Origin: Candidatus Fermentibacterota bacterium
GTDB lineage: Bacteria; Fermentibacterota; Fermentibacteria; Fermentibacterales; JCC-6
Assembly (NCBI GenBank): GCA_963845085.1
Contig: CAWJQI010000004.1
Span: forward strand, 1-64,000
DNA: 64,000 nucleotides
Direction of reading: 5' to 3'
Below the pieces are notes generated by a model. That model made no database searches. It was not told where the DNA came from and saw nothing but the letters and a program-made list of their open reading frames with translations. Made by a program: the position numbers and the translations under genes. Shown here piece by piece: positions 1-64,000 of the stretch. Within the stretch, counting starts at the first letter, position 1, and the number at the start of each line of letters is the position of its first letter.

Positions 1-51
1 GGCTTCCCCATTAGGTAGACACTTCATAGAGTGACACTTCCCGCAGCCGCT

Positions 52-423
52 CTACCCCTCCACCGGCCTGACCATCCCCACCTTCAAACCAAGCTTCCCG
101 ACAATGGGAAGGGGTTTCACCTTCCCACCGGATGCGTTCACGAGCCCATTGATGAACAGGGTCAGAAGAGGGATGCCAATGAACAGGCAATAGATAATCA
201 TGAAGATCAGTCCGATCAGCGGGATGAAGGAGAGAATCCAGAGGAAACCGGAAAGCATCCATGCCAGCATGATCACAAGGCTCTGCTGGGCGTGGTAGAG
301 GACGTATTTGTTATCCTTGCTCGTAAGGTAGGCGACAAGGAAGCCCGGCAACCCGAAATAGGCCACCGTTGCCATGGCCTTGCCCTCCTCGATCTCCGCG
401 GAAGTGATTCCAAAATCGTTCAT
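52..423 (-). CDS. DUF4870-like small membrane protein
   Basis: 123 aa ORF with three hydrophobic helices, 'YVLYHAQQSL' and 'GKVKPLPIVG' family-like motifs; GGAGG RBS. Confidence 0.75.
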   Translation of the reverse strand: MNDFGITSAEIEEGKAMATVAYFGLPGFLVAYLTSKDNKYVLYHAQQSLVIMLAWMLSGFLWILSFIPLIGLIFMIIYCLFIGIPLLTLFINGLVNASGGKVKPLPIVGKLGLKVGMVRPVEG

Positions 424-448
424 AGGTTTCCTCCAGTGAGATATTCCT

Positions 449-917
449 TCAGGGCGACCACTCGCTGAACCTGATCTCCGTCACCATTCCGGCTTCATCA
501 AGCATCAGAGTCAGGCGGCACCCAGCTCCGGATTCGGTTACGACCTCGCGGACGATTGCCTGCCCGTCCCGCGAAACAAGTTCCGGCATCTGCCCGCAGG
601 AAAGCACCAATCCATAGTCCAGGGCTTCTTCCTCTGAGACGGGATGGCCGGGAACGAGCGAAGTGACAATTCCTTCGGTGCCGATAGCCCTGTCTTGTCA
701 GAACAGCATCTGCGAACTGATATCGTTTGATGTAGTAATCCCATGGCTCGATGCCGAAAGCTTCGGAAGCCTCTCCCCAGGTCGGGATCAGAGCGTAGTT
801 TTCCTGCGAGAAGTCGACGTTCCTGAATGAGGTTTCGTCAGCCAGTTCGATGACATCCTGCGCAATGCAGGCGCCAGACAAGTGCAGCAGCAGTATACCA
901 AGAAGCAGCCGTCTCAT
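449..917 (-). pseudogene. Secreted hypothetical protein, frameshifted as assembled (+1 near 690)
   Basis: Signal peptide MRRLLLGILLLHLSGACIA; protein-like sequence continues in another frame (DRAIGTEGIVTSLVPG...EIRFSEWSP*) to TGA at 449-451; span is 3n+1. Confidence 0.55.
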
Positions 918-1020
918 GAGCCCCCCCGTTTCCGTGCACTCCCGTCAACCTGCCCGGATCGAGGCGCAGCATACGCGGGAACAGCCTCAAGGTCAACGAG
1001 CAGGGGTGCCGCCGGTTCTT

Positions 1021-1076
1021 ACCTGAGGAGATAGAGTTTCTGAAAGCCCTCTTCAGGGTCCAGTTCCCACGCAAGT
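1021..1076 (-). repeat. Direct repeat copy 1; orphan gene 3' tail
   Basis: 42-bp core 1035-1076 matches 1581-1622 with one mismatch; minus strand reads ...HGILAWELDPEEGFQKLYLLR*. Confidence 0.85.
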
Positions 1077-1173
1077 ATCCCGTGGGGTGTGATCTCGGTT
1101 GCCCAGCTCCCGACCAATTTCAAGGGCACGTTCAAGGGTGTCAACAGCAAGCGCAGCCTGAAATTCATTGTTT

Positions 1174-1491
1174 CTACGGGATCGTTCCCTCCGCTGCATC
1201 CTGCCGTCTTGTTCCGAGTTCAGAACATTTGCCGCCTGAATGGCTCCGTGTTCGGGAATAACCAGGGGGAGGCTTTCTCCTTCCTCCCCAGCTCGATCTT
1301 GTTGTCGCATTTTGCGACATCAAGATCATGTGCTCTTCCCCGGTCAACTGAAACATGAAATCTTCCGGAAACTTGGAAATGTTTCTTCGTACCTGTTCAT
1401 TCAACCGTCTCGTCTCCACACCGTACAGCCTGGCAAGATCAGAATCAGAAATCACACTGACGACTCGGACATTGATGATGCTCGATTGCAA
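1174..1491 (-). pseudogene. ORF6N-domain protein, degraded
   Basis: DSDLARLYGVETRRLNEQVRRNISKFPEDFMFQLT...GGRRK; the conserved continuation EHGAIQAANVLNSE lies in another frame (shift in a G run near 1268); C-terminal part missing. Confidence 0.8.
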
Positions 1492-1566
1492 TCTTCCGCT
1501 CTACAAGGGTTTCAGATTCTCCGGACAATTCTATTGAGATTCCCTCCATTCATCTGGATGACAATC

Positions 1567-1622
1567 ACCTGATCATGAGAAGTTTCTGATAGCCCTCTTC
1601 AGGGTCCAGTTCCCACGCAAGT
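1567..1622 (-). repeat. Direct repeat copy 2; orphan gene 3' tail
   Basis: Minus strand reads LAWELDPEEGYQKLLMIR*; same spacing of the acctga flank as copy 1. Confidence 0.85.
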
Positions 1623-1653
1623 GAACCGTCCCGGACGGCCGGTGACCCGGGCA

Positions 1654-2490
1654 TCATCCCCGCCACTCGCCGATACCGTTCCAGTGCATTTCAAGGGTTC
1701 TTGAGCCGGGCATGCTCCAGAGTCTGTCGAACATGCTCCGCATGGAGGCAATGCCGCCGGTGCTGTCCAGATGTACGCCGATGCAGTACGCGAGGGGCTC
1801 CAGCTCGCGGTATTGTTCGTCGCCCGAGGAGTAGGCCGCGCAAAGCCTCTTCAGGAGTTCGACCTGCTCCGGTGAAGACATCTCCGCAGCCTGTTTCATC
1901 AGCCGGGCCTGTTCCTCGCGTTTCTCGCGGCTTGCTCTCTGCTTTTCCTCCTGCTCTTTCTCGCGGGTGCTCCTGATAGAAGCTTCATGCTTCCTGACGG
2001 CTTCCCCGGCGGCGTTCCTGTCCGATTCGCTGATGGTGCCTGCACTGACTGCGATCCTGTTCAGCGCCTCGACAATGGCGTCATGGATATCAGCCTGTTT
2101 CTCCTGTTCGAGAGCCGCTGCGAGGGACCGGATCGCCCCCGGGTGGCCCAGTTCCGCAAGAGATCTGACGGCGTTCTCCCGGGTATTCCGGCTCACATAC
2201 CCAAGGTTGTCAATGAAAACCTTGAGTGCGCGTTCGGGGTCGATCCTGACGATGCCTGATGCAGCGTGGTAGGCCGCGCTTCCGTTGTTACCGGTTCTCG
2301 TGTAGCTCACCAGAAGATTGAATGTGTTCCTGTCGGCAAGGCGGGACAGGGCGGCCAGTACGCTGGCATCAACATCATCGTCACCGAGTTCAAGAAGCTT
2401 TACGAGCTGCCTGGTCTTCCTTCGCGCCTCCAGTCTTTCGACCTTCCTGTTAATCCTGTGGATACTCGGAGGACCCCAGAAACCGAACAT
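1654..2490 (-). CDS. HEAT-repeat (PBS lyase-like) protein
   Basis: Start MFGFWG after an AAGGGG RBS; repeats such as TRENAVRSLAELGHPGAIRSLAAALEQE; coiled coil; C-terminal WNGIGEW. Confidence 0.7.
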   Translation of the reverse strand: MFGFWGPPSIHRINRKVERLEARRKTRQLVKLLELGDDDVDASVLAALSRLADRNTFNLLVSYTRTGNNGSAAYHAASGIVRIDPERALKVFIDNLGYVSRNTRENAVRSLAELGHPGAIRSLAAALEQEKQADIHDAIVEALNRIAVSAGTISESDRNAAGEAVRKHEASIRSTREKEQEEKQRASREKREEQARLMKQAAEMSSPEQVELLKRLCAAYSSGDEQYRELEPLAYCIGVHLDSTGGIASMRSMFDRLWSMPGSRTLEMHWNGIGEWRG

Positions 2491-2623
2491 GTCTACCCCT
2501 TTTCTTTTGTTCCAAAGCATCGGCTTTTCATGCTGTTCTTCTCTGCAACCGGCGCCGGATCTCCGGCCCCCTTCCCCTTTCGGCGGGGATGGTTCTATGT
2601 TGGGGGTGTTCAAGGAGGTGTTC

Positions 2624-3040
2624 ATGGATCGCAGGGAAGAGGCATTGGGTCTTCTCAAAGACGTGCAGATGGTGCATCTGGCAACCTGGGACGGTGAGCG
2701 GCCAAGGGTTCGTCCGATGAGCCTGGTCTTCGACGGGAAAAGATTCTGGGTTTGCACCGGATCGAAGGATGCCAAGGCCGGGCAGCTTGCCTCGCACCCG
2801 GTGTTCGAGTTCTCGCTGATGCTCGAGGGGGAGGGCTGCAGGGGAACACTTCGGGGTTCGGGACGAACAAGGATGGTCACAGACCAGGACGAGCGGCGCC
2901 GTGTTGCGGCCATCATCCCCTTCTTCGCCGACTACTGGAAGTCGCCCGACGACCCCGGTTTCTGCCCCATCGAGCTTCTTGTCGACAGGATGGAGCACAT
3001 GCGGCCCGGCGAGATGACGTCGGAGGCGTTTCCGGTCTGA
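2624..3040 (+). CDS. Pyridoxamine 5'-phosphate oxidase-like FMN-binding protein
   Basis: HLATWDGERPRVRPM...K...P motif; AAGGAGG RBS. Confidence 0.85.
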   Translation: MDRREEALGLLKDVQMVHLATWDGERPRVRPMSLVFDGKRFWVCTGSKDAKAGQLASHPVFEFSLMLEGEGCRGTLRGSGRTRMVTDQDERRRVAAIIPFFADYWKSPDDPGFCPIELLVDRMEHMRPGEMTSEAFPV

Positions 3041-3082
3041 GCGGCGGTCTGCTGCCTTCAATCCGAGCCCTCGGCATGCGGC

Positions 3083-3412
3083 CTAAGCCAGCCCGTCAAC
3101 GGCGCCGACAAGATTCTGCAGTGCGCCCGCAAGCGACATGACCTTGTCGATGATCGCCAGGTAGCTGTTCACCTGGACGATGCTGTCCATGATCTGCGTG
3201 TTCGCCTGGAGAAGTTTTGCGTTCACCTCGAGGAGCGCGGGGGCATCCGTTTCGAACACGTCCTCGGCGTGGTGTCTCCAGAAATTCCTGTACCAAACCC
3301 CGAGGTTGTAAAGCTCCTCCCTCTCCTCGGGAGAGTACTTGTCGCTCACCGAAAGCCAGAACAGCTTTACACTTATCTCGGCGAGACTCTGGTCGATGAC
3401 CGTCTGCGGCAT
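3083..3412 (-). CDS. Hypothetical helical protein
   Basis: 109 aa ORF, AAGGAG RBS, 10 bp downstream of the lipoprotein gene. Confidence 0.65.
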   Translation of the reverse strand: MPQTVIDQSLAEISVKLFWLSVSDKYSPEEREELYNLGVWYRNFWRHHAEDVFETDAPALLEVNAKLLQANTQIMDSIVQVNSYLAIIDKVMSLAGALQNLVGAVDGLA

Positions 3413-3422
3413 TTCATTCTCC

Positions 3423-4379
3423 TTAGCGCTGCAGCTGTTCGATCGCATCGGCAGCTGACCGGACCCTTTCAGAAAACACGTTCATTGCTGAGACAAGGGC
3501 ATCGAGAGTCACCCTGTCCCGCTCGTCCGAGAGCGAGAACCGGTAGAGAGCCTCGTTGGCGTCACGCATTGCTCTGATGAGGCCCGCCGGATCAGCAGAA
3601 GCAAGCGCGTCACGCCTCTGCAGAACCCGGTCTATCTCCGCGAGCAGCTCCCGCCGTTCGGAAAAGGTCATCCCCGTGCGGTGATCGTTGTAGTAGCGGA
3701 TCAGGGATGCTGCGAGCTGCACAAGGCCTGACTCGACCTGCGGAATGACCACGTTCCGAAAATCACTCTCGAGCTGATCGAGGATGGCGGCAACCGGTCC
3801 GCTGCCCTGCCGGACTGCGATGGTGACAAGCGAATCGCGCGCCTCCTCGGCGGCGGACTGTACAACGATCCCGACCAGGCTTCCGATCGGCCCGGCATAC
3901 CTGCCCGCAGTGGGGTCGGAGTGCGAGCCGGCAAGCTCTTCGAACGCCTGCTGAAGGCTGTCGAGTGTTGAACCGATCCCGCCCATGGCCGCGCCGATGC
4001 GCATCGGGGCATCGGAACCGGCCAGTGCGGCGAGGCTGCCGGTGTAGGCCCCGATCAACCTGATCGCGTCAAGCCGCGCTCTCACGCTCTCCGAGCTGAA
4101 CGGACCCTGCATGAGCGGCGTGGGGCCGGAACCATCAATGCCGTTGATGTCTGCATCGTTGTACAGGGCGCACCTGAGATAGATCTCGCGCTCGAACGAG
4201 TTCATTTCGGAGAAATAGCGGCCGAGGATCGGTGCTGCGGCTTCATATGTCTCGCTGAAGGATGCCACGGGCCCGGTGTAGACCGAGCTTCCGCAACCCG
4301 CAGCCAGCAGGGCGACGGCCAGGGCTGGAACCACCGATCCCGCCCGCCGCATGCATGAACGGATTCTAAACCGATTCAC
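3423..4379 (-). CDS. Hypothetical alpha-helical lipoprotein
   Basis: Lipobox LLAAGC; GTG start after GGAGGGGG; start uncertain. Confidence 0.7.
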   Translation of the reverse strand: MNRFRIRSCMRRAGSVVPALAVALLAAGCGSSVYTGPVASFSETYEAAAPILGRYFSEMNSFEREIYLRCALYNDADINGIDGSGPTPLMQGPFSSESVRARLDAIRLIGAYTGSLAALAGSDAPMRIGAAMGGIGSTLDSLQQAFEELAGSHSDPTAGRYAGPIGSLVGIVVQSAAEEARDSLVTIAVRQGSGPVAAILDQLESDFRNVVIPQVESGLVQLAASLIRYYNDHRTGMTFSERRELLAEIDRVLQRRDALASADPAGLIRAMRDANEALYRFSLSDERDRVTLDALVSAMNVFSERVRSAADAIEQLQR

Positions 4380-4737
4380 TGGAACCCCCTCCCGTTGTTC
4401 TTCGAGTGTCCGGTAACGGTCAGTCACCTGAAAATGCGGCAGCCAACCTCTTCATTCCCCCGTCAGCGCTCCCCGGACAAAGAACTTATCAAGTTTTGCG
4501 CGCTGTTTCGTGAAACTCGTTAAATTGATAATTTCCATCTTTTGCCCTGTCAACTGTGGCATGTCACGTGCTATTGGTCTGTTTATCAGTGCTTCAAATC
4601 CGGCTTGATGCGTTTCATCCCGTGCGCTGCATCGACCGGACCTCAGCCGGCGAAGCGGTTGCCGGTGGCCGGGACGGTGCGTTATTCTTAAGCGGAATGC
4701 CTGTGCTGAACTGTCCACCGTAACGGAAGGGACTTGC

Positions 4738-5361
4738 ATGAAGCTGTTCATGGCACTTCTGTGCGCCTTTTCAACGGCGCTTGCCTTCGGGGGACCGGAG
4801 GAGGACTACGCCTCGGAACCGGGTGACCTGGCATGGAGACCTGATCCCGCAACGCTCTGCATCGTCACGACCATGGGCGACACCCTGGAGTTCACCGACA
4901 GCCATAATGATTCATGCTACTACTCCGATGACTTCCGTGCGTACAAGCTCCTCTCCCGCCTTGCGGAGAGGAACCTCTGGGTCATCGAGATCTGCGGGTA
5001 CGAGTGGAGAAGCTGGATGCTGGTGAACGGCGAAAGCGGCCGCATCGACACCACAATCTCCGCCCCCCTCCCGAGCCCGGACGGGACCAGGCTCGCATGC
5101 GCGATGGATGACTTATCGGCCGGCTTCGTCGACAACGGCATTCAGGTCTGGAGGTTCGACAACGGCGGCCTCGTTCTCGAATTTGAGGACATCTCGGTCC
5201 CGTGGGGGCCTATAGATCTAGCATGGGAAAGCGACAGCGAAATTGTTTTCGGGAAGCTCATTTACGGCTCGGAGTCCTGTGAGTTCGAAACACGCCCCGG
5301 AAGGCTTTCGCTCTCGGATGACGGGAGCTGGGTTCCCGACAATCCCGCTGACTGGGAGTAG
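4738..5361 (+). CDS. Secreted hypothetical protein (PD40-like beta repeat)
   Basis: Signal peptide MKLFMALLCAFSTALA; PSPDGTRLA motif. Confidence 0.7.
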   Translation: MKLFMALLCAFSTALAFGGPEEDYASEPGDLAWRPDPATLCIVTTMGDTLEFTDSHNDSCYYSDDFRAYKLLSRLAERNLWVIEICGYEWRSWMLVNGESGRIDTTISAPLPSPDGTRLACAMDDLSAGFVDNGIQVWRFDNGGLVLEFEDISVPWGPIDLAWESDSEIVFGKLIYGSESCEFETRPGRLSLSDDGSWVPDNPADWE

Positions 5362-5556
5362 TTTCGGTCACTGCGGCGTCACCACCAGTGTTCCGGCAAC
5401 AGGGGATGGCTTGCGGCTTTTGGGGGGTTTCCGACCGCCGGCTCCTGGATCGCACCCGGCGTTTCATCCGAATGCATGGGGCTCCCGCGGGATAGAATAG
5501 CCGGACCCTTTTTGCTGTATTATCGTTCTGCCATTCAAACCACAGGGGGGAACTCT

Positions 5557-7104
5557 ATGAGAAAAGCAATGACAGCCTTGCCGGTCGCGATCCTTATCAT
5601 CTCCTCATGTTCAAGCCAGGTGGTCAGACCCGGAACTGACATTCGGGGCGCACTTCCCGAGAAAACGCACACCCTCGCCGAAGTATGGGACGGTGCAGAA
5701 GACGCCCTGATGGAAATCTGGCAGCCAATGCCTCTGGACGTCTACACCGAGGCGCACAAGGTGTCGGGCAGCGGGATCATTGTCATCGATGTGCAGAGCC
5801 AGGACTTCGACGCAGTTGCCGCGGTCATCGACGGCACGGGCTCACTCGTCGCCTTCAACGACAACTGGGGCGGCACCGACAACGCCAGGATAGTTCTCGA
5901 CGGCGCCTCCGAAGGCACCACGCTTCTCGTCTTCTCCCCCGACGACTCGAGGGGGCTCTACGACGTGAGGGTCCGCGAGGGCTCGACCGCCGAGCTTGAG
6001 GAGTTCATCGGTTCGTCCGACCTTCAGTCCGGACCCGTCATTGCCACCCTCGAGCCGGGGGCGTGGAATCCCCGCATCGGTGAACTTCTGAGTGAAGCTC
6101 TCATGACCGACGTGTACAACACCAACTATTCCCGGGCAAAGCTTTATCCCTTCACTCTTGCCGAGGGCGCCCTGGTCTCCCTGTCTCTCACTTCGGAAGC
6201 CTTCGACCCGTACCTCGTGCTTGCGGCGGTCGACGCTGGGGCACTCAGTTTCGTTGCCTACAACGATGACTACGACGGCACCGGCTCGCGCATAATAAGC
6301 GAGCTTGAAGCAGGTGAATACGTTGCCGTGGTCATGCCCTACTCTGAAGGCGGGTTCGGCGAGTTCACCCTTGAACTGAAAACCCTGGACGCCCGGGCCA
6401 TGGAACCCGTATCGGTAAGTGCCGAAGCCGAAGGTGTGGAGTACACCGGCGAGATCAACACGGACAGGAACCTCGCAATGGCCTGGTGGCCGGATATGGA
6501 AAGCAACTGGGAGGCCCCCGCCTTCCTCACCGCCTTCACACCTGTCGCAGCATTCACCTTCACAGTGGATGAGCCTGCGCCCTTTACGCTTGGCGCATCC
6601 TCAGAGATGGATGTCTGCCTCACGCTTCTCAGCAGCTACGACGGCTTCGTTCAGTACATGGGGTCCAACGACGACGGACCAGACATGGGCACCGACCCTG
6701 TGCTTCCCGTGCTGCTGATGCCCGGTGACTACGTCGCACTGGTGTCGACCTACAGCGGAACGGACCAGGGCGGGGTCACGTTCATCCGGACCCGCGAGAG
6801 CGTGAACGTGAGCAGCCTGGAGTTCGGGAGGAGCATCCAGGTGAGCGCCCCCTACGAGACAGAGAACCTCATCTACCGTTTCTCCGTCACGGCGGGCAGG
6901 ACGTACACCGTTTCAGTGACGAGCGCTGACCTCGACCCGGTTATCACGCTCCACCTCCCCGACGGCGCGCTGCTGAGTGACGATGACGGCGGCGAGGGAA
7001 CAAACTCGCTGCTCGATTTCACCGCGGGACAGGCCGGCACCTGCTACCTTGAAATCCGCAAGTACAGCCCCGCCGATGGAAGCTTCACGATAGAGCTCCG
7101 CTAA
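5557..7104 (+). CDS. Lipoprotein with four PPC-like (pre-peptidase C-terminal) domains
   Basis: Lipobox IISSC; four repeats ending in ND(N/D) or DDD motifs (AFNDN, AYNDD, GSNDD, SDDDG). Confidence 0.75.
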   Translation: MRKAMTALPVAILIISSCSSQVVRPGTDIRGALPEKTHTLAEVWDGAEDALMEIWQPMPLDVYTEAHKVSGSGIIVIDVQSQDFDAVAAVIDGTGSLVAFNDNWGGTDNARIVLDGASEGTTLLVFSPDDSRGLYDVRVREGSTAELEEFIGSSDLQSGPVIATLEPGAWNPRIGELLSEALMTDVYNTNYSRAKLYPFTLAEGALVSLSLTSEAFDPYLVLAAVDAGALSFVAYNDDYDGTGSRIISELEAGEYVAVVMPYSEGGFGEFTLELKTLDARAMEPVSVSAEAEGVEYTGEINTDRNLAMAWWPDMESNWEAPAFLTAFTPVAAFTFTVDEPAPFTLGASSEMDVCLTLLSSYDGFVQYMGSNDDGPDMGTDPVLPVLLMPGDYVALVSTYSGTDQGGVTFIRTRESVNVSSLEFGRSIQVSAPYETENLIYRFSVTAGRTYTVSVTSADLDPVITLHLPDGALLSDDDGGEGTNSLLDFTAGQAGTCYLEIRKYSPADGSFTIELR

Positions 7105-7193
7105 CGGTCTTCAGGCTCCCGGAGCCACCGGGCCGGCGCTCTGGCCGGCCCGGCAGCCCCGGGCCGGGGAAGAGATATGTCTGAGGCAAGCGC

Positions 7194-7610
7194 ATGACCG
7201 GTATTGCTTTTACCGCCCTTCTGACGGGCCTCGTCATGACCTTTGCCGCATGCACTCCCGGCGGTTCCACGCCTTCAGGCGACGCCGATGCGGCGGCTGC
7301 CTTCAGGGATCACCTGAGCGGAATCGTGGTGACAGGGGGTGGCGTGGTCTCGAGGATACTCGCCGACGACAGCGAAGGCAGCCGCCACCAGCGTTTCATC
7401 CTTCTTCTCGAATCGGGACAGACCCTTCTCGTCTCGCACAACATCGACCTTGCACCGAGGCTCGAGCAGCTCGCTCCGGGCGACACGGTGGCCTTCCGCG
7501 GGACCTACGAATGGAACCCGCAGGGCGGCCTGATCCACATGACCCATGATGACCCGGAGGGGGATGGCCCGGGCGGGTGGCTGAGGTTCGACGGAGATAT
7601 CTACCGATAG
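7194..7610 (+). CDS. DUF3465 OB-fold lipoprotein
   Basis: DDSEGSRHQRFIL...HNIDLAPR...YEWNPQGGLIHMTHDDP; lipobox FAAC. Confidence 0.85.
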   Translation: MTGIAFTALLTGLVMTFAACTPGGSTPSGDADAAAAFRDHLSGIVVTGGGVVSRILADDSEGSRHQRFILLLESGQTLLVSHNIDLAPRLEQLAPGDTVAFRGTYEWNPQGGLIHMTHDDPEGDGPGGWLRFDGDIYR

Positions 7611-7735
7611 CAATCGCCGGCTGACTCCTGCTGCGCGGACCTGCGCCGTTTCGCCCCGTACGCACCGCCGTCTGTCCGTCACCGCAGTTTACATGCATAT
7701 TGCGCACAGCCTCAGACACGTCTGGAGGGGAACGA

Positions 7736-8320
7736 ATGGAATTGTCGGTTCATCCTCTCACGCCCGAACGCTGGAAAGACCTTGAAGAGGTTTTCCAGTC
7801 GAAGGGGTGCTCGCAGGCACGGGGGTGCTGGTGCATGTACTACCGGGAAACCGGAAAGCAGAACTACCCACCCGGTTCCAAACCCTCGGAATGCAGGAAG
7901 CAGCAGTTGAAGGAGCTAGCCCGATCGGGTCCCGCTCCGGGCCTCATCGGCTATTCCGGTGAAAAACCGGTCGGGTGGGTCTCACTCGGACCAAGATCTT
8001 CGTTCCTGAAGCTTGCAAAGTCACCGGTGATGAAACCGGTTGACGACGAACCGGTCTGGTCGATTGTCTGCTTCGTGGTGCCGGCTCCCCACCGCCGCTC
8101 GGGCGTGGCAACGGCGCTTCTTCGAGGTGCCGTAGAGTACGCGAAGGAGAACGGAGCCAGGATCATTGAAGCGTACCCGGTCGACAGGACAGGCCCCGGG
8201 CATGACGAATGGCTCTGGTTCGGCACGAAATCGATGTACGACAGGGCCGGTTTCACGGAGGTCGCACGAAGACGGGCCGAGCGCCCCGTGATGCGGCTTT
8301 CGCTTGCCGGGTTGTTTTAG
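7736..8320 (+). CDS. GNAT family N-acetyltransferase
   Basis: CWCMYYR N-terminal motif; acetyl-CoA motif A HRRSGVATALL; EAYPVD. Confidence 0.88.
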   Translation: MELSVHPLTPERWKDLEEVFQSKGCSQARGCWCMYYRETGKQNYPPGSKPSECRKQQLKELARSGPAPGLIGYSGEKPVGWVSLGPRSSFLKLAKSPVMKPVDDEPVWSIVCFVVPAPHRRSGVATALLRGAVEYAKENGARIIEAYPVDRTGPGHDEWLWFGTKSMYDRAGFTEVARRRAERPVMRLSLAGLF

Positions 8321-8360
8321 TGGGGGCAGCTTTCCAAAACGGGACATGGGGGTGAAAGGC

Positions 8361-8699
8361 ATGAGCGAGTTAACCGATTTCCTCGTGGAGGTGTTCGAGC
8401 AGTTTGGAACGGTCACCGTCCGAAAGATGTTCGGCGGATACGGCGTGTATCACAGCAACGTGATGTTCGGCCTTGTATCGGGAGACACGCTGTACCTGAA
8501 GGCGGATCCCGGAAATGTCCGGTTCTTCGAGGAGAAGGGTCTCAGGCCCTTCGAGTACAAACGGCTCGGTAAAACTGTGAAGCTCTCCTTCTACCGCGCA
8601 CCCGAAGAGATGATGGATGACCGGGAGGAGGCTGCGGTATGGGCCCGCCGTTCATACGAGGCAGCCCTGCGCAATGCGGGGGATGATGACCCCTGGTAG
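8361..8699 (+). CDS. TfoX/Sxy N-terminal domain protein
   Basis: RKMFGGYGVY...MFGLV...LYLKAD signature. Confidence 0.9.
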   Translation: MSELTDFLVEVFEQFGTVTVRKMFGGYGVYHSNVMFGLVSGDTLYLKADPGNVRFFEEKGLRPFEYKRLGKTVKLSFYRAPEEMMDDREEAAVWARRSYEAALRNAGDDDPW

Positions 8700-8739
8700 T
8701 TGACGAACCGGCCGGTCGTTCCGGCCAACGAGGGATGGA

Positions 8740-9465
8740 ATGACGGAGACGGCGTATTCTAAGGCAGCCCGGTACTACGACGTGATTTACCGGTTCAAGG
8801 ACTACGCCGGGGAGGTGGCCCGGCTTCTCGCCCTGCCGGAGTTTGCGCATGCCGGCACAACGATGTCGCTTCTCGACGTCGCTTGCGGGAGCGGCCTTCA
8901 CATCGAACAGCTCGGCACCCGCTTTCATGCCGAGGGGCTCGACATCTGCCCTGAGCTGCTCGAGCTGGCCAGGCGGCGCAACCCCGGAACCCTGTTCCAC
9001 CTCGGGGACATGAGGGCGTTCAACCTCGGAAGGCGTTTCGACATCATTTTGTGCCTCTTCAGCGCAATCGGATACACAGGCAGCACCGAGGGGCTTCGTG
9101 CAGCGATGCGGTGCATGGTGCAGCACCTTGCGCCGGGCGGCGTTCTCGTGATCGAACCATGGTTCACGCCGGGAGACTGGAAAACCCCGACAGTGCACGC
9201 CCTTCACATCGACGAGCCCGAGCTCAAGATCTCGAGGATCAACACGAGCCTGGCGAGGGGCAACGTCTCCGTGCTCGATCTGCATTACCTCGTGGGAACG
9301 CCATCGGGCACCGAACACTTCGTGGAGCACCACGAACTGGCGCTTTTCGAGAGGAGCGAGATGACAGAAGCCATGGAGGATGCAGGCCTGCTCGTGAGAT
9401 ACGACCCCGAGGGGCTGACCGGCCGGGGGCTTTATGTCGGCACGCTTCGGGAGGAAAGCTCATGA
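8740..9465 (+). CDS. Class I SAM-dependent methyltransferase (TylM1/DesVI-like)
   Basis: YDVIYRFKDY, LLDVACGSG, GDMRAF, CLFSAIGY, IEPWF motifs. Confidence 0.85.
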   Translation: MTETAYSKAARYYDVIYRFKDYAGEVARLLALPEFAHAGTTMSLLDVACGSGLHIEQLGTRFHAEGLDICPELLELARRRNPGTLFHLGDMRAFNLGRRFDIILCLFSAIGYTGSTEGLRAAMRCMVQHLAPGGVLVIEPWFTPGDWKTPTVHALHIDEPELKISRINTSLARGNVSVLDLHYLVGTPSGTEHFVEHHELALFERSEMTEAMEDAGLLVRYDPEGLTGRGLYVGTLREESS

Positions 9466-10094
9466 ACGCTCCGCATCGGTCGCCTGCCAATTCGATGTGC
9501 ATGATTGCGGGTGTCACGGCCGCCATTCTGTCGGGTTTTACAGCTTCCGATCCATGCTTCGCGGGAAACTTCGAGGCAACTTCACCGGAAACCCCGACCG
9601 TTGCCCTTCCATCGGGCTTCTGCCTCCTTGTCCCAGTCATTCCCGAATCAGACCGTCTCATGCCTTCGGTCGTCGAATTCGAGCTTCGCCGCCTTGCGGA
9701 AGACGATGCTGGCTGGGAGGCTGAGACGATCTCCGTCACCCTTCTCACAAGCGTCTGGGGGGATCCGATGCGCGGGATGGGAACCGATTTCCCTTACATG
9801 GCGCCCGTTCCACTCACCCGCGAACAGGCGCTGTCGTTCCTTCCCGAAGCAGTGGAAACAAGCATCGCAGGCAGCCTCCGGGTGATGAGCTTCATCGGTG
9901 ACGGTGAACACACACTCGTTTACATCTTCGACGAGGCGGGTCGGACGATCGGCGTTGACTGGGACCCCGTGGCCGATTCAGGGGTGTACGTATTCCGCTA
10001 CAGCTACCTCCCGAACCCGGGTGACGAGGCGGTGGAATCGCCTGAATGGATCGATCCGGATGCAGCCGGGCAATTCGCCGGCATTATCTTTTGA
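9462..10094 (+). CDS. Hypothetical exported protein
   Basis: ATGA overlap with the methyltransferase stop; hydrophobic N-terminus. Confidence 0.6.
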   Translation: MNAPHRSPANSMCMIAGVTAAILSGFTASDPCFAGNFEATSPETPTVALPSGFCLLVPVIPESDRLMPSVVEFELRRLAEDDAGWEAETISVTLLTSVWGDPMRGMGTDFPYMAPVPLTREQALSFLPEAVETSIAGSLRVMSFIGDGEHTLVYIFDEAGRTIGVDWDPVADSGVYVFRYSYLPNPGDEAVESPEWIDPDAAGQFAGIIF

Positions 10095-10131
10095 CGGAGA
10101 ACTGGATATGGCGACGTGACCCGTTGCGGGT

Positions 10132-11481
10132 CTAGATGTAGCCAAGCCCCTCGAGGATGCTGCTGCCCTCTTCCTCATCGTAGAGCGGAGCCGACGAAAC
10201 TGAGGGAGTGACCCAGTAGTACTCGAGTTCCACTGTCGTGGCTGAATCGAGGGGTTGCGGAAGCTGTTCGAGCGGGTCCGAGGAGAGCTCGAAGCTCATC
10301 CCGGTGTTCGACCCGAAATCAAGGATACCCTTTGAGGTTCCCCGAAGGACGGAAGCCATGGTCTGCTCGTTCTGAGTGTTGATGTTGCTCGAGAAAACCC
10401 TCCGGTCGGCCGGAAGGGATCCGAGAAGGTCGAGCCCCGAAACTCCCTGCGGAGGTGTGATCCCCGCGAAGAGCAGGATCGTGGGCATGATGTCGGTCTG
10501 GGAGACCGCAGCTGCCTCGACCGCACCCCTTGGGATACCCGGACCCGAGACGATCAGCGGCACGTGCAGCTGTTCCTGGAAAAGCGAATGGCCGTGGCCG
10601 TAGAAGCCGTGTTCAACGAATTCCTCACCGTGGTCGGCGGTGATCATCACAAGGGCGCCGTCGGTGACCCCCATCTCCCTGAGCCCGGCGAACAGCCTTC
10701 CGAGCTCCGAGTCGACCCAGGCTATCTCGCCGTCGTACATGTCGACCATATGGTCCCTCTCGCCCATGATGGATGCGGCGAGAGTGTCCTGGGAGATCAA
10801 CCGGTTCCACTCATCGGGTGCCATGCTCACCTGCAGGTTTCGCAGAGTGTCGGAACTCCAGTTGATGCCGCCTTCCACCCCGACGGGAGAGAACATGGTG
10901 TCGAAGGGGGCCGGCGGCTCATAGGGGGCGTGGACGTCGTACAGGTGGATCACGAGAAGCTTCGGCGCAGGGTTGCCCACGTTCTGTGTGAACCACTCCA
11001 GAACCTCGTCAACCGTCTCGCCGGCGCGGCCGTGGCCGGCGGTGTTCACGCTGTAGTGGTCGAAGCCGTTCGCAAACCCGAAGCCGTGGGCCAGGAAGCC
11101 CACATTGACAAAGCCAAGGGTCACGTACCCGTTTTCCCCAAGCACCGTGGCGAAAGTTGGAAGCGCCACGTCGAGGCCGTACAGACTGCCGCCGAACAGA
11201 CCCGTGCGGTGCTCGACCGGTGTGAGCCCGGTCCAGATCGAGGCGTGCGATGGAAGGGTCCAGGGTGACTGCGCCTGGCACGAGGCGAAAAGGGTTCCCT
11301 CGGCGGCAAGGCTGTCGATCGTGGGCGAAACGCCCCGGCCGTACCCGTAGCAGCCGAGATGGTCGGCCCTCATAGTGTCGACGATGACAAGGATCACGTT
11401 AGGGCCCGAGGGTTTCCCGCAGGCGCAAACAAGCGCTGACACCAGAATAAAAAGACCCGACAAAAGCCTGAACACGCGCAC
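10132..11481 (-). CDS. Sulfatase-like hydrolase (alkaline phosphatase superfamily), lipoprotein
   Basis: PNVILVIVDTMRADH, WTLPSHAS, TADHGEEF, HGH motifs; lipobox VCAC; start uncertain. Confidence 0.88.
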   Translation of the reverse strand: MRVFRLLSGLFILVSALVCACGKPSGPNVILVIVDTMRADHLGCYGYGRGVSPTIDSLAAEGTLFASCQAQSPWTLPSHASIWTGLTPVEHRTGLFGGSLYGLDVALPTFATVLGENGYVTLGFVNVGFLAHGFGFANGFDHYSVNTAGHGRAGETVDEVLEWFTQNVGNPAPKLLVIHLYDVHAPYEPPAPFDTMFSPVGVEGGINWSSDTLRNLQVSMAPDEWNRLISQDTLAASIMGERDHMVDMYDGEIAWVDSELGRLFAGLREMGVTDGALVMITADHGEEFVEHGFYGHGHSLFQEQLHVPLIVSGPGIPRGAVEAAAVSQTDIMPTILLFAGITPPQGVSGLDLLGSLPADRRVFSSNINTQNEQTMASVLRGTSKGILDFGSNTGMSFELSSDPLEQLPQPLDSATTVELEYYWVTPSVSSAPLYDEEEGSSILEGLGYI

Positions 11482-11754
11482 CCGCCCCGTCACTGTTTGT
11501 GTGCAAGACCGAACAGCCTTCATCAGGCCGTTCCAAGAATAGCTTCCCGGGCGCGTGAAAGGAAGTGGCGCTTTTCTGGAGCATGGACGGAGCATTGCGG
11601 AGTGCCTATTTTTTGCATCGGGATGGTTCGGGCAACTCACAAAAGGGCTTTTGTAAAAGAAGGAGGCTTTCAAGGTGGTCGATGCATCGCGCCCGTCCGG
11701 TTCGACCCTTTATGTACCGCTTCAGTGCGCGCCTCCCGGAAAGGCTCACTGACC

Positions 11755-12510
11755 ATGCCGGCATGGCGCCCCGCAGCGCTCTCAATGCAGGAATACCTGT
11801 CCAGCGCCGGAAAGCTCGATTACGTTAGGGCACTCGCTGCCAACCCGCAGGACGGCACGCCCAATCCCAACCTGCTCCGTCATATCAACGGGGGGGGACT
11901 TCTGAAGAAGGGTGTGTGCTGGTGGCATTCACGGTTCACCCGGAACGCCCTCTACCTTGCCTACTTCCTGCCCGACGAAAAGCGCCCTGATGAGAGGGAA
12001 ACCCGTTTGATAACAGGAAGGCTCATGATGGCCGGAGGAGTTACCGCCATCCCGGGCTTCCCGAACCTGCGCGAGTTTTCCGAGGCCAACTGGGCGCTCA
12101 TCCAGAAAACGCTGGAGAGGCGGCAGATCATCGAGGGCTTCCTGCAGTTCGCCTGGATAAACGGCCTTGCGGGCAGATCAAGGGTATCCCCCGCGAGGAT
12201 GGAAACCCTCATGAAACGGGTACACTCCGAGACTTCATCAAAGGGAATCTCGTACGTGAAGTTTCAGACGCCCGGGCTGGATGCCCATGCACTGCTGATC
12301 ACGCGCTCCGAGCCTCTGCCGGACGGCGGATACGCCCTGCGATACCTCGACAGCAACCTGCCCCGGGAAGCGGCTCTCGAGTATCGGCCCGGCGACACGC
12401 ATCTTTCACTCGAGTCACACCTGACGGGGGTACCGTACCTTCAGCGCAAAGGCGAACTGGCCCGGATCGCAAAGGTGATCGCAGGGTTTGCGAGGACAAA
12501 CGGCGGTTAG
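11755..12510 (+). CDS. Hypothetical protein with putative papain-like Cys-His-Asp triad
   Basis: GVCWWHSR, AHALLI, YLDSN motifs. Confidence 0.65.
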   Translation: MPAWRPAALSMQEYLSSAGKLDYVRALAANPQDGTPNPNLLRHINGGGLLKKGVCWWHSRFTRNALYLAYFLPDEKRPDERETRLITGRLMMAGGVTAIPGFPNLREFSEANWALIQKTLERRQIIEGFLQFAWINGLAGRSRVSPARMETLMKRVHSETSSKGISYVKFQTPGLDAHALLITRSEPLPDGGYALRYLDSNLPREAALEYRPGDTHLSLESHLTGVPYLQRKGELARIAKVIAGFARTNGG

Positions 12511-12531
12511 CCGGCGTTCGGCGGGCCTGCG

Positions 12532-12555
12532 AAAAGCCGGGGGATTGAACCCGGC
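12532..12555 (-). terminator. Intrinsic terminator candidate between convergent genes
   Basis: GCCGGG-8nt-CCCGGC followed by TTTT on the minus strand. Confidence 0.5.
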
Positions 12556-12591
12556 CTGCCGCAGACGCTCGAGATCATTCCGGGCTGATCG

Positions 12592-13695
12592 TCAAGGCCC
12601 AACCCTGTAGAATCTCTCGACTTCATACTCGTTGCGCGTGGCCGCCAAACCGTGCGCCGATACATGCAGTGCCGGATATGCCCCGGAGCCCGTGGTGTCG
12701 GCGAAGAGAACCACCCTGCGCAGAAGGTCACCCCCGGGAGAGATGACATCCCAGTGCTCGGACTCTGCCAGACCCATTCGTCTGACCCAGATGTTCTCCT
12801 CTCCATCGATCGCAAGGCCGGTGACGTACGGGTGCAGAAGCGGTGCCGAAACCTCAAGTGTGCTTGTCTCCCCGTTCACAGACAGCGGCAGTGTAAGCGG
12901 AAGATATTGAAGCTGGTGAATTTCAAGATCGAAGCCCGGCCTGTCCTCGGGTTCCATGACAAACGTATGAAGGAGCACGCCTGCGGGCGAATACTTCTCG
13001 ATCACGTATTCGTCGCTGTCGAGGAGCGATACGTACAAGTTGCCATGCGAGTCGGTCGTGAAAATGGGCCAGAATGGAAGCAGGTCTATCCCTTCTGATC
13101 GCATCGGCTCGACGTGTTCCATGTACACAACACCCTGCTCGCCGGTGTACCCGTTGGCCGAATACAGCCTGAACCCCGGTGTCAGCTGCCCTTCGACAAG
13201 ATCCCATGTTATCTCCTGCAAAACCACCATGGAGTCTGCACCGGGCTTCATGGACAACAGCAGCCCGCGCTGCGCAGGCCAGCTTCCCGAATAGACGAGA
13301 TCAGCCGAGAGCATCGTCAGGTTCCTGGTTCCAAAGTCGAAGATGAGGAACTCCCCATCCTGCAGGCGGCACATCCTGAAGGGGTCTGAAAACTCCCCCG
13401 GCCCCCCTCCCCGCCTGCCGAAAGACTTCAGAAACACCCCGTCCCCGTCGAAAAACGCCAGCCTGCTGAATCCGCCATCCAGTACCGCAAAACCTTCGGG
13501 AACGGGGATGATCTCGTTGACGCTGCCGAACATGCAGCTGCTGTCACCCATCAGAACGCCGATGGTGTCGCAGAAGAACAGGGTATCGGTCGGGACTGCG
13601 AGCGTGACCGGCGTTTCCGCACCATTTTCTCCACATCCGACAAACGCGAGGAGAACGGCCGGAAACAACGCTCTGCGAATCTCCATGTCATCCAT
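12592..13695 (-). CDS. 6-bladed beta-propeller (NHL-like) lipoprotein
   Basis: Lipobox FVGC; FGRRGGGPGEFSDP and DSHGNLYV NHL-type blades. Confidence 0.8.
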   Translation of the reverse strand: MDDMEIRRALFPAVLLAFVGCGENGAETPVTLAVPTDTLFFCDTIGVLMGDSSCMFGSVNEIIPVPEGFAVLDGGFSRLAFFDGDGVFLKSFGRRGGGPGEFSDPFRMCRLQDGEFLIFDFGTRNLTMLSADLVYSGSWPAQRGLLLSMKPGADSMVVLQEITWDLVEGQLTPGFRLYSANGYTGEQGVVYMEHVEPMRSEGIDLLPFWPIFTTDSHGNLYVSLLDSDEYVIEKYSPAGVLLHTFVMEPEDRPGFDLEIHQLQYLPLTLPLSVNGETSTLEVSAPLLHPYVTGLAIDGEENIWVRRMGLAESEHWDVISPGGDLLRRVVLFADTTGSGAYPALHVSAHGLAATRNEYEVERFYRVGP

Positions 13696-13873
13696 CCTTC
13701 CTGTTCATATCGCCATATTGTCCCGACTGCATCGGCGGAATCAGCTGAACGAACATGATCAATACCTTTATGCAGTTGGCTGCTGATCGTCAAGGTCATT
13801 CACCCCCACGGTGTTGTCGCTGACCCCACTTGAACGGATCTGCTCAATATGCTATCGTACAGTGTTCCAATAA

Positions 13874-15406
13874 ATGGAGGTCGGAATGAGCTCCAAAGCG
13901 ATTGACGACGATACGGGAAAAAGCTCGGTCCTTTTCCGCACGGCCTGTTTCCTGGCAGTGCTTGGAATGCTCTCCCTCATCATTTTCCTCCTGGGTTCCC
14001 CCAGCAGGCATCCCGATGTTCTCGGAAGGTACTCCTACAGGCTTGTTGCCATGATGGCCATTCTTCTCGGGTCTGCAGCGGTCATGCTGAAGCCGGTTCT
14101 GAACCCTGCTGCACTGGCTCCGCTGCGGCGCGCAGCGCGGGCGGTACCCGGGTGGGTTGCCGCAATGACGCTTGTTCTCCCGCCTCCTGTGCTGTTCCTT
14201 CTCTGGTTCCTGTTCCCGATTCCCCTGTTCAACCAACCCTTCGGCATCGCAGGGATGGCACTGCTCGCAGTGTGCCCGGGCATGCTTTTGTTCGGAAGCT
14301 ATTCCCGGGAGAAACTGCGCGAGGCAAAGACCGGCCTGCTCATAACCTTTTTCAGCATGCTCCTGGGACTGGGCCTTCTCGAGGTCGTGGCGAGAATAAC
14401 GGTGCCGGGCAACCTCTTCAGCCCGAGGTTCGGTCTGTGCGCCAATCAAAGATGCCTTCTGAGGGTCGACCTGGAAGGGGTCAGCCCGGAGGGGGTCATG
14501 ACGACCAACCGGTGGGGGCTCAGGGGTGATGAGCCGCCGGCTGACTGGGAGGCATGCACCACGATAATAACGGTCGGGGGCAGCACAACGATCGACTACT
14601 ACCTCGACGATTCGAAAACCTGGGCGAGCATTCTTCAGGAGAGGCTCAGGGCATCGAACCGCAACGTGTGGGTCGGGAACGCGGGAATACCAGCCCACTC
14701 GACCGTTGAGCACATCCTCCTCCTCGAGGAGGTAATCAGCCGGATCAGGCCCGACATCATCGTGTTCCTGATCGGTGTCAACGACCTCCGGCACCTCACG
14801 GCCGGCGGGAGGGCGGTCAGCAGGGATGACCTCGACAGACCCAACCTGAGAAGGGTGCTTTTCGACAATGTGAGGTTACTGCTGGTCATCAGAAAGGCCA
14901 AGATGGTGTTCCTCGAAGGAGCCGAACATATCACGGGCACCTGTCTCGGACGGAGACAGGAGATCGAGGAAATCCTGTCCACGCCGCTCACCGGCCCGCG
15001 GCCTGAAGCGGACGCCGGGCTGCCGGACGACACCGGCTTCTACGAGGCTTCAATCCTGAGGATGATCGAGCTGTGCCGCGGGATGGGCGCCACGCCCGTG
15101 TTCATGACCCAGCCGCTTCTCTACGAGGACAACGAACACTGGAGGGGGATCTGGGATCACGAGCTTGCCGGAGCGACGGCTGTTCATTATTCGGCGGCGG
15201 AGGCATGGCTGATGCTCGATGCGCTCAACAGGAAGCTGATCGAGGTCTGTGCAAGGGAGGGTGTGGCCTGTTTCGATCTTGCCGCAGCGGTCCCCCACGA
15301 ACGAACCTACTTCTACGACAGCGCCCACTTCACGGAAACCGGAACCCGTCTCATCGGGGAGGAGCTGGCCGCTTTCCTGCTGTCAGCCGGGGTCCTCGGG
15401 CAGTAG
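13874..15406 (+). CDS. Membrane-anchored SGNH/GDSL hydrolase family protein
   Basis: N-terminal TM helices; blocks GGSTT, NAG, GVND, DSAH. Confidence 0.85.
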   Translation: MEVGMSSKAIDDDTGKSSVLFRTACFLAVLGMLSLIIFLLGSPSRHPDVLGRYSYRLVAMMAILLGSAAVMLKPVLNPAALAPLRRAARAVPGWVAAMTLVLPPPVLFLLWFLFPIPLFNQPFGIAGMALLAVCPGMLLFGSYSREKLREAKTGLLITFFSMLLGLGLLEVVARITVPGNLFSPRFGLCANQRCLLRVDLEGVSPEGVMTTNRWGLRGDEPPADWEACTTIITVGGSTTIDYYLDDSKTWASILQERLRASNRNVWVGNAGIPAHSTVEHILLLEEVISRIRPDIIVFLIGVNDLRHLTAGGRAVSRDDLDRPNLRRVLFDNVRLLLVIRKAKMVFLEGAEHITGTCLGRRQEIEEILSTPLTGPRPEADAGLPDDTGFYEASILRMIELCRGMGATPVFMTQPLLYEDNEHWRGIWDHELAGATAVHYSAAEAWLMLDALNRKLIEVCAREGVACFDLAAAVPHERTYFYDSAHFTETGTRLIGEELAAFLLSAGVLGQ

Positions 15407-15412
15407 TCGGGC

Positions 15413-16215
15413 CTAAAGGTATTTCAGAAGTACCCCGCCCTGTTTACCCGCGAACAGCTCGATGTGCGGTTTGACCGGGCTCGCCTTGATCTTCGGAAAC
15501 AGAACCTGTTCCACCTGAAAGAAGCCTGCATTTTCGCTCATCATGATCTCGATGCGGATCGGTCTCGAATCGCCTTTTCCTATCACCACGTTCGAAACGG
15601 CCGATGCGGAGTAACGGTGAATGTCGCCAACCTGGGGGCCCGCGGCGAGCATCCCGGGAATGCGGGAGCGACCGTGCTCCATGTCGCAGCCGTCCCCGAT
15701 CAGCACAAGCCCCGCCTCGAGTGACGACACCCTTCTCGTGGTCATGTGCCCCGCAATGCCCTCCATTGCCGTTGCGCGGATGGCCACGCGGCGCCTTATG
15801 GAATCGGGAATGACGGCGCCGAGTATCCTGTCGACAATGGGATGGGAGAGAATGAGTGCATGCTCCTCGTGGCCGTCCCGCTCCACCCCCATGCCGACGT
15901 CGTGCAGCATGGCCGCAAGGAAAACGGCCGCTCTGCTGTCATCGGTTGACAGACCCGACTCGGCCTCGAGGCTGAGCCTGACCCCTCCCGCAACAAGCAG
16001 GTCGAGCATCTGGAGCGCGTTGAGCGCTGCAATCCTCATGTGCACGGGCCATGGTCGTTCATGCCCAGCCGTTTGATGGAGACCGAGTTCGCGTGTTCCT
16101 GCATTGCGGCGACCTCTTCGTCCCCGAACGCAATCTCGGCAATGCTTCGAGCTGTTCCGGACAGCATGCGCAGTATGCCGAGTTCCAGCTCTTCCTTCTT
16201 GTTTACCCTTATCAC
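15413..16215 (-). pseudogene. HD-superfamily phosphohydrolase, frameshifted as assembled (-1 near 16046)
   Basis: N-terminal frame VIRVNKK...RLGMNDHGP joins VHMRIA...LHDVGM...GDGCDM if one base is restored. Confidence 0.8.
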
Positions 16216-16365
16216 GGCATCCCTTCATCCGGACAATCCCGGCGCGCGGAACATGCAACGCGGCGGACCGTGATCGCCAACCCCCAGGGCAGTGCATTGC
16301 ACGGAAGCGCAGGGAATAGAAGATTCCCCTTGGGGTAACACAGCGGCAGGAAGGGAGAACGGGTA

Positions 16366-18564
16366 ATGAAGCTGAAGATTTCAGCCCTGACGGGTGTTCT
16401 TGCGGTCAGCGCATGTTTCGGGGGAAACAACCCCCCGGTGGCCGGAAGGGACATCCCCTCCGGAGGAACCCTTGTCTTTCCGGAAGGAGTCTCAATGGCA
16501 GCATCGTTCGCGGGAAGCTTCTACCAGCCGGTTGACTTTACATTGGAGCCGGCCATGCCCGCAATGGGGCTGCCGCTGGACCGCGGGAGTGTGATAAACC
16601 TCGAACAGATGATACTCGCAACAGGGCTGCAGGAAGTGCCCGAAGGCCTGGTGCGCAACGGATTCACTGTGTTCTCGCCAATCTGGGCGACTGACAATCC
16701 CGTCAGTGCATATCAGACGGTTTCCGAACTCGGTCAGCCTGTATTCGTGTCGGCCGGCATTCCCCTGCACATGCTGCACATCTTCTTCGACCAGATTCTG
16801 CAGCAGGTTGAGGAAGACCACCTGCGGGCCGACCTCACTACTCTTTGCAGAGAGCTCTACCAGGCAAACATCGACCGTGGGGCAAGCCTCGGCGCCGCAT
16901 ACTTCGCCGTGCCTCTGGCGCTGCTCGACCCCGCTTTCACCCCCGACCCCTCCATCGCCGATGCCGTCGCAGCCGAACTTGAGCTTATCGACGCCCATCA
17001 GGGCTTCGCAGAGAGCCCTGTGTTCGGCTACAGGGAGGACTACTCCCAGTACGTGCCAAGGGGGCACTACACTGCAACGCAAACGCTGGAGCAGTACTTC
17101 AGGGCCATGATGTGGCTGGGAAGGCTGACCCTGATCCTCAACGGTGGGGAACCCAACGGACCCGAAGCCGCCTACCTCGTTTCGGAGGATGATGCCAGGG
17201 CAATGACTGCATGCGCCGTCATGACCGTTAGCGACCTTGGGACCATCGAGTACGGGGGCGAGCGCCTTCTCGACATCTGGGCCCGGATCTACGAGGTGAC
17301 GGCATTTTTTGCAGGTTTCGCTGACGACCTCTCGGTGCCCGAATACGCATCCGCAGTGGTTGAGCTGGAGGGTTCCGAAGCTTCAGTTGACCTGGTGTGG
17401 AGCACGGGGTTCTACACGGCCTTCAGGGAGTTAGTGAACAGCTCGTACGAGTGTCCGTCGATCTACAGCGGTACGGGCGGGCTGGTTTCGATGCCGGACG
17501 CACAGGGCGGGTTCGACCCGGATGACCTCGAAGATGCATTCTCGAAAACCACCGGGTTCCGCTTCCTGGGCCAGCGGTATACGCCGGACAGCGAAATACT
17601 TGGAAAGCTGGTTTTCCCTTCGGTTGGTCCAGACGGCAGTGGCGGGCAGCGTTTCATGCCGACCGGTCTCGATGTGGCCGCAGCGTTCGGCAGCGGGGCC
17701 GCCCGCAGGATACTTGAACAGCAGGGCGCGTTCGGATTCTCAGGCTACGGGGATTCCCTTGCCGCGATGACGGAGATGATCGGAGGCTATTCGCAGGACG
17801 ATTGGCACGCAACGCTTTATATGTCCTGGCTGCACTGCCTGCACCTCCTCCAGCAGGACAGGGGTGAAGGCTACCCCGACTTTATGAGGACCGACGCCTG
17901 GGAGGTGCACACACTCTCAAATGTCCTCGCTTCCTGGGCCATGCTCAGACATGACACGATCCTCTACGCGAAGCAGAGTTACACGATGGAGGCCGGCTGC
18001 GCTCCCGGCCAGGACGAACCCGTGCCCTCCGCGGGTTTCGTCGAACCCGTCCCGGATGTTTACGCGGAACTCGCGGCCACCCTCATGATGGCGAGGGCGG
18101 GACTTTCTTCGTACGGTCTGCTTGACGATGCCCTGAACAGCCGTTTTGAGAACGCCACAGGAGTCGTCGGAAGGCTTCAGAACATCGCAGAGAGGGAGCT
18201 CGCCGGGCAGCCCGTCACACCCGAGGACGCCGACTTTCTGAAGGGGTTCGCGGGCTGGCTCGAGGGCGCGATAGCGTGGGGCGGCGAAACATCCGAGGGG
18301 CTTGAGACGACCCTTGTCGCCGACGTGCACACCGACCAGAACTCGAGCTCTGTCCTCGAGGTGGCGAGCGGACAGCTGGACTACTGCATCGTTGCCTATC
18401 TGAGACCCGACGGCCATGCCGAAGTGGCCGTGGGGCCGGTGCTCAGCTACTACGAGTTCACATGGCCCATGGCTGACCGGCTGACCGACGAGGCATGGCG
18501 CGCGATACTCGCAGGATCCGACCGGCCGGACAGGCCCTTCTGGACGGCAGAGTTCATGGAATAG
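16366..18564 (+). CDS. DUF3160 family lipoprotein
   Basis: EDYSQYVPRGHYT, YFRAMMWLGR, LRHDTILYAKQSY, RLTDEAW motifs; lipobox VSAC. Confidence 0.9.
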   Translation: MKLKISALTGVLAVSACFGGNNPPVAGRDIPSGGTLVFPEGVSMAASFAGSFYQPVDFTLEPAMPAMGLPLDRGSVINLEQMILATGLQEVPEGLVRNGFTVFSPIWATDNPVSAYQTVSELGQPVFVSAGIPLHMLHIFFDQILQQVEEDHLRADLTTLCRELYQANIDRGASLGAAYFAVPLALLDPAFTPDPSIADAVAAELELIDAHQGFAESPVFGYREDYSQYVPRGHYTATQTLEQYFRAMMWLGRLTLILNGGEPNGPEAAYLVSEDDARAMTACAVMTVSDLGTIEYGGERLLDIWARIYEVTAFFAGFADDLSVPEYASAVVELEGSEASVDLVWSTGFYTAFRELVNSSYECPSIYSGTGGLVSMPDAQGGFDPDDLEDAFSKTTGFRFLGQRYTPDSEILGKLVFPSVGPDGSGGQRFMPTGLDVAAAFGSGAARRILEQQGAFGFSGYGDSLAAMTEMIGGYSQDDWHATLYMSWLHCLHLLQQDRGEGYPDFMRTDAWEVHTLSNVLASWAMLRHDTILYAKQSYTMEAGCAPGQDEPVPSAGFVEPVPDVYAELAATLMMARAGLSSYGLLDDALNSRFENATGVVGRLQNIAERELAGQPVTPEDADFLKGFAGWLEGAIAWGGETSEGLETTLVADVHTDQNSSSVLEVASGQLDYCIVAYLRPDGHAEVAVGPVLSYYEFTWPMADRLTDEAWRAILAGSDRPDRPFWTAEFME

Positions 18565-18572
18565 CTTGCTCG

Positions 18573-18597
18573 GGGGGGGTGCCGACGGCACCCCCCC
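18573..18597. terminator. Bidirectional GC hairpin between convergent genes
   Basis: GGGGGGGTGCC-GAC-GGCACCCCCCC, 11-bp stem; no clear U tract. Confidence 0.6.
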
Positions 18598-19389
18598 TCA
18601 GTCAAGGCACCATTCAGCAGCACTGCGCATCAGGTCCCAATCCGAACCCTGGTCGTCGTACTCCTTGAAGAGGGTGATCCCGTCGCGGTCGCTGTCCTCC
18701 TCCCATTCCGGGTGGGGACCGGTCAGGAACACCCGGCCGTTGCCGAAGGTGCAGGCGACGAAGGCCGCACGGCCCGTCAAGGCGTACCTGCCGACAATGA
18801 AAACGCCGGGATCGCCGGGGTTGGTCTGCTCGAAGCATGGCCCGTTGTAGAACATTACCCAGATGGAATCCGGGTGGTTCTGCGAAATGACATGTGCCGT
18901 GTCGATGTCCACCCTGCACATGCCGATCTCGGGGTAGGCGAATATCTCGGGGTTGGGGCCGGAGCCCGTGCCGTGGAACAGCCCGAGTTGCTCCTCGGTG
19001 ACCGTCACTCCGTCCCAGACCTGCTTCTCACAGGCGTACAGGGCGCCTGCACAGGTGCCGATGAAACCGCATCCACCTCCCACGGCGTTCCTGATGACAT
19101 CCCTGCCCGCAGGCGTTATGAGGGAAAGGTAGGGCGCCGAGGAACCTCCGGGGAAGTAGAAGAGGTCGATATCGGACACATCCGCTCCGTTTATGTCATC
19201 GGCCTGGAGGTGACGGGTCTCATACCCCATCCATTCGAACATGCAGGTGGCTGCCACGACGCATGCATCGGCTGCACCCTCGCCCGAATAAATGCCGACG
19301 ATGACCCTCCCGTCTTCGTTGCCCGAGGGCTCGAACATGCCGCACGCGGCAAGCAATGGAAGGGTTGTGAGAAGAACCGGGGCTTTCAT
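18598..19389 (-). CDS. BPL-N (class I glutamine amidotransferase-like) lipoprotein
   Basis: PGG, GTCAGA nucleophile elbow, PHPE; lipobox LAAC. Confidence 0.8.
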   Translation of the reverse strand: MKAPVLLTTLPLLAACGMFEPSGNEDGRVIVGIYSGEGAADACVVAATCMFEWMGYETRHLQADDINGADVSDIDLFYFPGGSSAPYLSLITPAGRDVIRNAVGGGCGFIGTCAGALYACEKQVWDGVTVTEEQLGLFHGTGSGPNPEIFAYPEIGMCRVDIDTAHVISQNHPDSIWVMFYNGPCFEQTNPGDPGVFIVGRYALTGRAAFVACTFGNGRVFLTGPHPEWEEDSDRDGITLFKEYDDQGSDWDLMRSAAEWCLD

Positions 19390-19432
19390 GCCGACTCCTC
19401 CATCCCGGACATGACCGCCGGCAGGCGGCGCA

Positions 19433-20389
19433 TCAGATCCAGCGTTTCTTCCTCACGAAAGTGATAAAACCCGTGATAAAGGAGATTACGAAGACCCAGA
19501 ATGCGGGGTATGCGTAGCGCCAGTGAAGCTCGGGCAGGTGGATGAAGTTCATGCCGTACACCCCTGCGAGAAAGCTCAGGGGAAGGAACAGCATGCTGAA
19601 GATGGTCAGCCTGTTGATGATGCGGTTCGTGCGGTGGCTGACCATGCCCATGTACAGGTTGAGCGTTTCATTGAGGACGCTCCGGATGCCTGCGATGTCG
19701 TCACCGAGCCTTCCCAGCCGGTCCGAGAGAATGTCGAGAGATGGCTGGGTGGATTCCGCGACGAACGCCGACTTCCTTGTTGCAAGATCGTTGAAAAGGT
19801 CACGTGCCGAAAGCACGGTGCGTCTGAACGCGAGGATGTCGCCGGTAAGCTCCGAGACCTCGGAAAAGATGTCGTCGGTTATCCTGCTGAAAAGGCGCAG
19901 CTGTATGCTCTCGGCCTCGGTGGTGTAGTGCTGGAAAATGCGCCGGTTCGATTCCAGCAGGTGCGACCCCACCTCGTACAGCAGAAAGCCCGGCGACCGG
20001 GCGAACTTGCGAAAGTCGTCAAGGTAGATGCGGCCTATCTTCTCCATGACGGGGGATCGCCCGGGGACCAGGGCGACAAGGAAATTCGCGCCGAGCAGGA
20101 ACGAAAGCAGTTCGGTCCAGAGGACCCGGCCCTCGATGCCTACCTCGGACAGGCTGAATTGAACCGCCTCGTCGTACAGCTCGAGCTGGGCTTCGGCATG
20201 GGTTGCATTCACGAGTGCCGAAACGGCCGGGGACGCGCCCAGCATGCCAAGGAATTCCTGAACGCCCGCCCTCTCGTCCGGCGAGGCGACTATCCAGTAG
20301 AAGGCCCCGGCCGGATGCCGTCCGGAGCGGTCCGAAGGGTCGACGGCCCAATCCCTTTTTGTGGCGAAGTCAAACGCTGTTATCTGCAT
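19433..20389 (-). CDS. corA: CorA family Mg2+/Co2+ transporter
   Basis: YGMNF signature followed by PEL and two C-terminal TM helices. Confidence 0.9.
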   Translation of the reverse strand: MQITAFDFATKRDWAVDPSDRSGRHPAGAFYWIVASPDERAGVQEFLGMLGASPAVSALVNATHAEAQLELYDEAVQFSLSEVGIEGRVLWTELLSFLLGANFLVALVPGRSPVMEKIGRIYLDDFRKFARSPGFLLYEVGSHLLESNRRIFQHYTTEAESIQLRLFSRITDDIFSEVSELTGDILAFRRTVLSARDLFNDLATRKSAFVAESTQPSLDILSDRLGRLGDDIAGIRSVLNETLNLYMGMVSHRTNRIINRLTIFSMLFLPLSFLAGVYGMNFIHLPELHWRYAYPAFWVFVISFITGFITFVRKKRWI

Positions 20390-20423
20390 GCGCCTCCTGC
20401 TTCCGTCCTCCCGAAACTCACCG

Positions 20424-22121
20424 TCAGAGCCTTTCGTCCGAAACCGAATCCAGCCATGCTTCAACGGGGGCCATTATCTTCCGTATCGTTCCGGCCACAA
20501 AGGGGTTGCAAAGCCCGGACGCGGCAAGGAGCGAGGTGAATGGAAGGCTGCCGCCAAGCCCGCAGAGCTTTATGTAATCGGCCCAGGCGGCTTCCCTTTC
20601 TGTCCGGCTCCTGCCCCAGAACTCGAACGCGCACACCTGCGCCAGTGTGTAGTCGATGTAGTAGAAAGGGTCTTCGAAGATGTGCCCCTGGCGGAACCAG
20701 TAGCCTCCGCCCGCGAGGAAGGCGTCGTCGCCGTAATCGCGATGGGGAAGGTACCTGCGTTCTATCCCGCTCCAGGCCGACCTTCGCTCTGCGGGGGTGG
20801 CCCCGGGGTTCCCGTAGACCCAGTGCTGGAACTCGTCAACCGCAACACCGTAGGGGATGAACAGGACAGCCCCGGCAAGGTGGGAAAAGCGGTACTTCTC
20901 AAGGTCGTCCCCGAAGAAACGATCCATCCAGGGCCAGGCGAAGAACTCCATGCTCATGGAATGAATCTCGCACGCCTCGAGGGTCGGGAAGTAGTACTCG
21001 GGCACTTCGAAGCCCCTGGAACGGTACGCCTGGAAGGCATGGCCGGCCTCGTGGGTGAGTACGTCGACGTCGCCGCTCGTCCCGTTGAAATTCGCGAAGA
21101 TGAAGGGAGCCTGCTCGTCGGGAATGTACGTGCAGTAGCCGCCCCCGGCCTTGCCTTTGCGGGTGACGAGGTCGAGAAGGCAGCGCTCCGTCATATGGTC
21201 AAAGAATTCGCCGGTCTCGGGAGACATCTCCCTGTACATCGTCCTGCCGTTTTCGAGTATCCACTCCGGAGAGCCCTTGGGCGTTGCGTTGCCGGTGAGG
21301 AACTCAAGCCCCTCGTCGTGGTAGCGCATCTCGGATATGCCGAGCCTGCGGGCCTGGCGCTCCCGCAGCCTGGTGGCAAGCGGAACGACCGAATCGAGAA
21401 CCTGCTTCCTGTAGCCGGCCACCATTGCAGCGTCGTAGTCGGACCTGCCGAGCCTCGCGTATGCAAGGGGAATGAAGCTGTCGAACCCGAGCTTCAGCGC
21501 GATCCCGTGGCGCAGCTTCACCAGTCTGTCGTATATGGAATCGATGAGGTCGCCATTCCCGGAGTAGAAAGCGCTGACGGCCGCTACCGCGGCCTTCCTG
21601 ATCTCCCTGTCCTCGGACTCGGTGAAGGGCTGCATCTGGGAAAGGTTTCTCTCCTCCCCCCGGAACGGAATGGCGGCGGAGGCTTTGAGCTTCACGTACT
21701 CGCTTGCGAGTTTGTTCTCCTCCTGAAGGTCGGCGAGAACCTCGGGGCTGTACGTCTTCATCTGAAGCTCGGCCATGCGGAACAGCTGGGAACCCCAGCG
21801 TTTCTCCAGTTCGGGCCTGAACCGCGAAGACACCAGTGCCCGGTAGAAATCGCTCTTGAGCCCCTCGTAAACGGGACCGAGCTGGTCGAGTGCGTCGTTT
21901 TCAGCGTCGTAGAACTTGTCGGTGGTGTCAATTGTGTGCCTGACCTGCCCGATGCTAACCATGGATTCGAAGGAGTTGCGGGCGGCGTTGATCTCCGCCA
22001 TGACGGCGTTCTGCCCTTCCGCCGAACCGGCCGACGAGAACCTTACTATCAGTTCCCTCATCCCCTTTTCGAAACTCTCACGGTCGGGCCTTGCATACCT
22101 GAACTCGCTGAATTTTCTCAA
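20424..22121 (-). CDS. M3 family oligoendopeptidase
   Basis: HEAGH zinc motif, EIHSMSME, PFYYIDY. Confidence 0.93.
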   Translation of the reverse strand: MRKFSEFRYARPDRESFEKGMRELIVRFSSAGSAEGQNAVMAEINAARNSFESMVSIGQVRHTIDTTDKFYDAENDALDQLGPVYEGLKSDFYRALVSSRFRPELEKRWGSQLFRMAELQMKTYSPEVLADLQEENKLASEYVKLKASAAIPFRGEERNLSQMQPFTESEDREIRKAAVAAVSAFYSGNGDLIDSIYDRLVKLRHGIALKLGFDSFIPLAYARLGRSDYDAAMVAGYRKQVLDSVVPLATRLRERQARRLGISEMRYHDEGLEFLTGNATPKGSPEWILENGRTMYREMSPETGEFFDHMTERCLLDLVTRKGKAGGGYCTYIPDEQAPFIFANFNGTSGDVDVLTHEAGHAFQAYRSRGFEVPEYYFPTLEACEIHSMSMEFFAWPWMDRFFGDDLEKYRFSHLAGAVLFIPYGVAVDEFQHWVYGNPGATPAERRSAWSGIERRYLPHRDYGDDAFLAGGGYWFRQGHIFEDPFYYIDYTLAQVCAFEFWGRSRTEREAAWADYIKLCGLGGSLPFTSLLAASGLCNPFVAGTIRKIMAPVEAWLDSVSDERL

Positions 22122-22214
22122 AATGCTCTCCTAACGCGCCGATGAGCAGAGTAATGTCACGGGAACGCACCTTCAGGCATACCCGCCTTCCCTGGTTCCT
22201 GACATTATACGACG

Positions 22215-23384
22215 ATGCCCCGATTTGGCAATTTGCCTGATCGGGCACAAGGCAGACGGAAACACCCCTTCGTCAATCCGGAACGGGATTGGAGCAATTT
22301 GGCCCTGGAAGACACGGAAGTCCACGCAGCACAGTCGCGGCACCCCCTCGATGTGGTTGTCCCCGGAGGACGCGACGCCGCTGCAGACTACGCAGGGTGT
22401 GTGCCGCCGCCAGGCGCCGCAGGCCATCCCCCGGTCAACTTCCATGCGATGGCTGCCGCGACGGGGGGTGCGTTCCATGCAGACCCGGCTGCGATCACAA
22501 ACGACGGAAGGGCCGTACTGCTCCTCCTGGCAGGAGATGCCGGGCGTGCGGTCGAAGCGGCGGCTTTCCTCAAGAGAGCCGGCCATCCCGTACTTGCTGC
22601 GTGGAAGGAGTGCGGAAGGCATCAGCTCGAGCGAAGCTTCCAGAGACCCGGGCACGGCCGGAACATTGACAGGATCAGGGGCATCGTTGACGGTTTCCTG
22701 TCCCCCTCGCCCGCTTCCGCCGAGTTTCTTGCGGTGAGGCTGCCCGACGCTGAGGTGTTCGAGCTTCCCACCCCCTGCCCTGTCGACCTTGCCGAATGGG
22801 CGAAACTTGCGGACGCCCCTGCAGGGCGAAGCGGGATATTCCTGGGCACCGGGGAATGGCGCGTTCCCTCGCGCAGGCATGCCGATGCCGTTCGCATTGC
22901 AGTGCGCCTTGCCGGGGAGAACCCGGGTGTCCGGATCACCGCAGTCAACCGTGAAGGGCTCGCCGGCCTGTGGCACACGCTTCGGGCCTGCGGTTTGCAT
23001 TCCCCCGTGCGGCTGGTCCGCCCCATGACGTACATCGATTACCTGCGCTGCATCGCGGGCCACAGGATCGTTCTTCAGAGGGATGAAAGCGGAGTGCCGG
23101 GCCAGGTCGCCGGGGATGCCGCCCTGGCGGGTGTGCCCTGCATGGGCGGGAACGGGGGGATAGACCGGCTTGTCTTCCCGCACCTTCCCGGTTCGCAGTC
23201 GGGGGATGATGAGGTGGCCCGTTGTGCAGGGAGGCTTCTGTCGGACGACGGGGAATGGAGCGCCGCTGCAGCGGCCGCACGCTCGAACGCTCTTGCCGAA
23301 GTTTCCTTCACGGCTTTCCGAAAACTCTGGGAAACGGTTCGGAGCAGGATCGGGAGAGCCCCGGGCGGCTGCCCGGGGCTCTGA
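22215..23384 (+). CDS. Putative GT-B fold glycosyltransferase-like protein
   Basis: C-terminal GQVAGDAALAGVPCMG resembles the GT4 nucleotide-binding helix; start uncertain. Confidence 0.5.
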   Translation: MPRFGNLPDRAQGRRKHPFVNPERDWSNLALEDTEVHAAQSRHPLDVVVPGGRDAAADYAGCVPPPGAAGHPPVNFHAMAAATGGAFHADPAAITNDGRAVLLLLAGDAGRAVEAAAFLKRAGHPVLAAWKECGRHQLERSFQRPGHGRNIDRIRGIVDGFLSPSPASAEFLAVRLPDAEVFELPTPCPVDLAEWAKLADAPAGRSGIFLGTGEWRVPSRRHADAVRIAVRLAGENPGVRITAVNREGLAGLWHTLRACGLHSPVRLVRPMTYIDYLRCIAGHRIVLQRDESGVPGQVAGDAALAGVPCMGGNGGIDRLVFPHLPGSQSGDDEVARCAGRLLSDDGEWSAAAAAARSNALAEVSFTAFRKLWETVRSRIGRAPGGCPGL

Positions 23385-23395
23385 CAATACACCTT

Positions 23396-24187
23396 CTAGA
23401 CCACCGTGCTTTCCTTGGAATGCCTGTCGATGGTGATCGCTCCCCTTATGTTCTCAAGCTTCCTCGACTTGCCGCCGATCCCCCATACCAGCATTCGCAG
23501 GGGCTCCTTGCGGGAGTCGTGGAAGCGGATGATTATGCTGCCGAAACCCAGCAGCCGCTCCAGAAGATCGCTTGTGTCAACAACAGTGTCGAATTCCTCA
23601 CGGCCGATCTGCTCGCCGCTTTCCGTGGGGCCGCGCTGAAGGTTGACGTAGTTGGGCGTTATTGCTGCGTAGTGGAAAAGCCCCTTGACCCATGATGTTC
23701 CGATGGCAAGAAGGAAGATCAGGGCGATGAGCAGGTATGCAATGCCGTTCATCTCGGCGCTGATGCTTCCGAGGAAGCTCCAGAAGCCGTCGAGCCAGAC
23801 CAGATAGCTCAGCCAGAGCATGATCCCAGCCACAGTGACTATCATCAGCATGACTTCCTTGATGCCAGCCTCGTACTCCTCGATAATGAAGTTGAGCAGA
23901 AAGACGCCCAGCCAGATCGCACCGAGTGCTCCTGGATTCGCCACTCCGAGGGCGGAGAGGATGAAAAACAATAGGGAAAGGACCACGGTCGGGAAGTAGA
24001 TGATCTTCTGGGTCCAGCCGAAGATGACGAGCCAGTTCGTAATGTCGGGATCGGCATCGAGCTGCCTGATCATCTGATACCTTGTTCTCACCGTCTTCCG
24101 CATCAGCATGAGCACGCCAAAACCGATGAGTAGAAGGACGAACGGTGCGGCGAAAACCATAATCTGGGCAACGGTCCATTCCGACAT
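23396..24187 (-). CDS. Hypothetical membrane protein
   Basis: About five TM helices; C-terminal ERLLGFGSIII resembles a bacterial PH domain. Confidence 0.7.
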   Translation of the reverse strand: MSEWTVAQIMVFAAPFVLLLIGFGVLMLMRKTVRTRYQMIRQLDADPDITNWLVIFGWTQKIIYFPTVVLSLLFFILSALGVANPGALGAIWLGVFLLNFIIEEYEAGIKEVMLMIVTVAGIMLWLSYLVWLDGFWSFLGSISAEMNGIAYLLIALIFLLAIGTSWVKGLFHYAAITPNYVNLQRGPTESGEQIGREEFDTVVDTSDLLERLLGFGSIIIRFHDSRKEPLRMLVWGIGGKSRKLENIRGAITIDRHSKESTVV

Positions 24188-24295
24188 AACCCTCCCCCGT
24201 TTCACTTCAGCCTGAGATTGCAACACCGGAAAGTGGAACAATGCCAACCGCCGTCACCACGGTCAACGGATCGTGCGCGGACCGGAAAAACTGCT

Positions 24296-25435
24296 TCAGA
24301 AATGCCGCCAGTCAGGCGGGCCGTTCTCACCGACCGCCGCCCAGGCGGCCTCCTGCAGCCAGAGCCGCTCTTCGGAAGTCATGGCGGGGTCGTTCGAGTA
24401 GGTGATCCCGACGGGGCTCTCATTCCGGACCGCAGCGTACATGGTGCAGGCCGTGAGATACGTCCCTTTGAGGTTCGGGTGACTTCCGTCGGATTCGTAG
24501 AGCTCGAGCCGGGGGTGCATCGTGATCACGAGGTCCCACGCCAGCCCAACCGGCGAGGTCATTCCATCGGTGAGGGCACCGGCGTGAAAATAGGCCCCGG
24601 AAAGCGGGGTTATCATCCCGGGGTCAAGTTTTCTTGCCCACGTCATGAAGAAACCGGGGCACCCCCCCGCCTCCTCGACCGCCCGTCCCAGAAGCTCTGC
24701 GTAAATGTACATGAGCCCGGGTTCGATGACCGGCCTCTGGCTCTGCTCCTGAAGGATGACGAGGTCCCAGCACCCCCGGGCAATGGCTTCCATTGTCACA
24801 GGGTTGTTCCAGTGATCCTCAAGGGTATACCCGCCGAATGAGACCATCTCGCAGTGGATTTCCGCATCGGGGTGGGCGGAACGGACGACCTCCGTGAAAA
24901 TGCTGTCGAGACCGCCGTTTGCCATGGTGTAGCTGTTGCCCACGAAAAGTATTGAGCATGGCGGGGCGGGGGTGTCGGCGCCCCCCCACATGGCTTCGAG
25001 AAGGAAACTGTCCTCGAGGCTTTCAAAACGGACCCTGAGGTCGAGGCTGGTTGTGTCGCCGGCACCGGACAGGCCCTGAACAACTCCCCCCGCAACCACC
25101 GAATCGGAACCGAACACTGTGGTGCGCACTTCGACAATGCCCTCGGGAACGCCGAAGAGAAGTGTTTCAGTATGATCGGACAGAACGGGTGCGTGAAAAA
25201 GAAGGGTATCCTCCCCGGAAACGGCTTCATAGAGACAGGAATCGGCCTGAACACCGAGTGCCGGAACCGACCTTGTGTCGAGGGTACAGAGGATTGAAGT
25301 GAAGCCGGACTGCCGGGCGGGGTTGTCACAGCCCGAGGCAAGCAGGCAGTAAATTACGGGCAGCAAAGTGGCAGCCCCCGTGACCGGAACCGGCCCGAAG
25401 CTTTTCTTCATCATGCGGGGAACATACCTGCGCAA
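24296..25435 (-). CDS. SGNH/DUF4886-like lipoprotein
   Basis: ILFVGNSYT, WDLVILQEQS, DGSHP; lipobox LASGC; start uncertain. Confidence 0.8.
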   Translation of the reverse strand: MRRYVPRMMKKSFGPVPVTGAATLLPVIYCLLASGCDNPARQSGFTSILCTLDTRSVPALGVQADSCLYEAVSGEDTLLFHAPVLSDHTETLLFGVPEGIVEVRTTVFGSDSVVAGGVVQGLSGAGDTTSLDLRVRFESLEDSFLLEAMWGGADTPAPPCSILFVGNSYTMANGGLDSIFTEVVRSAHPDAEIHCEMVSFGGYTLEDHWNNPVTMEAIARGCWDLVILQEQSQRPVIEPGLMYIYAELLGRAVEEAGGCPGFFMTWARKLDPGMITPLSGAYFHAGALTDGMTSPVGLAWDLVITMHPRLELYESDGSHPNLKGTYLTACTMYAAVRNESPVGITYSNDPAMTSEERLWLQEAAWAAVGENGPPDWRHF

Positions 25436-25514
25436 AGGTTACCCGCCAGCCGGGAATCGGTTTCACCGGGGATGGGAGCCTGGTTTCACGGTGCCTCTAG
25501 CTGAAAGGAGCGCC

Positions 25515-25949
25515 ATGGCGGTATTCTTCAAGGAAATCGACGGCGGTAACCTGGACCGGTGCGTTGAACTCAGGGTGCGCGAGGACCAGCCCTTCGTCGC
25601 GCCCAACGTGTACTCCATCGCCCAGGCCGGAGTGGAGCCGGGCTGGGTCATAAAGGCAATACACTCCGATGAGACCATGGTGGGCTTTGCGATGTACACA
25701 ATCGACGAGAAGCTGTCGGAGCTTTACCTGTGCCGGTTCATGATCGACAGGGACCACCAGGGAAAGGGTTACGGCCTGGCGGCCCTCGAGCTTCTGAAGG
25801 CTGTTGCCGCCGCCACGCCGGGCGTTCGCCGGATGAGGCTGGGCACCTCCCCGGGCAACCACAATGGGATAAGGATCTACGAGAGGTTCGGCTTCACTGA
25901 CACGGGTGAGATTGAGGACGGTGAAAAGGTTTTCGTTCTGGAACTCTGA
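25515..25949 (+). CDS. GNAT N-acetyltransferase (diamine acetyltransferase-like)
   Basis: FVAPNVYSIAQA, RFMIDRDHQGKGYG, YERFGF; AAAGGAG RBS. Confidence 0.88.
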   Translation: MAVFFKEIDGGNLDRCVELRVREDQPFVAPNVYSIAQAGVEPGWVIKAIHSDETMVGFAMYTIDEKLSELYLCRFMIDRDHQGKGYGLAALELLKAVAAATPGVRRMRLGTSPGNHNGIRIYERFGFTDTGEIEDGEKVFVLEL

Positions 25950-26042
25950 GTGAACCGAAACCGGCAGTACCCGATTCATCGCTTTCCCCGGGCAGATTTC
26001 ACGGAAATATTACCGGAGAGAAAGGCAGGCCAGGAGGTTTAT

Positions 26043-26486
26043 ATGAAAAGCCGGCATCTGCTGGGGGCAACGGCAGGATTGCTGTTCTGCGGCTGCCTGA
26101 ACTTCGGGGAGGATGTTCTCACCTCCGAACCGACGCCTGCGCAGGTCGAGTACTGCAGGGCTGAACTGCACCTGATGGCCGGGCTCGAGATCGAGCCGAT
26201 CGGCCTTAAAATAATCGGGTCAGGGATTGACGATGCGGTCTGGTTCGTCTTCAGGACGACCGAGTCGGATCATTCCCTCATCTTCGACCCTTCCGTGATC
26301 CCTGCGGATTCACTCAGGGGAAGGGTGGCTTTTTTCTGGGACGAATCGATGCCGGAATGGTGGGACACGGAAAACAGGACATTCGAGGGCGGCACACTGG
26401 CACTCCCGGCCGGAAAGTGGATCACGGCCGGGTTCGCACCGGCCGGCAACGGAACGATCTGCTACGTGTTCTGGCACGAAACCTGA
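26043..26486 (+). CDS. Hypothetical lipoprotein
   Basis: AGGAGG RBS; lipobox FCGC. Confidence 0.7.
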   Translation: MKSRHLLGATAGLLFCGCLNFGEDVLTSEPTPAQVEYCRAELHLMAGLEIEPIGLKIIGSGIDDAVWFVFRTTESDHSLIFDPSVIPADSLRGRVAFFWDESMPEWWDTENRTFEGGTLALPAGKWITAGFAPAGNGTICYVFWHET

Positions 26487-26510
26487 GGGAGCCTTCTCCC
26501 CCGGAGCCGT

Positions 26511-27272
26511 TCAGTTCCTGCCCAGGAACCTGAGCAGGGCGTCGAGGATCGAAAGCGGATGGGGCGGGCACCCGGGGATGAAAAGGTCCACAGGAAGCAG
26601 GTCGCCTATTCCGCTTTCGGTTTGGGGCGATCCCTTGTAGAGGCCTCCGGAGATGGCACAGGCGCCGGCCGCGATCACTATCCGGGGTTCGGGTACTGCT
26701 TCGTACGTCCTGAGAAGGGCTTCACGCATGTTCACAGTTACGGGACCCGTGACGAAAACCCCGTCGGCGTGTCGGGGAGAGGCCACGAACTGGATGCCGA
26801 ACCTCCCGAGGTCCCAGCCGATCGTGGACAGAACGTTTGTGTCGGCCTCGCAGGCATTGCACCCCCCCGCACATACCTGTCTGAGCTTGAGTGAGCGGCT
26901 GAAAATGCCCGCGGCGCTGCTTTTGAAGACGTCGGGCGGCGAAGTTTCACCGGCCCCCACGAAAAGCCCTTCACGCGTAAGCGAGGCCTGCCGGTATTCG
27001 GCGGTGAATGTCAAAGCCTTGAGAGGGCACGCCGCGACACACTCCCTGCAATAAATGCACCGGCCCGTGTCGATGCGCGCCTTCCCCCGGTCGTCCGGCG
27101 CAATCGCCCCGGTGGGGCATGATTTCATGCAGAGGCCGCAGCCCGTGCAGTCATCGCTGATGCACGGCCTTCCGGCGTAACGCGGAGGAAGGTCGGGGGG
27201 CGGGCCGGACGGGTACCTTGTTGTCCGGTATCCCTGGCTGGCTCTTGCCTTCAGAATTCTGAACATGGCCAT
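26511..27272 (-). CDS. hyfI: Ehr complex small subunit: 2x[4Fe-4S] ferredoxin fused to a NuoB/HycG-like domain (HyfH-HyfI-like fusion)
   Basis: Two CxxCxxCxxxCP motifs; GGCNACE, SPRHAD, GACA, PGCPP. Confidence 0.88.
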   Translation of the reverse strand: MAMFRILKARASQGYRTTRYPSGPPPDLPPRYAGRPCISDDCTGCGLCMKSCPTGAIAPDDRGKARIDTGRCIYCRECVAACPLKALTFTAEYRQASLTREGLFVGAGETSPPDVFKSSAAGIFSRSLKLRQVCAGGCNACEADTNVLSTIGWDLGRFGIQFVASPRHADGVFVTGPVTVNMREALLRTYEAVPEPRIVIAAGACAISGGLYKGSPQTESGIGDLLPVDLFIPGCPPHPLSILDALLRFLGRN

Positions 27273-27276
27273 CCCC

Positions 27277-28735
27277 CTACAGGTCGTGCCCGCAGTACGA
27301 CAGGTTGAAGCTCTTGTTGCAAAGCGGAAAGTCGGAAATCTGCTGCCCCCTCAGCGCGCATGCGAGGCCGAACCAGTTGTGGAAGGAGGGGTCGACAATG
27401 CTGCACCGCCTTATCGATCCGCCGCCGTCGGAAACAAGCACGTGGCAGGCTTCCCCCCGCCATGTCTCCGTGATGGAGACCGAGATCCTTTCTCCCCTTG
27501 CAGGCGCCGGAGGAGCCATGACTCCCGCCATCGGGCAGCCCGGAAAGCTGTTCGAGCACGAATGATGCCGAACGCTGCACCTCCATCCACCTCACGAGCG
27601 CACGGGAGAAAACGTCCCCCGAATCCCACACCGCCATCGGAATGTGCGACATGCGGTATATCCCCGACGGAAAATCATGCCTGGCATCGATTTCAATGCC
27701 GCTCGCCCTGGCGGCAGGCCCCACAAGCCCGATTGACCCCGCCAGTTCCGCGGTCACCCTGCCCGTGCCCTCAAACCTCGAAAGCACCGAGGGCGTTTCG
27801 AGAAGCAGGCCGGCTGCCTCGGCGGTGGCGCTGAGTGCGGTTTTAAGCCGTTGCGTCATGGCGGTCGCGGTCCGGCCGTCTATGTCCATCCCGACCCCGC
27901 CGGGACGGACGAGACCCCGTCCGAACCGGTTCCCGCAGATCAGGGCGGTGATATTGAGAACATCGCCCCTGATCCTTCCGCAGAAGGACATGGTGGGCAG
28001 AAAACCGACATCGCCCGCCAGGGCGCCGAGGTCACCGATGTGATTGGCCATGCGCTCAAGCTCGAGCGCAACTCCCCGAAGGACCTGGGCCCTCGCGGGA
28101 ACATCGGTGTCGCAGAGGGCTTCAAGCGCCGAGCAGAAGCATGTGGCGTGCCCTATCGTGGCGTCACCGGCCACCGTTTCCGCAACAAGGACCTTTCGAA
28201 GATCGGGGGGACCCTCGAGAGCTTTCTCCACGCCCCTGTGCTGATAACCGAGGGCGATCTCGAGATGAAGCACTGTCTCACCGTGGCACTGAAACCTGAA
28301 ATGCCCGGGTTCGATTATGCCTGCGTGCACCGGCCCCACGGCTACCTCGTGGACCTCTTCCCCCCCGACGCGGAAGAACCCAAGGCCGGCTCCTTCCGGT
28401 TCACGCCGGACAGGTTTCAGCCAGGGGTGCCCCGCGAAACATACACCTGCGCTCTCCGCGATCTCCCTCTCGAAAAGGTGCACCTGCGGACAGTCCGGAG
28501 TGAGGGAGGGCATGGACCCGACGGCGGCAGTGCTCAGGAGAGAGAGCTGCCCCCGGAACGGCTGGGCTAGCACTGCGAGCAGCCTGTCCCCCCCGGGGAA
28601 TGGGCATGCGAAGAAGGCAGAAACCCGCGCGCCCGTTTCGACGGCACCGAGAAGGGCGCTTCTGAACTCCTGCGCGGAAAGCAGTGGCACATCGACCGCT
28701 TTCACCGAGCCGCAGTTCGCTGTCACGGCCGTCAC
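27277..28735 (-). pseudogene. hyfG: Ehr large subunit (HycE/HyfG/NuoCD-like), frameshifted as assembled (+1 near 27525)
   Basis: VGPVHAGIIEPGHFRF, YQHRGVE, ELERMANH; C-terminal DPSFHNW...FNLSYCGHDL in the next frame; GTGA overlap with hyfF. Confidence 0.85.
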
Positions 28736-30222
28736 TGGAAACCACCCCCGAGAACCTGCGCGGCCGAGGCGAACGCCTGGCCGAGGAAGCCGGGGATCCA
28801 CACTCCGAGGGCGAGCAGTACGGCGAGGGGCAGGCCAACGAGAATGCACTCCGCAACGGTGCTCTTCCGGAACTGCGGGATCGCGGTGCCCGGCCTCCAT
28901 GCGATGGGGATGAGAAAGCGCAGCGCCCCGGTGAAAACAACGCACATCCCCGTTATGAAGAGCGCTGCAGTGACCCACTCGCCCGCGTCGATCGCGGCGC
29001 GCAGGATCATGAACTCGCTCCAGAAGATCGCGAACGGCGCGGTGCCGATGAGCCCGAGAACGCTGGCGAGAAGGCCTGTCCCCCAGAGGGGGGAACGGGA
29101 AAGTGTTCCAGTAATCCTGCGCATGTCGTTGGTTCCATACGCCTTGACGATCCTGCCCGCACTGAGGAAAGCGCTGGTCTTGCCAAGGGAGTGCGACAGC
29201 ATGTGGAACATGGCCGCAAAGGCGCCCGCTCCGCCCAGCCCCGCTCCAAGGGCAATGATCCCCATGTGCTCGAGGCTGGAATAGGCGAGAAGGCGCTTGA
29301 GATCCTTCTGGACAACAATGAAGGCGGCTGCGGTCAGTATCGAAAGAAGACCTGCGACAATGAGGATGTCCCGCCCCCAGCCGGTGTTGCCTGTCGCCGA
29401 TTCGATGAGTGGCAGGGTTCGGAGTATGCAGTAGAGCGAGGCGTTGAGAAGGAAGCCCGAAAAAACCGCAGAAACGGGGGCCGGCGCCTGGCTGTGGGCG
29501 TCGGGAAGCCAGTTGTGCATCGGGGCGAGCCCGGCCTTCGTTCCGTAGCCTATGACCATGAAGATGAACCCGGCCTTGACAAGCGTGATGTCGAGCGCTC
29601 CGGCATGTGCGATGAGGCTCGTCCAGAGAAGCGACTCGTTGCCGTGGATCGGTGAGGGGCCGGTTGAAGCGGCGATGAGGATCGTGCCGGTGAAGGCCAT
29701 TGCCACGCCGACCGAGCACATCAGCAGGTATTTCCACATGGCCTCGAGGGAGCGCGGAGTGACGTGCACGCATATCAGGAAGGCTGTGAGAAGGGTCGTG
29801 GCCTCGATTCCGACCCACATGACTCCCATGTTGTTGGAGAGAAGCACAACGAGCATCGCCGCGAGCGACCCGAACCAGAGCCCTCCGTAACGCCTCGCCG
29901 AGACCGCGTCGAGCGTGCCGCCCTGAACCTCGTCGGCGAAGTATCCGGGGGAATGCAGCGCTCCAAGGGAAAACACGATGCACAGCACAACAAGGTGCAG
30001 CGCCGAGAGTGCATCCAGCCTCAGCCAGCCGTCGAGGGCGGTCAGGGGTTCTCCCCCTTCCAGGACGACCGCCGCCGGGATCAGCACGACCGCTGAAACC
30101 GCAAGGGTTCCCAGGGCACAAAGCCTGAGAACGGCCATCGGGGACCGCGGAAGCAGGGAAATCATGGCAAGCAGCACGGGCAGGGCAACTGCGAGCGGAA
30201 GAAGGAATGCTGCAGTTTCCAT
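28732..30222 (-). CDS. hyfF: Antiporter-like membrane subunit (HyfF-like)
   Basis: EAMWKY, GYGTKAGLAPMHNWLPDAHSQAP, KRLLAYSSLEH. Confidence 0.9.
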   Translation of the reverse strand: METAAFLLPLAVALPVLLAMISLLPRSPMAVLRLCALGTLAVSAVVLIPAAVVLEGGEPLTALDGWLRLDALSALHLVVLCIVFSLGALHSPGYFADEVQGGTLDAVSARRYGGLWFGSLAAMLVVLLSNNMGVMWVGIEATTLLTAFLICVHVTPRSLEAMWKYLLMCSVGVAMAFTGTILIAASTGPSPIHGNESLLWTSLIAHAGALDITLVKAGFIFMVIGYGTKAGLAPMHNWLPDAHSQAPAPVSAVFSGFLLNASLYCILRTLPLIESATGNTGWGRDILIVAGLLSILTAAAFIVVQKDLKRLLAYSSLEHMGIIALGAGLGGAGAFAAMFHMLSHSLGKTSAFLSAGRIVKAYGTNDMRRITGTLSRSPLWGTGLLASVLGLIGTAPFAIFWSEFMILRAAIDAGEWVTAALFITGMCVVFTGALRFLIPIAWRPGTAIPQFRKSTVAECILVGLPLAVLLALGVWIPGFLGQAFASAAQVLGGGFQ

Positions 30223-30228
30223 GTCCGC

Positions 30229-30873
30229 CTAACCCCTCAGCTTCGCGAGGCGGTTCGAGTCCATGTGGTCGAACTCCATGTTTATCCTGTAGATAGCGAT
30301 GCCCATCACGAACACGGCCACGAACATGTCCATCAGGACGCCCAGCTCCACCAGGAAGGGCACGTCCCTCACGATGGCAAGGCTCAGGGCGTAGATGCCG
30401 TTTTCAAGAACGAGGTAGCCGAGGACCTGGTTGGTCGCCGTCCTTCTCGCCACGACAAGAAAGAGGCCTGTGAACATCATCGAGAGCGAGACGGGAACAA
30501 CGATGGCCGACTCGGACTGCAGCGGGAGGCTGAGCCTGCCGTCAAGCCAGAATGATGCCGACAGGGCGAGCACACCGGCAACGAGTGAGGTCGTGTAGCC
30601 CACGAAAGGCTTTACCTCGCGGCTCGTGGCCGACTCGCGCATGGCCCGGTTCAGCAGCCGCGGGAAAACAAAACCCTTGAGGGCGACCACAGCCACCCCC
30701 AGGGCCGCTATCCTGAAAGAAAAACCGGCGTCTGCCGTTGCAAGGGGCAGAAGGCCGACCATGATGCCCTGCCATGCGGCAATGCGGATGCAGTTCCCGA
30801 GCCGCCCGGACCCGAGCAGGATGAAGTCGGACAGAATGAGGGCCACGAGAATGATGTCAAGATATGCCGTCAC
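30229..30873 (-). CDS. hyfE: HyfE-like membrane subunit
   Basis: QVLGYLVLENGI, VELGVLMD; operon position. Confidence 0.85.
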   Translation of the reverse strand: MTAYLDIILVALILSDFILLGSGRLGNCIRIAAWQGIMVGLLPLATADAGFSFRIAALGVAVVALKGFVFPRLLNRAMRESATSREVKPFVGYTTSLVAGVLALSASFWLDGRLSLPLQSESAIVVPVSLSMMFTGLFLVVARRTATNQVLGYLVLENGIYALSLAIVRDVPFLVELGVLMDMFVAVFVMGIAIYRINMEFDHMDSNRLAKLRG

Positions 30874-31790
30874 TGCAGGAACCTCGATGTGAGAATGAAG
30901 GAGAGTACCGAAAGCGCGCCCGCGCCCGCAAGCAGATGCGGTGTTCTGGTAAGGCTGAGCCGGGCCATGACCGACTCGACCACCCCCACCAGCAGGCCGA
31001 TCAGGAACACGCCCGCGAGAGAAAGGGCGATGTACGGAAAGCCCTGCGTTGCGACTGTGGTCAGCAGAAGGTTCACCACAAGTGAGGCAAACACCCAGAG
31101 CTTGAGCGAAGCCCCGTAGGTGATCATGGCGAAATCGGGGCCGGAGCTGTCGAGCACCATGACTTCGTGCACCATGGTCAGCTCGAGGTGCGTGTTGGGG
31201 TCGTCGAATGGTATCCGGGAGTTCTCGGCAAGCATCACAAGGAAGAACGATACCGCAACCAGCGAGAGCGCAGTGCCGGCGGAAAGCCATTCATTTTCGC
31301 CCAGGCCGTCGTAGATCCCTTCCAGGGACATTCCGCCCGCCACCCGGACCAGCACCCCGAAACCGATGAGAAGCGCGGGCTCGGAGAGGGCCGAGTACAG
31401 GAGTTCGCGGCTTGCGCCCATCCCCTCGAAGCTCGAACCGGTGTCGAGTGCTGCTGCAACGGTGAAAAGCCTTGAAACCCCGAACAGGCAGAACAGGAAG
31501 ACCAGGTCGCCGGAAAACCCCCAGCCCGTTCCTGCGCCCGCGGGGGCAACGAGCAGCAGCGCGGAAACGGTCGTCACGAGGGAGATCGACGGGGCGACCC
31601 TGAACACCCACGTTGTCGTTCCGCTCAGCACCTCCCCCTTGCGAAGCAGCCTTGCGAGATCATGGTACTGCTGGAGGAGGGGCGCACCCTTTCTCCCCGC
31701 GAACGCAGCCTTGGTTTTCGTGATCACGCCGTTTAAAAGCGGCGCCATCAGAAGCCCGGAAAGAACCAGCAGAAGCCCGTGGATACTCAT
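30870..31790 (-). CDS. hyfC: NuoH/HycD-like membrane subunit
   Basis: GSSFEGMGASRE, ENSRIPFDDPNTHLELTMVHE. Confidence 0.9.
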   Translation of the reverse strand: MSIHGLLLVLSGLLMAPLLNGVITKTKAAFAGRKGAPLLQQYHDLARLLRKGEVLSGTTTWVFRVAPSISLVTTVSALLLVAPAGAGTGWGFSGDLVFLFCLFGVSRLFTVAAALDTGSSFEGMGASRELLYSALSEPALLIGFGVLVRVAGGMSLEGIYDGLGENEWLSAGTALSLVAVSFFLVMLAENSRIPFDDPNTHLELTMVHEVMVLDSSGPDFAMITYGASLKLWVFASLVVNLLLTTVATQGFPYIALSLAGVFLIGLLVGVVESVMARLSLTRTPHLLAGAGALSVLSFILTSRFLQ

Positions 31791-31792
31791 CG

Positions 31793-33787
31793 CTACCCCA
31801 GCTTCCACACCAGGAGCGCCACCAGCGCAACTGCAATGGAGAGAACGTAGAGGTTGATTCTCCCGTGCTGGATCACCCTGAGCTTCATGAAGCCCCTCTC
31901 CAATCCGGCGAACAGCGGGCGGTAAAACTTCTCCGTACAGGCGTCGGGCGTTGCGGAGGAGAAGTTCGAACGCTCGGGAAAAAGGCCGTCGGGGACCGAA
32001 TAGGTGCGCCTTGTTCCGAGAATGCCCCTGAAAAGCCAAGTGATCGGGTCGGTGAAGGACGAGGCCGTGTACTGCATGGAGGGCGCAGGGGAACCGTAAC
32101 CGCAGCCCCATGTCGGTGCGGTGGAAACCTTCCGCTTTGAGAGAAGCCAGGACCTTGCCAGCAGGAGCAGAAGCACGGCGACGATGATCAGCACCGACCC
32201 GAACGAGACGAATCCGAGCGTTTTTGCAGCAAGCCCCGCCGGAACGGCGAGCGATGGCCTGTAACCGAAACCGGATGCCGTGAACCCGACAACCGGTGAG
32301 ATGAGCCTGACCATGAACGAGCCGCCGAGGCCGAGTGCCAGGCACAGGACCGACAGGGCCACCATCGAAAACCTCATCGAAAAAACTGTCTCATGCGCGT
32401 TCCTTGCCGAATCGGTTCTCGGTTCGCCAAGGAAAGCCATGCCGAATGCCTTTGCAAAACAGGCCAGGGCAAGCCCGCCCAGGAGCGCAAGGCCACCTGC
32501 TGCAACGATCCCGGAAAGAGCGGCCGGGGAGCCAGCCCCCGCAGACAACCCGGAAAACGCGGCCATGTAGGCGACCAGTTCGCCGACGAACCCGTTGAGC
32601 GGGGGAAGCCCGCAAATGGCGGCGCTGCCGAGAAGAAAGACGGCCCCCGTGACCGGCATCCGCTTCATGAGCCCGCCGAGCCTGTCGAGCTGTCTCGTGC
32701 CCGTTTCCTTCTGCATGGAGCCCGTGGCGAGGAAAAGAAGGCTCTTGAACACGGAGTGGTTGACCACATGCAGAAAGGCCCCGGCAAATCCGAGGAAGGC
32801 CATCGCAGGGATGTCGAGACATACCCCCAGCAGCCCGGTTCCCAGCCCCATGCCAATGATGCCGATGTTCTCAACGCTGCTGTACGCAAGGAGACGCTTG
32901 AGATCGTGCTGGGCGAGCGCGTAGAGAACGCCGGTCACGCCCGACACGAGGCCCGCGAGAAGAAGCACCCACCCCCACCAGGCATGCGGCTCCCCAAGAA
33001 ACAGCATGAACCGCAGAAGCCCGTAAACACCGGTCTTGATCATCACGCCGCTCATTACGGCGGACACGTTCGAGGGAGCCGAAGGGTGCGCCTCGGGAAG
33101 CCATACGTGGAAGGGCACCAAGCCAGCCTTGGCCCCGAAGCCGACAAGCGCGAGGATGAACGCGGCACCTGCCAGGGAGGGATCGGGCAGCGCCAGGGAG
33201 GCAAAGTCCATCGAACCCCGGGAGCCAAGCAGCGAAAAGAGGAACAGGATGCATGCCGTGCCGATGTGAGTGGCGACCAGGTAGATCCAGGCGGCCCTCC
33301 GGACCGGCTCCTTCCCCGACTCGAAAAGCACGAGGAAGAAAGATGCAAGTGCCATGATCTCCCAGCCAAGGAGGAAGAGCAGGGCGTTCCGGGCAACTGT
33401 CACAAGGAGCATTCCGCCGGTGAGGAGGTTGTAGAACGCCCAGAAGCGTGCGATATCGCTGCCGCGGGCAGCGTAGGGTTTCACGTAGCCGTAGCCGTGC
33501 ACGGCGCACAGGGCGGAGATCACCAGGATGGGAAGCGTAAAAAGGGCCGTGAGCGGGTCCACCCCGACGGCCAGCGAACCGGAGGGGATGCCCCACGGTA
33601 TTCCGGCTGTGGTGAACTGACCGCTGCCAAGCCCCGCAACGACGGCGGCAACGCCCGCCACCCCTCCCGCGATGTTGATCGCCGGCCCCGACAGACGCAC
33701 CGCTGCGCTGTTCCTCCGGAGAAGTAAAAGCAGCATCCCTCCGAAAAGGAATGTGCACAGGGAGAGGAAAACAAGGATTGCTGCCAT
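31793..33787 (-). CDS. hyfB: Antiporter-like membrane subunit (HyfB/HycC-like)
   Basis: KAGLVPFHVWLPEAHP, LAYSSVENIG, GLPPLNGFVGE, PTWGCGY...MQYT. Confidence 0.9.
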   Translation of the reverse strand: MAAILVFLSLCTFLFGGMLLLLLRRNSAAVRLSGPAINIAGGVAGVAAVVAGLGSGQFTTAGIPWGIPSGSLAVGVDPLTALFTLPILVISALCAVHGYGYVKPYAARGSDIARFWAFYNLLTGGMLLVTVARNALLFLLGWEIMALASFFLVLFESGKEPVRRAAWIYLVATHIGTACILFLFSLLGSRGSMDFASLALPDPSLAGAAFILALVGFGAKAGLVPFHVWLPEAHPSAPSNVSAVMSGVMIKTGVYGLLRFMLFLGEPHAWWGWVLLLAGLVSGVTGVLYALAQHDLKRLLAYSSVENIGIIGMGLGTGLLGVCLDIPAMAFLGFAGAFLHVVNHSVFKSLLFLATGSMQKETGTRQLDRLGGLMKRMPVTGAVFLLGSAAICGLPPLNGFVGELVAYMAAFSGLSAGAGSPAALSGIVAAGGLALLGGLALACFAKAFGMAFLGEPRTDSARNAHETVFSMRFSMVALSVLCLALGLGGSFMVRLISPVVGFTASGFGYRPSLAVPAGLAAKTLGFVSFGSVLIIVAVLLLLLARSWLLSKRKVSTAPTWGCGYGSPAPSMQYTASSFTDPITWLFRGILGTRRTYSVPDGLFPERSNFSSATPDACTEKFYRPLFAGLERGFMKLRVIQHGRINLYVLSIAVALVALLVWKLG

Positions 33788-33797
33788 GAACCGCGGC

Positions 33798-34499
33798 CTA
33801 GGGTCTGCCCGACCCGCGGGAAAGCAGGCCGGCATCGACCATGCCTGCGCGGCGGATTATCTCGTCCGAGGGGCTTCGATCACGAACGGCTTCGGCAAAG
33901 GAGGGCTGCCTGAGTGCGAATGCAAGCCGGGAAAGCAGATTGAGGTGCATTCCGATCGTGGGGCTTATCATCATGAAAAGGGTGTGAACAGGAAGGCCGT
34001 CGACCGCTCCGAACTCGACCGCGTTCTCAAGGAAGCACAGGGTGATCATTGGTTCCGGAATGTCGAGGACAATGGGGTTCCTTACGTGCGGAATCGCGAT
34101 GCCGTCGCCAATGCCTGTCGAGCCCTGCGCTTCGCGCGCCTTCAGGATCTGGAGAAGGAAACGCCTGTCCACGCTGTCGGGGATCGGCATGAGGGCCAGT
34201 GCGTTCTCGAGCACCGAGTCGCGGTCGGTACCGCTGACACCGTGCCGGATCCCTCCCGCCAGAAGGGCGCTCTCAATGCCTGTCGCCGGCGCTCCGGGGG
34301 CCGATGAGGCACTGTTCTCGAACATGTCTGAGGATACCGGTATCTGCCTTTTCGTGGCCCATTCGAGAAGCTCGGTCCTGTTGAAACGGAACTGCCCGCC
34401 CACCTTTATTGCAGGCAGGGCGTCATCCCTGATCCATTTTTCGAGCGTTTTCTCGGAAACTCCGAGAAGCCCGGCAGCTTCCCTCAAACCGAAATGCAT
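33798..34499 (-). CDS. Excisionase-type HTH fused to PTS EIIA (Ntr/Fru type)
   Basis: EAAGLLGVSEKTLEKWI...KVGGQFRFNR; RE..GSTGIGDGIAIPH with phosphoacceptor His. Confidence 0.9.
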   Translation of the reverse strand: MHFGLREAAGLLGVSEKTLEKWIRDDALPAIKVGGQFRFNRTELLEWATKRQIPVSSDMFENSASSAPGAPATGIESALLAGGIRHGVSGTDRDSVLENALALMPIPDSVDRRFLLQILKAREAQGSTGIGDGIAIPHVRNPIVLDIPEPMITLCFLENAVEFGAVDGLPVHTLFMMISPTIGMHLNLLSRLAFALRQPSFAEAVRDRSPSDEIIRRAGMVDAGLLSRGSGRP

Positions 34500-34572
34500 T
34501 GATAACCAGCCCTCTGTTTGAAAAGTTCCGGAAATATACACACTCGGAACGAGGACTGCCCGAAACCGGGGT

Positions 34573-35470
34573 TCATCCCCCGATCTTGACCGGTTCGATG
34601 TGGATGGAGACGAACGATGATTTTCCGAACCTGCCGCGAATGCGGTCTTCTATCGCGACCGTGATGTCGTGGGCTTCATTCACGCTCATCCCGCCGTCCA
34701 CCCGGACGTGGAGGTCAACCGCTATGTCCTTGCCTATGCTCCGGGTGCGCAGATTGTGGGGATCGGCGACCCCCTGAACGTCAAGCGCGAGCCTCAGGAT
34801 CTCTGCCTCGATCCCCTCGTCGAGCGATGACTCGACGAGTTCCCTCACGCAGCCGGAAAGGATCTCAATCGACACCTTCAGGATGAAGAGGCTCACGATC
34901 ACCGCGGCAACGGGATCGAGCACGCGCCACTTTTCACCGAGCACAATGGCGCCGCCGATTCCGAACATTGTGCCCACCGATGACATGGCATCGGAGCGGT
35001 GGTGCCAAGCGTTGGCGATCACCGAGGTGCTGTTGATCCGTTCTGCCGGCGGCGACGGTGTAGCGGTAGAGGATCTCCTTGACGACGATGGACAAAACGG
35101 CGGCAACGAATGCGATGCCCCCGGGAGCCGACAGCACCTTCCCGCGAATGCACGCGAGGATGCCTGACCCGCCTGCCCAGAAGAGCCCCCCGCCCACGAG
35201 AAGAAGCGCGAAGCCTATGAAGGCCGTGGCGAGCGTTTCAAGCTTGCCGTGGCCGTAGTCGTGGCTCTTGTCTACGGGCTTTCCCGAGAACCTGAAACCC
35301 GCAAGGACGACGATGTCGGTGATGAAGTCGGAGATGGAGTGCACTGCGTCGGCGATCATGGCGCCGCTGTGGCCGATGATCCCCGCGGCGAGTTTGAATG
35401 CCGTGAGGGCAAGGTTCCACACCAGCCCTATCCACGTGACGCGCCTCGCCAACATTGTTCTCTCGTCCAT
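34573..35470 (-). pseudogene. Cation diffusion facilitator (FieF-like), frameshifted as assembled (+1 near 35041)
   Basis: ADAVHSISD, HDYGHGK in one frame; ANAWHHRSD, DLHV, IHIEP in the next. Confidence 0.88.
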
Positions 35471-35603
35471 GCTCCGCCTTGGTCAGTGCCGAACCGGCAA
35501 AGGGGCCGGCAACGCCAGTGATGATCGGGGGTTCAAGCATAGTCGAGAGACGGCGGGCTGTCGACTCGCATGGAACGAGGGACGCACCCGCCCAACCCGG
35601 ACA

Positions 35604-36401
35604 CTAGACGGCGGGCTTCACCGCCTCAATGGATGCCGGTGCGACATGTTTCGAGACGGTAATTCCCGTCGCCCAGCTGTCGACAACGGGCGCCATCTCC
35701 GTGCGCACCGTTATGCGTATCCCCGTGAATCCGCATTCGCGAAGCATGGCCTCGATCTCTCCGACCGGGGAGGCTCCAGAGATGCAGCCCGTGTAGAGGG
35801 ACAGGTCGTTCCTGACATCTTCGGACAGCGGTCCGAGCGCAACCACGTCGGAGATCGCAAGCCGGCCACCCGGCTTCAGGACCCGGAACGCCTCGGCGAA
35901 CACACGTGGCTTGTCCGGCGAGAGGTTGATCACGCAGTTGGAGATGATGACGTCGGCCGTGTTGTCCGCCGATGGGATGTTCTCGATTTCCCCCAGCCGG
36001 AAGTCTACGTTCCCGTACCCGCCTTCCGCGGCGTTCTTCCGGGCCGTCTCAACCATCTCGGGGGTCATGTCCACACCGATTACCATTCCGCGCTCCCCCA
36101 CCTTTGCTGCCGCCAGGAAGCAGTCGAAACCGCCGCCGCAGCCCAGGTCGAGCACGACCTCTCCGTCCCTCAGCGCGGCTATGGCCTGGGGATTGCCGCA
36201 TCCGAGCCCCATGTTGGATCCTTCCGGGGCCGAGTCGAGTTCGCCGCCCGTATATCCCAGCTGCAGGGAGGACCCGCGGGCATCCTTTTGCTTTGTTCCG
36301 CAGCAGTCAGGGCCGCAGCCGCATGATCCGCTGCTTTTTGCGATGTTTCCGTACCTGCGTCTCACTTCGCTGCGCAGCTTGTTCCTGTGTTCGTTGTTCA
36401 C
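35604..36401 (-). CDS. arsM: Arsenite S-adenosylmethionine methyltransferase
   Basis: Cys-rich N-terminus, GLGCGNP, VLDLGCGGGFD, ISNCVINL, GCISGA; GTG after AGGAGG. Confidence 0.9.
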   Translation of the reverse strand: MNNEHRNKLRSEVRRRYGNIAKSSGSCGCGPDCCGTKQKDARGSSLQLGYTGGELDSAPEGSNMGLGCGNPQAIAALRDGEVVLDLGCGGGFDCFLAAAKVGERGMVIGVDMTPEMVETARKNAAEGGYGNVDFRLGEIENIPSADNTADVIISNCVINLSPDKPRVFAEAFRVLKPGGRLAISDVVALGPLSEDVRNDLSLYTGCISGASPVGEIEAMLRECGFTGIRITVRTEMAPVVDSWATGITVSKHVAPASIEAVKPAV

Positions 36402-36438
36402 CGGTGCCTCCTGTTGTTTTGCAGAAACCCTATTCCGG

Positions 36439-36467
36439 TAAGACGGCGACCCGGGCAAAAAGACGCA
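36439..36467 (-). promoter_or_regulatory. Putative ECF sigma promoter of arsM (GCGTC-N16-CGTC)
   Basis: tGCGTC-tttttgcccgggtcgc-CGTC-tta between sigZ and arsM; CGTC -10 and 16-nt spacer are ECF-like. Confidence 0.45.
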
Positions 36468-36473
36468 GACATG

Positions 36474-37019
36474 TCAGGCTCCGCAGCACGGTCCCGTCCT
36501 GGGTTCGAAACCGGTGATCGAGCCGCAGCATGTCTCAACACGGCAGCACTCAAGGATCAACGCGCGCAGCATTTCCCTGCCCCTCTGCACGCGCGATTTA
36601 GCCCCGGAAAGGGAAATGCCTGCAATACGGGCAACCTCCCTGTGGGGAAGACCCCTTATCTCGGAAAGCATGAGTGCCGACCTGTATTTCTCCGGCAGGG
36701 ATTCCAGCAGAGGCATGATGCAGTCGGAGAGCTCCCCGGCATGGTCGCGCTGCGGCACCGGAGCTGGAAATTCGTCCGGCAGCTCTTCATGCCTGCGACG
36801 GCGGTGATGGTCGGCCACGGCGTTTGCCGTAATGCGGAAAAGCCATGCGGTGATGCTTCCCGGCGAGCGAAGCCCCTCAAGCGCTGTGAACGCCTTCAGA
36901 TAAACATCGTGAAGGATGTCATCGCAGGCGTCGCTGTCATCGATGCGCTTCCCGATGTATGCCCGGAGCCGGCTTCTGTGCTCTCCCCAGACCTCGTCAA
37001 GGCATGACGTGCCGCTCAC
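36474..37019 (-). CDS. sigZ: ECF sigma factor, SigZ-like, with Cys-rich tail
   Basis: DDILHDVYLKA, AWLFRITANAVADH, LPEKYRSAL, SGAKSRVQRGR...ECC. Confidence 0.85.
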   Translation of the reverse strand: MSGTSCLDEVWGEHRSRLRAYIGKRIDDSDACDDILHDVYLKAFTALEGLRSPGSITAWLFRITANAVADHHRRRRHEELPDEFPAPVPQRDHAGELSDCIMPLLESLPEKYRSALMLSEIRGLPHREVARIAGISLSGAKSRVQRGREMLRALILECCRVETCCGSITGFEPRTGPCCGA

Positions 37020-37044
37020 AGCTTTTCCGTTCGTTCGATCCGGG

Positions 37045-38283
37045 TCAGATCGACGGATCGGCGACCCTTCCCATGAAGAGCACCGCGCCGGACATGTCGT
37101 CGACGATGAGGAAGACGAACGGCCTGTTCAGAAGGAAAAGCTCGGGGGGATCAGCCGGCATGGCGGTCATGGCCATCACCACACCCGTGGCGGCGGCGGC
37201 CTCGGTGCCCGTCTCGTCCACCCTGACGTAGGCCTTGTGAACCACCGCGCTGATGAAGAGGTCACGGTCGCCCGTGAACCCGCTGAAATCGGCCCGGGAG
37301 GCGTCGAAGGCGTCATCCATCCCCATTGCCGACAGCACGGGTGTCAGGGAGTAGTCAGTGTCGAACTCGAACGGAGGCATGACGAGAGTTATGTCACGGG
37401 GCTGGAAGCCATCGATGACCGCTTCAAGGGTTGTGCGGTCAAGGCTCTGCTCGAATTCTTCAAGATCGCCGTCGGGCAGCAGCAGTATCAAACGGAAACT
37501 GCCGTCGGAATATGGCAGGGCTGCCGCCCTGAAACCGTCACCGCGATGGAACGGGATGCTCTGTGTCTGGCTCATGAACGGAACTTCGACTTCTTCGCCG
37601 GAAAGTGTTGTGAAAGTTCCATCACGGGTGAGGTCGGGGTTGAACTGCACCCGCCAGTTCCCCTTGAAATAGACAGCGCTGGTGAGCACGACCCTGGTGG
37701 CGGTGGTCACCGAGCCGGGTCCCAGAAGGTCAAGGATCCTGTTCTCGGTCCTCTCCCCGACCCAGTCGTTTATGGAGAGTCGCTGCGTTTCGGGATCCCC
37801 CTCGAAATCAACGTTCCTCGCCTCGGCACGGTAGTACTCACTCACAAGGTCCGTATAGTCGTCGAGGAGCGGATGCGAGCCGTCAACCCAGAGGGCGTTG
37901 GCCATGTTGAGCACCACGGGATCATCCACCGGCTCGCACAGCTCTCGCCCCACAAGGCTGAAAAGGCGGCGGAACCCGTTGTGCACGGCCTGCTGATCTG
38001 CATCGAAGCCAAGAACGGCCGCCATCGCGGCTTCGGTCTCTCCTCTTGCGCCCGCCCAGGCCATTCCGAGGGCGGAGGAGATGCAGAACGGTGAGAACAT
38101 GATGTTGTCATCCCCGCTCTCACTGCAGAGCTCTCCGTAAAGGGCGAATGCGAAATCCGTATTGCCGTCGCCGAGGTTGTGAAAACCCGTATCGGGAGTG
38201 GAAAGCTCGGTCGGCGTTGAAGCCCCGCAGGAACTGGTCACAAAAAGGGCAACGAGCATGGCTGCGCAATAAAGCTTTCTCAT
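37045..38283 (-). CDS. Serpin family lipoprotein
   Basis: SPFCISSALGM, AVYFKGNW, hinge ETGTEAAAAT, NRPFVFLI; lipobox TSSC. Confidence 0.93.
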   Translation of the reverse strand: MRKLYCAAMLVALFVTSSCGASTPTELSTPDTGFHNLGDGNTDFAFALYGELCSESGDDNIMFSPFCISSALGMAWAGARGETEAAMAAVLGFDADQQAVHNGFRRLFSLVGRELCEPVDDPVVLNMANALWVDGSHPLLDDYTDLVSEYYRAEARNVDFEGDPETQRLSINDWVGERTENRILDLLGPGSVTTATRVVLTSAVYFKGNWRVQFNPDLTRDGTFTTLSGEEVEVPFMSQTQSIPFHRGDGFRAAALPYSDGSFRLILLLPDGDLEEFEQSLDRTTLEAVIDGFQPRDITLVMPPFEFDTDYSLTPVLSAMGMDDAFDASRADFSGFTGDRDLFISAVVHKAYVRVDETGTEAAAATGVVMAMTAMPADPPELFLLNRPFVFLIVDDMSGAVLFMGRVADPSI

Positions 38284-38460
38284 GAACATCCTTTCGCAGG
38301 GGTCGCAGGGCGGTCCCCATTCCGTTTGCCTGAAGCTAATACAACCCGCGAACGGATGCATTCCCCCGCCCCAGGATGGCTTTTCCGGAAGTGCCGCGGG
38401 GCTTATAGTCCGGGACTGATGGCTGTGAACAAAATGTCCATTCCATGACAGGGGGCGTGC

Positions 38461-40518
38461 GTGCTGTCGAACTTCAAACCGATCGTTTCAGTTGTTCTTC
38501 TTTCCGCAGGCGCCGCGGCTGCCGGAACAATGACCCATGTGTACAGCCCCGCGGACTGCGATCACGGCGTCAGCGAATTCGACGGCGGCCACATCCCCTG
38601 GTGCCGCTCGGGTGTGGTGGGCTTCGAGGAGGGGCTTCCGAACCTTCCCGTTGTTTCACTCTGCTATGTGATCCCGCAGGGAGCATCGGTCACGGGCGCT
38701 TCGATCGAGATCCGCTCCGAAACGCTCCTGGAAGGGTTCCACGATGTTCTGCCGGTCAGGTTCACAACCTTTTCAGAGGCGCCGGCGCCCTATTTCAGGA
38801 ATCCATCGGTCTACCTGGCGGACGATCCCTTCCCCTCTAACCCGGTGATCGAAACTTCCACCGGGAGCCGGACGGGGTTTGCGCTGGGCGGCGTGTCCTT
38901 CTGCCCGTACCGATGGCACCCGCTCTCCGGGCGTCTCTACAGGATCGACGATGCGGTGGTCTCGATTCAGTACGACGAAGACCCTGATGCGGAAAGGCTC
39001 ACGCTGACAAGCGGGCAGATCACGCACGCCTCACGGCTGCTCTCCCTTATCGTCCAGAACCCCGGGGAGCTATCCGCCTTCGCACCACGGGTCAGGAACG
39101 GCAACGATCCATGGCCGGTCTGGGTGGCGGTTGGACCCGCTGCCATCGAGCCGGTACTCGCACCCCTGGTGGACTTTCGGAACTCCGCGGGCATGGCCTC
39201 GGAATACGTCAGTCTGGAGTGGATCTACGACAACTACACGGGCTGGGACACTCAGGAGCAGATTCGCAACTACCTGAAGGATTCGTTCCTCAACCGCGGG
39301 CTTGTCTATGCCCTGCTCGTGGGGGACTGGGGACCCACGCAGAGGATATCGAGCCTCATGGTCGGAAGCGACAGCCTCGTGTTGAACGAAACGACCGACC
39401 TCTATTTCTCCGACCTCACCAGGATGTGGGACGGCGATGGCGACCACCTTTACGGAGAAAACAACGACTGGGTTGATTACTACGCAGACATCACCGTGGG
39501 CCGCTTCAGCTCCGACAACCCGAACCACCTTGAGACCATGGTGAACAAGACCATCGCCTATGAAACCCAGTCCAGCCCCGACCAGTGGCGCACCACCGCC
39601 CTTCTCTGCGGCGCCGGATTGTGGCCGGACGCTGAGCCTGACGGCTACTGGGGAAGTTTCGTCTGCGATTCGATCTCGAACAGGATCCCGGGCGACTGGA
39701 CCCAGCACAAGCTCTACGAAACATGGGACGGCCACCCCACGAACCAGATCGATCTGCTGAACGAGGGCGCGAGCTACGTGAGCGATCAGGGGCACGGAGG
39801 TTCGGGGGGCGTCTACTGGCTCTACGAGCCCGGTAACATGATAACCAACCAGAACTACACCGGACTCGAGAACATCGACAAACTCACCATACTTCATTCG
39901 ATGGCGTGCAACCCCGGCCAGCTCTCGGTGAACGGCTGCAGCGCCGAAAGGCTTCTGATGTGGCCGGACGGTGGCGCTGTGGCGGTGATGTACAACTCCA
40001 ACTACGGATGGGGTACCCCGCCCTCGATGGGACCTTCCGAACACCTCGAGCTCCACTTCGCGGACATGCTGTTCGTCAACGGGGTGGAGCGGATCGGGGA
40101 CATGCAGGCCGCCGCAAAGGACGCCTTCAAGGCGGCGGGCGGCATGGTGCTCCAGAACTGGGTGCTGCAGGAGAACAACATGCTGGGCGACCCCGCGACA
40201 GTGTTCGTGTCACGGCAGACCGGCATCGGGGAGGGCGGCGGCGCGACAGCGCAGGCCGCACTCGGCGTGCCCTGCCCGAACCCCTCGTCCGGAACCTTCA
40301 GCGTAACGTGGAGCATTCCGTCCCCCTCGGGGTTCCGGCTCAGCCTTTTCGACCTCTCGGGGCGAAGGGTATGGGATCAGGACCACCCGCAGGAACAGGA
40401 GACCTCCGGCCGCCTGACGGTTGCCCCGCAGGAGAACCTTCCGTCGGGATGCTACCTTCTGAGGCTCGCGGGAGAGGGGCTGGCCGCCACGACGATGGTC
40501 GTAATACTGGGTGACTGA
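38461..40518 (+). CDS. C25 (gingipain) cysteine peptidase with propeptide and T9SS/FlgD-type C-terminal domain
   Basis: Signal peptide; G.PNLPV propeptide; YALLVGD, VGRF, GHG and SMAC catalytic dyad; PNP...FDLSGRRV...LPSGCYLLRL tail. Confidence 0.88.
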   Translation: MLSNFKPIVSVVLLSAGAAAAGTMTHVYSPADCDHGVSEFDGGHIPWCRSGVVGFEEGLPNLPVVSLCYVIPQGASVTGASIEIRSETLLEGFHDVLPVRFTTFSEAPAPYFRNPSVYLADDPFPSNPVIETSTGSRTGFALGGVSFCPYRWHPLSGRLYRIDDAVVSIQYDEDPDAERLTLTSGQITHASRLLSLIVQNPGELSAFAPRVRNGNDPWPVWVAVGPAAIEPVLAPLVDFRNSAGMASEYVSLEWIYDNYTGWDTQEQIRNYLKDSFLNRGLVYALLVGDWGPTQRISSLMVGSDSLVLNETTDLYFSDLTRMWDGDGDHLYGENNDWVDYYADITVGRFSSDNPNHLETMVNKTIAYETQSSPDQWRTTALLCGAGLWPDAEPDGYWGSFVCDSISNRIPGDWTQHKLYETWDGHPTNQIDLLNEGASYVSDQGHGGSGGVYWLYEPGNMITNQNYTGLENIDKLTILHSMACNPGQLSVNGCSAERLLMWPDGGAVAVMYNSNYGWGTPPSMGPSEHLELHFADMLFVNGVERIGDMQAAAKDAFKAAGGMVLQNWVLQENNMLGDPATVFVSRQTGIGEGGGATAQAALGVPCPNPSSGTFSVTWSIPSPSGFRLSLFDLSGRRVWDQDHPQEQETSGRLTVAPQENLPSGCYLLRLAGEGLAATTMVVILGD

Positions 40519-40568
40519 ACGGGACGGGTCGGCCTGGCACTGATGGTGAATCCGGGGATCCCACCCGG

Positions 40569-43034
40569 TCAGCCGCCAGGTTCTCCTGCGGGCTGATACC
40601 CGGCTGCCGACTCCCTGATCTCGCTCATCATCTCGTGCGCCCTGTACGCGTTGTTCTCGCCTTTGGCCGGGGCAAGGTACTCGAGTGCCGTCCTGGCGCT
40701 CTCCGACGCGCCCGTGAGCTTCCAGTGCCAGTACCCCGCCGTTCCCCTCACCGACCTCAGCATCGATCCGCCGGATTGGGCAAGGAGCGAATCGGGGTGC
40801 TCGCGTCCCAGCATCGCGAGGCATGCGGTTCCGCATACCCTCGCAGCTTCTGCATTCGCAGGCTGGTCGATGCTTGCGGACTGGAGCGCTGCTTCGGCCA
40901 GCGCTTCGGCAGCCTCCTCGATGCGGCCTCCGTTCATCAGGAACAGGCCCCGGTAAAGCATGTAGAGGCCGGCATTCCTTGTCCTTCCGGCCTTCGCGGC
41001 CATACCGGAGGCCTCGTCGAGCATGACGAGGGCATCATCGCAGCGCCCCTTCAGGTCGAGGACCCTTGCCCTGAGGTAGAGCGTGCTCTCCAGCAGATTG
41101 TCGGGACCCGACCTTCGCACGAGGTCGAGCATGGTTTCCACGCAGTCTTCAGCGTTGTCGGGGCGGTTCAGGTCGAGGAATATCCTGGCCATGTTGCCGT
41201 AAGTGGCTGCGAGCCTCATGGCGTCGCCGACTTCGGAAGCCATCCTGATCGCGTTCATGAAGATGTCGAGTGCTTCATCGTACTTTCCCTGCATCATCCG
41301 GGCGACCCCGAGATTGGCGGCCGCCGTCGTTGCAAGCCTGTGGTTCCCGATCCGGCCGGCCAGCCTGCCCACGTTGTCATAGCATCGGGCCGCCTCGTTG
41401 AACGAGCACATCGACGAGGCGATGCCCCCCCGGGTGTTGAGGGCGTAGATGAGGGCTTCGAGATTGCCCGTGCGGGCGGCGCTTTTCATCAGTCCGTCGC
41501 ACCCTTCAGCGGCTTCCTTCAAACGCCCGGCCTTTCTCAGGCATGACACAATGAAGATGCTGCAGCTTTCGGAAAGCCATGTGAAGCCGTGTCCGAGTGC
41601 CATGTCCCTGGCCTTCCCGGCCGCCTCGAGCGCCTCGGCCAGCATGCCGTGCCGCGCCATCGCCCTCGCCTCGACAAGCTCAAGCCTGCACCTCTGCCGG
41701 TCCGACAGCCCGACCGCTTCGAGTCGATCCACCTCGAGCCTGACTTCGGAAGGCATTGCATTCCTGCGGAGAAGTACGAAGGACAGAATTGCGAGTTCCG
41801 CCGTCTGCTGCGGATCGAACAGCCCCTCCATGCGTTTACCGTCGAGCAACGCTTCCAGGGCCTTCGCCCGTGGTTCGAAGCCCATGTGGATGAGGATCTC
41901 GAGCATGAGAAGCCCGGCCGGCACTTCGAGGTTCCCTGCGGCAAGACCGGCCGCCTCAAGCGCCTGCTCCAGGAAGCCGCCCTTGAAAAGCCTCTGGCTC
42001 CTGTTGAGCTGGGCCTGCGAAAACTCCCCGGGGCAGTGGGCGGCGGCCAGCCCCCACAGCCTGGCTGCCCTCTGATGTGAAACCCCGCCGGAATGCACTG
42101 CGGCCTCGAGGTAGGAAGCTCCGGCTGAAACTGCGTCCCCGCTTCTGAGAAAGAGGTCGCCCGCAAGCCTGAGCGCATCGGGCAACCCCCCGGCCCTCTC
42201 CAGAACAAGCAGGGCCGCGCCGCTGTGAAGCCGTTGCGATTCAAAAGGGTCAAGCGAATCAAGAAACCGGTTCCTGTCCTCCCGGCTGGCGAAACGGTGC
42301 AATCCCGGCCGGACGGCGTGCCACAGGCCTGATTCGATGAGAGGCCCGGGGTTCTTCACGCATCCCGACAGGGCCGAAGCCTCGGCAGGGTCGAAAATGT
42401 AGCCCAGCACGGCTGCTGCGCGCACAAGACCGAGTAGCTCTTCGGGAACCTCGGGGGACCGTTCTTCCTCCCGGACGGAGACGTCGACAAGCTTCGCCGG
42501 AAACGGCGCGGAACCGCTTACAAGGGCGCCCAGCATCGGAGGGCAGCGAAGGTTGTCACAACCGGCAAGCGTTGTGAAAAGTTCCGACGTGAAGTCATCG
42601 AGTTCATCAACGGCGGGCGCGACAAGCACTGCCGGCATGAACCTGGCAATTGCGTCGAGCAGCCTGCACAGGGCCTCAGCAGTTTCCGCGGTCGCTTCGC
42701 CCGACGACAGATACTCCCCGATGGCGTCACGGTGTTGCTGCAACCCCGCGGCGGCCTCCATCCCGGGGGATCTGCCCCTGATGCCGACGGAGATGGTAAA
42801 AGCGATCCAGGCGTCTCGGAAACCGTCGGGTCTGTCACCTTTCCCGAACAGCCTCGACAGCCCTGACCGTATGCCCTGGTCGATCGGTATGTCGAGCATG
42901 CCGGGTCGTTTTCTCAAAACCGAGTAGAAAAGGTCCCCTGCATCCTCGCGCGAGAGCCCCCTGAACACGAACGGCAGGGGATCGCCCCTGTCGATGTGCG
43001 AAAGGGCGGCCTCTTCGATCCTGTCACGCTTCAT
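40569..43034 (-). CDS. Tetratricopeptide repeat protein (MalT-like TPRs)
   Basis: Repeats such as AAANLGVARMMQGKYDEALDIF and TYGNMARIFLDLNRPDNA. Confidence 0.8.
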   Translation of the reverse strand: MKRDRIEEAALSHIDRGDPLPFVFRGLSREDAGDLFYSVLRKRPGMLDIPIDQGIRSGLSRLFGKGDRPDGFRDAWIAFTISVGIRGRSPGMEAAAGLQQHRDAIGEYLSSGEATAETAEALCRLLDAIARFMPAVLVAPAVDELDDFTSELFTTLAGCDNLRCPPMLGALVSGSAPFPAKLVDVSVREEERSPEVPEELLGLVRAAAVLGYIFDPAEASALSGCVKNPGPLIESGLWHAVRPGLHRFASREDRNRFLDSLDPFESQRLHSGAALLVLERAGGLPDALRLAGDLFLRSGDAVSAGASYLEAAVHSGGVSHQRAARLWGLAAAHCPGEFSQAQLNRSQRLFKGGFLEQALEAAGLAAGNLEVPAGLLMLEILIHMGFEPRAKALEALLDGKRMEGLFDPQQTAELAILSFVLLRRNAMPSEVRLEVDRLEAVGLSDRQRCRLELVEARAMARHGMLAEALEAAGKARDMALGHGFTWLSESCSIFIVSCLRKAGRLKEAAEGCDGLMKSAARTGNLEALIYALNTRGGIASSMCSFNEAARCYDNVGRLAGRIGNHRLATTAAANLGVARMMQGKYDEALDIFMNAIRMASEVGDAMRLAATYGNMARIFLDLNRPDNAEDCVETMLDLVRRSGPDNLLESTLYLRARVLDLKGRCDDALVMLDEASGMAAKAGRTRNAGLYMLYRGLFLMNGGRIEEAAEALAEAALQSASIDQPANAEAARVCGTACLAMLGREHPDSLLAQSGGSMLRSVRGTAGYWHWKLTGASESARTALEYLAPAKGENNAYRAHEMMSEIRESAAGYQPAGEPGG

Positions 43035-43296
43035 TGAACCACGGGGGGCGCGTTGAACCCGGCTCCCTGATGCGCACCGTCTTGATGCGTGACTGCCTGC
43101 CCGTGATAATGGTTACATTGTCGGCGGTTGTTCCGAACTGGCCGGCCAGCCACCCGGAAAGGGCCAGGTTCGCCTTCCCGTCAACCGGCGGCGCGTCAAT
43201 GGTGATCTTCACCGTGCCGTCGGCCATCACCCCTGCGAATCCGGTGCGTCCGCCGCGGGTGACAACCTTTACGGTAAGGACGATCCCATCACTCAG
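43024..43296 (-). CDS. DUF167/YggU family protein
   Basis: [12 protein letters not shown]...[11 protein letters not shown]; full domain needs a CTG start at 43296 after GGAGGA. Confidence 0.85.
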
Positions 43297-43472
43297 TCGC
43301 GTTCCTCCAGATCCCGGGCCTCCTCGATCAGCATAACGGGAATGTCGTCACGCACGGGGTACGCCAGTCTGCATGCATGGCAGACAAGCTCTTCGGAGGG
43401 TGCCGTGCGGTATTCAAGGTCGCCCTTGCACTTGGGGCAGGCCAGGATGGAAAGCAGCCTCTCGTCAACCAT
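43293..43472 (-). CDS. Trm112 family protein (59 aa, missed by the ORF track)
   Basis: [19 protein letters not shown]...[20 protein letters not shown]. Confidence 0.92.
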
Positions 43473-43481
43473 GAAGACCTC

Positions 43482-44714
43482 CTAGATAACGAACAGCCCG
43501 TTCCTGATCACGGGCACTTCCCCGCCGTCGCCGGTGACCCCGGATACGCTGACCTCGGGGGACCCGATCATGAAGTCGGTGTGAACAAGGCTCACGTTGC
43601 ATCCCGTTTCGGAAAGAGCCCGCTCGCCGAGGCCGGTTCCCTTTTCAATGCAGTCGGTGTAGCCGTTGCCAAGTGCGATGTGGCAGGACGCGTTCTCGTC
43701 GAACAGGATGTTGTGGAACACCCTGCCGCTCGTGTAAAGGGGCGAGTCGATCCCCACCAGCGCCACTTCGCCGAGGCGTGAAGCCCCTGCGTCGGTTTCA
43801 AGGTACTTTGCGAGTATGCCGCTGTTCTTTCGCGCACCGAAATCCGTTACAACGCCCTTCTCGAACACGAACCAGGCATCCTCGACCTGGGCGCCGAGAA
43901 CCGTCACGGGTCTCGTGCAGGCCACCCTGCCTTCCGTCCGGTGCATGTGCGGGGTGCTGAAAACCTCTTCAGTGGGGATGTTGGGAAAGAAGCGAGTGCC
44001 GTCCGAGGAGGCACAGCTGCCGCCGAGGAACTTCCTGTCGTGGTTCATCCCAATGAAAAGGTCGGTTCCAGGCCCGCGGAAGCGCAAGCCGTCGAACCGG
44101 TTGGCATTCATGAAGGCCGCGCGTTTCTTGAGCGCCGCGTCGTGCGTATTCCAGGCCTGTATCGGGTCGGGTCTGTCGAGGCGGAGGATCGGTGCGAGAA
44201 CCTTCCATATCTCCTCCTCCCAGTTCCCGGAACTGCCCAGCACCTTCGCCGCCCAGTGCGGTGTGGGCATCAGGAACACGTTCCAGGGGATCCTGTTTGA
44301 GGAGATCGCCTTCATGAACCCCTGGTACGCCTCGGAACGTGACTTCTGCATCCTCCCAAGCCTGCCGGGATCGACCCCCTCCATCAAATCGGGGTTTTCG
44401 GGGCCGCGAAGCGCGAGGCTGCGCCAGTTCTCCTTCACGATAGTGTCGAGCATGCCGCTGGTGAACCCCGGCATGTGGTCGAGGTACTCGGGCCTTGCGG
44501 AACGGTCAACCCTCGTCCTCTCGAGCACGGGATCATCCATCGAGAGGTGTACGTACATGGCGCCGAGGTCGTAGGCCCTTTTCGCGAGCAGCCCTGCGAA
44601 CTCCCTGTGGAAAGGCTCGGTGCGGATCCAGAGAACCTGCCCCTCACCGATCCCGAGTGCTCCCTTCAGGATGACGTCTGCGCACGCTTCATGAAATCTG
44701 GCGATACTGGTCAT
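43482..44714 (-). CDS. M29 aminopeptidase (AmpS/aminopeptidase II)
   Basis: PNIPTEEVFSTP, LGEVALV, LFDENASCHIALG, SLVHTDFM. Confidence 0.93.
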   Translation of the reverse strand: MTSIARFHEACADVILKGALGIGEGQVLWIRTEPFHREFAGLLAKRAYDLGAMYVHLSMDDPVLERTRVDRSARPEYLDHMPGFTSGMLDTIVKENWRSLALRGPENPDLMEGVDPGRLGRMQKSRSEAYQGFMKAISSNRIPWNVFLMPTPHWAAKVLGSSGNWEEEIWKVLAPILRLDRPDPIQAWNTHDAALKKRAAFMNANRFDGLRFRGPGTDLFIGMNHDRKFLGGSCASSDGTRFFPNIPTEEVFSTPHMHRTEGRVACTRPVTVLGAQVEDAWFVFEKGVVTDFGARKNSGILAKYLETDAGASRLGEVALVGIDSPLYTSGRVFHNILFDENASCHIALGNGYTDCIEKGTGLGERALSETGCNVSLVHTDFMIGSPEVSVSGVTGDGGEVPVIRNGLFVI

Positions 44715-44724
44715 GTCAACTCCC

Positions 44725-45441
44725 CTAGATCAGACCGAGAAAATCAACGGCAAGGGCCCTGTAGGGCATTCCCCCCGTTTCGAGAACATCCATGAACTGA
44801 AGGCTAATCCTGACCTGGCCAAAGCTCTGCCAGTAGACCTCGAAGTTCAGGAAACCGCCGGAATTGTCGAACCTGTACTCCCGCTCGCCGTCGGTGGCAA
44901 GGTCCCAGTCCATTGCGAGGCCGAAACCTGCGGGGAGGGTCTTGTCCACCCCCGCCCAGCCGCCGAGGTGCTCGGGCGAGTCGGTGGTGATGCTGCCGCC
45001 TACGTGGAAGGCGGTCTCCCCCAGGGGATCGGCAAAGTTCTTGCTGGCGACGAGGTAAAAGCCCCTTTCGGGTCTCGAGTACTCCCCGCCTCCCCTTGGA
45101 TGCTCGATCTCGTTGTCAAAACCGAGTGCGAGCGCCGGGAATGTCCTGCGTTCGTCGAGGAACCGGAACCTGGCCTTCAGGTAGACCTTGTCGAACCAGT
45201 CCGGCGAAGACATCCCCGTAACGTTGTAGCCGCCGTAGCCAATGCCGGCCATCAGCCTCGGCAGCAAACCCGCCTGGAGGGAGAATGTCAGATTGTCGGT
45301 CGGAAAGGTTCCCAGTGAAATGTACAGGGTTCTTGGGGCGACGACTCCTGCTGTGGGCTCAGCCACGGTTCGTATGAGTTCAGCCCCGGTTGCCGCCGGC
45401 GCCAGAAGAAGCAGGGCCGACAAACCTAGCAGTGCTTTCAA
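44725..45441 (-). CDS. YjbH-like outer-membrane beta-barrel protein
   Basis: Signal peptide; EPTAG, FPALALGFD, FYLVASK amphipathic strands. Confidence 0.6.
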   Translation of the reverse strand: MKALLGLSALLLLAPAATGAELIRTVAEPTAGVVAPRTLYISLGTFPTDNLTFSLQAGLLPRLMAGIGYGGYNVTGMSSPDWFDKVYLKARFRFLDERRTFPALALGFDNEIEHPRGGGEYSRPERGFYLVASKNFADPLGETAFHVGGSITTDSPEHLGGWAGVDKTLPAGFGLAMDWDLATDGEREYRFDNSGGFLNFEVYWQSFGQVRISLQFMDVLETGGMPYRALAVDFLGLI

Positions 45442-48400
45442 CGCTTCCCACCTCCAAGGTACAAGGACACGACGGCGGTGTCACCGAGAAACTCCCTCAG
45501 GTCCGCAAGCAGTTTTCTGTCAGGGTTCACACGTATGCTGCGGGACTCACCAACATACAACCTTCCCGTTATTCCACAATCCATTTCAACAAATACCGGG
45601 CCGCTTCCGGGATGTTCCCTGAAAAGCTCGACCACGCGGCTGAAGACCTCTGTCGGAACGCCGTCACCTGTGATCCGAACCCTTACCCTGACCCCCGAAG
45701 CCTGCCGCAGCTCGTCGAGAAAATCGATCCTCTCCACGCAGAACCTTGCCTCGCCCCGGCCGTTCAGCACTTTCCCGTGCACAAGGAGGGGCTTGCCTGA
45801 TTCCAGCCTGGATCCGCACTTTTCAAGTGATTCAGCCCAGATCGTGGCCTCGCAGGAATCCGACACCCCCGAGAGAACAACGAACGCCATTCTGCCCCGC
45901 TGGGTGTCGCGATACCTGACGGCCTCAACCGTGGCGGCCACGGAAACCATCTGTGAACCGCGGTGCTGCATGACCGTTCCGGGGGTGTGCGTGGCGTACG
46001 ACCTTGCCTCCTCGGCGTACTCGTCGAGGGGGTGACCGGTGAGGTAGAAGCCCAGGAGCTCCTTCTCCCCCCGCAGCATGTCTTCCCTCGGCATCTCCTC
46101 CAATTCCGGCAGCGGTGGGGCGGCAGGCTCGGACGAAACGGCCGACCCGAAGAGCGACATCTGACCGGCTTCTTTGTGTTTCCTGAATGCTGCGGCATAG
46201 GCGAGGACCCTGTCGACCGAGGCCAGCAGAGCCGACCTCCTGCCCGGAAGGCAGTCGAGCGCGCCCGCGCTGATCAGCGATTCAAGAACCTTTTTGTTCA
46301 GGCTGTTCGAGACTCTTCCGGCAAGATCGTGCATGCCCGTGAAGGGGCCGCCCTGGCGGCGCGCCTCGACTATCTCGGAAGCGGGGCTCTCCCCCACGTT
46401 CTTGATGGCCTTCAGCGCGTAGACGATGCTGCCGGCTTCGTCAACGTCGAACTCGACAAGGCTGCCGTTGACCGAGGGGGGCAGGATCGTGAGCCCCATC
46501 CTCCCGGCTTCAGTCATTAGTGCCGCAAGCCTTTCCGTGCTCGCGATCTCGCTTGACATGGTCGCAGCGATGAACTCGGCGGGATGGTGGGCCTTCAGGT
46601 ACGCTGTCCAGTAGGCGATTATGGCGTAGCACACGGAATGGGACTTGTTGAAACCGTACTCGCCGAAGCGCCTGATGTGATCGTATATCTCGCGGGCCTT
46701 CCGCTCGGAGATGCCGCGCGACCTTGCGCCCGAGATGAATGCCTCCCCGAAGGAAGCCATCTCGTCGGCGTTCTTTTTGCTGATCGCCCGCCTCAGGCTG
46801 TCGGCCTCGGCCATGCTCATGCCGGCGAAACGGTTCGCGATATCCATGACCTGTTCCTGGTAGACTATCACGCCGTGGGTTTCGCCGAGGATGTCCTGCA
46901 GCTCGGGAATCGTGTCCTTTACGGCCCTGCCGTCTGAGGACTTTCTTTTGTTTTCGGCGTAGACGTCAATCATGTGCATGGATCCCGGCCTGAAGATCGC
47001 CACGGCCGCAGTGACGTCGTCGAACCTGTCCACCCCGATCTTTCGCAGGGCATCCCGCATGCCGGGGCTTTCCAGCTGAAATACGCCGGTTGTCTCAACC
47101 CTGTTCAAAAGCCCGAGGGTGTCGGGGTCGTCGCGGGGAACCGCCTCGATGCTGAACCCGGGAAGCCTTCTTCGAATCATCTCCTGCGCGTGGTGAAGGA
47201 CGGTCACGGTCCGGAGGCCGAGAACATCGAGCTTCATCAGCCCTATCTTCTCCGCCGACTTCATTTCGTACTGGGTCGTGAGCCCCTTTTCCCGGGAGAA
47301 GCAGAGCGGAACGAAATCGATGAGGTCGCCGGGCGTGATGACGACGCCCGCCGCATGAACGCCGCTGTGCCTCGCAACCCCTGACAGCTCGTCGCAGTAC
47401 CTGAAAAGCCTTGCCACCTCGGGGTCGCCCCCGATCTCCTGCGCGAGCTCGGGAACCTGTTTCGCAACGGCCTCGAGGGAAAGGTCCTGGTCCTGCACGG
47501 TCGCCACCAGCTTTGAGAGCCTGTCGCCGGTTTCGTAGGGCATGCCCATCACGCGGGCCACGTCGCGGACCGCAGCCCTGTTCTTCATCCTGTTGAACGA
47601 AACGATCTGACAGACACGGTTCTGCCCGTACTTGGAAACGATGTGGGAGATGACCTCTCCCCGGCGCTCGTAGCAAACGTCCATGTCGATGTCGGGCATC
47701 TGCTTCCTGGCCGGGTTCAGGAACCGCTCGAAACTCAGTCCGTACTGAAGGGGGTTCACGTCGGTGATGCCGATCGCCCAGGAGACAAGGCTTCCTGCGG
47801 CGCTTCCCCTGCCCGGCCCGAGAGGTATCCCCTGTGACCTTGCCCAGCCGGCGAGTTCGCTCACGATAAGGAAATATCCCGGAAAGCCCATGTCGCAGAT
47901 GACGTTCAGTTCGTATAGAAGCCTGTCCGTCTCCTCTTTGCCGGGTGCCCGTCCGAGCCTTGCAAAAAGCCCATCGGAAGCGATCCGCCTGAGGTGGCTG
48001 CCGAGGTTCTCTTCGCCTTCGGGAAGCGGGTAGTCCGGAAGCAGAAAGCCGCCCTTGGAGAAGCTGAAGCTGCACTGGTCGGCGATTTTGACTGAGTTGC
48101 CGACGGCTTCGGGGATCCACGAGAACAACCTTGCCATCTCGGCGGGGGTTTTGACGTAGAACTCGTTGGTACCGAATTTCATGCGGCCCGGATCGGTCAG
48201 CGTCTTCTTCGTCTGCAGGCAGAGCAGCACCTCGTGCACCTCGGCATGTTCGCTCTTCAGGTAGTGGGCATCGTTGGTGGCCACGGGGAGTGCGCCGGTC
48301 TCGCGCGCGAGATCGGCGAGCCCCTGCAGGATGTTCTTTTCCTCGGGAAGCCCGTGGTCCATGAGTTCGATGAAGAACCTGTCCGGACCGACAAGGTCCT

Positions 48401-48896
48401 GGTAGAAGCGGACCGCGGCAACCGCATCATTCCTCCTGCCACGGGTGAGGCTCAGCGCGACCTCTCCCTGAAGGCAGGCGGAACCGATGACAAGCCCCCG
48501 GCTGTATTTGGAGAGGATCTCCCTGTCGATCCTGGGCCGGCGGTAGAAACCTTCTATCCAGCCGAGGCTGGACAGCCTGCAAAGGTTTCTGTAACCCTCT
48601 TCATCCGCCGCGAGAAGCGTAAGGTGCCTGTAGCCCTCCCCCGGTTCGTCGCTTTTTTCGAGCCTGCTCCCGGGGGCGATGTAGGCTTCCATTCCAACAA
48701 TGGGCTTTATGCCGCTGCTCTTCATCACATCGCAGAAGTGCACGGCCCCGTAAAGGCTTCCGTGGTCGGTTACGGCAACCGCATCCATGCCGTTCTCACC
48801 GACAAAGGGACCCAGCTTCTCGAACCTTATCGCACCGTCGAGAAGGCTGTACTCGGAATGAAGGTGAAGGTGGACGAATCGGGGAGAGTCACTCAT
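45438..48896 (-). CDS. dnaE: DNA polymerase III alpha subunit
   Basis: HLHLHSEYSLLDG, GPGRGSAAGS, MPDIDMD, YGFNKSHS. Confidence 0.97.
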   Translation of the reverse strand: MSDSPRFVHLHLHSEYSLLDGAIRFEKLGPFVGENGMDAVAVTDHGSLYGAVHFCDVMKSSGIKPIVGMEAYIAPGSRLEKSDEPGEGYRHLTLLAADEEGYRNLCRLSSLGWIEGFYRRPRIDREILSKYSRGLVIGSACLQGEVALSLTRGRRNDAVAAVRFYQDLVGPDRFFIELMDHGLPEEKNILQGLADLARETGALPVATNDAHYLKSEHAEVHEVLLCLQTKKTLTDPGRMKFGTNEFYVKTPAEMARLFSWIPEAVGNSVKIADQCSFSFSKGGFLLPDYPLPEGEENLGSHLRRIASDGLFARLGRAPGKEETDRLLYELNVICDMGFPGYFLIVSELAGWARSQGIPLGPGRGSAAGSLVSWAIGITDVNPLQYGLSFERFLNPARKQMPDIDMDVCYERRGEVISHIVSKYGQNRVCQIVSFNRMKNRAAVRDVARVMGMPYETGDRLSKLVATVQDQDLSLEAVAKQVPELAQEIGGDPEVARLFRYCDELSGVARHSGVHAAGVVITPGDLIDFVPLCFSREKGLTTQYEMKSAEKIGLMKLDVLGLRTVTVLHHAQEMIRRRLPGFSIEAVPRDDPDTLGLLNRVETTGVFQLESPGMRDALRKIGVDRFDDVTAAVAIFRPGSMHMIDVYAENKRKSSDGRAVKDTIPELQDILGETHGVIVYQEQVMDIANRFAGMSMAEADSLRRAISKKNADEMASFGEAFISGARSRGISERKAREIYDHIRRFGEYGFNKSHSVCYAIIAYWTAYLKAHHPAEFIAATMSSEIASTERLAALMTEAGRMGLTILPPSVNGSLVEFDVDEAGSIVYALKAIKNVGESPASEIVEARRQGGPFTGMHDLAGRVSNSLNKKVLESLISAGALDCLPGRRSALLASVDRVLAYAAAFRKHKEAGQMSLFGSAVSSEPAAPPLPELEEMPREDMLRGEKELLGFYLTGHPLDEYAEEARSYATHTPGTVMQHRGSQMVSVAATVEAVRYRDTQRGRMAFVVLSGVSDSCEATIWAESLEKCGSRLESGKPLLVHGKVLNGRGEARFCVERIDFLDELRQASGVRVRVRITGDGVPTEVFSRVVELFREHPGSGPVFVEMDCGITGRLYVGESRSIRVNPDRKLLADLREFLGDTAVVSLYLGGGKR

Positions 48897-50023
48897 CGGC
48901 CGTCCCGGGTGTCATCCCCGGCCTGGTCGGTGGAACCGAAGCGCTTCCCGAACTCCCTGGAATCCTCGTCATCGGCCCTCTGAAGAAGGTCCTCGCCGTC
49001 CTTCGCCTTTCTCACCGCAAGGTAGCAGAGCGTCCAGAAAGACGCGCAGCTCGAAAGCCAGTACGAGAAAATGATGAGCGCGATCGCAACTCCGGAGAGG
49101 GAGGCCAGCCAGCCCGCGGCCCCATGCCATGCGAAAGGATCGCCCGCGAGGCTGCCGAGCGGCGAAAGGAATGAGCCGTAGTGGGATATGAGCTGGGGCG
49201 CGGCCGTGTGCAGCCCGCCCTGGACTGAAGTGGCCAGGCCGGTATTGCCCATCCCGATGCCGACCCCGAAGGCAACTATGGCCATGGCGCCCCGTGCGAA
49301 TGCCATGAACAACAAAAGGGCTGCGGCCCTCGCGATCAGACCGGTTGCCATGTAGAGAATGATCCTGAAGGGTTGCGACGTTATGGAACTGAACAGCTCG
49401 AACAGGGTCTCGAAGGTGTCGCCCCTGGTGCAGGCGGTGATGGCCGGCACCATGAAGATGGACAGCAGGAGGGCGATCAGCGCGAGGACCCCGAACAGCG
49501 AGATCCCCCAGGCAGGAACCGCAAGGATGCCTGCGATCACCGGCCCGGCACCCGGTATCCGACCGATCAGGCCCATGATGAAGAGCTTGACGAACAGGAT
49601 GGAGAGCCCTGCAAGCACTGCGACGGGAACCATCAGCAGGGGCTTCCTGTTCCCGCGATGGAACTCGAGGGCGTCCCTTCCGCTGTAGAAGCCGTCGCCC
49701 CTGATCTGCTCGAACGTTATCCGGCCGACCTTCTGGAAGGCGGACATGATGATCCACAGGCATGCAAGGAGCGCGGCCGCCATGAAAATGAGCGCGACGG
49801 TGCTCTCAAGGAACAGCCCCTCGGGTATGGGGAAGAGCCTGGAAACCTGCCACCGCCCCGCCATGGAATCTCCGGCTGCGAAAAAGCCGAGGTAGACCAT
49901 GCCCGACCAGACGAGCCACGAAAGGACCAGGGCCTTCCAGACAACCCAGAGGTTCCTCGCGCTCAGACCGTACTTAACTGAAAGGAGCATGTCCCTTATG
50001 TCAAAATGGAGCTTGTGGATCAT
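48893..50023 (-). CDS. Hypothetical polytopic membrane protein
   Basis: Six or more TM segments; ATGA overlap with dnaE. Confidence 0.75.
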   Translation of the reverse strand: MIHKLHFDIRDMLLSVKYGLSARNLWVVWKALVLSWLVWSGMVYLGFFAAGDSMAGRWQVSRLFPIPEGLFLESTVALIFMAAALLACLWIIMSAFQKVGRITFEQIRGDGFYSGRDALEFHRGNRKPLLMVPVAVLAGLSILFVKLFIMGLIGRIPGAGPVIAGILAVPAWGISLFGVLALIALLLSIFMVPAITACTRGDTFETLFELFSSITSQPFRIILYMATGLIARAAALLLFMAFARGAMAIVAFGVGIGMGNTGLATSVQGGLHTAAPQLISHYGSFLSPLGSLAGDPFAWHGAAGWLASLSGVAIALIIFSYWLSSCASFWTLCYLAVRKAKDGEDLLQRADDEDSREFGKRFGSTDQAGDDTRDGR

Positions 50024-50715
50024 TACAATCCTCCCTGCTTGCTGTTCCCGGTTCCTTCCGATGCTGCCCTATCATACTCCCGGCCCCGGTTTCACGGAAG
50101 TTCACGGCCAGGCAGACCACGTCGGAAGCGCCGGCCCGCTCGAGGGCGATGCGGGCGTTCGCAAGGGTTTCCCCGGTTGCCCGTACATCGTCGAGAAGCC
50201 ATATCCTTCCGGGCGGAACCTTCTTCGTCACCCGGAACGCCCCCTTCAGGTTGTGCCTTCGCTCATCCGCCGTCAGGCCGACCTGACTCGGGCCGGGATT
50301 TCTCCCGAGCAGCACGCTGAAGCGGGCTCCGGTCAGGGCACTCACCCGGCGCGCGATGATCTCAACCTGGTTGTAGCCCCTTTTACGAAGGGTGCTTCGG
50401 GACGAGGGCACACATGTTACGGTTTCACCCCGTGACGGGATGCTGTCCCACTCCCCCGTCGCCATCTCGGCGAGAACGGAGCCGAGGTGTCTTTCCCCGT
50501 GATACTTCAGCCTGATCATCATGTCGCGCATTACACCCTGGTGAAGAAAGGCGGCGTGCCGTGGGGCCGTCGTCACGCTCCGGCACCGGTCGCACCCGGG
50601 CAAGACACCATGGGCAGAGATTAGAGCCCTTCGCCGGTGCCCTTCCTCCGCATCCCGGGCACATTGTAAGGAAGAAAAGGCTCAGGATCTTCTTCGCTGC
50701 CGATGGTAGAGCCAT
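50001..50715 (-). pseudogene. comF: ComF family protein (Zn ribbon plus PRTase), frameshifted as assembled (+1 near 50565)
   Basis: CPGC..LCPWC in one frame; LKY, RGYNQ, LLDDVRATGET in the next. Confidence 0.85.
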
Positions 50716-51491
50716 GTTCCCAGAACAGGCGAGGCTATGAGCATGAGCAGGCTGAACACCTGGTTGTCGGTTATGCCTGATCGTCCTGCAAAGGCGCTGT
50801 AGCCCAATAGATCGATCGGAAGGTGGTCGAAGTGCCGAAACTCCTCCAGCCCGAAGCGTGTTGCGCCGTACAGCCCGAGGAACAGGCAGAAGATGAAGCC
50901 CGGGAAATGGCGGCGTCTGTCGGCGAGCAGAAGAGCGGCGAACATGAACAGGCCCGCTGCCGACGCGTAAAGCTGGGCAGGGTGGATGGGTATCGAACCG
51001 TATGACTCCCATGGCAGCGAGCCGGGGGGGAAGCAGACTCCCAGTGCACTGTGCGTGGGCGAGCCGAAACAGCATCCATTGAGGAAACACCCGATGCGGG
51101 TGATGAATATTCCGAGCGGAAACGCCGGAATGACTGCATCGGCGAGTTCCCATGTCGGCCAGTGCCTGCGGGCGATGTAGGTGAACCCGGTAATGACTGC
51201 GAGGATCACTCCGCCAAGCATGCTGAGGCCGTAAAGACCGTTCCAGAAGGCGATGATTTGTATCGGAGAGCTTGCGAACTCCCCGAGATGGGTGACCACG
51301 TAGAGCGCCCTCGACCCGACAACGGCGGCGAGCATGATCCAGACACCCATTGATGTGATGTCATCGGAGGGTATGCCCCTTCGGGCGCTCCGCCTGGCGG
51401 CGAGTTTCACCCCGAGCAGAAACGACAGTGCCAGGGCAAGCCCGTAGGAATTCAGCGGCACGCTGCCTATCCTCAAGAGAACGGGATGCAT
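50682..51491 (-). CDS. lgt: Prolipoprotein diacylglyceryl transferase
   Basis: SYG, GSRALYV, RIGCFLNGCCFG, HPAQLY, RFGLEEFR. Confidence 0.93.
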   Translation of the reverse strand: MHPVLLRIGSVPLNSYGLALALSFLLGVKLAARRSARRGIPSDDITSMGVWIMLAAVVGSRALYVVTHLGEFASSPIQIIAFWNGLYGLSMLGGVILAVITGFTYIARRHWPTWELADAVIPAFPLGIFITRIGCFLNGCCFGSPTHSALGVCFPPGSLPWESYGSIPIHPAQLYASAAGLFMFAALLLADRRRHFPGFIFCLFLGLYGATRFGLEEFRHFDHLPIDLLGYSAFAGRSGITDNQVFSLLMLIASPVLGTWLYHRQRRRS

Positions 51492-51646
51492 GTTTCCCTC
51501 CTTTTCCAAGAGTGGAATCTAACAGCTGCCGGCCTCCCCCTACCAGCTTCACTGATCAGGATCAACGACACACCTTTTACTGATTAGATAAAGTTCTTAA
51601 ATTTATGTTCTGATTGCGGACGGCTGCGTTCACAAAGCCATCCCCT

Positions 51647-51675
51647 TTGCATAAAACCCGGTTCCTATATAGGTT
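51647..51675 (+). promoter_or_regulatory. Putative sigma70 promoter of the selenoprotein gene
   Basis: TTGCAT-N17-TAGGTT in an AT-rich intergenic region. Confidence 0.4.
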
Positions 51676-51750
51676 ATCAGTCAGATATGAATTCCTTCCC
51701 ATATGTGCACGGATTCGAACATAAAGCCACCCTGTGAACGGAGGTCCCGA

Positions 51751-52752
51751 ATGAAGCTTTTCGCGATCGCAGTCGCCCTGGTCGCAGCGGTCTCGCTGGC
51801 CGCACCGAGGGTCGTACTTTTTGAAGAGTTCACATCCACTGGTTGAGGATACTGCGGAAGCAGCTGGTCAGCTGTTAAAGCCCTCGTAAACACTTATGTC
51901 GCGAATGATCAGATAGCCCCTCAGATCCTCTTCTTCAACGGTCCCGCATCAGGTGCCTACAGCTCCGCAAGAATCGCTTTCTACGGGGTCGGAGCAACAC
52001 CCACATTCAAGATCGACGGCCTTCTTTCGCAGGCCGGCTGGAGCCAGGCCGTCGTCCAGAACCACATCAACAACAGGCTCAACGTCCCGGCCCATGTTTC
52101 CTTTGACATCAACTTCGTCGGCAACGCATCCGGGGGAACCGCGTACTACAGCATCACAGCGGAAGAGGATCCGGGCGTCGGCAACCTGAAGGTCTGGTCG
52201 GCCGTTGTTGAAAGCCATGACATCGCCTACAGCGCTTACGGTGTCTACAACGGTCAGGAGCTCATGTGGGAACCCAGGGCATGGCCCCTGGGAAGCACCG
52301 GCACCGTGATCAACTTCACCGGCCCCTTCCCGCAGACGGTGTACGCCATGGGTTCCTACACCCTCGATCCCTCAGTGCACAGCTTCGAAAACCTTGAAGT
52401 TGTCACATACGTTCAGGCGGGCACGGGGACCAAAGAGGTTCTCAACGCCAGCTTCATCGACCTTCCGGACACGGCCACCGGCACATACGAGGGCTCCTTC
52501 ACGCCCGTTGACGGAAATGCGCTTCTCTTCGCGGGGCCTAACCCCTGCGACGGTCAGTTCACCGTAACCTCCGCCCTGCCCCAGGGGCAGACCGGAACCG
52601 TTTCGGTTTATGACCTCGGCGGAAGAATGGTTCAGAGCTTCGCCGCCGGCTGCTCGGTCAACGCGGTCATCGAGGAAACGGGTTTGTACTTCGTGCGCCT
52701 TGTGACCAGCACCGGTCTGGTCGAGAACAGGCAGATCGCTGTCGTAAGGTAG
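51751..52752 (+). CDS. Secreted Omp28-like thioredoxin-fold selenoprotein (UxxC) with T9SS/FlgD-type C-terminal domain
   Basis: GGAGG RBS; signal peptide; VLFEEFTSTG-TGA-GYC; YGVGATPTFKIDG cis-Pro loop; frame open for 333 codons apart from TGA at 51844-51846; PNP...YDLGGRMV...GLYFVRL tail. Confidence 0.85.
51859..51876 (+). promoter_or_regulatory. Bacterial SECIS element
   Basis: AGCAGCT-GGTC-AGCTGTT hairpin starting 12 nt after the UGA. Confidence 0.75.
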
Positions 52753-52768
52753 TTTCGGAAAACCTGTC

Positions 52769-52792
52769 GGGGGGCGCATGACTGCGCCCCCC
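52769..52792. terminator. Terminator hairpin between the selenoprotein gene and rodA
   Basis: GGGGGGCGCA-TGAC-TGCGCCCCCC, perfect 10-bp stem. Confidence 0.7.
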
Positions 52793-52898
52793 TTCGCTTA
52801 AAGAGTTTGACGGCTTGCCGGCCCACGAGCTGTCAGGATAATCGGGGCCACTTCTGTTAGTGAATCACAGTGCCATTCCGGTCCGGAACGCGCCCCCG

Positions 52899-54089
52899 CT
52901 ACCAGCTTCTCCAGTTGCGGGCTGCGTTCAATGCCAGCCCGACCATGAACATCTCCGTGACAATGTGGCTTCCGCCGTAAGTCATCAGCGGCAGGGGAAG
53001 GCCGGTCACGGGCATGATGCCCACGGCCATCCCGATGTTCACGAATACATGGATCAGGAAGTAGACCGCCACACCCGCCGCGAGGATGGAGTTGAACGGG
53101 TTGATGGAGCGCCTGGCGGCAAGAAGTATCCGCCATATCAGAAGGACGAACAGGCTGAGAAGGATGATCGATCCGAGGAAGCCGAACTCCTCGGCGTAAA
53201 CGCTGAAAATGAAGTCGGTGTGCCGGGCGGGCAGATAGGCGAGCATTTTCTGTGTTCCGTGAAGAAATCCCTGGCCATAGAAACGCCCGGCACCCACCGC
53301 AACCTGCGACTGGATGATGTTCCATCCTGCGCCCTGGGGATCGCGGCCCGGGTCGAGGAAGGTGGTCAGCCTGGCTTTCTGGTACGGCATCAGAAGGTTC
53401 CATGCAAGGGGCGTCAGCGCGGCCACGGCCGTGTTGGAGATCGTGAGAAGGGCCCATTTCCAGCCGGGTGCCCTGTCCCGGTAGAGCACGGCGCAGAGCA
53501 GGAGGGTGAAGAGCAGCCACCACGCAAGGCCGATTGATGAGGCGGCCGCCAGGATCGGGCTCACGAAGAGGAAGATCCATCGGAAGCCGAAACCTGCCCA
53601 GTAGACCATGCCGAGCACAGTGAGCCCCATGGCGACTCCCGTTCCAAGGTCGGGCTGCAGAACGGTGAGTCCCACCAGAAGGCCGACTCCGCCGATAAAG
53701 ATGGGGCCGCTCCACCTGACCGCCCCGCTTTTCAGCGTGGGCAGCCATCTCGCTGAGATGATGATGAGTGCGGTCTTGGCGAACTCGGAAGCCTGGAGGT
53801 TCATGGGGCCGATGATCAACCAGCGCCCTGCGGGACCGCGGCCGAAAAAGATTGTCAGAATGAGCAGGAGGGCCACCGGAGGGTACACGAAGGGTGACAG
53901 CTCCTCAACCGCCCTCAGGGGGAATTTGTAGGCGATCAGAAGTGCAATGACACCGACAGCAACAACAGCCAGCTGCCTGTAGAAAAGCTCGCCTCCGGAA
54001 GTGGCCGAGTACACGGAAAGAAGGCCGATGCAGAGCAATCCGGAGAGCGACCCGATGAGTATGAGGTCCGGCCTGTCACCAGCGCGCAT
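52899..54089 (-). CDS. rodA: Rod shape-determining protein RodA
   Basis: QASEFAK, QPDLGT, HTDFIFSVYAEEFG, PVTGLPLPLMTYGGS. Confidence 0.95.
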   Translation of the reverse strand: MRAGDRPDLILIGSLSGLLCIGLLSVYSATSGGELFYRQLAVVAVGVIALLIAYKFPLRAVEELSPFVYPPVALLLILTIFFGRGPAGRWLIIGPMNLQASEFAKTALIIISARWLPTLKSGAVRWSGPIFIGGVGLLVGLTVLQPDLGTGVAMGLTVLGMVYWAGFGFRWIFLFVSPILAAASSIGLAWWLLFTLLLCAVLYRDRAPGWKWALLTISNTAVAALTPLAWNLLMPYQKARLTTFLDPGRDPQGAGWNIIQSQVAVGAGRFYGQGFLHGTQKMLAYLPARHTDFIFSVYAEEFGFLGSIILLSLFVLLIWRILLAARRSINPFNSILAAGVAVYFLIHVFVNIGMAVGIMPVTGLPLPLMTYGGSHIVTEMFMVGLALNAARNWRSW

Positions 54090-55809
54090 CGGGGTACATC
54101 CTCTCGAGAGTTCTCTCGATGATTGCCAGGGCGAGGGGGCCCGCCACAGCGCCGCCGGACCCGCCGTGTTCGACGAAAACGGCGTAAGAGATGGGGGCTG
54201 GTTGTGGCAGATAACCGCATACCCAGGCATGGTCGCTTCCGGCATGGGCTTCCGCCGTGCCGCTTTTTGCCCTAATCGGAATGGGGCTTTCTCCCATCGG
54301 GCCGTGAAGTGTTCCGTTGCGCCTCGTCACCGCTGATCTCAATCCCCTGTCTATCTCATCGAAGGTCTCCGGGGCGACAAGAGGGGTGAGTTTCACTCCG
54401 CAAGGCTCATCCCCCAGGATGAGGGAAAGCCGTGGCATTTCACCCCGTGCGGCAACGAGCCCCGAAACAACGGCCATCTGGAGTGGTGAGGCAAGAAGCT
54501 CGCCCTGGCCGATCGAAAGGTTCAGAAGGTTTCCCTGCCCCCAGCCCCCGGCTCCGTACAGGTCGTTCATGTACTCCCTGTCGGGCACTACGCCCGCAGC
54601 CTCTCCGGGAAGAAGGTTGGTGAGCCGGGCGCCCAATCCCATCGAGCGGGCGATCACTGCAAGGTCGTCCATGTTCCCGTTCTCGGCCGCCCTGTAGAAG
54701 TAGCTGTCGCAGGAAACGGTCAGTGCCTCCTCCAGATTCAGCCTTCCGTGCACGCCCCAGCAGCGAAAAACGTTTCCGCCGTAGCTCACGGAACCGTAGC
54801 AGGGGTCGGGCATCGAACCGGGGGTAACGATCCCCTCTTCAAGGAGCCACGCGGTGGTTACTATCTTGAAGGTCGAGGCGGGGGGATAGGCGGTGCTCCA
54901 GGCCCTGTTCAGCAGGGGTTTCAGCGGGTTGTTCAGAATGGCGTTCCAGTCTTCGGCGGCGATGCCTCCGATAAACAGGTTCGGATCGAAGCCCGGAACC
55001 GACGAAAGGCAAAGTATCTCACCCGTGGACCAGTCCAGGATCACTGCTGCCCCGGAACTCCCAGTGGCGAAGAGAACACTGTCTGCATACACCTGAAGGG
55101 CGGCGTCTATCGTGAGCGAGATGTCCTCGCCTGGAACAGGGGTGCTCTCGGGAGAGTCACCGAACGTGTCGACAACCCTTCCGTAGGCGTCTACGACCTC
55201 ACGGATGAACCCGGGCGATCCGGCGAGCCTGTCGTTGAGTATTCGCTCGAGCCCTGTGACGCCGGTCAGCTCGCCCTGATAGCGGGCGTTGCTGTCAGCC
55301 AGACTGACATACCCCATCAGGTGACAGAACGTGTTCCCAAGCCTGTACCTTCTTCTCGGGGACACCGAAACAATGACGCCGGGCAGCCTGTAGGAGTTGT
55401 CGGCCACCGGGGCGACGCTTTCAAGATCAAGGTCCTCCCTGACAACAATCGCCCGATATGGCGACTGGGCTGCGGCTTCGAGCCTTTCCGCAAGGGCTTC
55501 GTCGGTCATGGAAAGAAGGTCGGCGAGCACCTTCGTATTGGCAACGTCGAACTCGGAATGGATGACGGACACAGCGAAGGCCGGTTCATTGTCTGCAATG
55601 ACCTCGCCGAACCTGTCCGTCACTATTCCCCTGGGAGCCGGAACGGCCACATTCCTTATCCTGTTGCGCGCAGCGAGCTCGCTGTAGTACTGGCCCTTCG
55701 CAAGCTGCAGATAGACCAGTCTGACCGTGAGCACGAGAAACAGCCCGAGCACGATGAAGATCATGCTCCTCATTGGCCAGTCCCTGCCCTGGTGGGGCTT
55801 GCCGCTCAT
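54076..55809 (-). CDS. mrdA: Penicillin-binding protein 2
   Basis: APRGIVTDR; STFK, SCD and KSG active-site motifs; mre operon context. Confidence 0.93.
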   Translation of the reverse strand: MSGKPHQGRDWPMRSMIFIVLGLFLVLTVRLVYLQLAKGQYYSELAARNRIRNVAVPAPRGIVTDRFGEVIADNEPAFAVSVIHSEFDVANTKVLADLLSMTDEALAERLEAAAQSPYRAIVVREDLDLESVAPVADNSYRLPGVIVSVSPRRRYRLGNTFCHLMGYVSLADSNARYQGELTGVTGLERILNDRLAGSPGFIREVVDAYGRVVDTFGDSPESTPVPGEDISLTIDAALQVYADSVLFATGSSGAAVILDWSTGEILCLSSVPGFDPNLFIGGIAAEDWNAILNNPLKPLLNRAWSTAYPPASTFKIVTTAWLLEEGIVTPGSMPDPCYGSVSYGGNVFRCWGVHGRLNLEEALTVSCDSYFYRAAENGNMDDLAVIARSMGLGARLTNLLPGEAAGVVPDREYMNDLYGAGGWGQGNLLNLSIGQGELLASPLQMAVVSGLVAARGEMPRLSLILGDEPCGVKLTPLVAPETFDEIDRGLRSAVTRRNGTLHGPMGESPIPIRAKSGTAEAHAGSDHAWVCGYLPQPAPISYAVFVEHGGSGGAVAGPLALAIIERTLERMYPDARW

Positions 55810-56285
55810 GCAGCCCTGCTCCGGACGTGGAAGAATACCGTCTGGATGACCGCGAGGAGCAACAGGGGCGCGATGATCCTTGGAAACAGGTAAAGAACCC
55901 TCACTCCGAAATAGGCTCCCGGAGGCCTTGAAGCGAGGAGAACGAAAATCAGGTCGCTGAAAATCGATGAGAGGGCCGCATGCGAGTAGAAGGATATCCC
56001 TCCGGCAGCCGTGGTGGTGCTGAGCAGGCTTCGGGCGGCAAGAATTCCAAGGATGAGCGCAAGGGAGGATATGCCGGGCGGCTGGTGGGTCAGCAGATCA
56101 AGGCACAGGCCGGTGAAGAACGCGCCCTCCACACCCCAGCCACGGTCCCGGTTAAGGCTGAGGTAGACAAGAAGCGGAACCAGGATGTTCGGCGCTGCGA
56201 GCACCCGTCCAAGGGTTACTTCCAAAAGGAACTGAGCAACCACTGTCACTGTGACGGCAATGGCGTCCCAGAGAGAGACTCTCAT
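55806..56285 (-). CDS. mreD: Rod shape-determining protein MreD
   Basis: Hydrophobic, PN...GLCLDL; lies between mreC and mrdA. Confidence 0.8.
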   Translation of the reverse strand: MRVSLWDAIAVTVTVVAQFLLEVTLGRVLAAPNILVPLLVYLSLNRDRGWGVEGAFFTGLCLDLLTHQPPGISSLALILGILAARSLLSTTTAAGGISFYSHAALSSIFSDLIFVLLASRPPGAYFGVRVLYLFPRIIAPLLLLAVIQTVFFHVRSRAA

Positions 56286-57031
56286 TCCGCACCGTTGCTG
56301 TAGGGAAGAAGGATGAGAACCTCGCCCAGCCTCCTGAAATCCACTGCAGGATCGATGCCGAGTGATATGTCGAGCCCGCCGGGCTCCTCCTCGAGTGAGA
56401 TCACCGTGCCGATCACTATGCCGTCGGGGTAGACGCCGCCGAACCTGCTGGTGAGCACCTGTTCGCCGACCTTCGGGGGTACTGCGAGGTCAACATGACT
56501 CATGCGAAGCCTGCCATCGGCATTGGCCGAGACAAGCCCCATGGCGCCCGATTCCGCGCAGACGGCACTCACCAGAACCCCCGGAAGTGTCACGGGCAGA
56601 ACGGTGCAGGTCTCTTCATCAACAGCGTCAACCACTCCGACCAGCCCTGCGGCAGCGATGCATGCAGAGCCGGTGACCACGCTGTCACGTTCTCCGCGGT
56701 CGAGAACGAACCCACCGCCAACAAGGCCTTCCGTCCTGAAAAGCACCCTCGCTACCAGGGCCCTCGTCTCGGGCAGTCTTACGTATCCAAGCAGTTCCCT
56801 GTAAAGTGCGGTCTTCATTGCGGCTTCCCTCAGCCTGGCGTTCTCGAGCATGAGTTCAAGGACCAGGGTGCGGGTGTAGTAGCCGTCCTCCCGGCCGGGG
56901 TCCTTGAAGAACAGCCCGGCGAACATCGCTCCGAGCCTGCTTCCGATCCCGTAGATGAGGGCGGGACCCAGAATGATCAGAATGACTGAAAGAAGGATGT
57001 ATGCCGGCAGTTTTCTGCGGGAGCGGTCCAT
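56282..57031 (-). CDS. mreC: Rod shape-determining protein MreC
   Basis: ENARLRE, GLVGVV, TSRFGGVYPDGIVIG, PAVDF. Confidence 0.9.
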   Translation of the reverse strand: MDRSRRKLPAYILLSVILIILGPALIYGIGSRLGAMFAGLFFKDPGREDGYYTRTLVLELMLENARLREAAMKTALYRELLGYVRLPETRALVARVLFRTEGLVGGGFVLDRGERDSVVTGSACIAAAGLVGVVDAVDEETCTVLPVTLPGVLVSAVCAESGAMGLVSANADGRLRMSHVDLAVPPKVGEQVLTSRFGGVYPDGIVIGTVISLEEEPGGLDISLGIDPAVDFRRLGEVLILLPYSNGAE

Positions 57032-57032
57032 A

Positions 57033-58082
57033 TCAATCCAGAAGGAGTTTCCTGTAGCGGAACAGGTCCCCAAGAATGATGCCGGCACCGAGAACCGTGC
57101 ACGCCAGTGGATTGTCGGCGATCCTTATGGGAAGGCCCGTCTCGCCCTCCAGCAGCGTATCGATGCCCCGGAGAAGCGCACCACCCCCCGTGAGAACTAT
57201 CCCGCGGTCGACTATGTCGCGTGCGAGTTCTGCAGGGGTCTTTTCAAGCGCCTGGTGAACCGCTTCGACGATCTGTCCGACGGGAACCCTGAGCGCCTCG
57301 AGAATATCCTGTGATCGAACCCTGTAGGTTCTGGGAACCCCGTTGATGAGATCGAGCCCGCTCACCTCCATATCGTCGGACCTGCCTTCCGTTACCGCTC
57401 CAAGCGTGATCTTCACCGTCTCCGCGGTACGTTCGCCGACGAGCAGGCTGAAATGCTTCTTGAGATATCCCTGGATCGCCTCGTTCATCTCATCGCCGCC
57501 AACCCGGATCGAGTTCTCCGCGGCGATCGAATTGAGGCTGATCACAGCTATTTCAGTTGTTCCGCCACCAATGTCTACCACCATGTTCCCGGGCGCGCCC
57601 TCGACCGGCAACCCGACCCCGAGTGCAGAGGCCAGGGGCTCGGGCACCATCAGGACCTCCCTTGCGCCGGCCCTCTCGAGGGAGTTCCTTACGGCTGTCT
57701 TTTCCACCTCGGTTATCCCGCTCGGGACGCAGACAAGAACCCTCGGCCTCATTGAGAACCTTCGGGTCTGGCTTCTCGCAAAAAATTCTCTGAGCATGGC
57801 GAGTGTAGCGGTTGCGTTCGTGATCACGCCGTCCTTCAGTGGTCTTATCACTGTGAGGTCCCTGTTGGTCCTGCCCAGCATGATCTTGGCATCGTTCCCG
57901 ACGGCAACGACAGCGCCGCTGTCGTTCTCGACAGCGATAACGCTGGGTTCCTCAAGCACGATACCCCTGTTCTCCACGAAAACGAGGGTATTGGCTGTCC
58001 CCAGGTCAATTGCCATGGAGGAGGAAAGGATGCCACCGCCCTCGCTGCCGGTAAACCGACGGAATATGCCTCTCAGATCCAT
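57033..58082 (-). CDS. mreB: Rod shape-determining protein MreB
   Basis: IDLGTANT, DIGGGTTE, LTGGGALL. Confidence 0.97.
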   Translation of the reverse strand: MDLRGIFRRFTGSEGGGILSSSMAIDLGTANTLVFVENRGIVLEEPSVIAVENDSGAVVAVGNDAKIMLGRTNRDLTVIRPLKDGVITNATATLAMLREFFARSQTRRFSMRPRVLVCVPSGITEVEKTAVRNSLERAGAREVLMVPEPLASALGVGLPVEGAPGNMVVDIGGGTTEIAVISLNSIAAENSIRVGGDEMNEAIQGYLKKHFSLLVGERTAETVKITLGAVTEGRSDDMEVSGLDLINGVPRTYRVRSQDILEALRVPVGQIVEAVHQALEKTPAELARDIVDRGIVLTGGGALLRGIDTLLEGETGLPIRIADNPLACTVLGAGIILGDLFRYRKLLLD

Positions 58083-58212
58083 GAGTTACCGCAACCCCCT
58101 TAGGAACGTTCCGATGCTTCTCCATCACGGACAGCAACATATAACACATCAGCAGAAACAAGGGTACCCTTGGCGGGTACGAACACTGTTTCCTTGTTAA
58201 CCGGGGTGTGAG

Positions 58213-58977
58213 TTAACGGATGGGCGGCTCAGGAGTAAGACGCCATGGCGCGTGCGGTTCGAGCGTGTCAACAGGTACGGGGATGCGAAGCATCCAGATC
58301 TCTTCCCAGGGCTCGGTGGACACATCAATGGTTGACAATGTAAACTCTGTTGTGCCTGAGGCAGTTACAACACTCCAGCCACCCGGCCAGGCCTCGTATT
58401 CGTCATGCCATGATGACCGGGTCACACACGCTTCCATGTCACCGAGGGCAAGCCTTGACGGAAAAAGACCGCCCGAATACTCAATGACCGCCGTGTCGCC
58501 GGCGGCTTCGAATCGCCAGCCATTCCCGTCGAAAAGTTCCACCATTACCCAGTGCTCGGGCTGGACGGGAAAACCGGTTCTGATAAGGGACAGAATTGAA
58601 AGGACAGGGAGAACTCCCCTGCCGGCTCTCAGACCGCCCGGCTGGAAGAATGCTGAGCCATCGCCGGGGAAATAGCAGAGAAAGCCGAGCGAATCGCACA
58701 GGAAGCTGGCCACCGGTCTTCCGTCCGGACCGTACATGTCACCCCTCAGACGGGGTGGGAACCGGGTTCCCCAGACAACGAAGGGACCTTCGGCGACAAG
58801 GCTTTCACCTGCGGCTCGGGCGCGTCCCCTCAACTGAAAGTGATCGAGATTCTCCCAGCAGAACGATGCCCTCGCCGCGTATCTGGATGAGGAATCAAGG
58901 CCGGAGCCGTCACGGACGCCGCATCCTGCCGAAATGATCGCGGCCAGCAGGGCGGGGACCAAAAGCCTTCGGGCCAT
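58213..58977 (-). CDS. Hypothetical lipoprotein (possibly LolA/LolB-like fold)
   Basis: Lipobox ISAGC; beta-rich sequence; fold assignment is a guess. Confidence 0.6.
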   Translation of the reverse strand: MARRLLVPALLAAIISAGCGVRDGSGLDSSSRYAARASFCWENLDHFQLRGRARAAGESLVAEGPFVVWGTRFPPRLRGDMYGPDGRPVASFLCDSLGFLCYFPGDGSAFFQPGGLRAGRGVLPVLSILSLIRTGFPVQPEHWVMVELFDGNGWRFEAAGDTAVIEYSGGLFPSRLALGDMEACVTRSSWHDEYEAWPGGWSVVTASGTTEFTLSTIDVSTEPWEEIWMLRIPVPVDTLEPHAPWRLTPEPPIR

Positions 58978-59183
58978 CAGGATCCGTACTGCTTCTCCAG
59001 TGCGGCGATCCGCTGGTCGAGTTCGATCTCGGCGACAAGCTTATGCCGTCTCTTTTCGAGAGATTCAGCCTTGTCCGGGGGTACCTTCTTTAACAGGCTG
59101 TCGATCATCCCGACCGCCCTTCTCCTGTCCCCAGCCTTGGCGGTCTCGTCGATTGTCTTCACAAGGTCACTGAGCTTCGCCAT
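58977..59183 (-). CDS. Small hypothetical helical protein
   Basis: 68 aa, AAGGGAG RBS, TGATG coupling to the next gene. Confidence 0.7.
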   Translation of the reverse strand: MAKLSDLVKTIDETAKAGDRRRAVGMIDSLLKKVPPDKAESLEKRRHKLVAEIELDQRIAALEKQYGS

Positions 59184-59198
59184 TTCGGAACACTCCCT

Positions 59199-60065
59199 TC
59201 ACCTGTTTGCACACGCTGCGAGAAAGACGGCAACCTGTTCGGAATCGACCTTGAAACCGCCCTTCGCAGACGGAAAGACATCCCTTTTGTCAACGCCGTG
59301 GAAATCGCTGCCACCTGTGACCATCAGTCCAAATTCATCTGCGGTGCGCAGCAGAAAGTTGGTCTTTGCAGCATCATGGCTCGGATAGTAGGCTTCGAGA
59401 CCCATGATGCCGGCATCGGCCAGCGACGCGACAAGTGCCCGCAACTCGGTCTCACCCCTCCCTTCGATCAGCCAGGGGTGGGCAAGAACCGGAATTCCGC
59501 CGTTCTCCCTGATAAGGTCAAGTGCCCTGTAGTCGCCAAGCCTCTCGCGGGCAACATAGGCGGGCGCACCGCTTCCGAGGTATTCGCGGAACGCCTGCTC
59601 CGTGCTGCCGACTACGCCCTTTCTCACCATTACGGTGGCAATGTGAAGCCTTCCCGTAACTCCCCCGCCGGACAGCTCCAGAACCTCGCCAATCGTGACA
59701 GGGACACCAAGGTCGTTTAGACGCCGGGTTATGCGCTCATTCCTCGAATCCCTCGAGAGGCGCACCGCTTCTAGAGCGGTTTCGACCGTTCCGCCATCCC
59801 AGGTTAGCGGGTCACGACCGGGAAAGTACCCGAGCATGTGGGCGGAACCGCCGCAGTGAAGGCCGACGCTGAGCTCGACAGCCGGAATGAGCATGAGCCC
59901 GGAACCGGCCGCCCTGCCGCCCGCCTCTGCCACACCGCCGAAAGTGTCGTGGTCGGCTATGGCGAGTGCCGAGAACCCGCTTTCGAGGGCTCTCTCCACC
60001 AGCCACGTCGGTGTCATCACCCCGTCGCTGCCGGTACTGTGGACATGAAGATCAACAGTGGCCAT
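59199..60065 (-). CDS. PHP domain phosphoesterase (TrpH/YciV-like)
   Basis: DLHVHSTGSDG, ADHD, LAHP, GGSDFHG. Confidence 0.92.
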   Translation of the reverse strand: MATVDLHVHSTGSDGVMTPTWLVERALESGFSALAIADHDTFGGVAEAGGRAAGSGLMLIPAVELSVGLHCGGSAHMLGYFPGRDPLTWDGGTVETALEAVRLSRDSRNERITRRLNDLGVPVTIGEVLELSGGGVTGRLHIATVMVRKGVVGSTEQAFREYLGSGAPAYVARERLGDYRALDLIRENGGIPVLAHPWLIEGRGETELRALVASLADAGIMGLEAYYPSHDAAKTNFLLRTADEFGLMVTGGSDFHGVDKRDVFPSAKGGFKVDSEQVAVFLAACANR

Positions 60066-60223
60066 TTCGCCTTTCCGCAAGAATCGGAATATGCTCTGAG
60101 CCCGTTGATCGGGCAATGGAGAGCCCTCTGGTCACCTGGCTCAACAAGGGCTCGCCTTCGATGTATACTCTGCGTATCGTCGTGGATAAAGGGATCATCA
60201 CGTGTGGGCCGGGAGGAGCGGAA

Positions 60224-61573
60224 ATGCGCAAGGTCATGTACGTGCGGGATCCGGTGCACGGATCGGTGAAACTATCGCCGCTGCAGGAAGAACTGCTGAA
60301 GACCGTCGAGGTCCAGAGGCTAAGTTTCATCCACCAGCTCGGAACCACTTTTCAGTGCTATCCCGGAGCACATGGCATGAGGCTGGCCCACGCAGTGGGG
60401 GTTTCCCATCTGGCAGGTGTTATCGCAGCCCACCTGGCGAGCCGGAACCTTCCCTGCATCGACCCGCCCGGTGACGCATTCATGAACCTTCTTCAGGCAG
60501 CCGGAATGCTTCACGACATCGGTCACACACCCTGGTCGCACACTCTTGAGCCCCTGTATTCCGAAATCCACGGAACCGACCACATGGGACTGGTCGCCGA
60601 ACTCGTCACCGGTGCTTCCGTAATGGGCATCCCAGGGGCCGGACGAATCCCCGGCATCCTTCGCGAGTATGGCGTGGACCCCGAGAAGGTGGCCGACCTT
60701 GTGTGCAACCGCTACAAAGGCCCGGCTTTCGTCCAGCAGATCATCTTCGGTGAGGTCGACGCCGACATGCTCGACTACCTCCAGCGAGACTTTCACTTCA
60801 CCGGCGTTGCATACGGCCACATCGAGGCGGACCGGATAATCAGCACGATGACGGTGCACGACGGAATGCTGGTTTTCCAGCTGAAGGGGCTGGATGCCGT
60901 GCGAGATTTCCTTCTCGCTCGGTTTCACATGTACTCAAGCGTCTATCTTCACAGGAAGACCAGAATTGTCGATCAGATGCTGCTTGCCGCCGCCCGGAGA
61001 AGCATTCTTGAACTTGGGGAGCTTCCGGAATTCCACATCATGACGGACGACCAGCTTCTAAGCTACCTTGCGGATCAATCCAGTGATCCCTGGGTGAGGG
61101 AGATGGCATGGCGGGTAAAGTTCAGGCAGGGATTGTTCAGCCAGGTGTTCAGCATCGGCGCTCTGGCACGCTCGGCGAGGCATGCAGGCTTTCTGGCGGA
61201 GATATTCTCACACGGCCGCAATCCCGCCGAGACCACAATGATCATGGCCCGAAGGATCTCCGATGAATCGGGGGTCGACGCACGCTACATCATTGTCGAT
61301 CTGCCGGTTGAGGCTGTGAAAACGAGTGAGGAACGCTTCCAGAGGCTGGACATCAGGTTCATCGGTCAGGATGGAAGCCTTCGAACCATGGAGAACGTTG
61401 ATCCGGCCTTCTCACGCTACCTTGGGGAAATGAAGCCAAATAGAAGCCTCATCACGGTATGCTGTGCGCCCGAGTTCAAGGCAAAGGTGGCCGCCGCCTG
61501 CGAAAAACTCTTCATGGATTCAGTGATGCCGCTGTTCACGGCAGAAAGTCAGGAAAGCTCTCCGTCGAGGTAG
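60224..61573 (+). CDS. HD-domain dNTP triphosphohydrolase-like (SAMHD1-like) protein
   Basis: DPVHG, QRL..IHQLG, H...LHDIGHTPWSH, DAD.LDYLQRD, MYSSVYLH. Confidence 0.9.
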   Translation: MRKVMYVRDPVHGSVKLSPLQEELLKTVEVQRLSFIHQLGTTFQCYPGAHGMRLAHAVGVSHLAGVIAAHLASRNLPCIDPPGDAFMNLLQAAGMLHDIGHTPWSHTLEPLYSEIHGTDHMGLVAELVTGASVMGIPGAGRIPGILREYGVDPEKVADLVCNRYKGPAFVQQIIFGEVDADMLDYLQRDFHFTGVAYGHIEADRIISTMTVHDGMLVFQLKGLDAVRDFLLARFHMYSSVYLHRKTRIVDQMLLAAARRSILELGELPEFHIMTDDQLLSYLADQSSDPWVREMAWRVKFRQGLFSQVFSIGALARSARHAGFLAEIFSHGRNPAETTMIMARRISDESGVDARYIIVDLPVEAVKTSEERFQRLDIRFIGQDGSLRTMENVDPAFSRYLGEMKPNRSLITVCCAPEFKAKVAAACEKLFMDSVMPLFTAESQESSPSR

Positions 61574-62361
61574 GTCGGAGCCGAGACAGCTCCGCATTTG
61601 CCGCAGGTGAACCGCAGGTGCTCCCACATTCCGATCGAGTTGAACCAGTTCACCCGGGATGCGTCCGGCCTCTGAATGACAGTGCCGCAGGACGGGCACT
61701 TCCACTCCTCCCCCCTGGCGCGTCGAATGCTTCTCAGGGCTTCCTCGAGAAGGGGAATGTACTGATGGTTGCCGTTCTTTTCTGCGATGCGGATGGGCGT
61801 GAGCCCCTTCCCGTTCCTGTGATATGCCTTGGCCCCGTGCTTGAGCAGGGTTCTTATGATGGTTTTTCTGTTCTTGCCAGCAACGGCGATGTGAAGGGGG
61901 GCGTCTCCGTCAGAGTTCTCGGCACCTGCATCGGCGCCGGCTGCGAGCAGCATGCGGCAGATCTCCTCCCTGCCTTCGTGAACGGATACATGAAGGGCCG
62001 ATTCGCCGGAAATTGAGGTGGCTGCAGGCGATGCGCCGGCTTCAAGAAATATTCTGACCACGTCCATGTTGCCGGCCCTGACAGCGAGGTGTATCGGTGA
62101 TTCCCCGCCTTCGCCCATCGGTTTGTTGATGTCGCCGCCCCTGGACACCAGGTTTCGCAGGATCGAGAGAAGCAGGCTGGGATCGATGCTTTCACTGCAG
62201 GCTCTTTCAACGACCGCCTGGACAAGGCTTTTACCTTCACGGGAGGCCTTGCCGGACATTTCGTATCGGCCGGCGGAAAGACTTGCGATCTTTTCCCAGT
62301 CGGGAGGCTGCTTGGCAACCTCACCGAGCATCTTGCGCAGATTACTGGTAAAAAGAGCCAA
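61549..62361 (-). CDS. Ankyrin repeat protein with C-terminal Zn ribbon
   Basis: GESPIHLA, GESALHVS, GDAPLHIA, GLTP; CPSC...CGKC. Confidence 0.9.
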   Translation of the reverse strand: MALFTSNLRKMLGEVAKQPPDWEKIASLSAGRYEMSGKASREGKSLVQAVVERACSESIDPSLLLSILRNLVSRGGDINKPMGEGGESPIHLAVRAGNMDVVRIFLEAGASPAATSISGESALHVSVHEGREEICRMLLAAGADAGAENSDGDAPLHIAVAGKNRKTIIRTLLKHGAKAYHRNGKGLTPIRIAEKNGNHQYIPLLEEALRSIRRARGEEWKCPSCGTVIQRPDASRVNWFNSIGMWEHLRFTCGKCGAVSAPTYLDGELS

Positions 62362-62419
62362 CTACCCCTCCAGTTGATGGCCCGCTTCTGACGGGGGACA
62401 CGCCGGGATTATGCGAAAT

Positions 62420-64000
62420 TTACTCCGGGGAGTCATCCCTGCCCCGCCTTACCTTTGCCGAGAGGGTGTTGACCAGTCTGACCAGTTCACCCGGAGGGCT
62501 CGGTTTCGGAAGGAATGCCACCCTGTCGTGCGAGAGCAATGCCTGTATTCCCTCGGGCTTCTCGTACCCGCTGGACAGAATTACCGCCATGCTGCCAAAG
62601 GCCTGAAGGCAGTGGGTTGCCACGCTGATCGAGGGAGTGCCGGGCATGTTCAGGTCGAGCACGATCACATCGAAACCCTCCCTCGACAACTCCTCCATTG
62701 CCTCGTCACCGTTGGCCACAGTGACAACCTGGAAATCCTGGGATCTGAGAAACTCTCCCAGCGTTTCCCTGACCAGATCGACGTCATCCGCAAGCAGAAC
62801 CCTCAGGGTTGTGTCGCCCGCAGCTGACTCAGCCTCATGCACCTCTGTTCCGCCGTGCGAGACGATCCCCTTGAGGACAAGGCAGAGTATGGTTTCCCCC
62901 ATACCCCTCTCAAAGCTTATCCAGCCTCCGAACTCAAGTGCTGCACGGTAGGCGGTGCCGTAGGCTGTGCCGAACTGCCTGTCAACATCAGCGGGTTCGT
63001 ACTCGCGGCCGGAGAAAACATCCCTGAGCTCGGGAGGCATGATCAACCCGTCCGAGTACCTGACGCAGATCCTGTTCCCCCTCTCCACATCGGGTGAAAG
63101 TATCTGCCTTGGAAGCCGGTCCGAAAGGTTCAGCCTTATCCTTCCTGTCCCGCCCTTCATCTGGTCGCTCGATGCAAGGGCAAGGCTGAAGAAGAACTGC
63201 CTGAGCAACCCCCTGTCGACCATTATCTTGTACCGTGAAACGCCCCCCGCCTCAACAGCGATGTTGAAAGGCATGACGCTTCGAAGAACCTGTGATATCC
63301 TGGCCATCTCATGGCTCGGGTCGCATATCCCCGATTCGCTGCCGGCATTGAGAAGGAGCAGCTGCAGTTCGCTGCAGACATCCGAAAGTTTGCCCGCTTC
63401 GCGCAGAATGTCCCGGAACCTGCCTGCGAGTTCCCAGTCAACCGTTGCCTCACGAATTCCAAGCGACGCCGCCCCGACAATTCCCGCCACCCTGTTGTTC
63501 AAATCATGGGCAAGACCTCTTACCATGCCCGAAAGCATCTCCTGTTCCTGGCGTCCTTCGGATTCGACCCCGACCCTGCCGGCGGGCTTCACTCCCCGGC
63601 CTTCCGGGAAAATGAACAGCACACCACCGATAAAAACATCACCCGCCTGTACAGGCTGGTACAGTATCTCGACCCTCTGCACGGCACCGGACGCCTTTAC
63701 AAGATCAACAGGTTCGCGAAAAGTGCTCCCGGCAGTGAGACACCGTTTCCTGAAGGCATCAGGAAGCGACACGAGGGAGGAAAGGTCCTTCGGTACGCTC
63801 TGCTGGTCGGGCTCCAGCATGGCCGCCGCACTGGTGCTTATTGCCACCACCATTCCCCGGCTGTCAACCAGCACCGCCGGAATACCCGAGTCACCTGTCA
63901 CTGTCTTCATGGCGGCCTCGTAAAGCTCCCTCTCGGGCGATATGCCGCCTGAGTCATGAAAACGCTGAATCTCAAGCCGTCGCCTCAACATGGACAGGAG
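62420..64000 (-). CDS. Hybrid PAS-HisKA-(degenerate HATPase)-receiver protein, probably 5' partial
   Basis: LAHDLNN H-box; receiver ADD/DLNMPG/KP; frame is open to the window edge. Confidence 0.85.
   Translation of the reverse strand, partial: LLSMLRRRLEIQRFHDSGGISPERELYEAAMKTVTGDSGIPAVLVDSRGMVVAISTSAAAMLEPDQQSVPKDLSSLVSLPDAFRKRCLTAGSTFREPVDLVKASGAVQRVEILYQPVQAGDVFIGGVLFIFPEGRGVKPAGRVGVESEGRQEQEMLSGMVRGLAHDLNNRVAGIVGAASLGIREATVDWELAGRFRDILREAGKLSDVCSELQLLLLNAGSESGICDPSHEMARISQVLRSVMPFNIAVEAGGVSRYKIMVDRGLLRQFFFSLALASSDQMKGGTGRIRLNLSDRLPRQILSPDVERGNRICVRYSDGLIMPPELRDVFSGREYEPADVDRQFGTAYGTAYRAALEFGGWISFERGMGETILCLVLKGIVSHGGTEVHEAESAAGDTTLRVLLADDVDLVRETLGEFLRSQDFQVVTVANGDEAMEELSREGFDVIVLDLNMPGTPSISVATHCLQAFGSMAVILSSGYEKPEGIQALLSHDRVAFLPKPSPPGELVRLVNTLSAKVRRGRDDSPE

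Follow-up and report, generated by a model that had tools for sequence, protein, structure and literature searches.

Does the TGA at positions 51844–51846 of this Candidatus Fermentibacterota contig end an open reading frame, or does it specify an active-site residue in a longer, exported protein? The window, meaning the whole stretch of 64,000 nucleotides that was analysed, holds an ATG at 51751 followed in frame by no stop codon but this TGA until a TAG at 52750–52752. A preliminary description of the locus had listed a ribosome-binding site, an ATG, a signal peptide and the motif VLFEEFTSTG-U-GYC around a single in-frame TGA. All of these are present, giving 333 residues when TGA is read as selenocysteine (Sec, U), while a plain list of open reading frames shows the last 162 amino acids alone (52264–52752). 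The gene stands by itself, divergent to lgt and convergent to the rodA end of a cell-shape operon, and these neighbours in the window give no hint on function. The features, all on the forward strand, are the following.

51740–51745, +: Shine-Dalgarno sequence GGAGGT, 5 nt 5' of the ATG (sequence)
51751–52752, +: full gene, 333 codons, one in-frame TGA, very probably read as Sec (sequence and homologues)
51751–51801, +: predicted signal peptide, residues 1–17, type I, with A-x-A and no lipobox Cys (sequence, hydropathy)
51802–52086, +: thioredoxin-fold domain, approximately residues 18–112 (AlphaFold2, pLDDT 92; fold matches)
51844–51846, +: TGA, codon 32, predicted Sec32, attacking residue of U-G-Y-C (HBP35 alignment; TGA/Cys column)
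51853–51855, +: Cys35, resolving cysteine (invariant in 58/58 aligned proteins)
51859–51876, +: SECIS upper stem-loop AGCAGCU-GGUC-AGCUGUU, +16 to +33 from the UGA (fold, covariation)
51997–52002, +: Thr83-Pro84, cis-proline loop position of the thioredoxin fold (conservation)
52090–52476, +: second domain, a beta-sandwich of Omp28/HBP35 type, approximately residues 114–242 (structure matches)
52477–52512, +: flexible linker, residues 243–254 (pLDDT <50)
52513–52749, +: T9SS type A sorting domain, residues 255–333 (TIGR04183, PF18962, fold)
52769–52792, +: 10-bp G+C hairpin 3' of the stop (fold z -2.09)

The last of these is a probable terminator common to the gene and the convergent rodA; a terminator scan made no call on it.

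The machinery for Sec insertion was all found in the genome, which is 88% complete: selA, selB and selD score over their cut-offs, and a tRNA-Sec is recognised at 71.4 bits. The selD gene has its own in-frame TGA and hairpin. The same genome encodes four copies of the family with TGA at the active-site column, this gene included, and a fifth copy with Cys (CGPC). Across the phylum (Fermentibacteria in database names), a homologue occurs in 64 of 70 genomes and selA in 67, the three genomes without selA being 61–73% complete. In three genomes of one genus (G061, G051, G048) the neighbours of the gene are selD and selA, and selB comes next where the contig reaches (two of the three).

Tabulation of Cys against TGA at the active-site column covered 59 distinct phylum genes from the 30 best loci plus 20 hand-picked regions, a set in which divergent and Cys forms were chosen and which is not a random sample. 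TGA occupies the column in 49, TGC or TGT in 10 and any other codon in none; approximately 300 open codons follow in 58 of the 59, the remaining gene running off its locus. The TGA had been placed at the first, attacking Cys of the redox motif, and it does align with the first Cys of WCGYC in HBP35. The match to an Omp28 motif also stands, except that the residue before Sec is Gly instead of the quoted Trp (46 of 48 full-length TGA genes). The Pro of the Thr-Pro loop is conserved in at least 90% of rows, the pair reading T-P in 41/48 TGA genes and V-P in 10/10 Cys genes. Four sequencing runs gave short contigs of relatives. At the TGA codon a single such contig, of low depth, shows no alternative letter among those listed, which is weak evidence, and the RNA run covers 172 nt of the 3' half.

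Pipelines truncate the gene, as had been anticipated. All 76 database homologues (lengths 183–583 searched) start 3' of the TGA, at or after residue 42 and without the active site; two are named as Fermentibacteria T9SS proteins. These gene calls favour a reading without Sec, in which the TGA really terminates translation, results from a sequencing error or has been reassigned to Trp or Gly, with either a pseudogene or a product that starts after it, as do the natural internal starts reported for HBP35 (PMC2907840) and the presence of at least one apparent frameshift, in sprA, in this assembly. Such a reading is nevertheless very improbable. The TGA recurs in 49 genes from many genomes at 25–70% identity, alternating solely with Cys, and the signal peptide and motif 5' of it are conserved. 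Furthermore, TGA is the commonest true stop, closing 653 of 971 frames of at least 400 codons and 16 of the 49 genes themselves, the tRNA-Trp reads CCA, and the sole tRNA with a TCA anticodon at default settings is the tRNA-Sec; codon reassignment is rejected by this stop usage and these anticodons.

A SECIS hairpin had likewise been claimed for this site. It is present, as a stem of 51859–51865 with 51870–51876 closed by a GGUC loop, and folding allows a lower stem of 51845–51848 with 51881–51884. As a single sequence its folding is not significant (z -0.97 and 0.10), and its support comes from covariation. Over the 49 TGA genes, 91% of stem cells are paired and double changes occur at 5 of the 7 pairs; for example, a silent Ser change is matched by an Ala-to-Thr change. 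Double-change cells number 31, where shuffling gives 8.1 and none of 500 shuffles reaches 31, with all slid registers lower, although the TGA genes are kin and these cells represent a few independent events. On average 6.4 of 7 pairs are kept in TGA genes versus 3.3 in Cys genes, and 45 of the 49 TGA genes carry G at +24, in the apical loop. Five of the 49 have five pairs or fewer in register; in three of these the hairpin folds with a shift of one base, and another has no good hairpin. Machinery, conservation and covariation together make it nearly certain, as far as genomic data can, that the TGA encodes Sec through SelB and this hairpin, giving U32-G-Y-C35.

Three Cys forms (L046, L047 and L048, from G044, G061 and G033) branch from within the Sec clade, no longer keep the hairpin register and lie in genomes that retain selA; from their sequences they are taken as Sec-to-Cys reversions. 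A genome-wide screen for TGA plus hairpin returned 755 of 11,186 sites, which is too loose for a selenoproteome and was used to spot paralogue families.

The recoded protein was modelled with AlphaFold2 from a 58-row alignment (mean pLDDT 92), yielding a thioredoxin domain and a beta-sandwich that a disordered linker of 12 residues joins to an Ig-like tail. The thioredoxin domain matches thioredoxins at Z 8–9, and the cis geometry of Thr83-Pro84 is presumably that of the thioredoxin fold. We also take the GY dipeptide and T-P loop to resemble those of DsbC. Between the redox residues, 14 kinds of dipeptide occur among 48 TGA genes; since the SECIS constrains this region and the dipeptide varies, a DsbC-like reading is weakened.

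HBP35 of Porphyromonas gingivalis (PDB 5Y1A) is the best PDB match, found by profile over the whole length (E 3.6e-4) and ranked top by both Foldseek (E 3.9e-14) and VIA-align (Z 23.0, rmsd 2.9, 224 residues aligned, 15% identity). A phmmer search of the PDB with the single protein had instead given matches to designed propellers, rejected as spurious. The beta domain, which lies within the 224-residue match, also resembles the P. gingivalis Omp28 domain 2R2C (Z 9.0). HBP35 shares the order of parts (thioredoxin, beta-sandwich, C-terminal sorting domain), the fold and the GY dipeptide, but it has Cys-Gly-Tyr-Cys and no selenium, is only 15% identical, and its host has a full PorKLMN motor. Two further relatives place the core more broadly. 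The DUF1223 protein AGR_C_4864 (PDB 2AXO) has the same two-domain core (Z 17.4 over 198 residues) but no sorting tail. The Omp28 lipoprotein family (NF033782, PF11551, 2R2C) has a related thioredoxin plus beta-sandwich core (E 0.003); membership in it was rejected, because scores fall under the cut-offs (NF033782 16.8 bits vs 150; PF11551 15.1 vs 34.9, E 0.021) and a lipobox Cys is lacking. A simple hydropathy script found a Cys at the cleavage region in 0/59 homologues and a signal-type hydrophobic core in 59/59, in keeping with the Sec-pathway export that had been proposed from the predicted signal peptide.

Whether such proteins had already been described as a selenoprotein family was a question left by the preliminary description, and the answer is that the superfamily has a described Sec branch. 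NF045500, the ‘Omp28-related selenoprotein’ model, matches residues 18–238 (E 6.6e-6); membership is rejected on score, 25.7 bits lying far below the cut-off of 200, a value reached in 0 of 70 phylum genomes (best 44). A 2026 review lists NF045500 in its Table 1 as GOS_C, with motif UxxC (PMC13188914). The original prediction of GOS_C, made in 2008, rested on 74 Sec and 312 Cys sequences of thioredoxin-like fold and came with no functional evidence; the available portion of that report links the group neither to HBP35 nor to type IX secretion (PMC2398784). As in the present gene, a signal peptide, a thioredoxin-like fold, UxxC, Sec placed first in E/D-F-T-x-x-x-U-x-x-C and a coding-region SECIS are described there. 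In the two GOS_C sequences seen in its supplement, by contrast, Sec follows Asn, the N-terminal spacer is longer and the domain is followed by an acidic repeat; the Fermentibacterota clade has Gly before Sec and a compact core-plus-tail layout. The gene thus belongs to a branch, so far unannotated, of a group of selenoproteins that was predicted in 2008: its kind is known, and its clade is not in the NF045500 model. The recoding mechanism itself is textbook.

For BSepDB, known families served as seeds of iterated tblastn searches that included Fermentibacterota genomes (PMC13326102); the present genes may therefore be filed there under GOS_C already. A word search of the text of the deep-Sep paper (PMC12013277) gave no match. 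Literature searches returned no relevant paper on Omp28 selenoproteins or selenocysteine, none on selenocysteine in Fermentibacter, and none joining selenoproteins with type IX secretion.

The group extends well beyond this phylum. A search of GTDB with the pattern E-x-F-T-x-x-W-TGA-x-x-C-P, which excludes the Gly-type Fermentibacterota clade, gave at least 123 sites. Of 123 listed matches, 15 were left out (13 look like chance, two are short or broken family-like frames), leaving at least 108 further Sec genes of the superfamily, each with a family-profile E below 1e-4 and at least 70 open codons after the TGA. Among the matches listed, a signal-like stretch is present in 100 of 105 scorable genes, and the 30 nt 3' of the TGA fold at -9.3 versus -4.2 kcal/mol further downstream. 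Record titles of the matches listed carry about ten phylum labels, including Cloacimonadota, Marinimicrobia, WOR-3, Eisenbacteria, Planctomycetota and Bacteroidales as well as Acidobacteriota, Gemmatimonadota, Armatimonadota and Dehalogenimonas, at least two of which look doubtful from a tree. None of 46 pattern-found genes scored reaches the NF045500 cut-off (best 85; one of the 46 is a chance match in fabH), and 18 of the 46 match TIGR04183, several others being cut by the locus end. selA was found in 27 of 31 host genomes tested, versus 4 of 8 genomes with chance matches. Truncation appears here also: of the 21 database homologues of one Marinimicrobia member, 18 lack the part with the motif, and the other three, which are full-length, carry Cys or have no motif at all.

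A quick tree, built without true NF045500 members, places the 58 Fermentibacterota genes on a single branch (SH-aLRT 99), within which Sec forms alternate with Cys forms; because long branches meet in this version, the phylum-level branch alone is used. Four relatives from other phyla (L095, L103, L107 and L120) end in S/T-W/L-G-x-V-K-x-L-F/Y and not in an Ig-like tail. This short C-terminal motif is possibly an alternative sorting signal.

Where the protein acts depends on its tail. The preliminary description had proposed surface sorting through the C-terminal domain. The T9SS-type tail is real: it scores 28.3 bits with TIGR04183 (cut-off 23) and 26.5 with PF18962 (cut-off 27, 0.5 bit under), resembles the tails of PorZ and PorU (Z ~10) and RgpB (9.4), and is found in 56 of 58 aligned members. 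Surface sorting itself is held less firmly, PorM/GldM and PorN/GldN not having been found. None of 70 phylum genomes gave a recognisable GldM/PorM, nor did GldN/PorN turn up in the two genomes tested for it. Two of three control genomes labelled Bacteroidota did match, both of them Bacteroidales and strongly, the third being a 1.6 Mb genome labelled Winogradskyella. The canonical motor is thus either absent or not recognisable. SprA and PorV-family genes score over their cut-offs in the genome, and a PorU-like gene (290 bits vs a cut-off of 420) adjoins porV. SprA was found in 29 of 29 phylum genomes searched, mostly as one frame of about 1890 codons; here sprA is split over two frames of 474 and 1435 codons, through either an assembly error or a real lesion. 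With SprA, PorV and PorU-like genes present and no recognisable PorM or PorN, surface delivery is likely.

Two gene arrangements were seen around these components. On C1 (L201:2022–10968), pilB lies 44 nt past sprA on the same strand and is followed by a second PilB/GspE-like ATPase. At C4:81900–91600 (L200:1903–11620), the porU-like gene and porV share an apparent operon with genes for an M6-like metalloprotease and a tail-bearing protein, approximately 30 kb from the present gene.

HBP35 offers the closest guide to activity. It is reported to reduce insulin through C48 and C51, both of which are needed (PMC2907840), and to be exported to the surface by the T9SS with loss of its tail and A-LPS modification (PMC3120885). 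On balance the probable course of events is that the UGA is recoded through SelB and the SECIS and that the product leaves by the Sec pathway, reaches the surface by means of its tail and there exchanges thiols and disulfides through its selenolate and Cys35. In the first step SelB, docked on the hairpin that follows the UGA, would deliver Sec-tRNA, yielding U32-G-Y-C35, and there is strong reason to expect that the signal peptide would then carry the chain across the inner membrane. With moderate confidence, the C-terminal domain would be recognised by outer-membrane machinery of the SprA/PorV/PorU type and then removed at the linker, for which residues 243–254 are the likely place by analogy with HBP35. 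The two-domain core would be released or anchored at the surface as for HBP35, again with moderate confidence. There the selenolate would attack disulfides of other secreted Cys-containing proteins and Cys35 would resolve the adduct, making the enzyme, if HBP35 is a fair guide, a thiol-disulfide reductase or isomerase. The reported absence of an oxidative-stress phenotype in HBP35 mutants (PMC2907840) counts against this course.

The same selenoenzyme might instead stay in the periplasm, its Ig-like tail unused, and serve as a DsbC/DsbG-like foldase for tail-bearing proteins before their export. The genome holds many tail-bearing proteins, Planctomycetota and Dehalogenimonas relatives have other C-terminal domains or none, HBP35 complemented an Escherichia coli dsbA mutant (cited in PMC2907840), and the PorM and PorN results point the same way. 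So does the search for DsbB, which returned nothing in this 88% complete genome. For DsbD there was a single weak match over half the length, and no redox partner or electron donor was identified, which counts against the preferred course. A periplasmic site is a possibility of lower probability, since SprA is kept throughout the 29 phylum genomes, porV and the porU-like gene are adjacent, and the tail passes the TIGR04183 cut-off and folds like proven tails.

That the main task at the surface is binding or scavenging (of haem, soft metals or peroxide), in which the selenol would act as a ligand or an antioxidant, and not disulfide exchange on proteins, appears unlikely. HBP35 is reported to bind haemin via its C-terminal part, independently of its cysteines (PMC2907840), the same beta domain is present here, and several paralogues per genome suggest different ligands; HBP35 is however only 15% identical, no residues of a haem site were recognised, neither redox residue varies, and no haem or metal uptake gene stands beside the gene in the window, where lgt and the rodA operon are its neighbours.

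If the preferred course, with export to the surface, holds, these would be selenoenzymes acting outside the outer membrane. An active site is restored to a phylum-wide family that public annotation truncates, and GOS_C, so far without a function, gains a characterised template in HBP35 and proves far wider than the curated NF045500 model. Specialists could make use of the link to HBP35, of the breadth beyond that model and of the apparent lack of a T9SS motor.

A second expanded TGA family was met in the same genomes. Besides a signal peptide and the motif P-x-C-x-x-U, its members have a beta domain of jelly-roll/CBM-like type and, at the C-terminus, a TFGxIK helix, an ending of the same kind as that of the four relatives from other phyla. 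Loci in this genome are C4:762587, C4:763224, C4:277362, C5:711884, C5:711240, C5:289472 and C5:145099 (L195–L199). The model reaches pLDDT 94 with a best Z of ~10, no NCBIfam or Pfam entry matches, and the SECIS lies in the same register (CGCUACC-AGGU-GGUAGUG). The family occurs in 68 of 70 phylum genomes with approximately 300 matches, most of those listed having one TGA. In G061:C59 (L222) and G051:C99 (L223) its Sec form lies directly upstream of the Sec HBP35-like gene, beside selD and selA, and in three other genomes (L225, L226 and L228) a Cys form lies beside a Cys HBP35-like gene. The two families could be redox partners.

A wider interpretation is offered tentatively, as a whole of three parts. 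Sec HBP35-like thioredoxins may be selenoenzymes of the cell surface that make up a large class, for the most part not yet catalogued, in marine bacteria and uncultured anaerobes, with hosts among Fermentibacterota, Cloacimonadota, Marinimicrobia, WOR-3, Eisenbacteria, Planctomycetota and some Bacteroidales. The T9SS of Fermentibacterota may work without PorM and PorN, perhaps driven by the pilus-type ATPases behind sprA. Together with the exported CxxU family, most recognised selenoprotein genes of the genome may serve extracytoplasmic redox chemistry.

Two minor observations concern the sequence itself. At 50001–51153 on the reverse strand of the window, a comF-like region extends over two frames, with a zinc-ribbon hint in one open reading frame and PRTase-like text in the next, possibly through a frameshift or a start miscall. 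Finally, the tail at 52513–52749 is nearly identical to that of the paralogue C5:786597 (C5:787300–787553), while the cores are 56% alike, which suggests recent gene conversion or tail swapping.
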